DNA of 63,547 nucleotides, the filler included, from Aduncisulcus paluster (Eukaryota): assembly GCA_024181965.1 (NCBI GenBank). It is 16 parts of 16 records of this genome, joined end to end, with 100 filler letters (N's around TTAATTAATTAA, not from the genome) between each part and the next. Parts side by side here need not be neighbours in the genome. Positions count along the whole stretch, not along the records: positions 8,787 to 11,647 come from BQXS01000279.1; 15 more parts are not named here. The stretch is one strand, 5' to 3'. How positions within the stretch are numbered: position 1 is the first letter of the stretch; every line of letters begins with the position of its first letter. The position numbers were made by a program, and so were the translations under genes. The notes beneath the pieces are model-generated. The model was given only the letters and a program-made list of their open reading frames with translations. It ran no database searches and was not told the origin of the DNA. Below are positions 1 to 63,547 of the stretch, in pieces.

Positions 1-1370
1 GAGCCACGATCTGAGATGATATATGTTCTCGCAACACTATGCATTGAGTGTCCAGGAAGGTGGGAGGCAAGTTATAGTTCCACCGGACAAAACTCATGTA
101 AATGTCGTAATACCACAGAAAGAATGGAAAAATTAATAATTAGAGGTCCTTTTTGAGCAGAATTAACAAGAAAAAATTAAGGTTTTAGGTGATTCCCTAA
201 TAAATGCATCCGCCTTTAGATTCGTCTAGCTAATTTTGTTACAATATACAATTTTATTGTAAGTAATTATCATCAAATGAATTGTTGCTGATCGTTTCTA
301 ACTGAAATATTATATTCCAAACAGCGAATTCCGATGTTTTATATGTTTTCTTGAGATGAGTTCTTTAGCAATGAGTATATGAATATAAAACATGATAAAA
401 TATCGAATTTCGTGTCAAAAACATCTCGTGGAGCAAATGGCATGATTTTATTGATTTGATTCCTCTCTTTATACTGTGTCATTCATAACATCTTCATTTG
501 TACAACCTCTTAAGAATATTTTTCCAAATATTCCTGGAATATCACGATAAAAACGGGGCTTACAGTAATTGCAATTCGAAGTTCATGTCATTATTCTCTC
601 TACTGCTTGTTATTGTGTGTCAATGATATCTGTTTGGCTCTCGAACTTTTTGACACATTATTGTTCTTTTTATTGACATAAAACTGAACTCAAACGTTTG
701 ATATTTGCCAGAACCAGTAGAACCAATCTATGTCACATCTTATATCTTATATCTTGGATGATGATCTGTGATCTTTACTATTGCTTCCGTTCTTTGGTTC
801 TTTATGTTGCCGAATCCAAGCTTTTCTCTTCTCCTTGAAACATAAGAAGAGAACTTGTACTGTGTCTATGAAGTCTATTCTTTTTATTCATGACTTCACC
901 AATCCCCTATCTATCTATGAGTAAATTTCCCCCCTTTTACCCCCATCCGTGGGGGTCCCCCCTGTACGGTGGTTGCACTGTACATTTCTTTATTATATTT
1001 TTTTCCCAAAAAAACAAACAAACAAAAAAATACACAAACTTTCCACCGGCGGTGGCTGAGAAAAGTGGGGGAACCTCTATCGAAAAAATATTTGATATTT
1101 GCATTCTTTATTGATTTGTTGCGGATATTGTATTTTATATTGATCTGGTATTGAACCTTGCTTCCAGTCGTCTTCGTTGAATGATCCGATGTCGTTGTGC
1201 AAGAAAAAGTATTTTAAGGATAATAATATCATTTTTCAAAATATATTTGTTTATTAATTTAATAAAACAATATGTTTTGCTTATTTTATTCTTAATTTCG
1301 TTTGATCATCTTTCAAATCATGTTTTCTTTCGATATTATACCTATTCAAAATATTTTTTTATAATTTATT

Positions 1371-2663
1371 ATGCCAATTGATAATCCGTGTTCAGATTTA
1401 TTGATTTCGTTGTCATCAAAATTATGCAAAGGAGAGTTAGTTGCTTTCCCCACTGAAACAGTCTATGGACTCGGTGCTGATGCTACAAATGCTGAAGCCG
1501 TTAAGAATATATTTAAAGTTAAAGGTCGGCCATTGTCAGATCCGGTTATTTGCCATGTTGACTCCATATCCATGGCACTTACTCTTTTAGATTTTACTGC
1601 GCAAGAAAGAAGTATTTTTGATGCTCTAGTTGAATATTGGCCTGGTCCTCTAACGATTGTGGGTAAAGCAACATCACTAGTGCCTCCTGTTGTCATGGCT
1701 GGTGGTTTGACCGTTGGAGTTCGTTTTCCTGATCATCCTGTCGCCAGAACTCTTATTCGGCATGCCAAAGTCCCAATTGCTGCCCCATCTGCGAATAGAT
1801 TTGGACATATATCACCAACAACTGCCCAGCATGTTAAAGATGACCTCGAAGCCCCATACCGTGATTTGTACAAGGCAGAACTTCATATAATTGATGGAGG
1901 ATGTACAAAAATAGGAATAGAAAGCACGGTATTGGCCATTAATGGCAATAATGTTACTATTTTTAGAAGGGGAGGTTTTCCCGTGTCTCTTGTCGAATCT
2001 GTTCTTAAACCCCTTGATGGTGTCACTATTAATGTCTTCCATCGTGCCTCAAGGGTTGAAGATGTTAAAGAAGGTGAGTTGTCGGCTCCTGGACAACTTT
2101 TGAAGCACTATGCTCCAGATCTTCCCTGCTATCTATATGGTGGGTCAATTTCAACTCTAGAGATACCTTCTGCTTCCCGTAAGGATGGTTCACAAACGAG
2201 TGTTCAATATACAGTTTCTCATTCATACGATTCTATATTTATTGTGGACATTGCTGGTCATATTGCCTCGCTTTCTACAAAGTTCAAACACTACATTGAT
2301 ATCTGTCCTGATGGAGATCTCGATATGGCTGCTCAGTCCTTTTTCCATACTTTGCGTCATATTGAAGCTGAACTAAAAGATGGAACTCTTGACATTGAAG
2401 CTATTGTCATATGTGATCCGACTATCCCCAAACTTGACGTTTCTCACACGACATCTCACGTTGTTTCTGAAGAATCATCTTCCAGGTCCACGAAGGACAT
2501 GTCAGACGGTACAGATTCCAGTTCAACCATTCAATTGAAGTCAAAGTCCGATCTTCTGCATGTCTCTGCTGAGGCTCTGAAGGATAGAATGTTTAGAAGC
2601 ACGAGTGGATACACGTGTGATATCAAAGAAGATTCCATCGTTGTTTATCCCCCTTTTTTCTGA
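1371..2663 (+). CDS. SUA5: Threonylcarbamoyl-AMP synthase Sua5 (TsaC/YrdC domain plus SUA5 C-terminal domain)
   Basis: 430-aa ORF with VAFPTETVYGLGADA, KGRP, WPGPLT, VGVRFPDHP, PIAAPSANRFG, GIESTV and the Sua5 linker motif SAPGQLLKHYAP. Confidence 0.95.
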   Translation: MPIDNPCSDLLISLSSKLCKGELVAFPTETVYGLGADATNAEAVKNIFKVKGRPLSDPVICHVDSISMALTLLDFTAQERSIFDALVEYWPGPLTIVGKATSLVPPVVMAGGLTVGVRFPDHPVARTLIRHAKVPIAAPSANRFGHISPTTAQHVKDDLEAPYRDLYKAELHIIDGGCTKIGIESTVLAINGNNVTIFRRGGFPVSLVESVLKPLDGVTINVFHRASRVEDVKEGELSAPGQLLKHYAPDLPCYLYGGSISTLEIPSASRKDGSQTSVQYTVSHSYDSIFIVDIAGHIASLSTKFKHYIDICPDGDLDMAAQSFFHTLRHIEAELKDGTLDIEAIVICDPTIPKLDVSHTTSHVVSEESSSRSTKDMSDGTDSSSTIQLKSKSDLLHVSAEALKDRMFRSTSGYTCDIKEDSIVVYPPFF

Positions 2664-3317
2664 TATTAATAGATGCAATTCATCACCGTCGGCTGGTTGA
2701 TTAATTAATCGATTTGCTCTGGTTAATTTAGGATCTTGTTTTTGCAGCAATAAACTTTCTCTCGAGTCTTGGGTTCTTCTTTGATATTTTCCTGATATCT
2801 GAGAGAGAGAGTGATGTGAGTTTGGTTTAGTGATTCAAAAAGTTGTTGGACTCTAGAAACTTCAAAAGTCATGTATGCAGGGTGGGTGGGTGGGCAAGAC
2901 ATACATGGTTTAAATATCTAAATAACATGATGTCAAGAAAGTTTCAGTTTGTGGATATATTTGGCGAGTGAGTTACCGTATTGTGTATATACGTAGTCTG
3001 AGGCAATTGGATGTATGGAAGAAAATAATCTGTGTCGGATATACTAGAAGCGTAAGATCGCAGGGTATTAACCCCTACACATACGACCCATGGCAATAAT
3101 GCCACCCCAAATTGCATTACCCTCACGGGGTATATATCCCACAACATAATTGGTCACGGATACACTCACTCCATCGGTTTGCACAGATATGTGTCTTTTG
3201 AACGTTCGCGTCCCGTATTTCCGTACAAGTCTCTTCCTTTGCTTTTTTAACAAATTTAAACCCTCTTCCCCCACTATTTTTGATACTCTATTACTATTTA
3301 TAGTAACGTATCTTAAT

Positions 3318-3794
3318 TTAGTGGGGGAAGAGAGAGGCAGTTCTTAGGAATCCGCCGGGATTCCTTTTTTCTAACTTTTCACCCATTTCAGGGGAAAACT
3401 TATATACATTCATCCCAAATTCCCTTTTTACCCTCCTTATAAATGTTTGGAGGGCATTTACCTCCCATTTTCTGGCCTCAGTAATCAAGTGAGCACTGAG
3501 ACCAGAAAATGGGAGTACGGGCACCTCAACTTCTCCTCCACCTTGAATAATTCTAATTCTCTCTTCCTCTTCTTCTTGGTTCTTTTTTTCATCTTCTTCA
3601 ATAATTAATTGGTGTATAATTTCTGTAATCATTTGTTCATCAGACGCGTCTCCTTCCATAGTCATTCCATAGGTCTTTTCCATCCAAAATCTAACATCGT
3701 CTACTAATCGCTTTGAGGGATATTCTGGCCTTTTTCTCGCTATTTTGGCTCGATATTCTTCGGTTATAATGTAATTCAATCTATCTATTAACAT
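3318..3794 (-). CDS. Hypothetical protein, in frame directly after the stop of the upstream transposase relic
   Basis: 158-aa ORF; minus strand reads AAA TAA ATG TTA across the junction with 3795-4586; no recognised motif. Confidence 0.35.
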   Translation of the reverse strand: MLIDRLNYIITEEYRAKIARKRPEYPSKRLVDDVRFWMEKTYGMTMEGDASDEQMITEIIHQLIIEEDEKKNQEEEEERIRIIQGGGEVEVPVLPFSGLSAHLITEARKWEVNALQTFIRRVKREFGMNVYKFSPEMGEKLEKRNPGGFLRTASLFPH

Positions 3795-4586
3795 TTATTT
3801 GCGGTCATCTAAAAGATTTTTATAGGTGTTTGGAAAAGGATGTAGAGTGGCATTCACATCAAACACATTTGGAATTTTCTTCTCCAAACACACTCTTCTC
3901 AACTCTTTTCGTGATCGTGAGGGAACTGCAAAATTTAAGAATTTGATCATATGGCCTCCGAGTCTCAGGACCTCGAGATGCATAAGGTCGTGGGGCATGT
4001 GATATTGTGGAGAAAAGAAAAGTAATGGGGAAGAGAGGATGCAATCCTTATATTCGGCACTTTGTCGATGCTCGACTCCACAGTTTTCAAATAGTGCCAA
4101 TCCTTTTGCCTTACAAATCTGACACCTCTCAGATGAGAGGTGAAGTCCAAGAATTTTTGTGTGTTGTGGAGTATCGGCAGTTATTAGAGAAAGATATCCT
4201 ATTATACTTATATTTTCAATGATAATACTTTTTTGGAGAGAAACTATTTCATCTCTGATCTTCCATAGGATCCGATCTAGATGATCAACGGGAACCGTTG
4301 ATAGTTCCCATATCCATTTGAAGCGAACTCTAAATTGTCGTAGGATATTTATGAGAGAACATTTCACTGCTAGAACGTTGATCTTTCCATTCCGAGAAAC
4401 ACTAACTCCATCAAGAAAATACTGAATCCCGCAGCACCACACATTCCCAATTGCAGGATATTCTTTGGATATAATGGATTTATAATCCAACAATGTATCC
4501 TCAAGGACTTGTCCCACTCTCCCATACATTCTGACAATTTCAAACACCTTCTCACAATCACTTTTTACCTTCGAAACAAAATCCAT
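3795..4586 (-). mobile_element. CACTA/EnSpm (CMC)-type DDE transposase fragment, copy D
   Basis: GIQYFLDGV (first Asp), SLINI, LITADTP (second Asp), CQIC and HDLMH in the expected order; ends before the catalytic Glu region. Confidence 0.7.
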
Positions 4587-4942
4587 ATCATCGTAACGTG
4601 ATACATATTGCCACGCCCTGATTTCTTCCCAGATCGTGGAACTGCAATAATCACGGACTTGATGGAGTATGATGTATCCTTGCGTTGTCTAAAACAAACA
4701 CATAGTGTTTGTCGCGTCCAATAAGATTGCATGCCTTCATCACCTTCAGGCACTAAAGAAAATCAATGCTTGCAAGCACCACCCATAATACAGTCATGGC
4801 GAATGAAGCCATTTACACCTAGGAAGGCAACAAAATTAGATCTTTTGGATCTCAACGAGCGATTATGAAAATCCTTGTTCTAGCCCACTTCAGGCCTTAA
4901 CAAAATTGCCGCAGGGTGTATTTTGCATCTATCCCGGTCTTA

Positions 4943-6067
4943 TCAATGAATCAGAAGCTTGATAGAGGTTTGGACTTGAGTAGAATGTCTAATTTCGATT
5001 CGAACTCCAAAATTTCTTCGGCTTGTTTTTCCTTGGGAATATGGACAATCTTCCAATTTATATTGGGGAGTGTGACAGGCGTTAAAATATGACCATTGTG
5101 TCATTTCATCGTCTTCACTGATGACAACAAATAGTGGTGTCTTTCGTAGATCGGTGAATCTCACTCGGGTAGCCTTCATGGTGACGCCCAGGCTGTTCAT
5201 GATCAAAGTAGAGCAGGCCTTTTTAGCTATTACTTCCATATAATTCCCTTGGAAATTACAATTGTTGTCGAAGAGATTCCTCGAAACAATGTGACTTTTC
5301 TCCATAATTGCGGCGTCGTGGGTTGTTGGAGCCCCATGTCTCTCATACTCCTCAAGAAGATGAGCATCTTGAGTATGCATTATGATTGTATACTTATGAA
5401 GTCTCCTTTTGAAAACCTCATTCCTCAACTTCACAAAATGATGTGTCATTTTCATCTGTTCCCTTGTTATGGAGTCCGATAAATGACATCAAAGCAGATG
5501 CCTGTGCAACAATTTGAAGGTCTTTCTTTGCTTGCTCATATCTAGGAGTCCTTGCACAATCAAGATCAATTATCGGAAGAAGAATGAGATGGAGATGCGT
5601 CAAGAACCTTGCAAAGTCATGAGCTCTCCATCCAGCAACATGCTCAAAGGTCTTAAATGAGCCAGTATCTAGAGCAATCAGCGAACATGCCTGATTGACA
5701 TAGTTCATCGCCATCGGTTTGGAATATTCAAGATCGGCCATGCACAGTTTGATCACCTCCGTGACTCTTTCCCCTTGTCTCTTTTCTTCAGAGTGCATAT
5801 GGTCCACAGGAATATCCTCAAAGAGCGAATTCTCCTACACAAATGGCTTACCTTTCTCCGTGTATAATTGTGCCTCCGTAATATATTCAATATAGTAGGG
5901 AAGTATTCACCTCTCGCTTGGCAGATGGGGCAAGTATCTCCACTGTGAGGAAAGTTGAGAATCCTCCAACGCTCGGGCGAATCGGCTGTCACCATTGAAA
6001 GGTAGCCAACAATGTTGATCTCTTCACCACCACACTTGGCGCGGATTCCACTCTGCAGTCTGACCAT
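4943..6067 (-). pseudogene. CACTA/EnSpm (CMC)-type transposase, frameshifted, copy C
   Basis: Three consecutive frames give MVTADSP..CPIC (5753-6067), PVDHMHSEEK and GWRAHDFARFL (5418-5830), then LSDSITREQ..YTIIMHTQDAHLLEEYERHGAPTTHDAAIMEKSH (4943-5480; H..H..GP..E region). Part is duplicated at 6172-6730 around assembly gaps. Confidence 0.7.
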
Positions 6068-7684
6068 GTCTTCTTCCTTTGTAAAATGCCCTCTGAAATG
6101 GTATTTGCCGTGAATAGTTCGCCATGTTGAATCAAATCCGGGGCTTCACAGNNNNNNNNNNNNNNNNNNNNAGTTTGATCACCTCCGTGACTCTTTCCCC
6201 TTGTCTCTTTTCTAGGAGTCCTTGCACAATCAAGATCAATTATCGGAAGAAGAATGAGATGGAGATGCGTCAAGAACCTTGCAAAGTCATGAGCTCTCCA
6301 TCCAGCAACATGCTCAAAGGTCTNNNNNNNNNNNNNNNNNNNNTCTTTCCCCTTGTCTCTTTTCTTCAGAGTGCATATGGTCCACAGGAATATCCTCAAA
6401 GAGCGAATTCTCCTACACAAATGGCTTACCTTTCTCCGTGTATAATTGTGCCTCCGTAATATATTCAATATAGTAGGGAAGTATTCACCTCTCGCTTGGC
6501 AGATGGGGCAAGTATCTCCACTGTGAGGAAAGTTGAGAATCCTCCAACGCTCGGGCGAATCGGCTGTCACCATTGAAAGGTAGCCAACAATGTTGATCTC
6601 TTCACCACCACACTTGGCGCGGATTCCACTCTGCAGTCTGACCATGTCTTCTTCCTTTGTAAAATGCCCTCTGAAATGGTATTTGCCGTGAATAGTTCGC
6701 CATGTTGAATCAAATCCGGGGCTTCACAGAGAATTTCTCTCAGAGTCTGAGTATCTGAAATGAGAAAATTCTCACCATTTGAGCGGAGAAGGCTCACACG
6801 ACCAATTTTGTCATTGTCAAATGGTTTCGGATCCCTCATCACAAGGGCCCGCAACAGTTCGGCCAACGTGGAGTTGAAGTGTGCCAGTAATAATAGAATA
6901 AATCTTCCACCTTTTTACACAAGTCTGGGGTCAGCTTTGGGGGAACCTTGGTGTGACTTCGGATATGCTCGAGATGGTGAAGAAGTCTTAAAGAACAGGT
7001 GGGATTGCCCATTACCGCACACTACCATTCCCATGAACGCTCCAGCATTTAGGGCATGGGATCTTGATTTCTATAACAATCATACTTGACCTCATATATC
7101 ATAGATATTTCAAATATAGACAAATCTTTCCTCTGTACGGCTTTTGGTTGGGATGCTATTCTGGCTTTCACGCACAGAAATCTGACCTTTGGGCTGACCG
7201 AAAAACCATCAACAAAATAAGTTATTGGGAACCAGAGAAACCTTTTTTTTGGAGTAGTTTACTCTTTGAAAGGGAGCAATTTTAGAATCGTACAATTGTG
7301 ATGTGGCTTTTCTTATCACCTTTTCGAAGTTTACACCGGTCGACAGTGCTCTAAACTACGAACAAGCTTCTTATAGGGACAATTCGATGCTTCCTCCAGA
7401 AACTTCCACTTTCTGCTCAGAGGATAATGTTTGTTAAAGAGCTCCATCTGAGCAGGGTTTAACATACATTCGATCATCTTGATGGTGTCAATGGTATCAC
7501 CCAACTCTTGATCATGTAACAAATCATTACAATGGAGTTCTCCAGGAGAGAAAAGAATAAATGACGTCCATCCTCATAAGCAGCCCTAAGAACATGCTTA
7601 TCTTTAGTCCTTTTTGTTTTTTGTGTTGAAGAAGAAGAGGACCGAGTTGGAATTGGCTGTGATCTTGATACAGGGAGGATGGGA

Positions 7685-8287
7685 TCAATGGAACGACAAG
7701 GCACAGATTCGATGCCCAGAGATGGAACTGCTAAGAGATTCAGATTCATGCTCATCATCAGCAGGGAGGGCGTAGCGACGTTTGCCTGACTGTTCATCAG
7801 CGAAGAGAAGAGCTTCACCTCTCGTGGTGCACCATGGACATGGATGATGACCACCCATTGGAGCATCCATGTTGATCCACTTCTGCTTACCATCACATAT
7901 GATATGATGTAAATAGCCATAAAGAATACAATCTACCCCATTCATCTTCAAAATGATACCTTTGTGAAGGTGATCAAGATCATCAAGAAACTCGCTTAAA
8001 ACAGCCATAGAAGGTTCTTTAGATCTCTCTTCCAGCACCGTACATTCAACCCAAGCAGCATCTTTTAATCGATAAGTACTTGCAAAGTTGCATAGGGTGA
8101 ATCTTACGCACAGGGCTGTGCCACCTCTGCCATCAATTTGAACCCCATCCATGTACAGGATAATACCGACAAAGAAAACTGGTATAATTCCTTTCGATGT
8201 GCACCAAGCAAGGTAGTCATCACAAGATATCTCGGGTTTGTCAGCTCTAACAGAAGCCCACTCCTCTCTGATAACGTCATCAAACAC
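7685..8287 (-). mobile_element. CACTA/EnSpm (CMC)-type transposase fragment, copy B
   Basis: GIILYMDGVQ, TLCNFASTYR, FLDDLDHLHKGI, HIICDG, GGHHPCPWC: first Asp, second Asp and CxxC in order, then degenerates. Confidence 0.75.
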
Positions 8288-8358
8288 CCGCTTTTCAGTG
8301 AGATTAGACCCACAGTATGTCTTTAAGGCTTGTCATCTATAAATACCACTTCATTTTC

Positions 8359-8661
8359 TCATAAAAAGCTTTTGGAATTGTATATTTGGCTATATTCTCC
8401 TCTAATTTGCGTGATTCGTACGCCATTCTGAAGACGCTCCATCTCCACTTTGATAGCTTCAAGAACTTCGGTCATAGCTTCTGGTGTATCATCAACTGTA
8501 GCCACCTCGAAGATCCACTTATTAAGTTTCCTTTCTTCGAAGGGCAAGTTGATGATACCCATCTTGACTGCTAACACACTTTTCTTCTTCTTCTTTACCA
8601 CCTTAACTCCATCAAGGTACCATTGAATACCGAGGCACCAGACCTTTTTGACCCTTTCCAT
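8359..8661 (-). mobile_element. CACTA/EnSpm (CMC)-type transposase fragment, copy A
   Basis: VWCLGIQWYLDGV..VLAVKMGIINLPFEERKL..EMERLQNG; aligns by eye with copy D (VWCCGIQYFLDGV..VLAVKCSLINI). Confidence 0.7.
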
Positions 8662-8686
8662 TTCTTCTCCTCATCCATTCTTCGGC

Positions 8687-8786
8687 NNNNNNNNNNNNNN
8701 NNNNNNNNNNNNNNNNNNNNNNNNNNNNNNTTAATTAATTAANNNNNNNNNNNNNNNNNNNNNNNNNNNNNNNNNNNNNNNNNNNN
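8687..8786. other. Artificial 100-bp contig linker (first of 15)
   Basis: N-run + TTAATTAATTAA + N-run; repeated at 11648, 13089, 14385, 18489, 19860, 21540, 23206, 29260, 36800, 41732, 43498, 45178, 46525 and 48040. Confidence 0.98.
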
Positions 8787-8788
8787 AA

Positions 8789-10741
8789 GCTACCATCAGC
8801 GATCTTCTTGAGGAAGGTTTTATGCTTAGTGACGTTGGAAAGACAATATCTTTCGCCGTTTCAAGTTGCTTTATTGTGTCTATCGAATCCAGTTCGAAAG
8901 CTCAATGTATACTCGGCGAGAATAATCTTAAAACATCGACTGATTCAACCACAGTCGACACTTGGGAACTCTTTGATGGAGGAATTCTATCTCCAATCGT
9001 GGGGACTGATATTTCGGTTACTCTTGCAGATTCCACCCTAACCATAGAGGGTGTGTTTGAAGGATTGTGTCTCGATCACGGAGAAATATATTTGTTTATC
9101 GCAGGAACAGGTTCTCTGGCCGATTCTACTGGCTTTTCGGGCACAACGAATATTACATCTTCCTTTATGTTCCTTGTGACCGGTGAGAACTCCGCATACG
9201 TGGGATCTGGGTCACAATTCTACGGTATAAGAGTGGATGGTGTCAACGGGTCATACGCTGGCTTTAACTTTGGATATTTCGCTCAAAATTCGGCCGATAT
9301 GTTAGTTCCTTCATACTCTTCTTCTGTGACATCGAGATCTTTTTCAACGGATGACATTTCTTCGCTACAACTAACTCCAGCATATTCCTTTTCCCATCTC
9401 CCCTGTAACACGTGTGGTGGCTTTCAAGTGGAACAGTTACCGTCAATGAGAATAGATAAGGATGATTCTTTCGCCATTAGTATCCAATCTACCCCGATTA
9501 CCTCATTATTTCCCTACAATGTCGATATTTCTGCTTATATTTCAAATGGATGGGTTGTCAAGAATCTTATATCCATGGTCGAACCCTATGAAAATAGTGA
9601 CCTTCTTGAATGGTATTCTGACGAATTTTACTCTGGAACAGTCTCAAAAGTGGCAACTTCTACGACAATCGGATATGTTAGTTCTGTTAATCATTCCTAC
9701 ACGATGAACAAGTTCTCCTTGAGTGAGAATGGGTCGTATGGTCCGTCTGTTGTTCGAATCAATACAAATCCAGTATCGATTATATGTCCATTCAGTGGAA
9801 TCTTATNNNNNNNNNNNNNNNNNNNNGGAACAGTCTCAAAAGTGGCAACTTCTACGACAATCGGATATGTTAGTTCTGTTAATCATTCCTACACGATGAA
9901 CAAGTTCTCCTTGAGTGAGAATGGGTCGTATGGTCCGTCTGTTGTTCGAATCAATACAAATCCAGTATCGATTATATGTCCATTCAGTGGAATCTTATTG
10001 CCTCTCACAGTTGAATGCTCTCCTGCTACACAATTAAATATCTCACTCGCCGTGTCTTCATCCTCAACATCTGCTGTGAGTGTGCCGAGTGCTTACGAGA
10101 CTCTCCCAACTAATTATAGACCACCGAGTAAGTATGGAACTGCGATTCCGATCTGTTCTAACATTTATAATGCTGATCCTTCAGAACCGATGTACAATAA
10201 TGTCAAGCAAATATCACAGGAAACTGGTGAATACAAACAATGTCTTGACAAGGATACGAGAGATGATTGCGGATGTAAGGTTGATCACTACACAACCTCA
10301 GATCCACGTCACACCGATTGTATCGAACAAGTTGTTCGAGTGTTCTATTCGGATGGATTCACACCGAGTTTCTACGTTGAAGAAATCGGTTCGACCCAGA
10401 CCCTGTTCGAAGGTCAAGTTCTTGTCCAAGAAGTGAATGGAAGGACAGATTTCTGTGTGGATGGAGTCTGTGATCATCCATCTGATGACAGTGGCCTAAC
10501 CCTGGATCTCAGCGGTGATGGAGTGATTTCTTGGAAAGGAGCTGAGCTGTTCCATCTTCAATTCACGGCCATATTGGACTCGTATTGTGCCCTTGAATCG
10601 TACGCAATCGTGTGGGTCTATGAACCACCAGTTCAAAGTGTTACCATGTGGGTTTTCATTTCCCTTACTGTTGCTGGATTCGCTGTAGCTATGTTCTTTG
10701 GATATTTACATCATTATAACACTAATGAAAAGAGGTTCTGA
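8789..10741 (+). CDS. CATSPERB: CatSper auxiliary subunit beta-like protein, 5'-partial
   Basis: LPTNYRPPSKYGTAIPICSNIYNADPSEP..SQETGEYKQC..RDDCGC..DCIEQV..EVNGR..KGAELFHL..SYC..VYEPP then one C-terminal TM helix, matching the CATSPERB C-terminus as recalled. Frame is open to the contig edge; 9635-9806 is duplicated at 9827-9998 across a gap. Confidence 0.85.
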   Translation, partial: ATISDLLEEGFMLSDVGKTISFAVSSCFIVSIESSSKAQCILGENNLKTSTDSTTVDTWELFDGGILSPIVGTDISVTLADSTLTIEGVFEGLCLDHGEIYLFIAGTGSLADSTGFSGTTNITSSFMFLVTGENSAYVGSGSQFYGIRVDGVNGSYAGFNFGYFAQNSADMLVPSYSSSVTSRSFSTDDISSLQLTPAYSFSHLPCNTCGGFQVEQLPSMRIDKDDSFAISIQSTPITSLFPYNVDISAYISNGWVVKNLISMVEPYENSDLLEWYSDEFYSGTVSKVATSTTIGYVSSVNHSYTMNKFSLSENGSYGPSVVRINTNPVSIICPFSGILXXXXXXXGTVSKVATSTTIGYVSSVNHSYTMNKFSLSENGSYGPSVVRINTNPVSIICPFSGILLPLTVECSPATQLNISLAVSSSSTSAVSVPSAYETLPTNYRPPSKYGTAIPICSNIYNADPSEPMYNNVKQISQETGEYKQCLDKDTRDDCGCKVDHYTTSDPRHTDCIEQVVRVFYSDGFTPSFYVEEIGSTQTLFEGQVLVQEVNGRTDFCVDGVCDHPSDDSGLTLDLSGDGVISWKGAELFHLQFTAILDSYCALESYAIVWVYEPPVQSVTMWVFISLTVAGFAVAMFFGYLHHYNTNEKRF

Positions 10742-10871
10742 AAATAAATACTCTGACAGTCAGAGTCTGACTGAATTTGACAAATTGAATGTGGCAAGAC
10801 CACTTGTAGTTGTTGGTGTCACAAATTTACTACTTTTAAGGAGAAATAAAAAACACAAAAAATGAAAATTT

Positions 10872-11647
10872 CTAAAAATCTTCTCCAAGCTCATGGCTAG
10901 TTATCTGGAGCTTCTCTGTTGCATCACGGAGCTCTTTCTTTGCCGTTTGAAGCTGTTCTTCGTGTGTATGGAAAAGCTCTTGAAGAATTGCAAATTCTTT
11001 CTCCTTTTGGGCGAGTTCAGCATGTAATTCCTCGATTTGACGTGCTTGTTCGGCATGTTCTTCACCTTTCAGTTGCATGCTATCATACATCTCCTGAGTG
11101 AGGTAGATTCCATACTTGTCTTGTGCGGCTTTGACTTGCAGTTTTAAAGCTTCAATTTCCGGACATAATTCTTAATCACTAATTTTTTGGTCATCCTCTC
11201 ATTCTGCTCGGGCGTATTTTTGATAGTTTTGGCCATTTGTGCATATTGAAGGGTGCTTTTCGTTGCCTCTTTCGAACCTGCATCGAGGGATACAGTGGCA
11301 ATGAGACATGTGAATGTACGGCCTCCAAGAGATTCGCTAAGGAGTTTGGTGAGGTTTGAATCAAGGTAAGGAACGTGTGGATTTCCTTCAGCAATATTAC
11401 GGATAACACTGCCAAGGGTAAGCAAGGACAAATTAATCTTGGTGGATTCGGCCTTTCGTTGATAATTAACCTTTCCATCTTTGCCAATGCAAGCATCAGC
11501 ACCCTCAGAACCAGCCAGATCAACAAGGTGAAGCTTAGCAGTCTTCAGAAGTTCTTGCCCATCCCTAGTGGTCTCTTTGATAAGCGTAGTGATAGTAAAT
11601 ATACAATGGGAACGTGAGGAAGCACGATTAGAAAAGGTTTCTGCAAC
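10872..11647 (-). pseudogene. Kinesin-5 (BimC/Eg5)-like motor, neck and short coil; 5'-partial, one frameshift near 11161
   Basis: NRASSRSH, KLHLVDLAGSE, INLSLLTLG, HVPY, SLGGRT, KNTPEQNERMTKKLVIKNY; the neck continues in a shifted frame as EIEALKLQVKAAQDKYGIYLTQE. Confidence 0.8.
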
Positions 11648-11747
11648 NNNNNNNNNNNNNNNNNNNNNNNNNNNNNNNNNNNNNNNNNNNNTTAATTAAT
11701 TAANNNNNNNNNNNNNNNNNNNNNNNNNNNNNNNNNNNNNNNNNNNN

Positions 11748-13087
11748 TTCATGGACAAATCAATGCGTTGTGAAGGAGACATTACATCCATGTCTGAGTT
11801 CGGTGCACCAGCACGTGTCCCTGCCATCGAATCCATCCCAGTCGTGTTGTGGGCATTCGATGCAGATGTGGTCGATGTCGATGTGAATGTTGATGTTGTC
11901 GTCGATGTTGTTGTGTTTGAAATGGATGAAGAGTGAAGCACGGATGAACTCGTGGATCCAGAGATTGAAGAGGAGTTATTAACGACAGATGGCATCTGCA
12001 TTGGAGGTGAGATGAACTCTGTACCTTGCCCCAGCATATCAATTGTCCCATCACTCGAGGATGTTCCATTGGTCCCATTAGTTCCATTGGTCCCATTGAT
12101 CCCAGTGGTCCCAGTGGTCTCACTTGGGGTTCGAATACCATGAGGTTGCACACTGCTTGGGAGAGGAGGTGGAGTGAGTGAGAGTGGCAAAGGCAAGGGT
12201 AAGAGAGAATAATATGCGTTGGCATACCGAGACTGATCCTCACTGCTCATTCGCAACAGGAGAAGCAACTCTCGTGCATATACTCGAACATATCTCCCTT
12301 TGCACTCAAGAATGTAGGAGAGATTGAGCGAGGAATGTGGGAGGAGACATGAATGGGAATGGGAATCGCTGCTCACAGACACTTCCTGACGAAGATCAAG
12401 AGGTATTATTCCAGCAGATGATGGAGACATTCCTGGATGAATACCCACCATCTGTTGCTCTCCTTTCACGGCTTCCTGGACAGTACCATCCCGTTTGACG
12501 ATTCCAATGGTAGTCCACCTCACACTTCCACCACGCTTGGCATTATCGTCTGCACTGAGGGATCCATGCTTGCGTTTCACAGTCAATTCACCATGGCTGA
12601 GAAGCTTTGGCTTGGGCATGTGAGACGTCTGAGACGTCTGAGGTATAATTTGGATTGAAGAAGAAGAAGGATCTTGGGATAATGGACGGGGTATTGCAGG
12701 AGAAAACGATGGAATTTTGGTACCACCACCTCGAACAACACGAGACATGTGTGCAAGTGTTGCAAGATGTACGATTGACCGAGTCGATATCACCACTCCA
12801 GGACTCTCATCGCACATGATGGCCGTGAATAGCTGCCACCCGAGCAATACACGAAGATGTGATTGCAGAGATTTCATGAAGGATCCATGCGTATTCTGGA
12901 CATAAAGCTTGACACTCTCAATGTCAGTCTCTGGGGAACGAAGCAGAGGTTGTGTCACATGCTGGGCCGAATGGAATGTCTTGTCCTCGATCTTTCGGAT
13001 CATGCGCTTTGTGATGTATAAATGGGAGTTTGTCATGAGAAGACTGTTTGGAATAGAGATCGGGGTATGCTCATCGTCATTGTGGAG
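11748..13087 (-). CDS. Hypothetical Ser/Thr-rich protein, partial at both ends
   Basis: Frame open across the whole contig; GTN tripeptide repeats and Ser/Thr tracts. Confidence 0.6.
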
Positions 13088-13188
13088 TNNNNNNNNNNNN
13101 NNNNNNNNNNNNNNNNNNNNNNNNNNNNNNNNTTAATTAATTAANNNNNNNNNNNNNNNNNNNNNNNNNNNNNNNNNNNNNNNNNNNN

Positions 13189-14384
13189 TGTTTGAGAAAG
13201 AGTCATGCGGTTTTGATAAGATATTTGCAATCTGAGTTTTTCACTGGTATGATGAAGCTGAGACACGCCCAATATCTCGAAACTCATGCTTCCCAACAAC
13301 TCACTGAGGAAATGCCACAAGGATCTTTGGAACTCCCGTTTAAAAGAAGGGTATACACACCTCTTCGCTCCCTTCCTCTCTCCCCCGCTCTATCTCTCTC
13401 CGCGTCTCCCTCTCTATCTCTTTTGTCCCCTCTTTTCACTCCAATTATTGATTTTGAAGAGCGTGAACATACTTCTGAAGGTTGGAATGGTTCAATTGAT
13501 AATAAGCTCCCAGATCATTCTGATCCCTTTGCTCTCCAACTCAACGCTCTCTTCCCGCACTCTTTCCTCTCTGAAGAAGAGGCTGAAGATAGTATTCTTA
13601 TTCCGACTAATATGTATCAATTCTCACAATTCAAGGATCCCTCAGCTCTCATCCATTTCTCTCGTTTCTTCCTTGCTCAATACTATGTTCTAAACCATGC
13701 TTTCCATACGTTATCAGCTCAAAATCTCTCTTCATTCTTCTCTCACCTCTTTCTCACTTCCCCTTCCCTTGCTATTGGTGTGTTCCCACTGTGTTTGGCA
13801 GCTCTGACAAACGACGACGTGAGTTGCTGTGTTTCTATGGGAAGTATCCTTTCATGGGCAGTGAATGAAGGAAGGCGGCAAGATCTAAGCAGGGCAAAGC
13901 TATTAGTTGGCAAAGATTCGAGAAAGGAAGATAATAATATACTATATCAAGAACAGAACATTGTGATGAAGCCAGAAGAAGAAAAACAAGACACTGATCC
14001 TGTGGCTGAATCTCTTCCAAAAATAGATTCTGTGTCACAAAGTCTAGGGACCAAGAATTCTATTTCTAGTGTTGACATTGTCAAACCAGATTCAAATGCT
14101 TATACCATCTTTGATACCTCTCTTGTTCAATTACTTGTCTCTCTCCTCCTCTCCCCTTCTCTCTCCCTTCCCTCCACTCTGAAAGTTATTCGTTGTGTCA
14201 ATGCAAGTATGGTTGGGTTTGGTGAGAGATATCGTGAAGAAGAGGAGGAAGATACTCCCGACGAGGAAGAGGACAAGAAGAAGAAGAAAATATCGAAAAC
14301 AGAAGAAGATAAGTTGTTGAGCCTTCCAAGTGATTCTCTTGTTGTTCCTAAGGATATGAATATCTTCAAATCAATCGTCGAAGG
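13189..14384 (+). CDS. Hypothetical protein, partial at both ends
   Basis: About 400 open codons spanning the contig; helical segments with acidic and basic tracts. Confidence 0.6.
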
Positions 14385-14484
14385 NNNNNNNNNNNNNNNN
14401 NNNNNNNNNNNNNNNNNNNNNNNNNNNNTTAATTAATTAANNNNNNNNNNNNNNNNNNNNNNNNNNNNNNNNNNNNNNNNNNNN

Positions 14485-17400
14485 AATCAATATTTCTGCT
14501 TCTTCCTCTTCTTTCTTTCTCTGCCAATCAATCTCTTTTTTTTTCTGTTTTTCTTCTTGACGATGGACATTATTCATGAAAAGCTCATACAAATCACAAA
14601 TCACAATTCTCTGAGTAATTTCTCCTTCTTCTTTCTTCTCTTCTTCTTCTTCTTTTTCTCCTTGCACCAACCTTCTTATGCCATGAGATATTATTGTATT
14701 AGAAATATCCTTAATCACACACAAAGGAGGAACTCTTATCCTATCTTTCTCAAAACTAAAAATAGAACTTGTATTTGGAGAATAATTATATTTTAACCTC
14801 ATACAAATATTTTCCCCCCCCTTTTCTCCCTCTTCTTCCATTTCTCTCTTTGATTTGCCCCATTCCAGGTCAATTGGACAGATTCCACAAGATAAACACA
14901 ATCCAGCAGAAGAAAGCACCTTTAACTTCCTAATAAACTTGCAATGCACATGTTCTGAATGTTCTGACTGTACTGATAGGTCACAATCAGTCGAATTTAA
15001 ACATAGTTCGTGAGATTTGTTATAAATTATCCCCCTGATTGGCATTTTAGGAGAGTTACGTGGAGAATGAGTGTTTCTGAGCTGATATCTAAGAAAAGGT
15101 TGGAGGGAAGGAGGAATATCACAACCATTGAATGTGAAAGAAGAAGCAGAAGAAGAAGAAGAAGAAGCAGAAGAGAGAGGAACGATGGAAGAGAAATAGA
15201 AAACCATAAAACCAATCATTGATATTGCAGAAATTGGAGTACTAGAAAAAGCAGAGTAAGAGAATACTGACAATCTTGGAGATCTCATTTTCCTTTCATC
15301 TTGAGTCACCTTCTCCATTTCTTTTCTCACAATGGACACTTCTTGGGAATTTGTACACAAAAACACACAGTCGGCCTTGAAACATTCACAAAATCTCGAC
15401 CATACTTTTCTTGCGTTATCTTTTGTATTCACACAAACAATTATATCATAATTATTCATTGGATATAACATTCCCACGTCTCCTATATCTCTGCTCTTCT
15501 TCTTTTCTTCTCTTAATCTCTCAGATATTTCATTCATAAATTCTTTTACAATGAACTCTAAAGCACTATCCTCGATGCATCTGCATTGTCCTTCAATACA
15601 AGCACAATCACATATTCGATTACACGAAGAAGAAGAAGAAGAGCTTTTGGCTGTCTTGACGGCATACTTTAATTGAACTAACATTTCATGGAGCCCTGAT
15701 AAGTCTTTGTATGAGTTATTTAACAAACTCGCGATATCTTCTCCCTTCTCTTCGTCTCCTTTTCTCTTTCTNNNNNNNNNNNNNNNNNNNNTCTTAATCT
15801 CTCAGATATTTCATTCATAAATTCTTTTACAATGAACTCTAAAGCACTATCCTCGATGCATCTGCATTGTCCTTCAATACAAGCACAATCACATATTCGA
15901 TTACACGAAGAAGAAGAAGAAGAGCTTTTGGCTGTCTTGACGGCATACTTTAATTGAACTAACATTTCATGGAGCCCTGATAAGTCTTTGTATGAGTTAT
16001 TTAACAAACTCGCGATATCTTCTCCCTTCTCTTCGTCTCCTTTTCTCTTTCTTTTCTTTGAAGATATTTTATGGTTTAACTCAAGCACAAAAGTCTCATC
16101 CCGAAGAGTAACTCTAAATATCCTTTCTGCCTCTCTCCAACCTGCTGAATGGATGGAATAGACAATAGACAGAAGCAAATGAAGACAAATTAATAACGAT
16201 CGAGGAATATAATTACTCAAACAGCAAGAGGAAGAAGAGGAAGAAGAGGAAGAAGAAGCGGGAAGAAGAAGAGGAAGAAGAGGAAGGAGGAGAGAGGAGA
16301 GAGAAGAGAGCGGTGACTGAAGATTGAGTCAGAATAACTTCAGAGATATCACTATTGAAAGAAGGTAGAAAAGGGGATATTTGGGACCTAATTGACTTAA
16401 TAAATCGCTCAGAATCCTTTATATTTCCACTCTTAGAGTCTAATATACACTTATATAAACTTTTACGAATAACATAAGAGTATTTTTCGATCATCAGATG
16501 CGTATGCTTTAGGAATGAGGTTAACAATGGATGTGGATTGAAAAGAACTTGGGAATATGAGAAAGAGAGAATAGAGTGAGAGAACATGTATGGAGAAGGC
16601 TTTGAAATTGAAGGTAAAGGATTTGGGAGGAAATTATAGTGCAATTTAACAACAGAAGAATCTTCCAATGTTGGTTTCATCTTGTTTTTTGTTTCTGATT
16701 CCAATGTCTTTGAAGAAGGAGAAGAAGAAGAAGAAGAAAAATCAGAGTAAACACAAATTGATCGATTTCCAAGACTACTAGCAATAGAAGACATTGAAAC
16801 AGCTTGTTCTTTTGAAGAAGCCAAGTAAAACACGGTTGTATTCTTGTATCTAATATTATCTGAAGGATTAACAGAAGGATTAGATCGCTGTCCCTGTTGA
16901 GTCTGACTCAACAAAGAGTCACAATGGACACAATGTACAAATATATTTCCAAACTTACTATTCTTACCTTTATCCTTGCTCTTCTTCTTTCCATCTTTCT
17001 CCCGTACAGTATCGTACAGTGACTCTGTATGATATTTGGACTCACAAATATACTGTGTGACTCCATACTTCTCTTTAGATACATGAATATATGGAAAAGA
17101 AGAAGAAGAAGAAGAGGAAGAAGAAGAGGAAGAAGAAGAGGAAGAAGAAGAGGAAGAAGAGGAGGAGGAGGAAGAATGAGCTGATGTAAATAAAGACATT
17201 TGGCTCTCGACGAATGAAGGAGAGAAAGAGAGAGAAGGAGGAGTCAATAGAATAAGACTATGAGAGTGAATGTCTTCTTTCTCTTCTCTCTCTTCTCTCT
17301 CCTTTTTCTCTTGACAGATCCGTCTACGAAATGAATTATTATCTTGAGATATTAAGGAATTATCTTGAGATAGTAAGGAAGAGCGTATGGCCAGAATAAT

Positions 17401-18487
17401 CAATAAAATGATACATGAAGAAGTTGCTGAAGGAATAAGACAAGACAATGGTGAACATTTTGATCCGAATCGTTGGACTCTGTGTTGATATTCACTTGGT
17501 ATTTCACAGCACAAGGATGCACCCATCACACCAAAGAGTTCAATAGGAAGGAAATGAGTGTCCGAATAAACAAACATTTGATATAATTTAGAATAAACAT
17601 TGGAAATAAGATCAATTGGAAAAGAGGAAGAAAGAAAGGAAGGAATATCGGGTGGACCAGTGATATGTTTGTGGTGCGGAAAGGTACCACGAAAAGAAGA
17701 GGAAGAAGAAGAGGAAGAAGAAGAGGAAGAAGAAGAGGAGGAAGAGGAATAACTGATATGGGGATTTCTTGGGTTATGGCTTGAAGACACATGATCCAAA
17801 GTATTAACACTTTGGATTTGTCTTTGAAGTTTAGAACTCTCGTTTCCTTTTCCTTTTCCTTTCTTTCCTTTTCCTTCTTTTCCTTTTCCTTCCTTTCCAA
17901 CTGTTTCTTTTCTTTTTGAGAAATAATTATCCGAACTCTTTTTCAATGAATTCTCTTCGTATCTTCGAAGTTCTTCATGAATTCCCAACGAAGGAGACAG
18001 AAAAAGAGAAGGAGAACAAGGCAAAGAAGAAGAAGAAGAGGAAGAAGAAGAGAGAGGTTGAGGACATTTAAGAGTTGCTTGGTCTGTGGGTTGAACAATG
18101 GATGGATCGACAATGGGATTATGATGCAAGGCTGAATGGCTTGAACTTGAACTTGATGTTGAACAAGAAGAAGATAATGAAACTTTCGCTTTTGTACACG
18201 TTTCAAATGGATTATTCCCTTTAGAATTATGAGGACACAGCTCAGCATTTTGATCCATTGGGTTAGTTAAACTATCTTGACAGATAAAAGTTTCTTCAAA
18301 TTTGGAATTATTATTGTTTCCAGACAATTCATCTGCAAAGATACGAAGAGTTTTGTCGATTTCAGCACAAAATGTCTTCTTTTTACATAGAAATTCAGAC
18401 AAGAAATCAGAATTAATTTGATCAAATACTATATGTTCACATAATTCTGGACTATACTGTACTGGACTCTGATCTTTCAAAACTATA
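14485..18487 (-). CDS. Large poly-Ser hypothetical protein, partial, broken by a frameshift and an assembly duplication
   Basis: ORFs 16213-18480, 15720-16220 and 14437-15726 join if one extra base in the Ser microsatellite near 16260 and the duplicate (15511-15771 = 15792-16052) are removed. Confidence 0.6.
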
Positions 18488-18588
18488 ANNNNNNNNNNNN
18501 NNNNNNNNNNNNNNNNNNNNNNNNNNNNNNNNTTAATTAATTAANNNNNNNNNNNNNNNNNNNNNNNNNNNNNNNNNNNNNNNNNNNN

Positions 18589-19859
18589 TGTCCATCTCCA
18601 TCTCCACGTCCTTGTCTATGTCCAGGTCCATCTCCTTGTTGGGAAAATCTGAATGGATTGTTTGAAGATAGGAATTTGTTTGAGGTGCTTCCTGATATGT
18701 CCACACTTCCATGGCGTCTCCGTCCTATTTTTGGGAATACTTTCTCATCTTCACTTGTTGAAGAAGAAGAAGAGAAGTCTACATCATCCTCAAGATGTTC
18801 AAGATGTTCAAGATGCTCAATATCCTCATCTTCGACATTTTCATTAGTATAGTCAAGGAGTTGATTCCTTCCATCAAATGGCTTTTTTCTTCCTTGTTCT
18901 TGCATTCCTTGTTCTTGTAATCCATGTTTCTCATACTTCAACAATTGTTGACAATGTTTTGGATCTTTGGGATTGTTGGTGTTAACGTTTGAATGTGCAT
19001 GAGAAGAAGAAGAGGAAGAAGAGGAAGAAGAGGAAGTAGATGATCGTTTGTCTTTCAGCCAACCAAACCCTTCAATTTCTTCCATTCTGACTATTCTTTT
19101 TAGCTCTATCTTCTTTCCTCCTTGAAGTATGGGTGTTTTCACTCCAATCATCAAAGGACTCATTCCATCCCTATTCCATACAGCACTCCCATCCAAAAGA
19201 GGAGGGAGATTCGGTGAAGAAGGGGAAGAAGGAGAAGAAGGAGAAGAAGGTGAAGAAGGAGAAGAAGGAGAGATGGGTGATTGTGGTGAGCCTGAGAAAG
19301 GAGGTGATGGTGAATGATGTCCAAAGGCTGCTGATCCATTCGGATGGAATGTTGACAGTTGAGAAGGATCTCCATGCCCATTTGCTGATGTTACTGCTGT
19401 TGTTGCTGCTGTTGTTGCTGCTGTTGCTGGTGTTACTGGTATGGTTATACCTGTTTGTGGTATTCCAAATCCAGTATAGCCAGAAGAAGTGTTACTACTA
19501 CCACCAATGACTCCACGATGACCTTGGCTGGAGTATTGACCACTTGGATGAGTACCACCACCACCAGAGTGTCTACCGTGAGCATTTGGACGTGAGATTA
19601 TAGGTCGAGATATTGGTCTGGTATGGCGTGGTCTTTGTCTTCTTCTCCTTGGTCTTTGTGCTCTAAGTGGAGCAATACTTCCACCACCACTCAGAGTATC
19701 ATCAGTGGGAGTGAAAGAGAGAGGAAGAGCGGCACGGATAGATGGAAGAGCTTCTACATGACCAGAAGACGGTGAAGAGGGTGAAGAGGGTGAAGAAGGT
19801 GAAGAAGGTGAAGACGGTGAAGAAGGTGAAGAAGGTGAAGAAGGAGAATGGAAAGAAGG
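18589..19859 (-). CDS. Low-complexity (Pro-Ser-Ser)n protein, partial at both ends
   Basis: Frame open from 19859 to the contig end when read by hand; two PSS repeat blocks (about 19210-19275 and 19765-19845). Confidence 0.6.
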
Positions 19860-20689
19860 NNNNNNNNNNNNNNNNNNNNNNNNNNNNNNNNNNNNNNNNN
19901 NNNTTAATTAATTAANNNNNNNNNNNNNNNNNNNNNNNNNNNNNNNNNNNNNNNNNNNNATGCGAATTTCAAGGAGAACAGTCCGAGAAACAAAGACAAA
20001 ACTAACAAAACGAATAAGAAACGACCACACAGCGCAATATAGTGAGTATAATTGAATGAATCCGGTTAAAATATTTCTTAATATACATTTAATAAAAGAT
20101 GCAACATATAGTAAACATACAATTTGCTTGTTTGCCAAGAAATCGAAAAAATGGAGGACTGAACAAGCAACCCTTCAATAGATAAGATTGGAAATTTAAA
20201 AAAACACATATAAACGAGTTAAATGCTGGTAAATGATAAAAACATGTTTTATTTTCATTTCCATGCCATGGTGTTTATTCTCGATATCTCAGGCTTTTGG
20301 AGAACCCTCAGGACTGGATATAGTTCCATTTCATGTGTTAAGAACATTTATGGACGATTTCAATGCTATTCAATAACATGGATATATTTCCATTTCATTT
20401 CTATCCTTATCCTTGCCTTTCTGTTCATTTTCACTTGCTTTTGCTTACAATCAAAAATATCAAGAACTCGGAATATGATGGTATCCATGTGTCTGTAACG
20501 AATCTAATCCCCTGATGCTTCATGGGACACGATTTGTGCTCTGCATTCCTTGTCTTTGGATTCCAAAGTTTGGAATGGAGCATGATCCAAAGATGAACTG
20601 TCAGCACACCCTCTCACATCACCCAGCACCAACCTTTCGTATCCAATACGAATATGAGTCATATGGATTGAATCGTAACACTTGCAAAT

Positions 20690-21112
20690 CTGATGTCTAT
20701 TGTAAGGAATCTAAGTATTATGATCAGAGTTCAAAAGCACAAAGAATGTTAAAAGGGGACGTTTTTGTCGCTTTATCCCATCTTTCCATCCCTTTCCCAT
20801 TACCTAGTCCTATGAAAGGGGCTTATATCTGTTGTGGATGCGTATAATAGTTCCCCGTTTCTTCTCTTCACTTTCACTGATTGTGATGATAAGAAGACAT
20901 GCAAGAAGTATGAATTTACAAGACCTAAACATGGAATTGAATGGCATTTCCTTCCTATTAATTTGGATAACGTCCTTTTGTGTGAGATTGAAGGGAAAGG
21001 AACGTGGCCTGAGAAGAATAGTCGAGCTTTCCACATCTCTTCCCTTGTATTTATTGCCATTCCAGAGGAATATATTGCACCTGAACGATTATCTCTACTT
21101 CCATGGAAATAA
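20690..21112 (+). pseudogene. Frameshifted member of a lineage-expanded domain family
   Basis: YDQSSKAQRMLKG..LSHLSIPFPLPSPMKGAYIC continues after one extra T (about 20832) as VDAYNSSPFLLFTFTD..KKYEF..WHFLPINLDNVLLCEIEGKG..ISSLVF; recalled as a multi-copy Aduncisulcus domain. Confidence 0.55.
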
Positions 21113-21639
21113 TCCAAGGATAATGATATTGCCTGCAAAATGACATGGTGCTTTTATTCCTTGCGTGTCAGTCTTCTCAATGAGAAGTTCTCCAAGTTTT
21201 GTGACCAGGACAGGTTTATTTTCATGGTATTGAGTGTTAATTATCAACTTGATAGTATCATATGTAATCCCATTCCAATATCACATTCATGAATCATGAA
21301 TATGATTTTCGTCAGACTCGTTATCGAGATATGACCCTTATAGATAGTTATCGGATAAAATGCAACATGGTGGTACGAATAGAACATGGGAACTGATTAG
21401 CATGCTTCATTTGAATCTAGACACTGAGAGTACCCCGATATCATGTTCCAAAAGATGATCAGTCTCTTTCTGATTGATATCGTAACAATATCGACATTCT
21501 TATACAACAACACACCAATAAAAATGCATATAATGAATGNNNNNNNNNNNNNNNNNNNNNNNNNNNNNNNNNNNNNNNNNNNNTTAATTAATTAANNNNN
21601 NNNNNNNNNNNNNNNNNNNNNNNNNNNNNNNNNNNNNNN

Positions 21640-22557
21640 CCTTCCTTGAATCCTAGAAGCAAACAAATTGTCAAAAGACAGCGCCAGCTGGCAGGAACTC
21701 ACTCGTATTTATCCCCCGTTGGGCACACATCTCCTCATATTCCATCTGGATACATGCATACTCCTATGAGCGAACGTCAGACTGTCGAGAAAGATGGGAT
21801 TAAGTTTGTCGTGCCCATGTCAAGTCCTCCCCCAGCTCTGCACACTCCTACGATCTATCAGGAGATCATTGGACACGCCCAGCCCATTTACAGTACGGAT
21901 GGCACCCTTTACTCTGACCATAAGGCCTCATCGGGAAGTGCTACAGGATCTCCTTACCCTCTTCAATCGGTCGCTCGTAATTCTTCCTCATATGCTGCTA
22001 TTCATCTCTCCAAGGGACGGAAAGTGGACATTGCTGATCGCTCGTTTGTGTACAACGGGAAGGATCCTCAGAAATCTGATGTTCTTGGGTTTGGTCAAGA
22101 AGATAAGTACGGGATCATGGGTTCCGAAGCCCACATCAGCCTGGGTATCAGTGACACTCCTCATTCTGGCTCATTAAGGTCGACAATGTCACAACCAGTG
22201 CTCTCTCAGCCTGCTCATAAGTCGATGTCATTCTCCTCTTCAGCACATACTCTATCTCCTGCTCATCTGAAGATCCACGACTCTGGACACGGTGATAGCC
22301 AATTTGAGTCGAGGATTGTTGGCGACAGAAGCTTAAATATAACTGGTATGCAGCCAAGTCCCATTGTTACCTCGTCCCAACAAGCTGTCGAAGTGGATAC
22401 CGATAATTCCTTCTTCGTGAAGGGTGATGATCATGAAGAGGAAGAGGAAGAGGAAGAAAGGGAGAAGAAAAATGCTAAAACAAACGAGAAAAATGATTTT
22501 TACACAGCTGATATTGATGAGGATGATTTTCAAAGTATGGATCACAGCATGGAGTAA
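21640..22557 (+). CDS. Hypothetical disordered protein, 5'-partial
   Basis: 303-aa ORF ending in TAA followed by AT-rich flank; acidic C-terminus. Confidence 0.6.
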   Translation, partial: PSLNPRSKQIVKRQRQLAGTHSYLSPVGHTSPHIPSGYMHTPMSERQTVEKDGIKFVVPMSSPPPALHTPTIYQEIIGHAQPIYSTDGTLYSDHKASSGSATGSPYPLQSVARNSSSYAAIHLSKGRKVDIADRSFVYNGKDPQKSDVLGFGQEDKYGIMGSEAHISLGISDTPHSGSLRSTMSQPVLSQPAHKSMSFSSSAHTLSPAHLKIHDSGHGDSQFESRIVGDRSLNITGMQPSPIVTSSQQAVEVDTDNSFFVKGDDHEEEEEEEEREKKNAKTNEKNDFYTADIDEDDFQSMDHSME

Positions 22558-22884
22558 TTGTAGACTAACTCGTATTATTTTTATTATTTGTAATGCTTTA
22601 ATTTTAAATACCCGATACTAAAAATATTTTTTGTTTGTTTTTTTGGAAGTGCATTTTTAGGATAGTCGATCACTCGGAAGTTCCAATCAGAGCTTGATGA
22701 GTCATAAGTTCCGAGGCAGATGTAGTAAATTTTTTCATTTGAATTTCTTTAAAACATCTAAATTTTTGTCAATATATCCTCCCTATTAAATTTTACATTC
22801 TTCTTGTTCATTCAGGACTCCTGAAAATGATCGGATGCTGTTCTGACAACATCTACAACAATTAAAGAATTCTTTAGTTATTTT

Positions 22885-23205
22885 ATGATCCCTAATTCAG
22901 TTCAAGAAAAAGTTTCCTTCTTTGTATCCCCTTCAAAACTCGAAAATCCTGATGCACAAGAATATTTCTCTGCCCACCGATGTAAACTATGTTTTTCAGT
23001 TCCATATTATAAACCAGTCGCTTGTTCAAATTGTAGTTCCATTTTCTGTTCATTTTGCCTCAAATATATTCAAATTAGATCAGAAAATATTTGTCCCGTT
23101 TGTAAGGCTTCTCAATGTCTTTCAACGGATCCTTGTCCTGCTCATGGTAAAGAATTTACTGATAAGACTGATTCTAGTGAGTCTATTCCTCTTAAAAAAA
23201 CGTGT
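22885..23205 (+). CDS. RING-finger protein, 3'-partial
   Basis: CKLC-x-CSNCSSIFCSFC-x-CPVC Cys spacing of a TRAF-like RING. Confidence 0.75.
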
Positions 23206-23307
23206 NNNNNNNNNNNNNNNNNNNNNNNNNNNNNNNNNNNNNNNNNNNNTTAATTAATTAANNNNNNNNNNNNNNNNNNNNNNNNNNNNNNNNNNNNNNN
23301 NNNNNTA

Positions 23308-25071
23308 GCTGGTATGACCATATTCACGTACACCAATATCGTTGTTCTTTTAGTTCTCCTGGTACTCTGTGTCATTGAAAGTGTTGTGTTCTATTCGTTT
23401 GTTACTGGTTTCTTCAGCAAGACAGAGACTTTCACTTCATTCGTTCCACTTATATCATCCATTGTCCCTCTCATCATGTTCCTTATCACTGGTTTCACGA
23501 CTCCTTCCAACACTGTCGTAGTCATTCTATGCGTATTTTTACCATATGGAGCAATGTTTCAGATGTTATTTGAGATGCAAAGAGCAGCTCTGAGTGGAGA
23601 AGGACTCGATCTCAGCGCTTTCCAAGAGTCCGATGTTTTAGTTGCTATTTTTGGTGCTATTGCTAACATTATCATCTTTGCAGCCCTTAACCTCATTGTG
23701 AATTTAATCATTGAGAAAATGAAGCGTGTGTCCGATGAGTCTGTTGAAGATGACGAGACTGAAATGATGGACAGGACAAGTCGGAGTATGGACATGGGTC
23801 GTGCTCTTCTCGATTCTTCTGAAAATCTCGGCACTATGCAATCCCGTGACACTTCTCTCAACGTGTTTGATCCAGCCTCCGTGATTGAAGTCCGTGATGC
23901 CGTTGAACGCCAGTACCTTGCTGATGGTTCTCCTAGTTCTAGCGCCATACTCTCTGCCCTTCCTCGTGTTTCTGGCACCACGTCCGGGTCTACCTCCTCA
24001 AGTCCTCTCATGAACTCCTCCAGTGAAGAGACATATGATTCCTATTCCTCTTTGGATCCCAGTATTAAGTATGCTCTCTACTCACACAAAGCATGCAAGA
24101 AATATACAAAGGATAGCGAATGGGCTGTGCATAAAGTTAGTATTGGTATAGAGAAAGGAAAGATCACTGTTCTCCTTGGAGCCAATGGAGCTGGTAAAAC
24201 TACCCTTATTCGTCTCCTCTCACACTCTTTGAAACCCACCAGAGGTGTCATTGTTCGGAGAGGTAAGATTGGAGTTGCCCCTCAATTTGATAACCATCTA
24301 CTTGAAGATTTAACTGTATATGAACACATCAAATTCTATGCCAAGATTACTGGATCATTCGCTGACCCTGAAGAAGCCTTCGCTCACACTGCAACTGTTT
24401 TATCTTTGGACGAATATCGAAACACCCCTTCCAAAGATCTCTCTGGTGGGTACAAACGTCGTCTCACCGTTGCCGTTGCCCTCTGTATGAGACCAGACGT
24501 CCTGTGTCTTGATGAGATCAGTACTGGTGTCGATCCTGCCGCTCGTCGTGTTCTCTGGGAAGCCCTGAAAGAGATGAAGAAGGATGTCGCTATTCTTCTT
24601 TCAACACATTCAATGGAGGAAGCAGAGAGTCTTGGTGATTCTATCGTGATTATGGCTCACTCACACGTGCATGTCTCTGGGGATGTCCCACAATTAACTC
24701 AGAAATTCAGTGAGAACTTCTGCCTGAGTCTTCGTGCCAAACTCGGTAATGAGGATGTATTCACGGAAGATGAGGCACGTGAAGCCGAAGAAAGGGGAGT
24801 TATCGATGGTGTAACCAACAAACAATGTATATCCGCATTGAGATTCATGAAATTGTTGGAAGAGAAAGGTGTGACTGATATAAGTGTTAAGAAGCTATTC
24901 TTGACAACCGATCACTTTGTCATGGAATTAAATGTGAATAAGGAAGGTTCAAGCCTTTCAAAATTGTTGAGAATCACAAATCAATTGAAGGAAAGCAATT
25001 ATCTTGAAGATTGTACGATACAATTGCCTTCTCTGGCACAAGTATTCAGTCAAATCGCAAGTAATTATTGA
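23308..25071 (+). CDS. ABC transporter subfamily A, 5'-partial
   Basis: TM helices then LLGANGAGKTT (Walker A), VAPQFD, LSGGYKRRL, LCLDEISTGVDPAARR, LSTHSMEEAESLGD and C-terminal SLAQVF. Confidence 0.92.
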   Translation, partial: AGMTIFTYTNIVVLLVLLVLCVIESVVFYSFVTGFFSKTETFTSFVPLISSIVPLIMFLITGFTTPSNTVVVILCVFLPYGAMFQMLFEMQRAALSGEGLDLSAFQESDVLVAIFGAIANIIIFAALNLIVNLIIEKMKRVSDESVEDDETEMMDRTSRSMDMGRALLDSSENLGTMQSRDTSLNVFDPASVIEVRDAVERQYLADGSPSSSAILSALPRVSGTTSGSTSSSPLMNSSSEETYDSYSSLDPSIKYALYSHKACKKYTKDSEWAVHKVSIGIEKGKITVLLGANGAGKTTLIRLLSHSLKPTRGVIVRRGKIGVAPQFDNHLLEDLTVYEHIKFYAKITGSFADPEEAFAHTATVLSLDEYRNTPSKDLSGGYKRRLTVAVALCMRPDVLCLDEISTGVDPAARRVLWEALKEMKKDVAILLSTHSMEEAESLGDSIVIMAHSHVHVSGDVPQLTQKFSENFCLSLRAKLGNEDVFTEDEAREAEERGVIDGVTNKQCISALRFMKLLEEKGVTDISVKKLFLTTDHFVMELNVNKEGSSLSKLLRITNQLKESNYLEDCTIQLPSLAQVFSQIASNY

Positions 25072-25330
25072 TGATAAAAGGAGGATCAAAATGATTTTTT
25101 GTTATCAACTTTATGTTCTTTTATTTTTATTGTATAAAGGGATCATTACATATTCTACAACAAATTCATTATACTGTCTTAAGTTAATGATGAATAACTC
25201 GAAAATAATCGCCAACAATATTAGAATAAATCTCTTAAAATGTTATATCTTATGATAAGCTTGAAATATGAAGAAATTTGGAAAAAAAATTGGATATAAA
25301 TTTATATATAAACCCCATTTTTTGTGGGTA

Positions 25331-25404
25331 GCCTGTATAGCTCAGTTGGTTAGAGCGGTGCACTTGTAATGCACAGGTCAGGAGTTCAAATCTCCTTACA
25401 GGCT
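25331..25404 (+). tRNA. trnT: tRNA-Thr(UGU)
   Basis: Acceptor GCCTGTA/TACAGGC, D arm GCTC..GAGC, anticodon arm GTGCA-CTTGTAA-TGCAC, T arm AGGAG-TTCAAAT-CTCCT; no CCA; followed by a T run (Pol III terminator). Confidence 0.97.
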
Positions 25405-26543
25405 TTTTTTTCTTTTTAGTTTTAATTAATTTTTTTCGTTTAAATTTACCTCCTCCTATGCTTGGCATGTCTCCATGCATATCCGTCTGTCCATGCCACC
25501 CCATTCTGGCTAGCTGTGGACACTTTTGGACAATCTTGCCGATGTTCTCTTTCCCTTTGCACACCACCCTCACGAAATGAATAATAAACACCCCATTATG
25601 CGGCTCACCCTCTTTTATTCCACATGAGCAGGCATACCATTGTTCCTTGCCGCCTTGGAACAAAATGGCTGTTACAAGTCGTGTTTTGTTGCAAGACTCG
25701 CAAGCTCCGTTATATTTGTGATCCACCGATCCCTTTATACATCCGTTATCTTGTAAAGATTATCATTTATATTTGCATTTGCTCTCTATTTATCTTGCCT
25801 ACTCTACAAATCGACATTCTTACTTCCCATGGGATCTGAAAAAGATATGTCCACGTCGTTATCCTCATCTACCAAAGTAACCACCCCCGACTCCTCGTCA
25901 GCGTCTGCCCCGTCCGCCCCCAGCGTTGAGTTCACGTACGATGAAATCTGTGCGGCCTTCAACCTTGTGAAGCGTGATTGGGCCGATGTCATTTCCGATT
26001 ATGATAAAGAAATATAATTATTTATTATTAAATGTCTCATAGATTCCAAAAAATTTCTCTCCATTTTGAAAGCCTCCTATAGTTGGAGTTTCCGATTTAA
26101 ACAATAAGAAAAGAGTTACTTTAATTATTTATTAATTTTATTCATCAAAAAATATAAAAAATTCTAATTAGTATGAATAATTTAAGAGATTGTCGAATTT
26201 CGATAAAAATCGATTCCAAGATTGTTTCAAGATACTGTTTATTGTGGATTATATGAGATTAAACTGGAACAAGGAATTAAATAGCTTCATCAAAAACTGA
26301 AATATCTGATCACATTCCAAAACTAACCCCCAATTATTCATATCCATCCAGAATAATCCATAGTCAAAGGAAATCATGACAAATAATTATGTAGGAAGGT
26401 TACAATGGTGACAAGGAAACTTATAATAATAATAATAATTAACGTAAGTAGAGAAAAATATCCAAATAAATTGTGGATCAATGGAATTCATATTTATGAT
26501 ATGGCAAAATTCGTATATTTTAGGCCGAGTAAGATCGACTCAC

Positions 26544-28673
26544 TCACTGCAATTCATCTTGCCAATGGTCTTCTCCAAGTCTAATGTGAAGTCTCTTGAT
26601 CTCCTTGATATTCTTCATAACCTCTCTCTTGAGTTTATCATCTTCAACCAAAAGATCGGATAAGGTCTTAATAATGGCAGTGTTATGGTTTTTATAGATC
26701 GATAGCATGACACCGAATATGAGGGCGAATATTCCAATTATCAAGGGACTAAGAACAACGTTAAGAAGACCTTCAAGGGTGAGTTCAGTATCTGTGGCTT
26801 CACCGGTAATTGTTGAGCTGATAGTAAATCCAAGGTCGACTTCAGACATGAAATTCTTGAGAGTCTGCATGTATCCAACTCCATCATGTGGTCCACAATC
26901 AAGCTTCACAGCCATGCAATAAGCAATCGGGATAAGCATGATCAAGAAAATGAGACTGAAAAGACCAGAGAAGAACTTATTAAGGCTTCCAGCTCCCCAT
27001 GGTTTGTCAGCACGGCAACAAAAGAGCATAATCTGAGCCTTACTAAGATAGAATGTAACAATCGAACACAACATGTTGACAATGGCCAATCCAGGCGCAA
27101 ATATGACACCAATAGTGGTCAGAACGAAGGAGTACACGGCACTGACGAAGAAATCAGAGACTTCAAAACTTTTTTCGGGCATCCCAATCAAGTAGGTGAG
27201 AACAAATGGAACAACAATGCGCATGACAACGCTCATGATAGTATCTGTGAGCACCAACTGCCACATCTGAGATCCAACAATATTGGCAGGACATGATCTG
27301 AAAGCGAGTTTCTCTTCGTCGCTCCAACTGTCGTCACCATCGATTGTCCTCTTCAATTCCAACAAAGTAAGGAACAGATTGACGATTTGGATGGTTAACG
27401 TGAATAGAACTTCGTGGATCATCTTTGTTGACTCGTACTCAAGCATCTCAACCTTGTCAACAATCATTTTGACCAGAGGAGGAGTGATTGTATTAATGGC
27501 TTGGATGAACAGGGCCACAACAGATGCTGAAAGGGAATCTATGTTCTGAAGAGAGGTGATAGACCACACAAAGAGGACCAGAAGACACAAAATACTCAGA
27601 ACACCGAGGAAATTACGACCCATACGAACAAACCTGTACCGATCTCCACCGGTAAGTCTACCGGCACCAAGACGAAGGCCAACGGAAGTATCGTGAAGAA
27701 TAATTGAATTCTGTTTGTTTGTAGCTTCAGATCCTCGCTTGGAAGCCTGGGAATGATTCCATCCAGTAAACAGTTTCTTACTGAATGAAGCTTCGATGAG
27801 AGCCCATCTTCTGATCTCTTCACGACTAATCCCTGTCTTTATGGTCATTTTCTGCCCCTCTGCAACACTGGCTCCACCATCAAAGGCAGCTGCAGAACTG
27901 ATGGCACCAAGACACACAAAGAAGGTGATAATCAAGAAAATAAAGATTATCAGAGACATGGCGAGATCCATATGATATGTATTATCATGAATTGTATAGC
28001 TTGCATCATAAGCGGCATAAAATGAAGCCGTATCAAGAATATCATATTGAGGGGCTAAGAAATATTTTATATTACTGTTTTTAATGGCTTCAAACAATCT
28101 AGTAAAAGAATCAGTAAAAAATGTTGGACACATGATAACGGAAAAGAAGAGAATAGCGGAAAAGATGTGGATACTGACTATCGTTCTATAAAACCGGAAA
28201 ACAGCACCTTCACCTGCTCCAAATGTAGATTCAACATCTTTAATGGCCTCTCTGAAGAGGGGATTCTTATCCTTGATGTTGGAAAAGTTTTTCCAACCAC
28301 GAACAATACTAGAACCTAAATCTTTCCAAAATCCAGTGAATTTATCCCAACAAGTCTTATCCTCCTCTTCTTCTTCCTCAGAAACAGTATAACCTTCCAC
28401 AACTTGCTTAGATCTGTGCAATTTAATGAGTGTTTGCATCTGCTCTTTCCACACGAGGTTAGAACTTCGAGAAAATCTCAATTGATTCCTTACAACCCTT
28501 TTCTTTTCATTTTCAACAGCTTTTCTCCATTGGAAAAGTTCTCCGGGTGTAGGATTTTTGGATACACGGTCTTCTATCTTGTCTTTTGGTATTATGTCTG
28601 GATATGAGATAACGATGGTTTCAGTATCGATATCTCCTTGATTTCGAAGCTCGGAGGCTTGAATTATTGCCAT
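26544..28673 (-). CDS. TMC: Transmembrane channel-like (TMC) family protein
   Basis: About 709 aa from first ATG, multi-TM; IKDVESTFGAG..FRF, YHMDLA, FSKKLFTGW, CPANIVGSQMWQL..D, FEVSD, IGVIFAPGL, KPWGA, CGPHDG follow the TMC motif order. Confidence 0.85.
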   Translation of the reverse strand: MAIIQASELRNQGDIDTETIVISYPDIIPKDKIEDRVSKNPTPGELFQWRKAVENEKKRVVRNQLRFSRSSNLVWKEQMQTLIKLHRSKQVVEGYTVSEEEEEEDKTCWDKFTGFWKDLGSSIVRGWKNFSNIKDKNPLFREAIKDVESTFGAGEGAVFRFYRTIVSIHIFSAILFFSVIMCPTFFTDSFTRLFEAIKNSNIKYFLAPQYDILDTASFYAAYDASYTIHDNTYHMDLAMSLIIFIFLIITFFVCLGAISSAAAFDGGASVAEGQKMTIKTGISREEIRRWALIEASFSKKLFTGWNHSQASKRGSEATNKQNSIILHDTSVGLRLGAGRLTGGDRYRFVRMGRNFLGVLSILCLLVLFVWSITSLQNIDSLSASVVALFIQAINTITPPLVKMIVDKVEMLEYESTKMIHEVLFTLTIQIVNLFLTLLELKRTIDGDDSWSDEEKLAFRSCPANIVGSQMWQLVLTDTIMSVVMRIVVPFVLTYLIGMPEKSFEVSDFFVSAVYSFVLTTIGVIFAPGLAIVNMLCSIVTFYLSKAQIMLFCCRADKPWGAGSLNKFFSGLFSLIFLIMLIPIAYCMAVKLDCGPHDGVGYMQTLKNFMSEVDLGFTISSTITGEATDTELTLEGLLNVVLSPLIIGIFALIFGVMLSIYKNHNTAIIKTLSDLLVEDDKLKREVMKNIKEIKRLHIRLGEDHWQDELQ

Positions 28674-29654
28674 TTTACCAGTCAAAATAGGCTTTGCGGA
28701 AATGTGAGATTATTATATCACTAAATAGCAAATCAAAACAATTTATCATTCTACTTCATGACGATAGAAATAATTAATAAATTTATTTGTGGGTTTAATC
28801 TCATATTCCCGCAAGACAAAAACTTCAAGTTGTTTTAGAATTTGAGGGAAAATCTGACGCTGACGTTAACGCCAGGCGACGTTTCTCGGCGAACGACAGA
28901 TTGAAAAGGATATTGAAGGTTATGAATGTATTACATTTGACTTCCGTTTCCAACTCATAGGCCCTATGACATAGGGATTTTGTCCAACAATCTATAATAA
29001 AGACCCCGGATGAAATGATAGTTCCAAGTCTTGGAATCCAAGAAACACGTTTTCCCCTGGATATAAATATGTTTGTTTGCAGTATTGTAAAGATACACCT
29101 CAGACGATGGTACAATCTTGTCCCTCACTTTTGTTTAATTGCCCAATGATCGGAATTTCACTTCTCGACACGGATTGCTCCTCGGTATCTTCATCTTCCG
29201 TCATCTCTTCAAGCGCTGAGGGATCAATATACACACATTCAGACATTTGATGGACATCANNNNNNNNNNNNNNNNNNNNNNNNNNNNNNNNNNNNNNNNN
29301 NNNTTAATTAATTAANNNNNNNNNNNNNNNNNNNNNNNNNNNNNNNNNNNNNNNNNNNNATGTCAAACATGGTAGTGACATGAAACCATTCTTTTGAGCG
29401 TTGAACGTCACCCCTTGGCCCCGATTTGCAAAGTGATCAAAATCCAAAATCGACTTATCCTTTGCCTTCGCATTCCACATCCGAATAAATATCCACAAGA
29501 CATTTCATTTATTCCATTATTCGCGAAATGTGTTGAAATGACCATAGACACGGAATTTGATAAGCCTTGAATCGAACGATGGATGTTTTGGACACAATCA
29601 TTCGGTTCGTTAGGTATATACAAGACGCTAGCACAGTCTAACATTTCATAAAAC

Positions 29655-32600
29655 ATGTTTTTAAATCATTTTTGCCGATTATTCTTTCTATATTTGATAT
29701 CATTCCTGATTTGTTGTTCTTCAGCTTCTAATTCTGAAATCATCGAATCTTTTCTGGAGACAATGGATTTTTTCAAGGGTATTGCATCTGAGAGTATTCC
29801 TATGGACGATTTCGCAAAGTATTATTCTCACACAGCACCTGTAATTGAACGGGCTCCCGTTTCAACAATCGCTGAAGATATTTCGAATGGAGTTCAACTC
29901 TCAGTTGCCAATCTTTTTGCTTATTTATCAGATTTTGCCACTCCCATCCAGGATATCTTCTTTGATCATGGTGATTTTTCCCAAGTAACCGAGAATTCAT
30001 ATGAATCATGTGCTTATTCAACCTACAAGCCCTTTGAAGAAGAAAATGAAATTAGTTCTGACGAATATCCCTTTCAATTCATTGGCCAAAATGATGAAGA
30101 ATATCAGATGTCATGGGAAAAGTTTTCCTATTTCACTCCTGTAAAAATTGATTCATTTTATGATACAGCCAACTATGCCACCCTTAATGTAATTTGTGAT
30201 ATCCAAGAGGATGCCACATTCCTCCCAACTCTTAAAAATTATATTCAGTCAACATTCGACCTGAATTTCGCCCGTCTTATTAGTGTAGGGGGAGTTGAAT
30301 TCACTTACCCTGCGATTTATTCGGCTGAATCCATTCAATCAGCCTCTGTTAGCATGTTCGATAGGATGACCCGTCAACCCCATCGCGATCCCTCCATTCT
30401 GCTTACTGACTCTTTCTTTATGCGTCGTGGTGTTGTAATTGTTCTTGACACGACGATTGATGAGAGATTGAGCAGTTTGTTGTCTTATAATATCGGTGGT
30501 GATGTCGTCGAATCATCATACCTCTCCTCAGCCACATCCAACTCTTCTTCAACCACCAGTCAATCTTCCTCCAATATAATCACATACGAATCGCTTCTTA
30601 CAGGCCTTATGGCAGCTCTTTCCGAGTATATTTCGCTTCTAAATGAACATACATACCTGGCAGTGGTTGATACCAATGGAGATTGGATGGGATACTTATT
30701 CCCTTCCGATTCCACTGCAGCAAAGACTTGTTTGGGATCAACGAACAGTGTCAAGACAGGAGGTCTCACTAGAATGACCTCAAACGCTCGAACTGCCCTA
30801 GTTGACAACCTCACAAAATACTTTGCTTCTCTGTCTCTCGATGGACACACAGTAAGCAATCAGACCAATTCCACGTACGCCGAAGAGAACAATCCCTTGT
30901 TCTCGACGACAGAGCTTGCTATCCAGCTTCTGAGAAGTTCCGTAGATCCCACCATTGATCTCCCCACCATTCTTGATGAGAAGAGTTCCTCAACATTCCT
31001 CTCATCCATCACAGAAAGAGATCAACTGAGCAACACTGGCCGTCCTTTGGCCCAAGGATCCCCACTCTCGATGGTCTTCTTCTCTCTGGGATCGACTCCA
31101 CACCCGTACTTTCTAATATGGCTAAGACACCAGCTCCAAGCTATCTCGGCAGCCCCTATCCTGCCTATGTGGATGTACATAAACTCTCAACAGATGTGGT
31201 GTGATTCATACGGGTACCTTGAGAACCAAGTCTCTCTGTACGAGTCCCATCTGAAGGGAAAGAAGAATATCCATCTCATGAATGCCATGTACACCGATGC
31301 TGTTGCCCAAGATCTTTCCAGATCCACCCTTTTGCTCGAATCCTTTGTTGATACTCTGAAATCTCTTCAAATACCTGTGTACGAAGTCAGTCTCTCAGAT
31401 GCTTGGGAGGAAGCTCGTCATTTATTCCACACATTCTCTGCAGATTATAGCTCTGAAGCCTCCACTGCTTGTGGAAGTGTTAGCGATTGTGACACTGATC
31501 TTATGGCTTCTATTTTGGCTCTGAAAGACACCTCAGAGATTACCACTGCAATGGAATTTGTGAAAGGCGTCGACAAATCGTTCTGTCTTCAGATTTTTGT
31601 CGACATGTATTGTGAGGGCACCATCATCAGCGCTGAGGATAAAGCTGCCCACTGTGGTATCATGATCCAGGATGCCAGTCGTGATACCTTGGAGTTCATC
31701 TCCTCAATTATCCCCCCATCTTTTAGTTCAATCATTGATCCAATCACTGGGAAATCCAAGTATGCAATTACAAAGCCTATCCTCAGTTTATCTGGTGAAA
31801 TTGTTGCCTTTGCGAGTACCACAATGGATATGTTTGTGAATGGAATGAGTTTCTACCAGAGAGCGTGCGAATATAACTCCAATTATACATATATCCTCCC
31901 CCTTTTGAACTCAAAGTATGAATCTCTCTATCTCACTCAGAGATATTCATATGTCATGTTCTTTGACATTTATGGATCCACCATTAGCCATCAAGCCCTC
32001 GTTGAAGGTGGAATGTCCGCCACTTCAGTCGATATTGATATCCTGGAGCCTATTATTACCAGTGAAGACGGGTCCACAACCTTCTCCGAGCTTGTTCTCA
32101 GCAAGATCATCGATAGTCACATTGAAGAAGGATCCATCACAGCCACCGTTGCCAGACAGATGCACATCAATTCCTCCCTTGTGTCCAATCTAACTGTTGA
32201 GTATCGTTGGCACTCTACATCGGACGGTGTCATCTCTGTTGTGTGTTTGGGTAGTCCAGACACGATAACTGTCACGGACACTGTGATATCTGACAAGTGT
32301 GATGAGAGTTACCCTGCACCTGGGGATTCTATTGATGCTGATTACAGTGCCACAGATCCCTTGTTTGCCCTTAATTCATGTCTCTACCCCGTTGTTTTCT
32401 CTGCTGTGAAACATTTGACAGATGAGGAGCTCTCAATTCTTGGCTTCTCGACGATGCCGTCTGAATATGTCTTAATATCAGGGCAAATGGTGCTGTTTGG
32501 ATCGACTCTGTATCTTGATGACGAAGAGACGATGACCAGGCTTGGATATTCGGATGAATCTGACATGACCATTGATCTCGTCCAGGATCTTAGTAATTAT

Positions 32601-33779
32601 TACAGTGGAGATCCAGCTAGTCAAGTATGGGGAAATTCGACTGAACTTTCCACCTCACGCATCATGTCAGGTCTGGATTACTATTGGCGTAGTGAACTCG
32701 GTCAGTCCGATACCCCCAAGACTGTCCTTTACTCCGCCTCTATCCTCGATCTCTTCTCAGCTACTCGTGTTGCCTTCCTTGACCCTCCCCTGTCTTATTC
32801 ATACAATATGAGAGAACGTGACTACTTCCAGGAGTCTGTTTCTCTTGATTCTAGTGTCTATAGTTACCACTTTGTTCCCCTCTACACTCATTCTGCGACT
32901 CAAGAAATGGTTCTCTCTGTCGTCATGCCAGTTCCAGTCACAGTGACCGATATTTCCTCTGTTGGGATCAATGTAAGTGCCAACAAGTACTCTGCGAAAG
33001 CTAGTTTTACAATGGAGATTACACAGCAGGTTGTGAATGAATCTCTCTGTGGTCAGTCAAACTATACGTGTTTCATTCTTTCTCAGACTGGAATTGTATT
33101 GTTTGTGAACGATGATACCATGATGACCATCGTTGAGCATTCTGTGGAAGATGGTATCAATACTTTGTTCTCTGACATTGCTCCTGGACTTGGAAATGCC
33201 CTGGTTGAAGATGGCATCTTTAACCAATATTCTGTGTATGTTCCTTACATCCAATCTGAAGAATCTGTGTTCTTTTCAAATCCAGACATTTTCTCTGACT
33301 CTTCCACAACTCAGTATTCTGTGAGTTTGTCAGGTGAATCATACACTGTTGGAGCTCTTAGTGGTGTTGTGAACTCTGAGTGTTCAGACTCGGCCGAAGA
33401 AATTTCTTATATTGCCTTCGAAGCTCCAGAAGTGACCACAATCTGTGTTGTTGTTACGAACTACCCTTCCGAAGACCTCTGTGAGTTTTCATATACTTCC
33501 ACTTCCTCTTCTTCTTCCTCTTCCTCAACAGGTTACACTGCTCAGTGTGACGATACGTCTACAAATGAAATTAGTCACCTTTGGAGCATGGGGACCTCTT
33601 GCATTGGGGAGCAGACATGCACGGGATCTTCTACCCCAGGAATTCCTCATTTCTGCACTTTTGAAGGGTGTTCTGATTCTTCAGGAACTAAATCATATGA
33701 TGTCAAGATCTGTCTGATCATGTCTTTATCCATGCTAATGGTAACCATTCTTTCAATATTCGCATGGCTTTATCTCTAA
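29655..33779 (+). CDS. alpha2delta/CACHD1-like Cache and VWA domain membrane protein
   Basis: Signal peptide, VWA-like start RRGVVIVLD, Cache-like motifs IIDPITGKSKYAITKPI, YSYVMFFDIYGSTISH, YNMRERDYFQ, PLYTHSATQEMVLSVVMPV, CFILSQTGIVL, FSDIAPGLGNALV, and a C-terminal hydrophobic anchor. Confidence 0.75.
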   Translation: MFLNHFCRLFFLYLISFLICCSSASNSEIIESFLETMDFFKGIASESIPMDDFAKYYSHTAPVIERAPVSTIAEDISNGVQLSVANLFAYLSDFATPIQDIFFDHGDFSQVTENSYESCAYSTYKPFEEENEISSDEYPFQFIGQNDEEYQMSWEKFSYFTPVKIDSFYDTANYATLNVICDIQEDATFLPTLKNYIQSTFDLNFARLISVGGVEFTYPAIYSAESIQSASVSMFDRMTRQPHRDPSILLTDSFFMRRGVVIVLDTTIDERLSSLLSYNIGGDVVESSYLSSATSNSSSTTSQSSSNIITYESLLTGLMAALSEYISLLNEHTYLAVVDTNGDWMGYLFPSDSTAAKTCLGSTNSVKTGGLTRMTSNARTALVDNLTKYFASLSLDGHTVSNQTNSTYAEENNPLFSTTELAIQLLRSSVDPTIDLPTILDEKSSSTFLSSITERDQLSNTGRPLAQGSPLSMVFFSLGSTPHPYFLIWLRHQLQAISAAPILPMWMYINSQQMWCDSYGYLENQVSLYESHLKGKKNIHLMNAMYTDAVAQDLSRSTLLLESFVDTLKSLQIPVYEVSLSDAWEEARHLFHTFSADYSSEASTACGSVSDCDTDLMASILALKDTSEITTAMEFVKGVDKSFCLQIFVDMYCEGTIISAEDKAAHCGIMIQDASRDTLEFISSIIPPSFSSIIDPITGKSKYAITKPILSLSGEIVAFASTTMDMFVNGMSFYQRACEYNSNYTYILPLLNSKYESLYLTQRYSYVMFFDIYGSTISHQALVEGGMSATSVDIDILEPIITSEDGSTTFSELVLSKIIDSHIEEGSITATVARQMHINSSLVSNLTVEYRWHSTSDGVISVVCLGSPDTITVTDTVISDKCDESYPAPGDSIDADYSATDPLFALNSCLYPVVFSAVKHLTDEELSILGFSTMPSEYVLISGQMVLFGSTLYLDDEETMTRLGYSDESDMTIDLVQDLSNYYSGDPASQVWGNSTELSTSRIMSGLDYYWRSELGQSDTPKTVLYSASILDLFSATRVAFLDPPLSYSYNMRERDYFQESVSLDSSVYSYHFVPLYTHSATQEMVLSVVMPVPVTVTDISSVGINVSANKYSAKASFTMEITQQVVNESLCGQSNYTCFILSQTGIVLFVNDDTMMTIVEHSVEDGINTLFSDIAPGLGNALVEDGIFNQYSVYVPYIQSEESVFFSNPDIFSDSSTTQYSVSLSGESYTVGALSGVVNSECSDSAEEISYIAFEAPEVTTICVVVTNYPSEDLCEFSYTSTSSSSSSSSTGYTAQCDDTSTNEISHLWSMGTSCIGEQTCTGSSTPGIPHFCTFEGCSDSSGTKSYDVKICLIMSLSMLMVTILSIFAWLYL

Positions 33780-34862
33780 TATCTAAATATTGATTCCTCA
33801 TAATTCTATTTATATCTTTTTGAGATACTTTAAATATTCTTATAAATATTTAATATTTCAATTTTTTATATGTCTCTCTTCAATGATTCTCATCTTATTT
33901 TATCCTTTTGCTTATCATTTCCTTTTCCCTCTTCTCAATTTTACAATATTATATACTTTTTTCTTACGTTGTTATACGTGTCTTGTGATTCCTCAATGTT
34001 CTTCTCCTTTAATTTAATGGTTTGTGTTCGTAAATACCATTATTAGGTGTCTTACAATTCTCTTTGGGTATTCCTGTGCTTGTGTTTTGATGATATGTTA
34101 TATATACATTTGCACTCGGTCGATGGATCCAAATGGTTCCACTTAGTTATGGGCTACTGACTATCATATGTCTCGTAACTGATCCCAGCTAATGATCTTT
34201 TTATCTGTGATGTTGGCAGATCTGAGCTATATTTTTAGTTCAACTTGTACTGTTTGAAACAGGGTTTTCCCTGTTTTGTTGAAATCAAGCTCCCTTAGAA
34301 TCCTCAGCGACATGAAATAATTTGGGTTGGCCCATTGTACTTTCCATTGTTTTTTCCAAAAAGGCAAGTCCAGTATGCCAATTGAGGATTGCTATATTCC
34401 CAATATATTGATTTATTTTGTCTTAAGCCTTCATTTTTCACTCGTCAAAAAAGAGTAAATTGTGGTGAATTTTCCGTATTACTTCAATTCGTGAGGAGGA
34501 AACGCCTCGTTCGAGTGTTTATTTATAGGACCTCGTTCCGAACCAACAGTTAACGTCATAATTGACGGATTTCGGTAGTTGAAAACCCTCTTTAGTTAAA
34601 ATACCCCGAAAAATCGACGTGTGCCTATTTTCGATCTCACGAATGTGCCACAATAAAAACATTTTCACAAAATCCATTATCGCGCTCTATTTGTCTCAAT
34701 TTTCAATAAAGAAAAAAATAAACTAAGTCATAGCAGTATTTCATTCATTAATTTTTGGTTTATAAGGGGCGTATTGATTTTTTTCTCCCTCAAGTAATAA
34801 TATTTCTTTTTCTTGTTACCAAAAGAATATAATTTGTTTTTGATAACTCTCATACCATAACC

Positions 34863-36638
34863 ATGGATGGAATGGATATGTCTATTCCCCATTTGGACAT
34901 AAATATGATTCTCGACAAAGATGAATCCCAATCTTCTCATACCGAAGAATTACATGATATTCCGGAAGATATAGCAATTGATCCTGTTTCTACAATGAAT
35001 AATATCGAATGCCCACCCATCGAAACTCCACTTCACACCCTAACCTTTGAGCAAATAATTCCAAAATTATCCATCCAAGAAGACTTCTATGAGCCATTAC
35101 GTCAGGCTGTAAGTGCTAGAGATCGTTCGGTATCTCCCCTTGCTCGATATGAAGGGATGTCCTTTCGTGATTATCGCAATGAGTCTCGTCGTTCACCTTC
35201 AAAGAGCAATAGCTGCTGTAGTTCCAATGAATCTTCCTCAACTGAAATTTTTCCACCGCAACGTCCGTCTTCTTTTGTTCCAACTTTGGACTCAATTCCA
35301 GAAACTCAGGATCATTTTGGTTTTACCTCCAAATTTGCCACCGCTCGTGGCCCAAGGAGAAAAACAAATGAATCTCTCTTATATCATGTCCCTACAATTT
35401 CTCTTGATTACGAAATAGCAACAAGAAAGAAAAAAGATGGCAAAGAATCATCTCAGAAGCCATTAAAACATTCGAAAGTCTCACGCTCCTCCAAGCATGA
35501 TCCATCCTCTCAATCGAAAAAGAAACGTCGTTCAACAACTTCTCATCATGAAATCCCTCATATTAAAGGGCATGATGATCTAGAATCAGAGAATTCTATC
35601 GAAAAAACACGATGTGAACGCCTCGATCCTCACATCGATCATCCAGCATTTGACCACACTGGCACTCAATCCAGTGCTATCTCTTCCGCTATAAAAAGAA
35701 ATCCTTCCAAAAAATCTGCTTCCTATCGAATTAAGCATGTGGATTGGGAAATTTTCTCTGTAAAAGCTTCTTCTGCTCCCGTCAGTGGGCGTTCAAGGCC
35801 TTACCCTGTTCATTCTCCACGCGATTCCCCATACAAGCATAGTTCTCACTCTGGATCAAGTCGCTCCAATTGTGTTGATCGCTCTTCAGGTGAATGCAGA
35901 GCAGTAATCTCGGATGAAGTTGTTGTATCTGATGATGGGGGCTCATTTACTGAGGCCTTTGTATCCTTTTGGACGAAATCTCCAACCTCGTCATCCCAAA
36001 GCTCCCTTTCTCACCACAGCTCCAGGCTTCGGACGAGTTCTGGCCAATTACATCTTCCAGAAAGCAGTGACGATGCGACACAAGTGACCTCAACCTCTTC
36101 CGTGAAGATAACCAGCTCCGTCGGTACTCACAGCAAAACAGGGAAAGGCACGGATTCCCCTTGTCCCATTACAGAAAAGAAACCAGAGAATGTTGTGGTC
36201 TATAAAGATGAACCCACTATTCTTTTTACAGAAATAATGAACCTTCCTGTATCCCCAAGAGGTCGTAGTTCTGCCCACAGAGCTGACAAAGCTGCATCAA
36301 TTCGAAGAGAATCTCACCCAGTAATTCCTCAGCTTTCCATTCCTCTTTCAGATCCCTATTCTTCTCCATCAAGGAGACACAGTGATAGTGGGAGTCATCT
36401 ATCCCCATCTTCAAAGAGTTCAAAAATGGAGATTCCGAAGAAAACTAGAAGCTTTCACAGTGCCCGAAGTCCCAAAAAATCAACCCAACATGATCATGTG
36501 AGATCTCCGAGATATATTTCCATTGAAGGAACTCATCACAAAGGCTCTGTTGTTCACTCGGCTAGAGTCCCAATTTCGACCTGTACCTCTCTGTCCTCTA
36601 AAACAAAGAAGAGAAAACCATCAAAAAATATCGTTTAA
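34863..36638 (+). CDS. Hypothetical Ser/Arg/Lys-rich disordered protein
   Basis: Complete 591-aa ORF between AT-rich flanks; no recognised domain. Confidence 0.7.
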   Translation: MDGMDMSIPHLDINMILDKDESQSSHTEELHDIPEDIAIDPVSTMNNIECPPIETPLHTLTFEQIIPKLSIQEDFYEPLRQAVSARDRSVSPLARYEGMSFRDYRNESRRSPSKSNSCCSSNESSSTEIFPPQRPSSFVPTLDSIPETQDHFGFTSKFATARGPRRKTNESLLYHVPTISLDYEIATRKKKDGKESSQKPLKHSKVSRSSKHDPSSQSKKKRRSTTSHHEIPHIKGHDDLESENSIEKTRCERLDPHIDHPAFDHTGTQSSAISSAIKRNPSKKSASYRIKHVDWEIFSVKASSAPVSGRSRPYPVHSPRDSPYKHSSHSGSSRSNCVDRSSGECRAVISDEVVVSDDGGSFTEAFVSFWTKSPTSSSQSSLSHHSSRLRTSSGQLHLPESSDDATQVTSTSSVKITSSVGTHSKTGKGTDSPCPITEKKPENVVVYKDEPTILFTEIMNLPVSPRGRSSAHRADKAASIRRESHPVIPQLSIPLSDPYSSPSRRHSDSGSHLSPSSKSSKMEIPKKTRSFHSARSPKKSTQHDHVRSPRYISIEGTHHKGSVVHSARVPISTCTSLSSKTKKRKPSKNIV

Positions 36639-36899
36639 ACATCTGTGGATAAAAAGTTTTAAAAAATGTCTTTTCCTTTTGAAAAAGCCGGTTCTCAAAT
36701 CATCATATTTATTGTATAGTTTTCATTTCAGAGTATATTTATTTGCTTTGTTATGAAATTTACGGGATAAAATGAGTTTTGAATTTATTATTTTATTCTN
36801 NNNNNNNNNNNNNNNNNNNNNNNNNNNNNNNNNNNNNNNNNNNTTAATTAATTAANNNNNNNNNNNNNNNNNNNNNNNNNNNNNNNNNNNNNNNNNNNN

Positions 36900-39800
36900 T
36901 CTCCAATAATTTCAATAGCTTCGTTGTTATTGTCCTCAAAATCTTCGCTCGGGAGATCGTCGTCGTCCCATTCCTGGGATTTCTTCTTCCTTCCTTTCTT
37001 CTCTTTCTTTGGGGCTTTTTCTTTTTTCGGTGCTTTTTCTTTTTTCGGTGCTTTTTCTTTCTTTGGAGCTTTTTCTTTCTTTGGTTCTTTCTCTCTTTTC
37101 ACAGGTTTCTTCTTCCCCAATAAATAGGCATTATACGCTTCTTTATGCTGTTCCCACTGAGCTTTCAGATCCTCACGGTGTCTTATTTCCTCGTCTTCAT
37201 CTTCAAAGTATTCCTCCTCGTATCGTTGGTCATGTTCAGCTTGAGTGGATATATCATATACATCTTCACCATGCATTTGCCTAACCCATCTTCCAACTTT
37301 TTCATCTACTTGTAACTCTCCAATACTCAGTTTTCCAGGCAACATACCAGCTTCAAACACCTGACCACTATCGAGAAGCTCGTCAAGCTCTTGCATCCCA
37401 ACTTCAAGCTCAGCAAGGTCTCGAAGCCACATTTCACGGACATCGAGCTCACTGAGTCGCAAGTACTCACTCTCTGTTTCTTCATACATGCTCTGAACAT
37501 TGTCTGCAGCCTCCAAAGAGAGAGAAAGAAGAGGAAGATCAAGGAGATATTTATAGCCAGCTGAGAGAGAACGGACAGAAGGAGTAGAAGAAGAGAAATA
37601 CGTAGATTTGAATGCATTGAAGGAAGAAAGGGATTCGTGGACACGAAGATCAATCTCTGTCTGGATTTCTTCATCGTTTTTGCTCGATTCGAAAGCTCCA
37701 TCGTCTTCGTCTTCAGATTCTTCTGGTTCACTGTCCAACATGGCTCTTCTTCCTCTTCTCTTCCCAATCTTTTGAGTTGTTTTCTTTTGTTTCTTGCCAG
37801 TTTTCTTCTTTTTAGAGGAAGATCCTGAGGAATTTATAACGTTTTCCTTGACAACTGACAAGATAGTTTCTTCATTAAGTTCAAATCCTTGTTTCCACAT
37901 CTCTTCAACAATCTTATCTCTCTGAGTACGTGCAATTACAAGAGAACCATCAAGCACAGCAGTGATAAACTTATGTTTGTTTCGACAGATCCTTACTTTC
38001 TTCTCCATCTCTCTTAATAGTTTTCTTTTCCTGTCTTTATATCCACGAAGCCGAATAACAAAGAAATCCTCAACAATCTCCTCAACTCTCTTGTATTTCT
38101 TGATGTCATGTCCAGCAGTTATGGCATGCATGTTTGAGGAAGAGAGAGAAGAGGATAATCCAAACACTTTCTCTATTCCACCATTCTTCTCGACAATTTC
38201 CATATTCTTTTTGTCCAATACAACTTCGAGATGGACATTATTATCAGTGTGGTGATCTTTGACATCAAGAAGAATAACTGGGTTTAGTTTAAGCTTTACC
38301 ATGACTTCTTCATCAGAAAGTTTCTTATAGGCCTTCTTCTTCTTCGCTTCTTTGATTTTTTCTTTAACAGCTGGTTCAATCATTTCAAGTAAACCTTCCT
38401 TGAAGCTTTGAGGAGCACAACGAACGGCAGGAAGTTCAAGGATATGAAGATGGTATTTAGCACCGATTTCTTCTACTTCCCAGACACCTTTCTGAGAGTA
38501 TATGAGACTTCCTTGACATGCAGCAGTCGGACGTTTGATTGAAAGCTCTCCTTTCCATCCATTGAATGATGGATGTAATGGAAATGTATCAGATTGGACA
38601 AGATGCTTAAGGAAAGGCTCAACAATCTCGTCATCTTCATCGTCAGCACCAGGATCACCAGCAAGATCACCACCAGCAGCAATAGCGATAGATGTTTCAT
38701 CATGTTCCTGTCCCTGTTCCTGTTCCTCTGCTTTAAATGTCGGATTCTTTTCAAACTTAAGATCAGAATCCCTGATAATTCTTTGTTCATTCTGCCAATC
38801 TTGTGCAATTCGATCCCGAACCTTTGATATGACATCAGAAACACTATGATTGGGAACAAAGGTACTCCATCCAGTTCCTATCCCTTCAGAACCATTAACC
38901 AAAAGCATTGGAATGATTGGAAGATAGTAAATGGGTTCAATCTCTTGTCCGTCATCGTTGTTATACTTCAGAATAGCATCATCTTCTTCCCTAAAGATCA
39001 GTCTGGCAAGAGGACTGAGATATGTCTGGATATATCTTGCTTTGGCTGCATCTTTACCAGCATTATCTCTGGTTCCAAACTGTCCTTCTGGAACAAGTAA
39101 GTTAACGTTGTTACTGCCCACAAAAGACTGTGCCATGTTAACAATAGTTGTGTTCAAGGAAGAGTCACCGTGGTGATATGCAGCTATCTCCATGATACTA
39201 CCGATCAATTGCACTACTTTGACAGCACTGTGCACCTTACGTTTCAAGCACGTGAATAAGACTTTTCTTTGGGTAGGTTTAAGTCCATCGACGACAGAAG
39301 GGATGGCACGGAAAGCACTGGCTTGACTGTACAATACCAATTCTCGATTGACAAACTCACTGATCTTAATTTTAGCTTGTGAATGATCGAGATAAGTGTT
39401 CGGGTCGACTCCACGGATCCAATCTTTTCTTAGTTCACTGCTCTTCCCAAATACTTTTTCCAGGTTATCTCCAGATAGACGATCACACACAAACTCCTTG
39501 CGATGCTCTGTGATGTGTCTAAAATACTCCTTGGCATCAGCATCTGTACTACTACCAAGACCCTTGTAGTACCTTACTTTCCACTGTTTTGGGTTGGGAC
39601 ATTCCATATGCCACTTCTCGTACTCAGGAATGGTATAGAAATGAATAACATTGGGGTTTGTTGGATCTGAACCAAAAGATCTCCTGCGACCTCCATCTGT
39701 GGCCCTTGATCTAGTCCTGCGAGAGACACGGGCACCCTTTTTCATTACTTTCACAATGGGGGTGACAAATTCACACAGAAAGCCCTTCATCTCAATCAGT

Positions 39801-41572
39801 GAAGGCCATATGGAATGGAAAAGGTTCAGTAAGAGTCCCTTAATGTGAGAACCATCGTGATCTTGATCTGTCATAATCATTACATGTCCGTAACGAAGCT
39901 TACTGACATCTTTATAACTCATTCCATGCTTAAGACCAATGATACGCTTAAGACACTCAATTTCCTTGTTTTTATCGATTTTATCAACGGGGGTATCACG
40001 AACATTGAGGACTTTACCACGTAATGGAAAGACACCGTATTTATCTCTTCCGACTTCACTCAGTCCTTTCAAAACCAGACCTTTGGCTGAATCTCCCTCA
40101 GTGAGGATCAACGTACAGTCCTTACTCTTGTTTGTACCAGCAAAATTGGCATCGTCAAGCTTGGGAATTCCAGTGACTTGTGCAACTTTCTTACCATCAC
40201 TTTTCTTGAGCTTCTGCTTACTCTTAAACTCTGCAAATGATAAGACTTTCTCGACAATGCCCAAGGAAGTGATTTTCTTTGCCATATCTTTTGGAGGAAT
40301 GAATTTAGAACCGAATTTGGCTGGCTTGGATATGAGTTTCTCCTTGGACTGTGAACTAAATGCTGGGTTTGTGATTAAACAACGAATAAACACCCATACA
40401 TGGTTTTTTATCTGTGGATTACTCACCGCTATACCTTTCTTCTTCTTCTTATCGATCTGAGCTTTGATAAGGTTCACGACAGACTTCATAACATGCTCAA
40501 CGTGTTCTCCACCAATCGTCGTGGCAATACTGTTAACGAAAGAGACTTGTTTGAACTCTCCTTCACGAGAAAGACACACAGCAACCTCCCAACGATCAGT
40601 GCAACAATAATAGAAATGCTGATCAACTTCTTTGTTCGTAAACGAGACCAATTTCTTTGGTTTAGCTTCTTCGCCGCTGTATTCTTCGTCTTCTTCCTCC
40701 TCATCTTCCTCTTCTTCGCTGCTCTTCTTCTTTTTCGAACGTTTGGTGGGCAAAGAGATGTCAATGTCATTCTTTACGTCATCCTCAAGCTGAGCTTTGA
40801 TGAACATCCGGACATAATGCTCAAAGCTTGTGATTCTTGTATTTTTTCCGTTCAAAGTCACTTTAACTCCATTGTTACACCCAGCAATATCGAAGACACG
40901 ACGCCTAAAGACACAAAGATGATCATCATCGAATCCATCCAGATCAAAGCGGCCAAAATCGGGATAAAAGGTTACAGAAGTATAATCATATTTTGATTTG
41001 CCCCTTTGGCTCTTCGGAAGATCTTCAATTTGAGGTTCAGATTTCTTTTTCATATTGTTCTGAAATATTTGAGTAAACCGTTTCCCATTGGTGGTATCAA
41101 CGGTATCTATGATAAATTTTTTGCTAAATAAATTCGTAAGTTTGGCACCATAACCGTTTCTACCTCCTACAACCTTCTCGGCAGTGTCATCAAAATTATT
41201 ACCAGTAAGAAGATGTCCAAAAACAAGCTCTGGTGTATAAATTCCTTCTACTTCATGGATTTCAACAGGAACACCACGTCCATCATTCTTCACAGTGATA
41301 TATCCTTCCTCTTCATTGATTTCAACTTCTATCTTACCCATATTGGGATCTCTCTGCTTATTATCGGAAGCATTCACTAATATCTCATCAAAAATCTTCA
41401 AAAGACCAGGAACAATTGTCACGCTCTTTCGAATTAGGTTCCAACTACTGTCCATGACAAATTGCATTTCGGTTGAAGGCTCAATGGATCCAATATACGT
41501 ATCTGGACGTAAAAGAATATGTTCAGATAACGATTTCTTCTCGTATTCGAGTTTTTTGCGGGGTTGCGGCAT
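36900..41572 (-). CDS. TOP2: DNA topoisomerase II (eukaryotic type IIA), 3'-partial
   Basis: EHILLRPDTYIGS, KIFDEILVNASDN, GGRNGYGAKL, TEGDSA, PLRGK, IMTDQDHDGSHIKG, YYKGLG, DGLKPTQRK, YHHG and active-site ARYI. Confidence 0.99.
37000..37092 (-). repeat. 18-bp coding tandem repeat (KKEKAP) in the TOP2 tail
   Basis: KEPKKEKAPKKEKAPKKEKAPKKEKAPKKEKK. Confidence 0.9.
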
Positions 41573-42453
41573 GTTGCAACACTTAAATAGTCGGAAAAAG
41601 GTAGATGATAATGCGGGAAATCTTAGATGTGCATAAAATTACTATTTTACGTGGAAAAGTTATTGCATATAAAATTTATTTGAATATTATCAATTGTATC
41701 TAAAATATTATGCATCATATTCAATTTTACTNNNNNNNNNNNNNNNNNNNNNNNNNNNNNNNNNNNNNNNNNNNNTTAATTAATTAANNNNNNNNNNNNN
41801 NNNNNNNNNNNNNNNNNNNNNNNNNNNNNNNCATTGAAAGCATATATCCATTGCTAGTGTTTGAATTACACGCATGACACGAAATCTCTTCATATCTCCC
41901 GAATTTGGCAACATAGTGGAAATGTTGAGTCCATGCAGTCATGTAAAGCTGCATTCACAATTCATGAATCCACTCGACTTCTTGATTAATATCCAAGATT
42001 TCGTTCTATACTGATCATCCCATTTCAGAATGAATTTATTGCATAATATCGAGTATCAACAAGTGTATCATATGTAATCTCCATTTATAGATTCAAATGG
42101 ATGCAGAAACTTTTGCAAATAATACATCTTGTTGGAATTACTGGAGAGGCTTCTCGCTCTATTGCATTCGGAAATTGAAAGTTATTATAATAGGTTCCTC
42201 TTTAAGATCTTATTTGTTTCGGTTTATTTACTTTGTTCTGACCCGAAATAATTCCTCTCTCATTCATCTATGAAAGATAAATCAACGGAAAATTATGACG
42301 AAAGGAATGAAACCATAAAAAGATGGCATTATGCGAGGATATCAAAAAGAAATCATTAAGACGAAGGAAATCTTAAAAAGAAAAAAAGAAAAATGATTAA
42401 AACATTATTATTAATAATCAGAATCAGAAAAGTATTACAACAAATATTGCAGT

Positions 42454-43497
42454 TCACTCAATAACCTTTAGGAACAATGTTTTAATCTCATCAATAACTC
42501 CAAACATCTCTGCACAATGGGGAAGGAATGGTTTCCTCTCTTCGACATGTTGAATAGCACGAGACAAGGATACACGTGCACTGTTCTCCATGTGCATCAG
42601 TTCATGGTGCAACTTATCATACACGAGGACACACACAGCCTCACGAGTGTCAACTTGAACAAGGGCAACATGACTGGACAAGGACAGAGGTTTCGAAAAA
42701 TACCCCTTGGGAATAACTTTGTTGGCATCTTTAATCCCACCAACATCAACAGTATTACAATCACTGCCCCATAGAGAAGACATTGGAATGGGATGAACTT
42801 GAGAGCGCAATGTTGGAATGGCCTGTGTACTCCAAATATACTCAGAGAATGGGAACAATCTCTCAGCCTTCGGAGCAGTGAAGTCAGTAAAAGAACTGCG
42901 ATCGGACTTGGGATCACTAAAAAATTTACCAACATCACTTCCCTGTTTTTTGTCACTTTCTCCACACAACTCCTTGCTATCATACAACACAGCATCACAC
43001 ACACCATTGGAATACATTGATGGGGCATCTGGCACAACGATCCATTCGTATTCTTCACCAAATGCTTCCACATGTGGGAGACACGTGGTCAAGGCAGGGA
43101 TGGAAGAAATGAGAGTGTTCACTTTCATGCAAATATCATTCACTTCACACATCAGAGCGGATAGCTCACTTGATGTCCTGGACGAACCTGCAAGGGAACA
43201 AGCTTTACGCATCATGTAGTTGTATAATAGTGAGGCCATCTTAAGCATCTCACCTTTCAGAGCATGTTTGTGGAGAAGTGGACTATCGGAGTTCCATTGC
43301 CCATGAGTGATACAACGGGGCAGGTTGAACAGTGTCGTTGGGATAAGTGGTGTGGATTCAACAAACCCATCAGAAACATCCGTCTCGAATAACGCGGCAT
43401 ATTGAACGTTGAACAAACGATAACATCCAATGAATGGGATATTTGCATACACATCTGCATACCACTCTCCATTCTTCACATTCATGCACAGACCAGA
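42454..43497 (-). CDS. C-terminal part of a paralog or allele of the 1657-aa protein at 55839-60812, 5'-partial
   Basis: Near-identical to 55839-56886 over about 345 aa, same KVIE-stop end. Confidence 0.85.
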   Translation of the reverse strand, partial: SGLCMNVKNGEWYADVYANIPFIGCYRLFNVQYAALFETDVSDGFVESTPLIPTTLFNLPRCITHGQWNSDSPLLHKHALKGEMLKMASLLYNYMMRKACSLAGSSRTSSELSALMCEVNDICMKVNTLISSIPALTTCLPHVEAFGEEYEWIVVPDAPSMYSNGVCDAVLYDSKELCGESDKKQGSDVGKFFSDPKSDRSSFTDFTAPKAERLFPFSEYIWSTQAIPTLRSQVHPIPMSSLWGSDCNTVDVGGIKDANKVIPKGYFSKPLSLSSHVALVQVDTREAVCVLVYDKLHHELMHMENSARVSLSRAIQHVEERKPFLPHCAEMFGVIDEIKTLFLKVIE

Positions 43498-43598
43498 NNN
43501 NNNNNNNNNNNNNNNNNNNNNNNNNNNNNNNNNNNNNNNNNTTAATTAATTAANNNNNNNNNNNNNNNNNNNNNNNNNNNNNNNNNNNNNNNNNNNNC

Positions 43599-43763
43599 GC
43601 ACTCGGCGTGAACACCCTGAAGGATGAACTCGAGTTCAACCGCAAAGCAGGTTTCACCAAGAGCGACGACCAGCTGCCCCGTTTCTTCAGCGAAGAAAAA
43701 CTTGAGCCCCATGACACTGTTTGGGAATACACTGTTGAAGAACTTCAGGCTGCTAAAGTCTAA
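43599..43763 (+). CDS. aor: Bacterial aldehyde:ferredoxin oxidoreductase, C-terminal fragment
   Basis: ALGVNTLKDELEFNRKAGFTKSDDQLPRFFSEEKLEPHDTVWEY; the FNRKAGF..DD.LP.FF pattern is typical of AOR C-termini. Confidence 0.8.
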   Translation, partial: ALGVNTLKDELEFNRKAGFTKSDDQLPRFFSEEKLEPHDTVWEYTVEELQAAKV

Positions 43764-43784
43764 AGCTGCTTAAAATAGAATGAG

Positions 43785-43824
43785 TTAAGCCCGGTTGAGA
43801 ATTTCTCAGCCGGGCTTAATTTTT
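43785..43824. terminator. Intrinsic terminator between convergent bacterial genes
   Basis: TTAAGCCCGGTTGAGA-ATT-TCTCAGCCGGGCTTAA 16-bp stem (one G-T pair) followed by TTTTT. Confidence 0.9.
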
Positions 43825-44284
43825 ATGTGTTCTTGATTACATATACTGATACCGGGGACTTTTTGATTACCTGTTCGGCAACACTTCCTATTACATCAGG
43901 AGCGGAGTTCTTCTTTTCTCGTCCAAGTCCGTGGCTGGAAATGACGATCAGATCAGCATTTTCCTTTTCAGCCTGTTCTATTATGTTTGTTACCGGATTT
44001 CCCAGAGTCAAGCGAATCTCAATCAGCGGACAGCTTCTTAGTTCTTCATCACATAGTTTATTAAGGGTTTGGCGGGCCTTTTCTACTTCCCAGTTGCGGA
44101 AGTCGTTCAAGCGATCCTGGTCAGGGTAGTTGCCGTAAGCAGGAAAGTAAGAGCAGAGATCAATGGCGGAATAAAGGACAACTACTTTGGCGTTGTTGAG
44201 CTTGGATAGGGAAACTACTTCATCTATTGATTCCCGTGAATAGCGCGACAGATCCGTCGGCCACAGGATAGTTTTTACTGACAT
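43823..44284 (-). CDS. Bacterial universal stress protein (UspA family)
   Basis: KTILWPTDLS, GNPVTNI, ADLIVISSHG, IGSVAEQVIKKSPVSVYVI; Shine-Dalgarno GGAGG at 44290-44294 supports the start at 44284. Confidence 0.93.
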   Translation of the reverse strand: MSVKTILWPTDLSRYSRESIDEVVSLSKLNNAKVVVLYSAIDLCSYFPAYGNYPDQDRLNDFRNWEVEKARQTLNKLCDEELRSCPLIEIRLTLGNPVTNIIEQAEKENADLIVISSHGLGREKKNSAPDVIGSVAEQVIKKSPVSVYVIKNT

Positions 44285-44435
44285 ATGTACCTCCATTTTT
44301 AAAATGGAATTTGTATCTATTTATAATATAAGTTCTGTCTGTAAAATATAAAGGCTCGCAGAGCATGTATGTTTTTTCTTCGTACTGGGTTGGTGGATAT
44401 ATTGCCTATCTTAAATAAGGTAACAAAGATAAATT

Positions 44436-45177
44436 TTATTCGAAACTGTCTTTTTCAAATAAGGCATGAATTATATTCCAGAGGATAAGTCCGGCAAGTA
44501 TTCCACATAAACGGGTGATTGGCGGTTGCAATTCCGTCCCCGGTCCCAGTCCCTGAACAAGGGTCAAGGTGAGGGCTATGCCTCCCTGAAGTCCCATATA
44601 TGAGCAACGCGGATCTCCATGATCGATGTAGGAAAAACAGAAAATCAGGACCCAGTAAGCCGCACCCCAGGTTATGATATAATGTCCGGCAGGGCTGCCG
44701 AGTAAAAGCAGTCCGATACTTCCTCCTGCCATGCAGCCCAGCAACCGAAGAATTCCTTTTCGCCATGATTGCATCGGGTCTGGTTGGAGCAGGATCAGCG
44801 AGGTTACTCCTATCTGTAACACTCCCGGCAGATCCAGCCATTTCCAGATAAGCGGCACTGAAACCATGGCTAGACCAAGGCTTATGGCCTGCTTGGTCAG
44901 CTCCGATTCCTGAGTAGGGGATATCGTTCTTTCAGTAGGACTCTTTGACGGTTTGGCTGATTCAGGCGGGCTCGGATTGACAATAGCACTCATGATAATG
45001 GCCATGATTGTCCCAAGGCTGATTTCAAAAGTGCGGTAAAAAGCGAAATTGAATATTGATTGTGGTATTACCAGTCCGGCAATGGAGAGTAAAACTACCA
45101 TGAAACCGGCCATTCCCCATGCATAGCTGTCCCATCCTCTGGTGTTGGATACAATTACCGTAGCGATCGAAGTAAAG
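44436..45177 (-). CDS. Bacterial FUSC-family membrane protein, 5'-partial
   Basis: Multi-TM; YAWGMAGF, AFYRTFEISLG, KGILRLLGCMAGG, YMGLQGGIA, RLCGILAG. Confidence 0.75.
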
Positions 45178-45277
45178 NNNNNNNNNNNNNNNNNNNNNNN
45201 NNNNNNNNNNNNNNNNNNNNNTTAATTAATTAANNNNNNNNNNNNNNNNNNNNNNNNNNNNNNNNNNNNNNNNNNNN

Positions 45278-45814
45278 CCCAGCCCTTCGCAGCCATTTGT
45301 CCCACAGGCAACGCTCGTTTAAAAAAGACTGGTCGCACATGTTTCTCGTGCCAACCCATATAGACCCGCCTAGCCAAGCCATCCGCCGGCGAATTGTAGA
45401 TGGCCAGATGCTTGTCTTCCAGCGAAAGAAACCAGATACACACACCCATATCGCATGCAGCCTGCATGTAATGGGCATTATGTGCAAGCGAAGACGGAAG
45501 TAACTCCGTCTTTAATTCTTCTGTGCTCAGGCGGTGGGTCAGAAACATGTTTAAGACAGTTCTTGCCTTTAAGGCAGGGGCGAGATGAGGTAGAAGAGCC
45601 TGGTCGAACCCCATGGCAACAAGAAGTGCTTGGTAGAAGCAGTCAGCATTCTCCGGTGTCGAATCAATCGCAATACTACGTGGTATGTAATGTCCGAGTG
45701 TTTCAACCAAAGCCTTTATAAACCTTGCTAGAATTGAATAATGGTAATAATTAATAATAAAACTAATTCTAGACCTTATTTATAACAATATATCAACATA
45801 CTATGATAATCCAT
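45278..45814 (-). CDS. OTU-like cysteine protease domain protein, 3'-partial, candidate intron 45728-45801
   Basis: TPENADCFYQAL (Cys box) and VYMGWHEKHVRPV (His box); no in-frame ATG unless a 74-nt GTATGT...CTAG intron is removed. Confidence 0.5.
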
Positions 45815-46245
45815 CAATTTTGCAAGGAAATGTAGATGTGCGAAAATTGCTCTGTAGCGCAGGAGCGGAACAAAATTAGAAAAAATAAATATTATTAATA
45901 TATTAGTTATTAGATTGCCTATATAAAAATTAAAGTGGAAAGTGCGCCAGCTAAAAAAACCCTTTTTTGCCACTTTTTGCACCCCTGTATCTCGGCGTCT
46001 ATTTATTATAATAAAACAAAAATATAATATTTAACTTATTAACTAAAGGGGCTTATTATATATATTAAATTATTTTATTATATCTCAAAGAATGCAAAAT
46101 TTACGTAGTGGGCAATAAGAAGGGTTTATGAAGTTTTTAATAAATTATCAATAATTTATTTGTAATTATATTTATATGCGTCCTATAATTAATTTTCATT
46201 TAATGTGACTAATCGCAGATTTTTAGATTCAGCAATTTTCTGCAA

Positions 46246-46524
46246 ATGAGCCTGCCAACATTATCTTTACAACAATTTTGTGCACATCTCCGGGTAATCA
46301 TGGAATTACGGGGATGTAATTTCATGGAGTGTCTCAGGCTCTTCTTTTATCGGTTTCGGGTAATTATACCCCCTTATCTCAAGCTTACTTCTTCTGACAA
46401 AGACGTTGTTACGCTTTGTTTGTTTGGACAGACCCTTCTAACATCTTTTTCTACGGTCCGTATCCTCACCTGTGGTATGAGTCTGGTCTCTGCCAGTGAA
46501 TACCTTTGTTTTGACGGTTGTGAC
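46246..46524 (+). CDS. Hypothetical protein, 3'-partial
   Basis: ATG-started frame open to the contig end, divergent from the OTU-like ORF. Confidence 0.35.
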
Positions 46525-46624
46525 NNNNNNNNNNNNNNNNNNNNNNNNNNNNNNNNNNNNNNNNNNNNTTAATTAATTAANNNNNNNNNNNNNNNNNNNN
46601 NNNNNNNNNNNNNNNNNNNNNNNN

Positions 46625-48039
46625 ATCATGATCTTTCTCCTTCAGAGCTTCTTCTTGTTCCTCTCCTGCTTCTTGTTCCTCTCCTGCTTCTCGCTGCCCC
46701 AATGAGGAACAAACAGGGAAGGAGAAGTATAGCAACATGCCTCGTCTGTTCCGTTTCTTGGCACTTCCAACATCCTTCGAGTCGTCAGTTTCAATGATCA
46801 CCATTCCATCATCATGCTCTGGTGTCTCGGAGGCATCAATGACGGTGGAAACAAGAGAGACATCATGCTCTCCTCCTCTCTCTTCTCCTTTTCCACCAAA
46901 CTCTCCTTTTCCACCAAACTCTCCTTTTCCACCAAACTCCCCTTTTCCACCAAACTCTTCCTCTTCCTCCCCTTCGCTTGCTTCCCTCCTCCCTTCTTCA
47001 AAACGATCATTCTCATCAAAACAACCAACAACAAAACTGTTGGAAGACATCCATGCAACATCACAGATTCTCACATGGCTAAAAATAGATTCATCTGAGA
47101 AACATGTCAATATATTCCTGGCCCTCATTGTTGAAGTAAACGATTGAATTGACTCAAACAATGAAACAGAACGCTTCGAACGTGCATCGGATTGTTTCAC
47201 CATCTTTTTCATCATTCTCTTCTTGATGGGTTTCCATTTCTTCTTCCCTCCTTCCTCTTTCTTGCCCTCAGTCATTTCTGCACCGATAAACTTCGATAAT
47301 AATAGACAATCAATGCTCCAAATTTGGGTTGAGGAGAAGATCAACACCAATCGCTGATCCCAACTGACTCGAGCATGCTTACAACCTATAAATAGCCCCT
47401 TCACAATCGGAACAAGACGCATATCCTTGGAACATAGCTGTGAACGATGTTTGTGGGCTGTGGAATCTGCAATGTAACACAAAGATCCATCCGAACACAC
47501 GACATATTTGATGTCATTAACTGAAAATATTGTTGCAAGGGGAATACGTGTCTGGAATGTCGGTTTGACATCTATTTCATGCATGTCGCAACAGTGCGAG
47601 TGCATTAATTCTGATTTCACCTCCTTCATGGAGAAAGGGAGAGAAAATCTTTTTAGAACGGATGCCCCATGACTCTTGTCCACAAACATTCGGTATTCAT
47701 CGTCTGTCTGCGATAACTTTGAAATGGGATTCTGAAACCTCCACTCTCGAAGCGTTGAATCCATCGATGCAGTGAGGAACGAACAATACAGCTGTGAAAT
47801 ATCGTTTTGTGAGGATGGAATAATATTTGGGGTAAGAATAGATTTTTGAGAAGAAAGAATCCCATCCGTAACAACATTTTGATGGGACATTCGTTTCAAG
47901 GGATTCGAATGATCCATGGGAGAAATAGGAAATCGGAACAACACAGCACCATAAGAAACAGATAAAATAATGGGAGATGGCGATTCAGAAATTGCAAATA
48001 TGAAGAAAATATGAGACGATGCCATCTTTTTCGAAGGAG
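46625..48039 (-). CDS. Divergent WD40-like protein, partial, with GGKGEF x4 repeat
   Basis: FLTASMDSTLREW and ICDVAWMSSNSFVVG resemble WD blades; 18-bp tandem repeat at about 46885-46958. Confidence 0.5.
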
Positions 48040-48139
48040 NNNNNNNNNNNNNNNNNNNNNNNNNNNNNNNNNNNNNNNNNNNNTTAATTAATTAANNNNN
48101 NNNNNNNNNNNNNNNNNNNNNNNNNNNNNNNNNNNNNNN

Positions 48140-51100
48140 TCTTCCCTGAAAGAACTCAATTTGACAAATGGTGCGATTATATCAACCAATTCAGTTTCTG
48201 TTCCTCTTTGGATGCAAGAAATGAAGTCATTAACTCCATTGTTTGACGTTGACAATAATTATGACGTTTTTTCCTCTTCTGGAGGACTCTTTCCACCCAC
48301 TCTCGAAAGCATCTCCATTGCTGGACGTGTCAACGTGTCATTTCCTTCTTTCTTCGAGAGTCTTATCCTCGATGGTGGTGATCCTCTTCCTCATTTGACG
48401 ACTGTCAATCTCAGTGGAACCAATGTATATGATTTTTCCTCCCTTCCCGCATCAGTAACTAATCTCATTGTTAATGAAGGAAGCAATGTCCATGGAACAC
48501 CTCATTTCAGAGACTATGCAACACTTCCATCCTCACTCACATCATTAAGCCTTCAGAATAATATCAATGATCTGTCTGTGTTACCTGCACATGTCCCTTC
48601 TCTCCAGTACCTTGACCTATCAAGAAGCTCAGAAGTGGATTTCTTTTGCCAGAGTATAACATTGTTCGCCATAGATATCGATTCAATCACAAAGTTGACT
48701 GATTTGGAGAGTCTTGATCTTTCGAATTGTGGTTTGTCCAATGATTCGTTATCCAAATTGGCTGATATGCCTCAACTGAAGGAATTATATATCAACAACA
48801 CGTGTGAGAATGTTTGCAATTCTGAAACTTATGATTATCTTAAGTGTCAGGATGTATCAGATATATCCAGTCTTTCTACTCTGACAAACCTGACCCATCT
48901 GGGTCTGCATGGCCTTGGAAGCCTCGATGATATTTCGATAATTCCTACTTCTTTCCCTGCCCTTGAGTTCCTTGATATTGGACACATTCAAGAACAGATA
49001 TCCATTCCAGATATGACAAATCTTACCAACTTGAAATATTTAGATATCTCTGGACTCACCAACATAGAAAATTCTTTGGCTCTCTTTTCTCCTGCAAACC
49101 TTGAGGTACTGATAATGAATGGGTGTCGAGAATATGGTGATTATACGAAGACTGACTTTTTGTTGGGTTTAGATTCTGCCACAAACCTTATCAAACTTGA
49201 TCTTGGATCCAATGACTTTGAATATGTTACTTGGCCAGATTTTACTCAATTGACGAACCTTGAATGGCTATCTTTCAATGATTGTTCTCGGTCATATTTC
49301 CCTGACCAATTATGGGTTTCCGTGGGTTCTTTAGTATCCCTGAAATATTTAGATATGCCTGNNNNNNNNNNNNNNNNNNNNACATTCAAGAACAGATATC
49401 CATTCCAGATATGACAAATCTTACCAACTTGAAATATTTAGATATCTCTGGACTCACCAACATAGAAAATTCTTTGGCTCTCTTTTCTCCTGCAAACCTT
49501 GAGGTACTGATAATGAATGGGTGTCGAGAATATGGTGATTATACGAAGACTGACTTTTTGTTGGGTTTAGATTCTGCCACAAACCTTATCAAACTTGATC
49601 TTGGATCCAATGACTTTGAATATGTTACTTGGCCAGATTTTACTCAATTGACGAACCTTGAATGGCTATCTTTCAATGATTGTTCTCGGTCATATTTCCC
49701 TGACCAATTATGGGTTTCCGTGGGTTCTTTAGTATCCCTGAAATATTTAGATATGCCTGTTGTGGAGTCCAAGTTGGATATGTTATCCGGTTTAACAAAC
49801 TTAAATTGTTTTCGGATAAGATGCGCTTTTGATTATAGTTCCAAGTATTCTTTTCCATCGAGCTTGGTGCAACTAGAGATTGTGGAATTAATTGCGCCAT
49901 ACAATTTGCCAGACTTCTCTATCTTCCCTAAGCTTAGGGTTATTCAACTCACTGGTGGCAATGTATATATGAACAAGTCTGTTTTGCAGGCCCCCCTCTC
50001 TACTGAACGCTTTGCGTTATATTACACTTACTTTGATTATGTTATCTTTTCTTTGATAGATTCCCTCTCCAAGATCAAGGAAGTTGACCTTGCTTGTTAT
50101 GATCTTCAAATTTTGATGAATAATGTGAAAGATTTCTCTGGACTAACCTCTGCAAAATATCTTCGCTTCAATGGGTATGGAGAGGGTGGTCTGGATCTGA
50201 CGGATGTTATTTGGCCTAAGAGTGTCCGTATCTTTGAGCTTACTTCTATTAGAGATTTTGGAACCGATTTGTCACTCTTCACCAATCTCGAGCAGGTTGT
50301 CCTCGGACAAAGTGGACTTAGTGTTGATGTCAATGTGCTCTCTCCTTTCATCTCATTGAATACTCTCAAGAAAGTAACAATATCTGATACTTTTGTATCT
50401 GCTGGAATTGAGGTATTGGGCAGTATAAAATCTTTGGAACGCTTGGATTTGGCAAACGAAACTTGTTTCGTTGATCAACCACAAACTGATGTATTTGAGG
50501 GATTAACGAACCTTCATTATCTGAGATGGAGTGGACTAGAATGTTATAGAACTGAATATTTTTATGAAATTGATTTTTCATCTCTTGTCAATCTCCAACA
50601 GTTAATTTCTTATAAAGGACGCTTGGATGATTATAGTGAACTTCTTCAGGTGAGATACATTGATATCTCACTGGATACTAATAATGACTACCCATCTGAT
50701 GTGAGTCAGTTGAGGGATTTAAACGAGTTGTGTATTCTCTATGTTCGTAATTATTCGTTTTTCTATGATCTCTCCCCAATGTACCATCTTCCACATTTAA
50801 GGGGAGTGTATTTTGGGGGGAGTTACGTTTGTTTTGGAAATCAAAATATTGATGATTTGCAAGATCAATTCGTGAATAGCAGAAATGTTTCTTTGGAAAT
50901 ACCAGAACCCGAGTGTACTTGTCCTTCTCTTGATCCCGAGGAGGGTAGTACTATTGCTGTATTTTCTGATAATATTGTGTGTAAACGGGGTCATGTTACT
51001 TGCTCAGGTGACTCCTATGCGACATACACCAATAATACATTAACATGCACCAAGGCTGCAGGATGTGCAGATGGCTGTAATAGCACTCAAAGTTGTGTAT

Positions 51101-51507
51101 GGAATGAGGAGTTGCATGCTGCTTCCTGCCAATGTGTTGATAGCTATGTTGGAACCATGTGCCGATTTTATTGTTATTCTTCTTACTGTGGACATGGTCA
51201 CTGCACAACATTTTTCAACGAAGACAATGAAGAAGAAGTTACATGTGCTTGCGATTGGTGGTGGGAAACTAAAACGGATTACCATAAGTGTGATAACATC
51301 TCCAACAACGGCATTTTTGTTATTGTCTGCTCATCAGTGATTGTCTTTTTGATAATTGTCTTCATTATTATTGTTAAACTTATCCTTCCAAAGTATCGAG
51401 AAAGGAAAAAGTACAAAAGATTCCAATCAATTGATGTTTCTGAAAAAACTCAGATCGTCATGACTCAACCAATTTTTGGTGATGACATCCTAATCAAAGA
51501 AGAATGA
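48140..51507 (+). CDS. Leucine-rich repeat surface protein with Cys-rich/EGF-like modules and one TM helix, 5'-partial
   Basis: Many LxxLxxLDL/IS repeats, CQCVDSYVGTMC and CGHGHC..CAC EGF-like units, TM GIFVIVCSSVIVFLIIVFIIIV, short tail; 48984-49361 duplicated at 49382-49759 across a gap. Confidence 0.88.
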
Positions 51508-52191
51508 GAAAAAGAGGGGATTTCTCCGAAAGACATCTTTTATTGGGGTTTTGAGGGCGAATAAGTCGCCTTAAATCGATATTTTGTATCCTTTCCCTTA
51601 AAAACAATAAATACATTGATTTCGGTGGATAATTATTAACCATAAAACGGTGTGATAGAATAATTGATTGATAAACTTCCTTTTTCATTTCCAAAAGACT
51701 CAAATAAAGAACCAATAGTTTCTGAGTCAGATGGAGCAAATTCATTGATATAAAATATTAAAGGTTGATGCGGTTCCACAGGAATTAAAGCTTTGCCTCT
51801 TAATTTGTCTTTCAAAACAGCGATGGTGTATGAAGTAGCTACTTTTAGTTTATCTTTGAAATGCTTGGGGGTAGAACCAACTGGCGTTAGAATTAATATA
51901 ACTATTATAAATATATTTAAAAATAATATTATATTAGGAACAAATGTTTTAGTATTAACAAAGGATGGACAAGAGTAAAAAAAAAATATACAAATGACAA
52001 AAATGAAGATATTTTATGACATACCTTTGCCTGGAATTCCCATTAAAAATCAATTGGCAGGAAAACAAAATATCTTAGTGTTGTGTAATATGGCAAAAAA
52101 CAGTTTTTATCAATATCAAGCGAAATACAAAAATAAAACCAGAATATTCAAGAATTAAGGACTTTAATTTTATTATTAGGAGAGAGAAATA

Positions 52192-52491
52192 TTAGATAAA
52201 GTAGAAATAATCTTCTTGGATAGCATCAAATTGAGAAGCATTGTTAATATTCCACCTCAGCTCGGCTCTACAATCAAATTCTTCAGCAGAAGTCGTTCCA
52301 CAACCGGTAGGACAGAAATACATGAATTTGAATGAATACAGATACCCACTAACAAGAGATTCACCATTATTAACGATGGATGTTTTGTTAGCATCGCTAC
52401 ATTGAGCAGGATCGGCATCTTCGCTGTACTCATTCAGTTCGATTAAGGGTTCATCGGTGTCCTCAGTCTCATCGAACCAGAAACGGACCAA
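52192..52491 (-). pseudogene. Start-less gene remnant, possibly a PA14-like C-terminal part
   Basis: VRFWFD..LIELNE..LVSGYLYSFKFMY..AELRW..AIQEDYFY; in-frame stop directly upstream and no ATG at the start. Confidence 0.35.
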
Positions 52492-52642
52492 TCAACTTGA
52501 AGTTGACACAGAAGATCTTATATTATAGGACCTATAACGTTAGAGATCATGAACTAAATCAGAGAATGATTTCGGATTAATATTATTTTCCTGGAAATGA
52601 TATTTATGTCTTAGAAAGTCACCATAACAAATAGTTCACATC

Positions 52643-52705
52643 ATGATGATTCCAACTCAGTTGTCAAGGCTTGCCAAAACTGATCAAACGGATCCGTCGA
52701 ACTGA
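52643..52705 (+). ncRNA. Candidate box C/D snoRNA
   Basis: ATGATGA 52643-52649, CTGA 52680-52683 and 52702-52705; GCTTGCCAAAA before the first CTGA pairs with conserved LSU rRNA UUUUGGUAAGC (one G-U). Confidence 0.3.
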
Positions 52706-52716
52706 TTTTGATTGCT

Positions 52717-55082
52717 ATGCAAATATTAACACCTGGAACTTGTTTCGAGAATGCTTTTAAGGTTAAATATGACCTTTGTGGCAAGCTTTTAAGTTGTGCT
52801 GAAGCCTTAGATGCTAAACTTCAAGCGGGGGAGAAGTTTGACTTTAAAAAGGTAATTTATTCAAATTTAGGAAATCCTCATGCCCTTGGTCAGGAGCCAA
52901 TCTTTTATTTCCGTGAAGTTATGGGGTTAGCTTCAATGCCCCATTTGCTTGATGATGAAGCCACCAAGACTACCTTTGAACCTGAAGTAATTGCACATGC
53001 TAAGAAAATTTCTGATTCCTTTGGTTGTGGTGGAACAGGAAAATACACAGACACTCAAGGAGTGATGTTTGCGAGAAAATCTGTTGCTGAATACATTTCC
53101 AAGCGTGATGGCTACCCTGCTAAACCTAAAGACATTTACATGTGTGATGGAGCCACTCCTGGTATCCAAATGGTTCTTCGTATTGCTCTTAGAGAAAAAA
53201 CAGACGGTGTCATGATCCCAATCCCTCAATATCCCCTCTATAATGCCTGTATTACTCTCTACGATGGTGCTGCTTGCCCATATTATCTCGATGAAGAAAA
53301 GGATTGGGCCCTTACCCTCGAAGAAATGGAACGCGCCCATGCTGAGGCTGTTAAAAAGGGAATCAACCCCCGAGTATGTGTTGTCGTAAACCCAGGAAAC
53401 CCCACTGGAAACGTTCTCAATGTTGAGATCATGAAAGATATCGCCAAGTTTTGCCATGAGAAGAAAATGCTTCTTCTTGCNNNNNNNNNNNNNNNNNNNN
53501 GTGGAACAGGAAAATACACAGACACTCAAGGAGTAACCAATCTATTTTTAGAATGTCCCTGAGAATGGTCACCACATGAGGAGGATATTGAGGTTATTCT
53601 TGATAGTTCTCTCATCAAGAACATTATTGACACTTTCTTGCCTTCAATGATCNNNNNNNNNNNNNNNNNNNNTGTTTGCGAGAAAATCTGTTGCTGAATA
53701 CATTTCCAAGCGTGATGGCTACCCTGCTAAACCTAAAGACATTTACATGTGTGATGGAGCCACTCCTGGTATCCAAATGGTTCTTCGTATTGCTCTTAGA
53801 GAAAAAACAGACGGTGTCATGATCCCAATCCCTCAATATCCCCTCTATAATGCCTGTATTACTCTCTACGATGGTGCTGCTTGCCCATATTATCTCGATG
53901 AAGAAAAGGATTGGGCCCTTACCCTCGAAGAAATGGAACGCGCCCATGCTGAGGCTGTTAAAAAGGGAATCAACCCCCGAGTATGTGTTGTCGTAAACCC
54001 AGGAAACCCCACTGGAAACGTTCTCAATGTTGAGATCATGAAAGATATCGCCAAGTTTTGCCATGAGAAGAAAATGCTTCTTCTTGCCGATGAGGTGTAC
54101 CAGCGTAACATTTACATGCCTGAAAAATTCCCTTGGGTGTCATTTAAGAAGATTGTCTGTGATTTAGGGTTGGACAAGAAAGGATTTGAGCTATGCTCTG
54201 TGCATTCCACATCAAAAGGAATGGTTGGTGAATGTGGACGTAGAGGAGGATACTTCGAGCTTATAAACGTCAATGATGAGGTTCGTTCTGCTATTTTGAA
54301 ACTGACTTCTCTCTTGTGCGTTAATTCTGCAGGTCAGATTATGACTCATCTTATGGTGTCTGCTCCTCAGAAGAAAGGAGAAGGAAAGGCCAGAGATGCT
54401 TGTTATGACCAATACAAAGGAATCTTCGAGTCCCTTCAGAGGAAAGCAAAGAAATTGCACAAGTTCTTCACTTCTCTTGAAGGTGTGACTTGCTGTTCTC
54501 CACAAGGAGCTCTCTACCTCTTCCCAAGGATCACAATTCCTGAGAAGGCCATTCACAAAGCCAAGGAAGAAGGAATCCCTGCCGACGAGTTGTATTGTGT
54601 CGAAATGCTTGAGAGCACTGGTCTCCTTGTCATGCCTGGATCTTCATTTGGTCAAAAAGAAGGTACCTACCACTTTAGAACTACGATTCTCATGGGTGAG
54701 GATGATCTAGAGGATGTATTGCCTCTTTTGAAGAAATTCCACACCGGCTTCATGTCGAAATACGAGTNNNNNNNNNNNNNNNNNNNNTCTTGAAGGTGTG
54801 ACTTGCTGTTCTCCACAAGGAGCTCTCTACCTCTTCCCAAGGATCACAATTCCTGAGAAGGCCATTCACAAAGCCAAGGAAGAAGGAATCCCTGCCGACG
54901 AGTTGTATTGTGTCGAAATGCTTGAGAGCACTGGTCTCCTTGTCATGCCTGGATCTTCATTTGGTCAAAAAGAAGGTACCTACCACTTTAGAACTACGAT
55001 TCTCATGGGTGAGGATGATCTAGAGGATGTATTGCCTCTTTTGAAGAAATTCCACACCGGCTTCATGTCGAAATACGAGTAA
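52717..55082 (+). CDS. ALT: Alanine aminotransferase (PLP class I/II), one gene inflated by assembly duplications
   Basis: NLGNPHALGQ, PIPQYPLY, VNPGNPTG, LLADEVYQ, PLP-lysine motif HSTSKGMVGECGRRGGY, QGALYLFP, PGSSFGQKEGTYHFRTTIL; identical repeats flank gaps at 53481, 53653 and 54768. Confidence 0.95.
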
Positions 55083-55838
55083 TTTGGTGTGTTTTTATTT
55101 TATTGGAAATATTGGGGGTTTGATGAACTAATGGGTGATTATTGATTTGATTTTTTTTTTTTTTTTTCATTTAAATCCTTTACAATTGGACAATCAATTA
55201 AGATTAAATTAAAATATTATATTGATTCAAAGGAACTGAATATGCAATGAATAGAGATCTATTGCACACATAGATGAAGCGAACTTCTTATACATCTTCC
55301 AGTCAACTTAGCGGTAATTTGAAATTACGAGGATAAAAATAAATTATTATCATCTTTAAATATAATTTAAAGAGATAATACAATGTCAATGACAGATGTT
55401 ATGAATAATAATATAACTTATTATATCTCAAGCCACATTGACTCCTGTGATTTCAAGCTTGTGAAGATTCATTAAACTGAGAACTGTTCCATCCTGGAAA
55501 TGTCAGAACAAGAATAAACTCATGAACCAATATAGTATATTCAATATACAGTTCAAAAATCCATCATAAGACGTTGTTATTCATAAAAAAATCGGGATAT
55601 TAGCGAATCTCAATGCTCCAATATACTGCAAGACGTTTAAGTTAAATAAGTAAGGCGAGAATATTATAAATCATTAGGCCGGAAGTAATAAAAACCATCA
55701 TTACGTGCAATAAAAGAATTAAATCATTAACAAGAAAGAATAAACAGGACCAGAAGAACTGAACAATTGGAGCACATAGAAAAATGAGTTGTAAATGGTC
55801 GGGGATATGTTATGTTATGTATGATAAATACTGATGAT

Positions 55839-58800
55839 TCACTCAATAACCTTTAGGAACATTGTTTTAATCTCATCAATAACCCCAAACATCTCTGCAC
55901 AATGGGGAAGGAATGGTTTCCTCTCTTCGACATGTTGAATAGCATGAGACAAGAGTACACGTGCACTGTTCTCCATGTGCATCAGTTCATGGTGCAACTT
56001 ATCACACACGAGGACACACACAGTCTCACGAGTGTCAACTTGAACAAGGGCAACATGGCTGGACAGGGGAAGAGGTTTCGAAAGAATACCCTTGGGAATA
56101 GCTTTGGCGGAACCTTTAATCCCACCAACATCAACAGTATAACAATCGCTACCCCATAGAGAAGACATTGGAATGGAATGAAGCTGAGGTGGAATGGCCT
56201 TTGTACTCCAGATATACTCTGATAATGGGAACAATCTCTCAGCTTTTGGAGCAGTGAAGTCAGTATAAGAACTGGGATCGGGATTTGGTGGATCCAATCC
56301 AGAATGAGAACGAGATGCAGAAAGACGGCGAGGCTGTTTTTTGCCACTTTCTCCACACAACTCCTTGCTATCATACAACACAGCATCACACACACCATTG
56401 GAATACATTGTTGGGGCATCTGGCAAAACAATCCATTCGTATTCTTCACCAAATGCTTTCACATGTGGGAGACACGTGGTCAAGGCAGGGATGGAAGAAA
56501 TGTGAATGTTCACTTTCATGCAAATATCATTCACTTCACACATCAGAGCGGATAGCTCACTTGGTGTCCTTGACGAACCTGCAAGGGAACAAGCTTTACG
56601 CATCATGTAGTTGTATAATAGTGAGGCCATCTTAAGCATCTCACCTTTCAGAGCATGTTTGTGGAGAAGTGGACTATCGGAGTTCCATTCCCCATGAGTG
56701 ATACAACGGGGCAGGTTGAACAGTGTCGTTGGGATAAGTGGTGTGGATTCAACAAACCCATCAGAAACATCCGTCTCGAATAACGCAACATATTGAACGT
56801 TGAACAAACGATAACATCCAATGAATGGGATATTTGCATACACATCTGCATACCACTCTCCATTCTTCGCTTTCATGCACAGTCCAGAAATATTTCCATC
56901 ACTCAGCATACCATACACACTGTAAGGCCACAATGGCATGAATGATTGTCTTGGCGGACATAGCTTGGTGTAGATGGAACTCAGTTGAGCACATGCAGCA
57001 CTGTATGACACGGATCCACACGAAGCACGCCAGTCAACCAAGGCTGCATGAAGTTTTCGTTGAATGGCAAGAGGCATCTGATCAAAGGAAGTCTTCTCAA
57101 ACGAACCAATGAACATGGACCCACTGTTCACGAAGAAGGAACAACAAAACTTCTCGGAAGGGAAGGAAGAAGCATAAGAGGACATATCCACAACACCCTT
57201 CATGAAGGGATGGAAGTTGATAGGGGATTCAATATATCCTCGATAAGAAATAGATAAACCTTTCGCTATGAATTCCCCATCAACTTTGAATGAACCCCTT
57301 TTTACCTCCTCAGAGAATGGGAATGAATATCTGTTCCATCGCAGGACAGACATATCGGCCATATCTTGAATATCAGGTAGAATCTCAACGGTACATTCCT
57401 TTTCAAAGCCAAATAACGCAGCGCCAAATGGTTTACGATCATAAGAATCGATGGACAAGGACTTCACAGAGGCGGGCTTCTTCAACTGCTTTGCCTTTTC
57501 AATTCGAGAAACGAGAGCTTTTCCATACTCAGTTGTTGGTTTTGATGGTGTAGTATCAGCATGTGCTGCTGCGGCAGGAGTTTGTCCAAAGCCACCACTG
57601 TTTCCCCATCCACTACTCTGTTGCAGAGGTTGTGCGGGTTGTGTGTGTCCGAAGCCACCACTGGACTGTCCAAAAGGTACGCTGGGCTGTGCAAAGGTGA
57701 AGGAAGTGGAAGCTTGCCCAAACCCACTTCCACTCGATTGTCCAAGAGCACTGCCAGTGGGTTGTCCAAACGAAAACCCAGATGGTTGAACTGGACGCTT
57801 TGCTGCCATGATACTTGAATGCAACTGAGAGATGACTCCCATTGGATCACTCAGATCTTCTCCAGGACTGGAATCAAGGATAGGAATTCCAATCCATGAG
57901 ACGAATGAGGTGTCCAATAAGAAAGGTACTTGGGTCGCCATGGAAGAGATAGCTTTGGTGTATCTCTTACAGATAATGAATGAAGGACAAGTGTGCATAT
58001 ATAACACACAAGATACATCTGTTCCCATATCAGAAGAGGAAGATACATCCTTACTCACAGGCACTTCCTTCTCAGCCTCTTCTTCCTCTTCTTTCTCAGC
58101 AAGGGTTGTGGATTCTTCCTCCTTGTCATGATCAACCTCCTTCACTGATATCACACCACTCTTTAATGATTCGGCATCTCTAAGCATCTGCTGCTTGCAT
58201 TCATCCTCACTGACATAACTCAGCATCTCCTCACGGGATACACACTCATAAAAATCAGCATACTGATCATAACGAATCCCATAACAGATACACTCAAAGA
58301 TCATGCCACCAACACACACCCAGAGTGGGATGCCACCCATCTTGTTTAGGTCAGACAGAGAAATAGGTGAGAACGATGCGGAACGTAGGCTGTCTGGACA
58401 CTGTGATGTTCCATACACAAGTTTGTAATGCTTACGATGATGTTTTCTGACATACGTATGGTGGATGTGGATAGGTAGATCAGATGCAACGGTAAGTTTT
58501 GTCTTAACGTCGACTTGCTCAAATCCACTCTTCCAAGCTTCAGTGGAAAACAATGGGAATAAGACAGGAGGGAGGGTGTAATTGAAAGTACCAAAGTCCT
58601 CTTGGTTATACACAAGTGGGGTGGAAGAAGCCTTGAGGAGTGATGTTCGATCGATTAGCGTGGCTCTGAGGGTGTCAGTCGTATGATTGAGTCCAATGGA
58701 GAAGAATGTATCCTTGGGAAGAAGGGGATGGAAACCACCACACAAACCCGTGGATCGCAGTGCTCGATTGATGGCACATATCTGCTTCATCTCAACAAGG

Positions 58801-60812
58801 GATACATGTTTGCATCCAGTGTGTCCATGGACCAGATCCACTTCACCGTCATCAGAGACATCTCCTTCCTTCGAACAGCCACGATCGATAGCATATGAGT
58901 GAGGAAGGGCTCCATGGACAATATATCCTTCCTTCCCAACAGATCCGATGGAAGCGAAAGTATCTTCCAAAAAGATACATTTCGGTATGTCAAAGTTTAG
59001 TTTCATCCTTTTCTCTTCTGAAGACGTTCCAAATAATGACCTTATAGGATATTGGCAACCAGCTTTCCAGACTATCTCACGCAACACCAAGGGAACAAAC
59101 TGAACAATCATATCCCATCCATCAGATGGAACAATGTCTCCAATACGAAGTTTCTCAACTTCAACGGGCGCCTTATGAAGGGAATCCTTAGCAATGACAT
59201 CTTTTGTGTCATCTTCAGGGAGCAACACTCGACAACAGGGGGGATCAATCGAATGTGAAAACATATACAAACGGTCTTGATGTCCAAACCCAACACCAAC
59301 ATGGCAGTTGGGAACATGGGCAAGGATTTCTCCACTTATTGATATAAGGGAGCTTCCATTGAATTCAGCAATGGATGTCCTGGTTGTAGCCTGCCGCATC
59401 AAGGATGAAAATCTCTGCTTTGGAGAGGGGTTTGGAGGAGCACGAATCCTCACATCTTTCACACGGCATTTAAGGTCAATCAATTCCCTCATTTTCTTCA
59501 TCATATCTGTAGCACTTCCATCAGAAGGAGATCCTTTGAGTCCCAAGATCTTGCATGTAGCAGGGTCAATGGCTTCTTCTTTGAATTTAATGAGGTTGTC
59601 CATCATAATGACATATTCTGATTGAAGGATACCCTTTTGGGATATTATTGCCTGTGTGTGGACTTTCCACGATACACAGATGATTGGACCTTCGGCAAGA
59701 TCCCATCCACGAACAATACAACAACTCTGAATGGAGAGAGTCGGACTGTCCACTATGGGCACTTGTGGAGAACTCCTGACGGTTGGTTTGGATTGATTGA
59801 ACGCAGGGCCTCCTCCAAAAGTGAATGGAGATTGTTTTTCGGGTGATGATGTGGACAATTTGAGATCAGGAAATCCAACAGCTGTTCCCAATTCAATCCG
59901 TTTCTCCAAACATATCTCATATTCGTTGATGAGATCATCCTTGAAGACCTCAAACTCTTGGATCCATGGGGGAAGCTTTTTGGGGGAGATAGGCACAAAT
60001 TCATAACATTTCCGAACAATATTAAAGTTCACTTCAAGACATTTGTTTGAGCTCGTCAACAAGAAATCCCTGTGCTTTGAGGACACTATATGCGGGATTG
60101 CTGTCAACAATGAACCGAATGCATTTTTATACGTGGACATGACAGGAAGACGGATGGGAGGAAGCGAGGACACACTTGGGGAGTCCATTTTCTCGCCTGT
60201 CTCCCCCTCTTCCTCTTTCTTTTGGGTTTCTTCCAACCCACTCGCAAGGGAGGACATGTGTGCAGACGGTTTGATAACTTCCCAGATAGGTTCGAATGGT
60301 TCTCCAGATCCATACTTTCGGGCACAGATAAGCACATTATTCTCATCTTTGGTCATGGTTGGAGGGAAACAAGAGATTATATACTCCTTTTTGCCGCAAT
60401 GGAGACAAAATGTCTCGATACCAGCGATTCCTTTGACAGATTCAGTCCAACAATTGACAGCTTCACAACCAACACTCAATCGTTTTGTAAAGGGATCTTT
60501 ATCTTTATCAAAGGCGAATATATGCCGGATGTTTTCAATTTCAGGGCGAGTTGCCCTTCCAAAGCCTGATCTAGCCGCAAAATGGGGTTCTTCTATGGAA
60601 GAAATCCTACACTGCGGAAATAGGATGGAATATGCTTGTTCATCGATTATAGGGCAGATATCAAAATCGAGATTCCCATCTGAATCATGCTTGAACTTGA
60701 AGTGCAAAATTCCACCCACAAATCCATCAGTTGTTCTTGCGAGTTTCCCACAAAATTTTATCTGGTCTAAATTGCCATGATAGGATTTTATGTCTGGAAT
60801 ATTAATATCCAT
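55839..60812 (-). CDS. 1657-aa hypothetical protein with an internal FG-rich segment
   Basis: Complete intronless ORF; SGFSFGQ..GSGFGQ..PFGQSSGGFG..GWG..GGFGQ at about 57580-57785. Confidence 0.85.
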   Translation of the reverse strand: MDINIPDIKSYHGNLDQIKFCGKLARTTDGFVGGILHFKFKHDSDGNLDFDICPIIDEQAYSILFPQCRISSIEEPHFAARSGFGRATRPEIENIRHIFAFDKDKDPFTKRLSVGCEAVNCWTESVKGIAGIETFCLHCGKKEYIISCFPPTMTKDENNVLICARKYGSGEPFEPIWEVIKPSAHMSSLASGLEETQKKEEEGETGEKMDSPSVSSLPPIRLPVMSTYKNAFGSLLTAIPHIVSSKHRDFLLTSSNKCLEVNFNIVRKCYEFVPISPKKLPPWIQEFEVFKDDLINEYEICLEKRIELGTAVGFPDLKLSTSSPEKQSPFTFGGGPAFNQSKPTVRSSPQVPIVDSPTLSIQSCCIVRGWDLAEGPIICVSWKVHTQAIISQKGILQSEYVIMMDNLIKFKEEAIDPATCKILGLKGSPSDGSATDMMKKMRELIDLKCRVKDVRIRAPPNPSPKQRFSSLMRQATTRTSIAEFNGSSLISISGEILAHVPNCHVGVGFGHQDRLYMFSHSIDPPCCRVLLPEDDTKDVIAKDSLHKAPVEVEKLRIGDIVPSDGWDMIVQFVPLVLREIVWKAGCQYPIRSLFGTSSEEKRMKLNFDIPKCIFLEDTFASIGSVGKEGYIVHGALPHSYAIDRGCSKEGDVSDDGEVDLVHGHTGCKHVSLVEMKQICAINRALRSTGLCGGFHPLLPKDTFFSIGLNHTTDTLRATLIDRTSLLKASSTPLVYNQEDFGTFNYTLPPVLFPLFSTEAWKSGFEQVDVKTKLTVASDLPIHIHHTYVRKHHRKHYKLVYGTSQCPDSLRSASFSPISLSDLNKMGGIPLWVCVGGMIFECICYGIRYDQYADFYECVSREEMLSYVSEDECKQQMLRDAESLKSGVISVKEVDHDKEEESTTLAEKEEEEEAEKEVPVSKDVSSSSDMGTDVSCVLYMHTCPSFIICKRYTKAISSMATQVPFLLDTSFVSWIGIPILDSSPGEDLSDPMGVISQLHSSIMAAKRPVQPSGFSFGQPTGSALGQSSGSGFGQASTSFTFAQPSVPFGQSSGGFGHTQPAQPLQQSSGWGNSGGFGQTPAAAAHADTTPSKPTTEYGKALVSRIEKAKQLKKPASVKSLSIDSYDRKPFGAALFGFEKECTVEILPDIQDMADMSVLRWNRYSFPFSEEVKRGSFKVDGEFIAKGLSISYRGYIESPINFHPFMKGVVDMSSYASSFPSEKFCCSFFVNSGSMFIGSFEKTSFDQMPLAIQRKLHAALVDWRASCGSVSYSAACAQLSSIYTKLCPPRQSFMPLWPYSVYGMLSDGNISGLCMKAKNGEWYADVYANIPFIGCYRLFNVQYVALFETDVSDGFVESTPLIPTTLFNLPRCITHGEWNSDSPLLHKHALKGEMLKMASLLYNYMMRKACSLAGSSRTPSELSALMCEVNDICMKVNIHISSIPALTTCLPHVKAFGEEYEWIVLPDAPTMYSNGVCDAVLYDSKELCGESGKKQPRRLSASRSHSGLDPPNPDPSSYTDFTAPKAERLFPLSEYIWSTKAIPPQLHSIPMSSLWGSDCYTVDVGGIKGSAKAIPKGILSKPLPLSSHVALVQVDTRETVCVLVCDKLHHELMHMENSARVLLSHAIQHVEERKPFLPHCAEMFGVIDEIKTMFLKVIE

Positions 60813-62134
60813 CTATCAGTTAAGATAAAAACATCCTTGGTTGACCCAAAATGGTGGATTTCATGTTTTGAATGATTTTCGTTGCTCTAGATCGAATCAC
60901 AATTTAATTCTTGATTCTCATTAATGGTTACCAAATTTTAATAATAATTATCAACTCTACATGTTGTATATTGGGTTGTTTATTGAATTGTTGATTGAAT
61001 TGCACTCCACTTGTGACTGAAGACAATTTCCAGACCAACTGAAACAAGACAAAGCACAAAACTATAACTTTATTCATCATGATACTTTTAGCCCTTTTGT
61101 CTGCAGATCCTGGAAATCGATTCTCAGAATCGGATTCTGGACTATGATTTCCTGGTTCAAAAGCACTGAGTCGAAAGTGTTGGAGACCCATCGTTTGGAG
61201 TCACAAGGTTCCAACAGCTCCAACTTCTCCCTCTAAGAAATTGATAATGAATGAGAGAAAGTAGTGATCAAGTTACTCTTGTTGGTGGAGAAACAATGAT
61301 TCTAATTGTAAAATTGATGCTATTCATTTGTATTTTTGCATCAATGATCATTCGCACATAATTCAACAATTATATTCAAACCAGGAAGCATGAGTCATGT
61401 CTTTCAAAACAACCACAGAACAATCATATCCACGGTGAGTAGAACATTAATTGGACTTAGTAAAGTATTTATTCTTCCAAATTAAGCTATTTTTGTGACA
61501 TTTGGAAAATGTAAATCTAAAAATAGATTTTCTAAAAATAGAAATGACATTTTTGTAATGCCGTTATTTTTCCATTATTTTCATCTCTCGGTGGTTAAAA
61601 TCAAACTTTTCTCTTCAGATTATCATCAGTTAGTAAATGGTCATAATCCAGGGTTTTCCAGGGTTTTTACAATCCCTTTAACAACATCGATTTCTATGTT
61701 ATGGATGTCTCTCGAGGTGGATTGCTCTCTTGATGTCAGATTAAGGTTTCCCACATCCTTTCTTTGGCGGCATTTCAGTCTGATTTCAATCTATTTTAAG
61801 GGCTGTTCCAAGACTCATTTATTCAAAAATCTAGATCTACTCACCTTTCTCTCCATCCATGCATATTAACTCCACTTTGTCCCAATGGAATAGTTGACAT
61901 AACTGTTCTTGCTGCAACGAATTCATCTGTCGGCGGAAACACAAGAGAATAAATACCTTAATCCATTCGGGACCATTGCAATGGAAGTTACATCTCCACC
62001 TCTAATCCCTCGATGAGAAAGATCAGTACTCCCAGTGAGGGATAATATACCTTCAACCTCGATGATCATCTTCAAATTCCCCAATACAAGTGAATATCTC
62101 TATGATCCAGTATTCTAACTCATCAATATATCCA

Positions 62135-63547
62135 TTACTCTTCTTTCTCCCTATCCAATCCTCTCGATTCAAGATAATCCCGAGATTCAATAGAACTCTG
62201 ATTGGTTGAAGAGATACTCAAAGAATCATTATCATATTCACTCGTTACTGGGATAGAATAACTTGATGCTAATGATGAAATAGATTGAGACTCATGTTCC
62301 TTATCTCTTTCACTTTGTTCTTCACTTTCTTTTTCACTCTCATCATAATCTCTACCATCAATAATATCATATGTTTTAATTGTGGTTTCTTGTAAAGAAT
62401 GACTCATTGGACCACCAATAATAGTTCCAGAACCAAAATGTTTCTGTTTTTGTTCCTTGATAATATCCTCAACGGATGGACATTCAAATCCTTCTCCAAT
62501 CACAGGAAGTAAATGTTTGATGCTTTGCACCCTCTCACGAGCTCTGTGCACACTCATACGTTTGTCAATATGAAATTGGGTTAAACCTGTGAATACTTCA
62601 TTCAAACATTCATGAATAGGTTGGAATTTTCCTTCTTCAGTCGTCTTCAAAGATCCAAACAAAGGAGATTGAAGAAGAGTTGGGCCTGATCCTCCATCCT
62701 TGAGAATTTTCATGAGAGCACTTGAAAGATCCAATCGAGATTCTATCCCTCTCAAAGCAGGAATCTGAAGAAAAGGATTATAACCAAAGAATAGAGTAAG
62801 GATAGATATTCCCAAGGAATAAGCATCACTCTTTTGGCTGATCACACCTTGAAGGGCTTCATATGAGTTATATTCAAGGGTGCCACAAATTGAATATTTA
62901 TGATCTGTACTTGATTCTTTCTTGGGAATCTTTGAAGAAAGAGATGAAGAATCACCAATTCCACTCGAAGATAAACGAGATGATATGGAATCTAAGATCT
63001 TGACCAATCCAAGATCAGAGAGAACAACAGTGCATTTCTTTGAATCAGGATCAACACGAACAAGAAAGTTGTCAGGTTTAATATCTCGATGAGTAAGGTT
63101 TGGTTTGGCAGTGAACACATCATCAAGACACTCAATCATTCCAACACACAAGGCACTCACTTTCAAAGGGTTTAGTGTCATGGGATCAAAATCTATGTGA
63201 TCATCACAATCTTCCTCTGAAGATGAGTATTCTTCTTCCTCATCTCCTTCTTCCCCTTGACTTTCAGACTTATCAACAACACACCATCTCTTGGCAAATG
63301 AACTCACACTGCCTCCAATACAAAACTCCATAAGGAATCCATAAACTCCCTTCAAATCTGCATCAAGAAGATCAAGAATATACAAAGGACGAGGGATACG
63401 ATTGAAACATTTGGAGTTATTAAATAACTTTCTTTGCACCTTAAACTCCCTTTGACAATCTTTCATAACCTTTTCATCTGTTTTACGAAGCATCTTCTTC
63501 AGAACACAAGGAATGGGAATACCTTCAACTTTAACAAGAATAACTTC
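62135..63547 (-). CDS. Divergent Ser/Thr protein kinase, 5'-partial
   Basis: CVLKK, FLMEFCIGGSV, HRDIKPDNFL, SDLGL (in place of DFG), CGTLEYNSYEA, KSDAYSLG; acidic insert and Ser/Glu tail. Confidence 0.92.
   Translation of the reverse strand, partial: EVILVKVEGIPIPCVLKKMLRKTDEKVMKDCQREFKVQRKLFNNSKCFNRIPRPLYILDLLDADLKGVYGFLMEFCIGGSVSSFAKRWCVVDKSESQGEEGDEEEEYSSSEEDCDDHIDFDPMTLNPLKVSALCVGMIECLDDVFTAKPNLTHRDIKPDNFLVRVDPDSKKCTVVLSDLGLVKILDSISSRLSSSGIGDSSSLSSKIPKKESSTDHKYSICGTLEYNSYEALQGVISQKSDAYSLGISILTLFFGYNPFLQIPALRGIESRLDLSSALMKILKDGGSGPTLLQSPLFGSLKTTEEGKFQPIHECLNEVFTGLTQFHIDKRMSVHRARERVQSIKHLLPVIGEGFECPSVEDIIKEQKQKHFGSGTIIGGPMSHSLQETTIKTYDIIDGRDYDESEKESEEQSERDKEHESQSISSLASSYSIPVTSEYDNDSLSISSTNQSSIESRDYLESRGLDREKEE

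Follow-up and report, generated by a model that had tools for sequence, protein, structure and literature searches.

The window analysed in this study, a stretch of 63,547 nucleotides of Aduncisulcus paluster DNA, carries on its plus strand at 8789..10741 the 5'-truncated coding sequence, stop codon included, of a homologue of CATSPERB, as read from the open frame, from Pfam and from the GenBank protein GKT28420.1. The explanation that accounts best for the observations as a whole, and which we consider likely, is that this is the A. paluster CATSPERB orthologue and a predicted subunit of a flagellar CatSper Ca2+ channel. The gene is real but incomplete, its 5' end being cut by the scaffold edge, and 8789-10741 corresponds to the C-terminal 45%, approximately, of the orthologue. 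The identification of this locus is already known from the GenBank record, which NCBI files under A. paluster and already names as CatSper beta, and what it means biologically had been set out for Carpediemonas in 2021. The initial annotation of the same DNA had called the frame a CATSPERB homologue and had inferred that, if the host were a fornicate, a CatSper-type channel may exist in free-living metamonads; its interpretation as a whole is partly supported, and since CatSper subunits had already been published for Carpediemonas the inference of a metamonad channel is not new.

The stretch consists of short scaffolds chained by 15 artificial linkers of the form N44-TTAATTAATTAA-N44, two of which bound the gene. 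The joint on its 5' side lies at 8687..8786 (linker 8731-8742 between N runs at 8687-8730 and 8743-8786) and that on its 3' side at 11648..11747 (linker at 11692-11703), which leaves 8787-11647, or 2861 bp, as the gene's own scaffold. Because the rest of the window belongs to other scaffolds, physical linkage for the CatSper beta gene is confined to 8787-11647, and all sequence upstream of the joint at 8687..8786 comes from a different scaffold. The frame is open already at 8789, the first in-frame base past the N run that ends at 8786, and because it stays open up to the scaffold edge the start codon is not assignable. The open length of this copy is 1953 nt in a genome of 39% G+C, and the ORF counted from 8822 to 10741 on the plus strand has 639 codons, among them 7 X that fall in a gap. 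The N-terminal half of CatSper beta is absent from this scaffold. However, an X2 contig of 2617 letters (X1 and X2 being two coded runs from one sample) terminates on 8787-8954 through its last 168 letters, and thus about 2.4 kb more sequence lies upstream of the scaffold edge, which would be enough for the missing 640-800 residues or so.

Inside the coding sequence there is an exact 172-nt duplicate (9635-9806 is identical to 9827-9998 on the plus strand, as found by comparing the sequence with itself) around an N20 gap at 9807-9826. Most likely the duplicate and the gap together are an assembly artefact, and the frame is kept across it because duplicate plus gap amount to 192 nt, which is 64 codons. 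The true CatSper beta fragment would then be about 586 aa long. Among the reported contigs of runs X1 and X2 none joins across the N20 gap. An X2 bin without depth, 9843-9938, sits in the second duplicate copy and is not informative. The GenBank model GKT28420.1 (619 aa) joins 8789-9739 of the window to 9833-10738 and treats 9740-9832 as a spliced-out 'intron', and about 33 aa of the artefactual duplicate are still inside it.

By sequence and by predicted fold the window protein is to be placed in the CATSPERB family. The Pfam profile PF15149 (CATSPERB_C) is matched at an E-value of 1.7e-33 with 116.5 bits, the gathering cut-off being 27, which bears out the profile search that the initial annotation had proposed; the match runs over residues 424-625 of the ORF and positions 33-248 of the 258 in the profile, and at 10091..10696 on the plus strand it comprises the stem domain and the start of the membrane helix, for most of which the AlphaFold2 (AF2) pLDDT is above 90. 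All the motifs named in the initial annotation (LPTNYRPPS, AIP..NIYNADPS.P, S..TGEYKQC, R..CGC, DC.E.V, EVN.R and KG.ELFH) can be read in the translation, and its view that this series marks CATSPERB agrees with the 47-sequence alignment, where they are the conserved core of the family. Such agreement is far more than chance would produce. The core motifs of the cysteine-rich stem domain and its conserved cysteines are present (NYRPPS, NIYNADPS, TG.YKQC, CGC, DC, E.N.R.D.C and EL(Y/F)H), and the NYRPPS motif, the codons of which were read at 10112..10129 on the plus strand, is invariant across the family alignments. The invariant columns of the 47-sequence alignment are N96, Y97, R98, P99, P100, S101, P108, Y114, C139, C150, D164, C165, L241 and C254. 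The 14-15 columns that do not vary in the 47-, 18- and 45-sequence alignments are all retained by the window protein, each of these alignments including it as a row. When the window protein alone was used in a word-indexed search only 3 proteins were returned; exhaustive and profile searches reached more relatives, and phmmer against 1.84 billion representatives gave 192 matches with E<=1e-3, of which 30 had E<=1e-30. Over the C-terminal part the identity to any database protein did not go beyond 40%. In most full-length phmmer matches the aligned part stops within about 30 residues of the C-terminus. Against the PDB, phmmer matched 2 distinct sequences only, both of them mouse 'Cation channel sperm-associated auxiliary subunit beta' at an E-value of 4e-16.

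Upstream of the stem the similarity is weaker. At 8816..9178 on the plus strand (residues 10-130 when the count begins at 8789) there is a weak collinear similarity to the segment that directly follows the CATSPERB head domain in relatives, with a BLASTP E-value of 5e-4 against residues 590-640 of relative P0002 and a phmmer domain E-value of 1.4e-3 against residues 824-944 of relative P0011. This region holds a conserved SD.GKT motif and a W (the alignment consensus is GW..SD.GKTVV, with W59 nearly invariant), and there was no Pfam match in the first 338 aa of the window protein, this region included. When a profile of six full-length relatives was searched against shorter proteins for an A. 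paluster N-terminal piece, 45 matches were obtained, all of them with PKD-domain families and through the N-terminal PKD domain; 18 were named PKD proteins, and the name A. paluster was not among the 45, an outcome that speaks neither for nor against such a piece.

The predicted structure points to the same subunit. For the last 304 aa (window 9827-10738) the AF2 model has a pLDDT of 85.1 and a pTM of 0.77, and it ends in a single C-terminal transmembrane helix at 10637..10723 on the plus strand (residues 271-299 of 304) followed by a short tail (...HHYNTNEKRF). The terminal transmembrane helix of the initial annotation is thereby found again: the hydrophobic segment VFISLTVAGFAVAMFFGYL has a mean Kyte-Doolittle value of 2.08, and the most hydrophobic 19-mer lies at residues 276-294 of the 304-aa piece, with a tail of about 10 residues behind it. 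Comparison with mouse CatSper, also proposed in the initial annotation, placed chain E of both mouse entries first, Foldseek ranking 9ubw_E (E 6.1e-18) and 7eeb_E (E 4.4e-16) at the top with TMq of 0.62-0.64. Chains G, H and F of 7eeb were far weaker than chain E, at 7e-7 to 1.4e-4; we take chains F, G and H to be gamma, delta and epsilon. When the 619-aa GenBank model was aligned with VIA-align, 7eeb_E gave a Z of 21.2 over 390 aligned residues (1-616 of the model on 638-1086 of the chain), and the two beta chains had Z of 21.2 and 19.6 whereas the next unrelated entry had a Z of 9.2. The modelled fold is thus nearest to that of subunit beta and not to the other chains of similar build in the CatSper complex. 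Residues 65-197 and 239-303 of GKT28420.1, upstream of the stem, were poorly modelled (pLDDT below 50). The claim that the frame encodes a CATSPERB homologue is therefore upheld by the Pfam match, the PDB matches and both structural searches.

Among the large extracellular auxiliary subunits of the flagellar CatSper Ca2+ channel is CATSPERB, a type-I glycoprotein that spans the membrane once. Mouse CATSPERB (chain E of 7EEB, the 'CatSpermasome', and chain E of 9UBW, the 'mouse CatSper dimer') has in common with the A. paluster protein the CATSPERB_C domain, the motifs NYRPPS, NIYNADPS, TG.YKQC, CGC and DC, and the same stem fold, behind which a single membrane helix closes the C-terminus; in the structural alignment the two are collinear. 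It differs in that the identity within that alignment is just 22%, that the N-terminal 640 residues, approximately, of the mouse protein have no counterpart on the A. paluster scaffold, and that the part before the stem is modelled with low confidence in A. paluster. The N-terminus also differs within the family, since protist relatives, where seen, begin with a PKD domain (3 of the 4 scanned non-animal, non-fungal relatives) whereas animal proteins carry PF22831, PF21548, PF21541 and PF22830.

Carpediemonas membranifera, like A. paluster a free-living fornicate, has a protein annotated as 'Cation channel sperm-associated protein subunit beta' (KAG9397166.1) which shares the Pfam C-terminal domain and is 40% identical to the window protein over the C-terminal 243 aa. 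Unlike the A. paluster fragment, it is complete, with 1354 aa and an N-terminal PKD domain, and its partner subunits have been reported. Three Skoliomonas isolates, TZLM1-RC, TZLM3-RCL and GEM-RC1, have proteins (KAL0226649.1, KAL0212037.1 and KAL0246544.1) that are 33-35% identical with E-values of 7.8e-47 to 5.2e-43, and in the 2 that were scanned CATSPERB_C was matched at 3e-42 and 8.9e-40. Skoliomonas are free-living anaerobic metamonads of a lineage separate from that of A. paluster and related to barthelonids; two of the three proteins are full length (1312 and 1338 aa), and their records say 'hypothetical proteins' with no CatSper name. In other eukaryotic supergroups, the C-terminal domain is shared by Thecamonas trahens, Diphylleia rotans, Gefionella okellyi, Cyanophora paradoxa, Chlorokybus atmophyticus and Polyrhizophydium stewartii at 29-38% identity to the window protein, the mutual positions of these six protists and early fungi in the tree being mostly unresolved. 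In all, the family was found in Skoliomonas, malawimonad, glaucophyte, streptophyte, CRuMs, apusomonad, chytrid and animal records. For CatSper in protists the principal publication is that of Cai, Wang and Clapham (2014). Salas-Leiva et al. 2021 (PMC8516963) described CatSper alpha, beta, gamma and delta from Carpediemonas and stated that CatSper subunits are absent from metamonads except Carpediemonas; that paper has no Aduncisulcus in its genome table and does not use the name anywhere in its main text. Given the Skoliomonas members, the published absence outside Carpediemonas among metamonads is a sampling effect.

The host proposed in the initial annotation, a fornicate, is confirmed by the filing of the identical protein GKT28420.1 under A. 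paluster, which is a free-living fornicate. As for the phylogeny, in the careful tree (51 rows by 308 columns) the window sequence falls in a 7-row clade with C. membranifera and the three Skoliomonas isolates (UFBoot 95, SH-aLRT 83), and an 8-row clade of this tree received 100/97; in the quick tree (99 rows), however, it was paired with Diphylleia outside the metamonad clade (SH-aLRT 80), and the AU test did not reject this pairing (p 0.386). The phylogenetic position is not firm: the branch of the window sequence is long (1.55), the two trees conflict and the AU test is indecisive. The most likely history is that the CatSper beta gene was inherited vertically within Metamonada and lost in parasitic lineages.

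In the mouse structure the stem domain and the membrane helix are the parts that touch the pore subunit. If the A. paluster protein works likewise, its stem and helix would dock onto the voltage-sensor domain of a CatSper pore subunit, as in mouse sperm, and its missing N-terminal part, which in free-living protist homologues consists of a PKD domain, a beta-propeller and a head domain, would build an extracellular canopy. Such a complex would admit Ca2+ into the flagellum and alter its beat, and in a bacterivorous excavate it may serve steering, control of the feeding current, or a gamete stage so far unseen. The channel context in A. paluster is suggested by analogy, from the co-occurrence of the subunits in other organisms; among the 26 window translations scanned against Pfam there was no match to an ion-transport family. 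A true member of the CATSPERB family may instead work without a CatSper pore, as a surface or ectodomain protein on its own that could serve, for instance, adhesion or sensing, be it on the flagellum or in the feeding groove. The PKD domain at the N-terminus of relatives is a common extracellular interaction module, and because the BUSCO completeness of the assembly is 40.4% the presence or absence of a pore subunit is hard to settle from it. We nevertheless regard a protein without its pore as improbable: in Carpediemonas, the only metamonad genus with a published study, the beta subunit is accompanied by reported alpha, gamma and delta subunits, and it is the stem and the helix that are the most conserved parts in A. 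paluster, with pLDDT above 90 and every invariant column kept.

Slightly less probable again is a decaying or partial copy, that is, a pseudogene or a duplicated fragment. In both runs there is a second variant with a 2-nt deletion at 10571, with which the frame would end 7 codons on, before the membrane helix, and which departs from the window sequence after 10721; therefore at least one CatSper beta copy may be defective. This variant is the only form reported there in X2, but contigs lose rare variants, so nothing follows from the intact form being missing at a single place in X2. The scaffold has 23 variant places over its 2861 bp, and on a second A. paluster scaffold the middle part is found again almost identically, with 2 differences in 147 aa; the gene model there, GKT37236.1, fuses it to an unrelated coiled-coil sequence. 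Against decay, the window copy has kept its full open length at this base composition together with 14 of the 14 invariant columns of 47 members, and a DNA contig without differences spans 10692-10819, stop codon included, in the window's version.

The one physically linked neighbour is the 3' part of a kinesin gene on the minus strand at 10872..11647, which converges on the CatSper beta gene and matches Pfam Kinesin at 11144-11647 with an E-value of 4.2e-40. The two stop codons are 130 nt apart, that of kinesin being at 10872-10874. The kinesin frame breaks near 11158 into two frames, and an extra C behind 11158 is found in the one contig that each run has there. X1 and X2 contigs cover the scaffold with word depths in the thousands and the hundreds, respectively, which bears on the coverage check proposed in the initial annotation, the summed contig depths not being taken as copy number. 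The GC3 of the CatSper beta ORF is 0.37-0.38, within the 0.26-0.42 seen in 10 other window ORFs, and its RSCU correlation with these ORFs is 0.72, against 0.66-0.91 among them. An origin of the scaffold in another eukaryote of the culture or library is unlikely, and we give it hardly any weight: the scaffold is just 2861 bp with its window neighbours physically unlinked, the depositors' contamination filter dropped a sequence only when its identity to a non-metamonad database entry was above 95% and the tree placement is not firm, but the culture is described as the flagellate with food bacteria and its cells were gradient-purified, base composition and codon use are within the range of the other scaffolds, the X1 depth is in the thousands for the linked kinesin gene as for the CatSper beta gene, the best tree puts the sequence among metamonads, no database protein exceeds 40% identity over the C-terminal part, and the middle part recurs nearly unchanged on the second A. 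paluster scaffold.

To what was known, the present data add that A. paluster is a second fornicate genus with a beta subunit, that A. paluster CatSper beta shares its family and clade with the unannotated proteins of Skoliomonas, and that the CATSPERB family is found in malawimonad, glaucophyte and streptophyte-alga records. A joint reading of these occurrences, which we offer as possible though somewhat doubtful, is that the CatSper complex was ancestral to Metamonada and probably to all eukaryotes, that it was kept in at least three free-living metamonad lineages (Carpediemonas, Aduncisulcus and Skoliomonas) and lost at each turn to parasitism, and that it tunes or steers the flagella of feeding cells and is not confined to gametes. 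If this is true, CatSper would be a general flagellar Ca2+ entry system and not a speciality of sperm. The presence of CatSper beta in free-living anaerobic flagellates bears on the age of flagellar Ca2+ control and on a possible gamete stage that has so far gone unseen.

The open reading frame (ORF) of the CATSPERB homologue was found at 8822..10741 on the + strand when the window was scanned for ORFs, and its frame stays open upstream to 8789, the first in-frame base past a run of N's. The initial annotation had recognised a CatSper-beta homologue at 8789-10741 from a series of short motifs, and every motif that it quoted was present in the translation of this ORF. When the Pfam profile was applied, CATSPERB_C matched ORF residues 424-625 with an E value of 1.7e-33 and a score of 116.5 bits, where the cut-off is 27. 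In an exhaustive phmmer search of 1.84 billion representatives, the last 304 residues matched 192 proteins at E<=1e-3, of which 131 reached E<=1e-10 and 30 reached E<=1e-30, and in most full-length relatives the match stops at most about 30 residues from the C-terminus. The invariant columns in an alignment of 47 relatives were N96, Y97, R98, P99, P100, S101, P108, Y114, C139, C150, D164, C165, L241, and C254, and these are the same motif series. Among PDB sequences the sole match was the mouse 'Cation channel sperm-associated auxiliary subunit beta' with an E value of about 4e-16. The predicted structure agrees with this. AlphaFold2 modelled the last 304 residues with confidence, at a mean pLDDT of 85.1 and a pTM of 0.77 with 207 residues at 90 or higher, and the helix that ends the model at 271-299 contains the most hydrophobic 19-mer (276-294). 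In a Foldseek search with the model, two beta chains came out on top, 9ubw_E (E 6.1e-18) and 7eeb_E (E 4.4e-16), and three other chains of the complex were weaker at 7e-7 to 1.4e-4. With the GenBank model of 619 residues, VIA-align gave a Z of 21.2 to 7eeb_E and paired 390 residues between model 1-616 and chain 638-1086; the top unrelated entry had a Z of 9.2. The fragment is thus collinear with about the final 45% of mouse CATSPERB. The part before the stem was poorly modelled, with pLDDT below 50 at residues 65-197 and 239-303, and on its own it had no Pfam match. It did give faint, collinear matches to the region that follows the head domain in two relatives, by BLASTP to residues 590-640 of P0002 (E 5e-4) and by phmmer to residues 824-944 of P0011 (1.4e-3), and an SD.GKT motif and a tryptophan are conserved between this part and the relatives.

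The gene lies on a scaffold of 2861 bases (8787-11647) the edge of which truncates it, so that its 5' half is missing. The joint N44-TTAATTAATTAA-N44, a six-frame stop linker, occurs 15 times in the window, at 8731, 11692, 13133, 14429, 18533, 19904, 21584, 23250, 29304, 36844, 41776, 43542, 45222, 46569, and 48084; the window thus consists of 16 or more short scaffolds strung together, and gene order across the linkers is artificial. The sole other gene that is physically linked encodes a kinesin (Pfam Kinesin, E 4.2e-40); it is present with its 3' part at 10872-11647 on the - strand (stop at 10872-10874) and is convergent with the CATSPERB gene. The kinesin frame is broken near 11158, and in each of X1 and X2, two sequencing runs of one sample, the single contig there has an extra C behind 11158; because of this the break is probably a one-base assembly error. 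Elsewhere in the window, on other scaffolds, there are genes for topoisomerase II, a TMC-domain protein, Sua5, and an ABC ATPase, and these unlinked genes are informative on the genome and not on the CATSPERB locus. The TMC-domain ORF (Pfam PF07810, E 2.4e-12) is at 26544-28685 on the - strand; the 'tmcB family' has been singled out as the other unexpected signalling item that is found only in Carpediemonas among metamonads (PMC8516963). Three overlapping or adjacent ORFs of 100-200 aa at 7474-8661 on the - strand, on a different scaffold just upstream of the linker, had no Pfam match.

Inside the coding sequence there is an N20 gap at 9807-9826 between two identical copies of a 172-nt sequence (9635-9806 and its duplicate 9827-9998), and the reading frame is kept because duplicate and gap together make 192 nt, which is 64 codons. 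We infer that the duplicate is an assembly artefact; no contig joining across the gap was reported in X1 or X2. The GenBank model GKT28420.1 joins 8789-9739 to 9833-10738 and thereby treats the stretch 9740-9832 as an 'intron' and retains about 33 duplicated residues. A second variant of the scaffold 8787-11647, with 23 variant places, was found in both X1 and X2. It has a 2-nt deletion at 10571 which leads to a predicted stop 7 codons on, before the membrane helix, and it is unlike the window sequence past 10721; at least one copy of the CATSPERB locus may be defective. This variant may be an allele, a paralogue, or a pseudogene. The last 168 letters of an X2 contig of 2617 letters overlap 8787-8954, and about 2.4 kb of it extends upstream of the scaffold edge. 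On another A. paluster scaffold (3944 bp), the protein GKT37236.1 has 147 residues that are near-identical, with 2 differences, to those encoded by 9299-9739, and in that model they are joined to a long unrelated coiled-coil sequence. Either this model is chimeric, or the scaffold is misassembled, or a fragment of the gene was duplicated.

The initial annotation had guessed a fornicate host, and indeed the identical protein is filed under Aduncisulcus paluster, a fornicate (PMC9933649). Its GenBank name is 'Cation channel sperm-associated protein subunit beta like protein, partial [Aduncisulcus paluster]' and thus the identity of the gene was already on public record. A. paluster is a free-living microaerophilic fornicate that is cultured with food bacteria, and for the genome the cells were purified by density gradient; the assembly of 29.4 Mb has 25,863 contigs, an N50 of 4.6 kb, 39.1% G+C, and only 40.4% complete BUSCOs, and its proteins were named by InterProScan (PMC9933649). 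The G+C content of the window (34-45% in 2-kb bins) fits the genome value. That the CATSPERB scaffold is of foreign origin is very improbable. The GC3 of the gene is 0.37-0.38, within the range of 0.26-0.42 of ten other ORFs in the window, and in codon use it correlates with them at 0.72, near the bottom of the 0.66-0.91 found among these ORFs themselves. X1 and X2 contigs span the whole scaffold, with a word depth in the thousands (X1) and hundreds (X2) for the CATSPERB and kinesin genes alike, and the near-identical middle part occurs on the second A. paluster scaffold. Database proteins are all at most 40% identical to the C-terminal part and therefore it is not carry-over from a sequenced organism.

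The named relatives include animals from sea star to mammals, Thecamonas trahens, Carpediemonas membranifera, the isolates TZLM1-RC, TZLM3-RCL, and GEM-RC1, Diphylleia rotans, and the chytrid Polyrhizophydium stewartii. The proteins of the three isolates are filed under 'Eukaryota sp.'; according to PMC11603281, TZLM1-RC is Skoliomonas litria and TZLM3-RCL and GEM-RC are Skoliomonas spp., metamonads related to barthelonids. A PKD domain is present at the N-terminus in 4 of the 6 non-animal relatives scanned, namely Carpediemonas (P0013), Skoliomonas TZLM1-RC (P0006), Diphylleia (P0005), and Polyrhizophydium (P0011), and in 3 of the 4 that are neither animal nor fungal, whereas animal CATSPERB proteins have PF22831, PF21548, PF21541, and PF22830 ahead of CATSPERB_C in its place. 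For phylogeny, only those rows were kept whose match covered at least 190 query residues and began no later than query residue 100. A careful tree was made of 51 rows and 308 columns, with the rows hand-chosen as the non-animal clades plus the sea star and four vertebrates. In it, A. paluster grouped with Carpediemonas, the three Skoliomonas isolates, and two unnamed records as a clade of seven rows (UFBoot 95, SH-aLRT 83); the tree also had an 8-row clade at 100/97. This placement with metamonads is not firm because A. paluster sits on a long branch (1.55), it was paired with Diphylleia instead in a quick 99-row tree (SH-aLRT 80), and the AU test did not reject this pairing (p 0.386).

The A. 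paluster fragment combines a stem domain rich in cysteines with one membrane helix at the C-terminus, both of the CATSPERB type. In mouse CatSper the beta subunit packs with its helix and stem on the voltage-sensor domain of a single pore subunit, and the N-terminal ectodomains of the auxiliary subunits together form a canopy over the channel. By analogy with mouse, the A. paluster stem and helix would dock on such a domain, and the large ectodomain at the N-terminus would join other auxiliary subunits in the canopy. Such a complex would admit Ca2+ to the flagellum and thereby alter its beat, and its role may be either in feeding or steering cells or in an unseen gamete stage. The authors of the Carpediemonas study favour a link of CatSper to sex (PMC8516963).

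The CATSPERB feature is real and was correctly recognised. The proposal that a CatSper channel may exist in free-living metamonads was sound but is already public knowledge, and for fornicates it is in print for Carpediemonas. Salas-Leiva et al. reported CatSper alpha, beta, gamma, and delta in Carpediemonas and stated that they are absent from all other sampled metamonads (PMC8516963); the genome table covers Trichomonas, Monocercomonoides, Kipferlia, Spironucleus, Trepomonas, and Giardia, and the main text does not mention Aduncisulcus. Among the open-access full texts searched, no paper mentioned CatSper together with Aduncisulcus, and the papers examined held no further record of CatSper in metamonads beyond Carpediemonas; the extension to A. 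paluster and Skoliomonas, which was not found in print there, follows directly from public records. The present analysis contributes a clearer account of the locus and a broader picture of how the family is distributed in free-living metamonads and other protists. CATSPERB_C-family proteins are also present in records of the malawimonad Gefionella okellyi (P0050), the glaucophyte Cyanophora paradoxa (P0034), and the streptophyte alga Chlorokybus atmophyticus (P0089), and these mean that the spread of CATSPERB is wider than in an opisthokont-centred picture.
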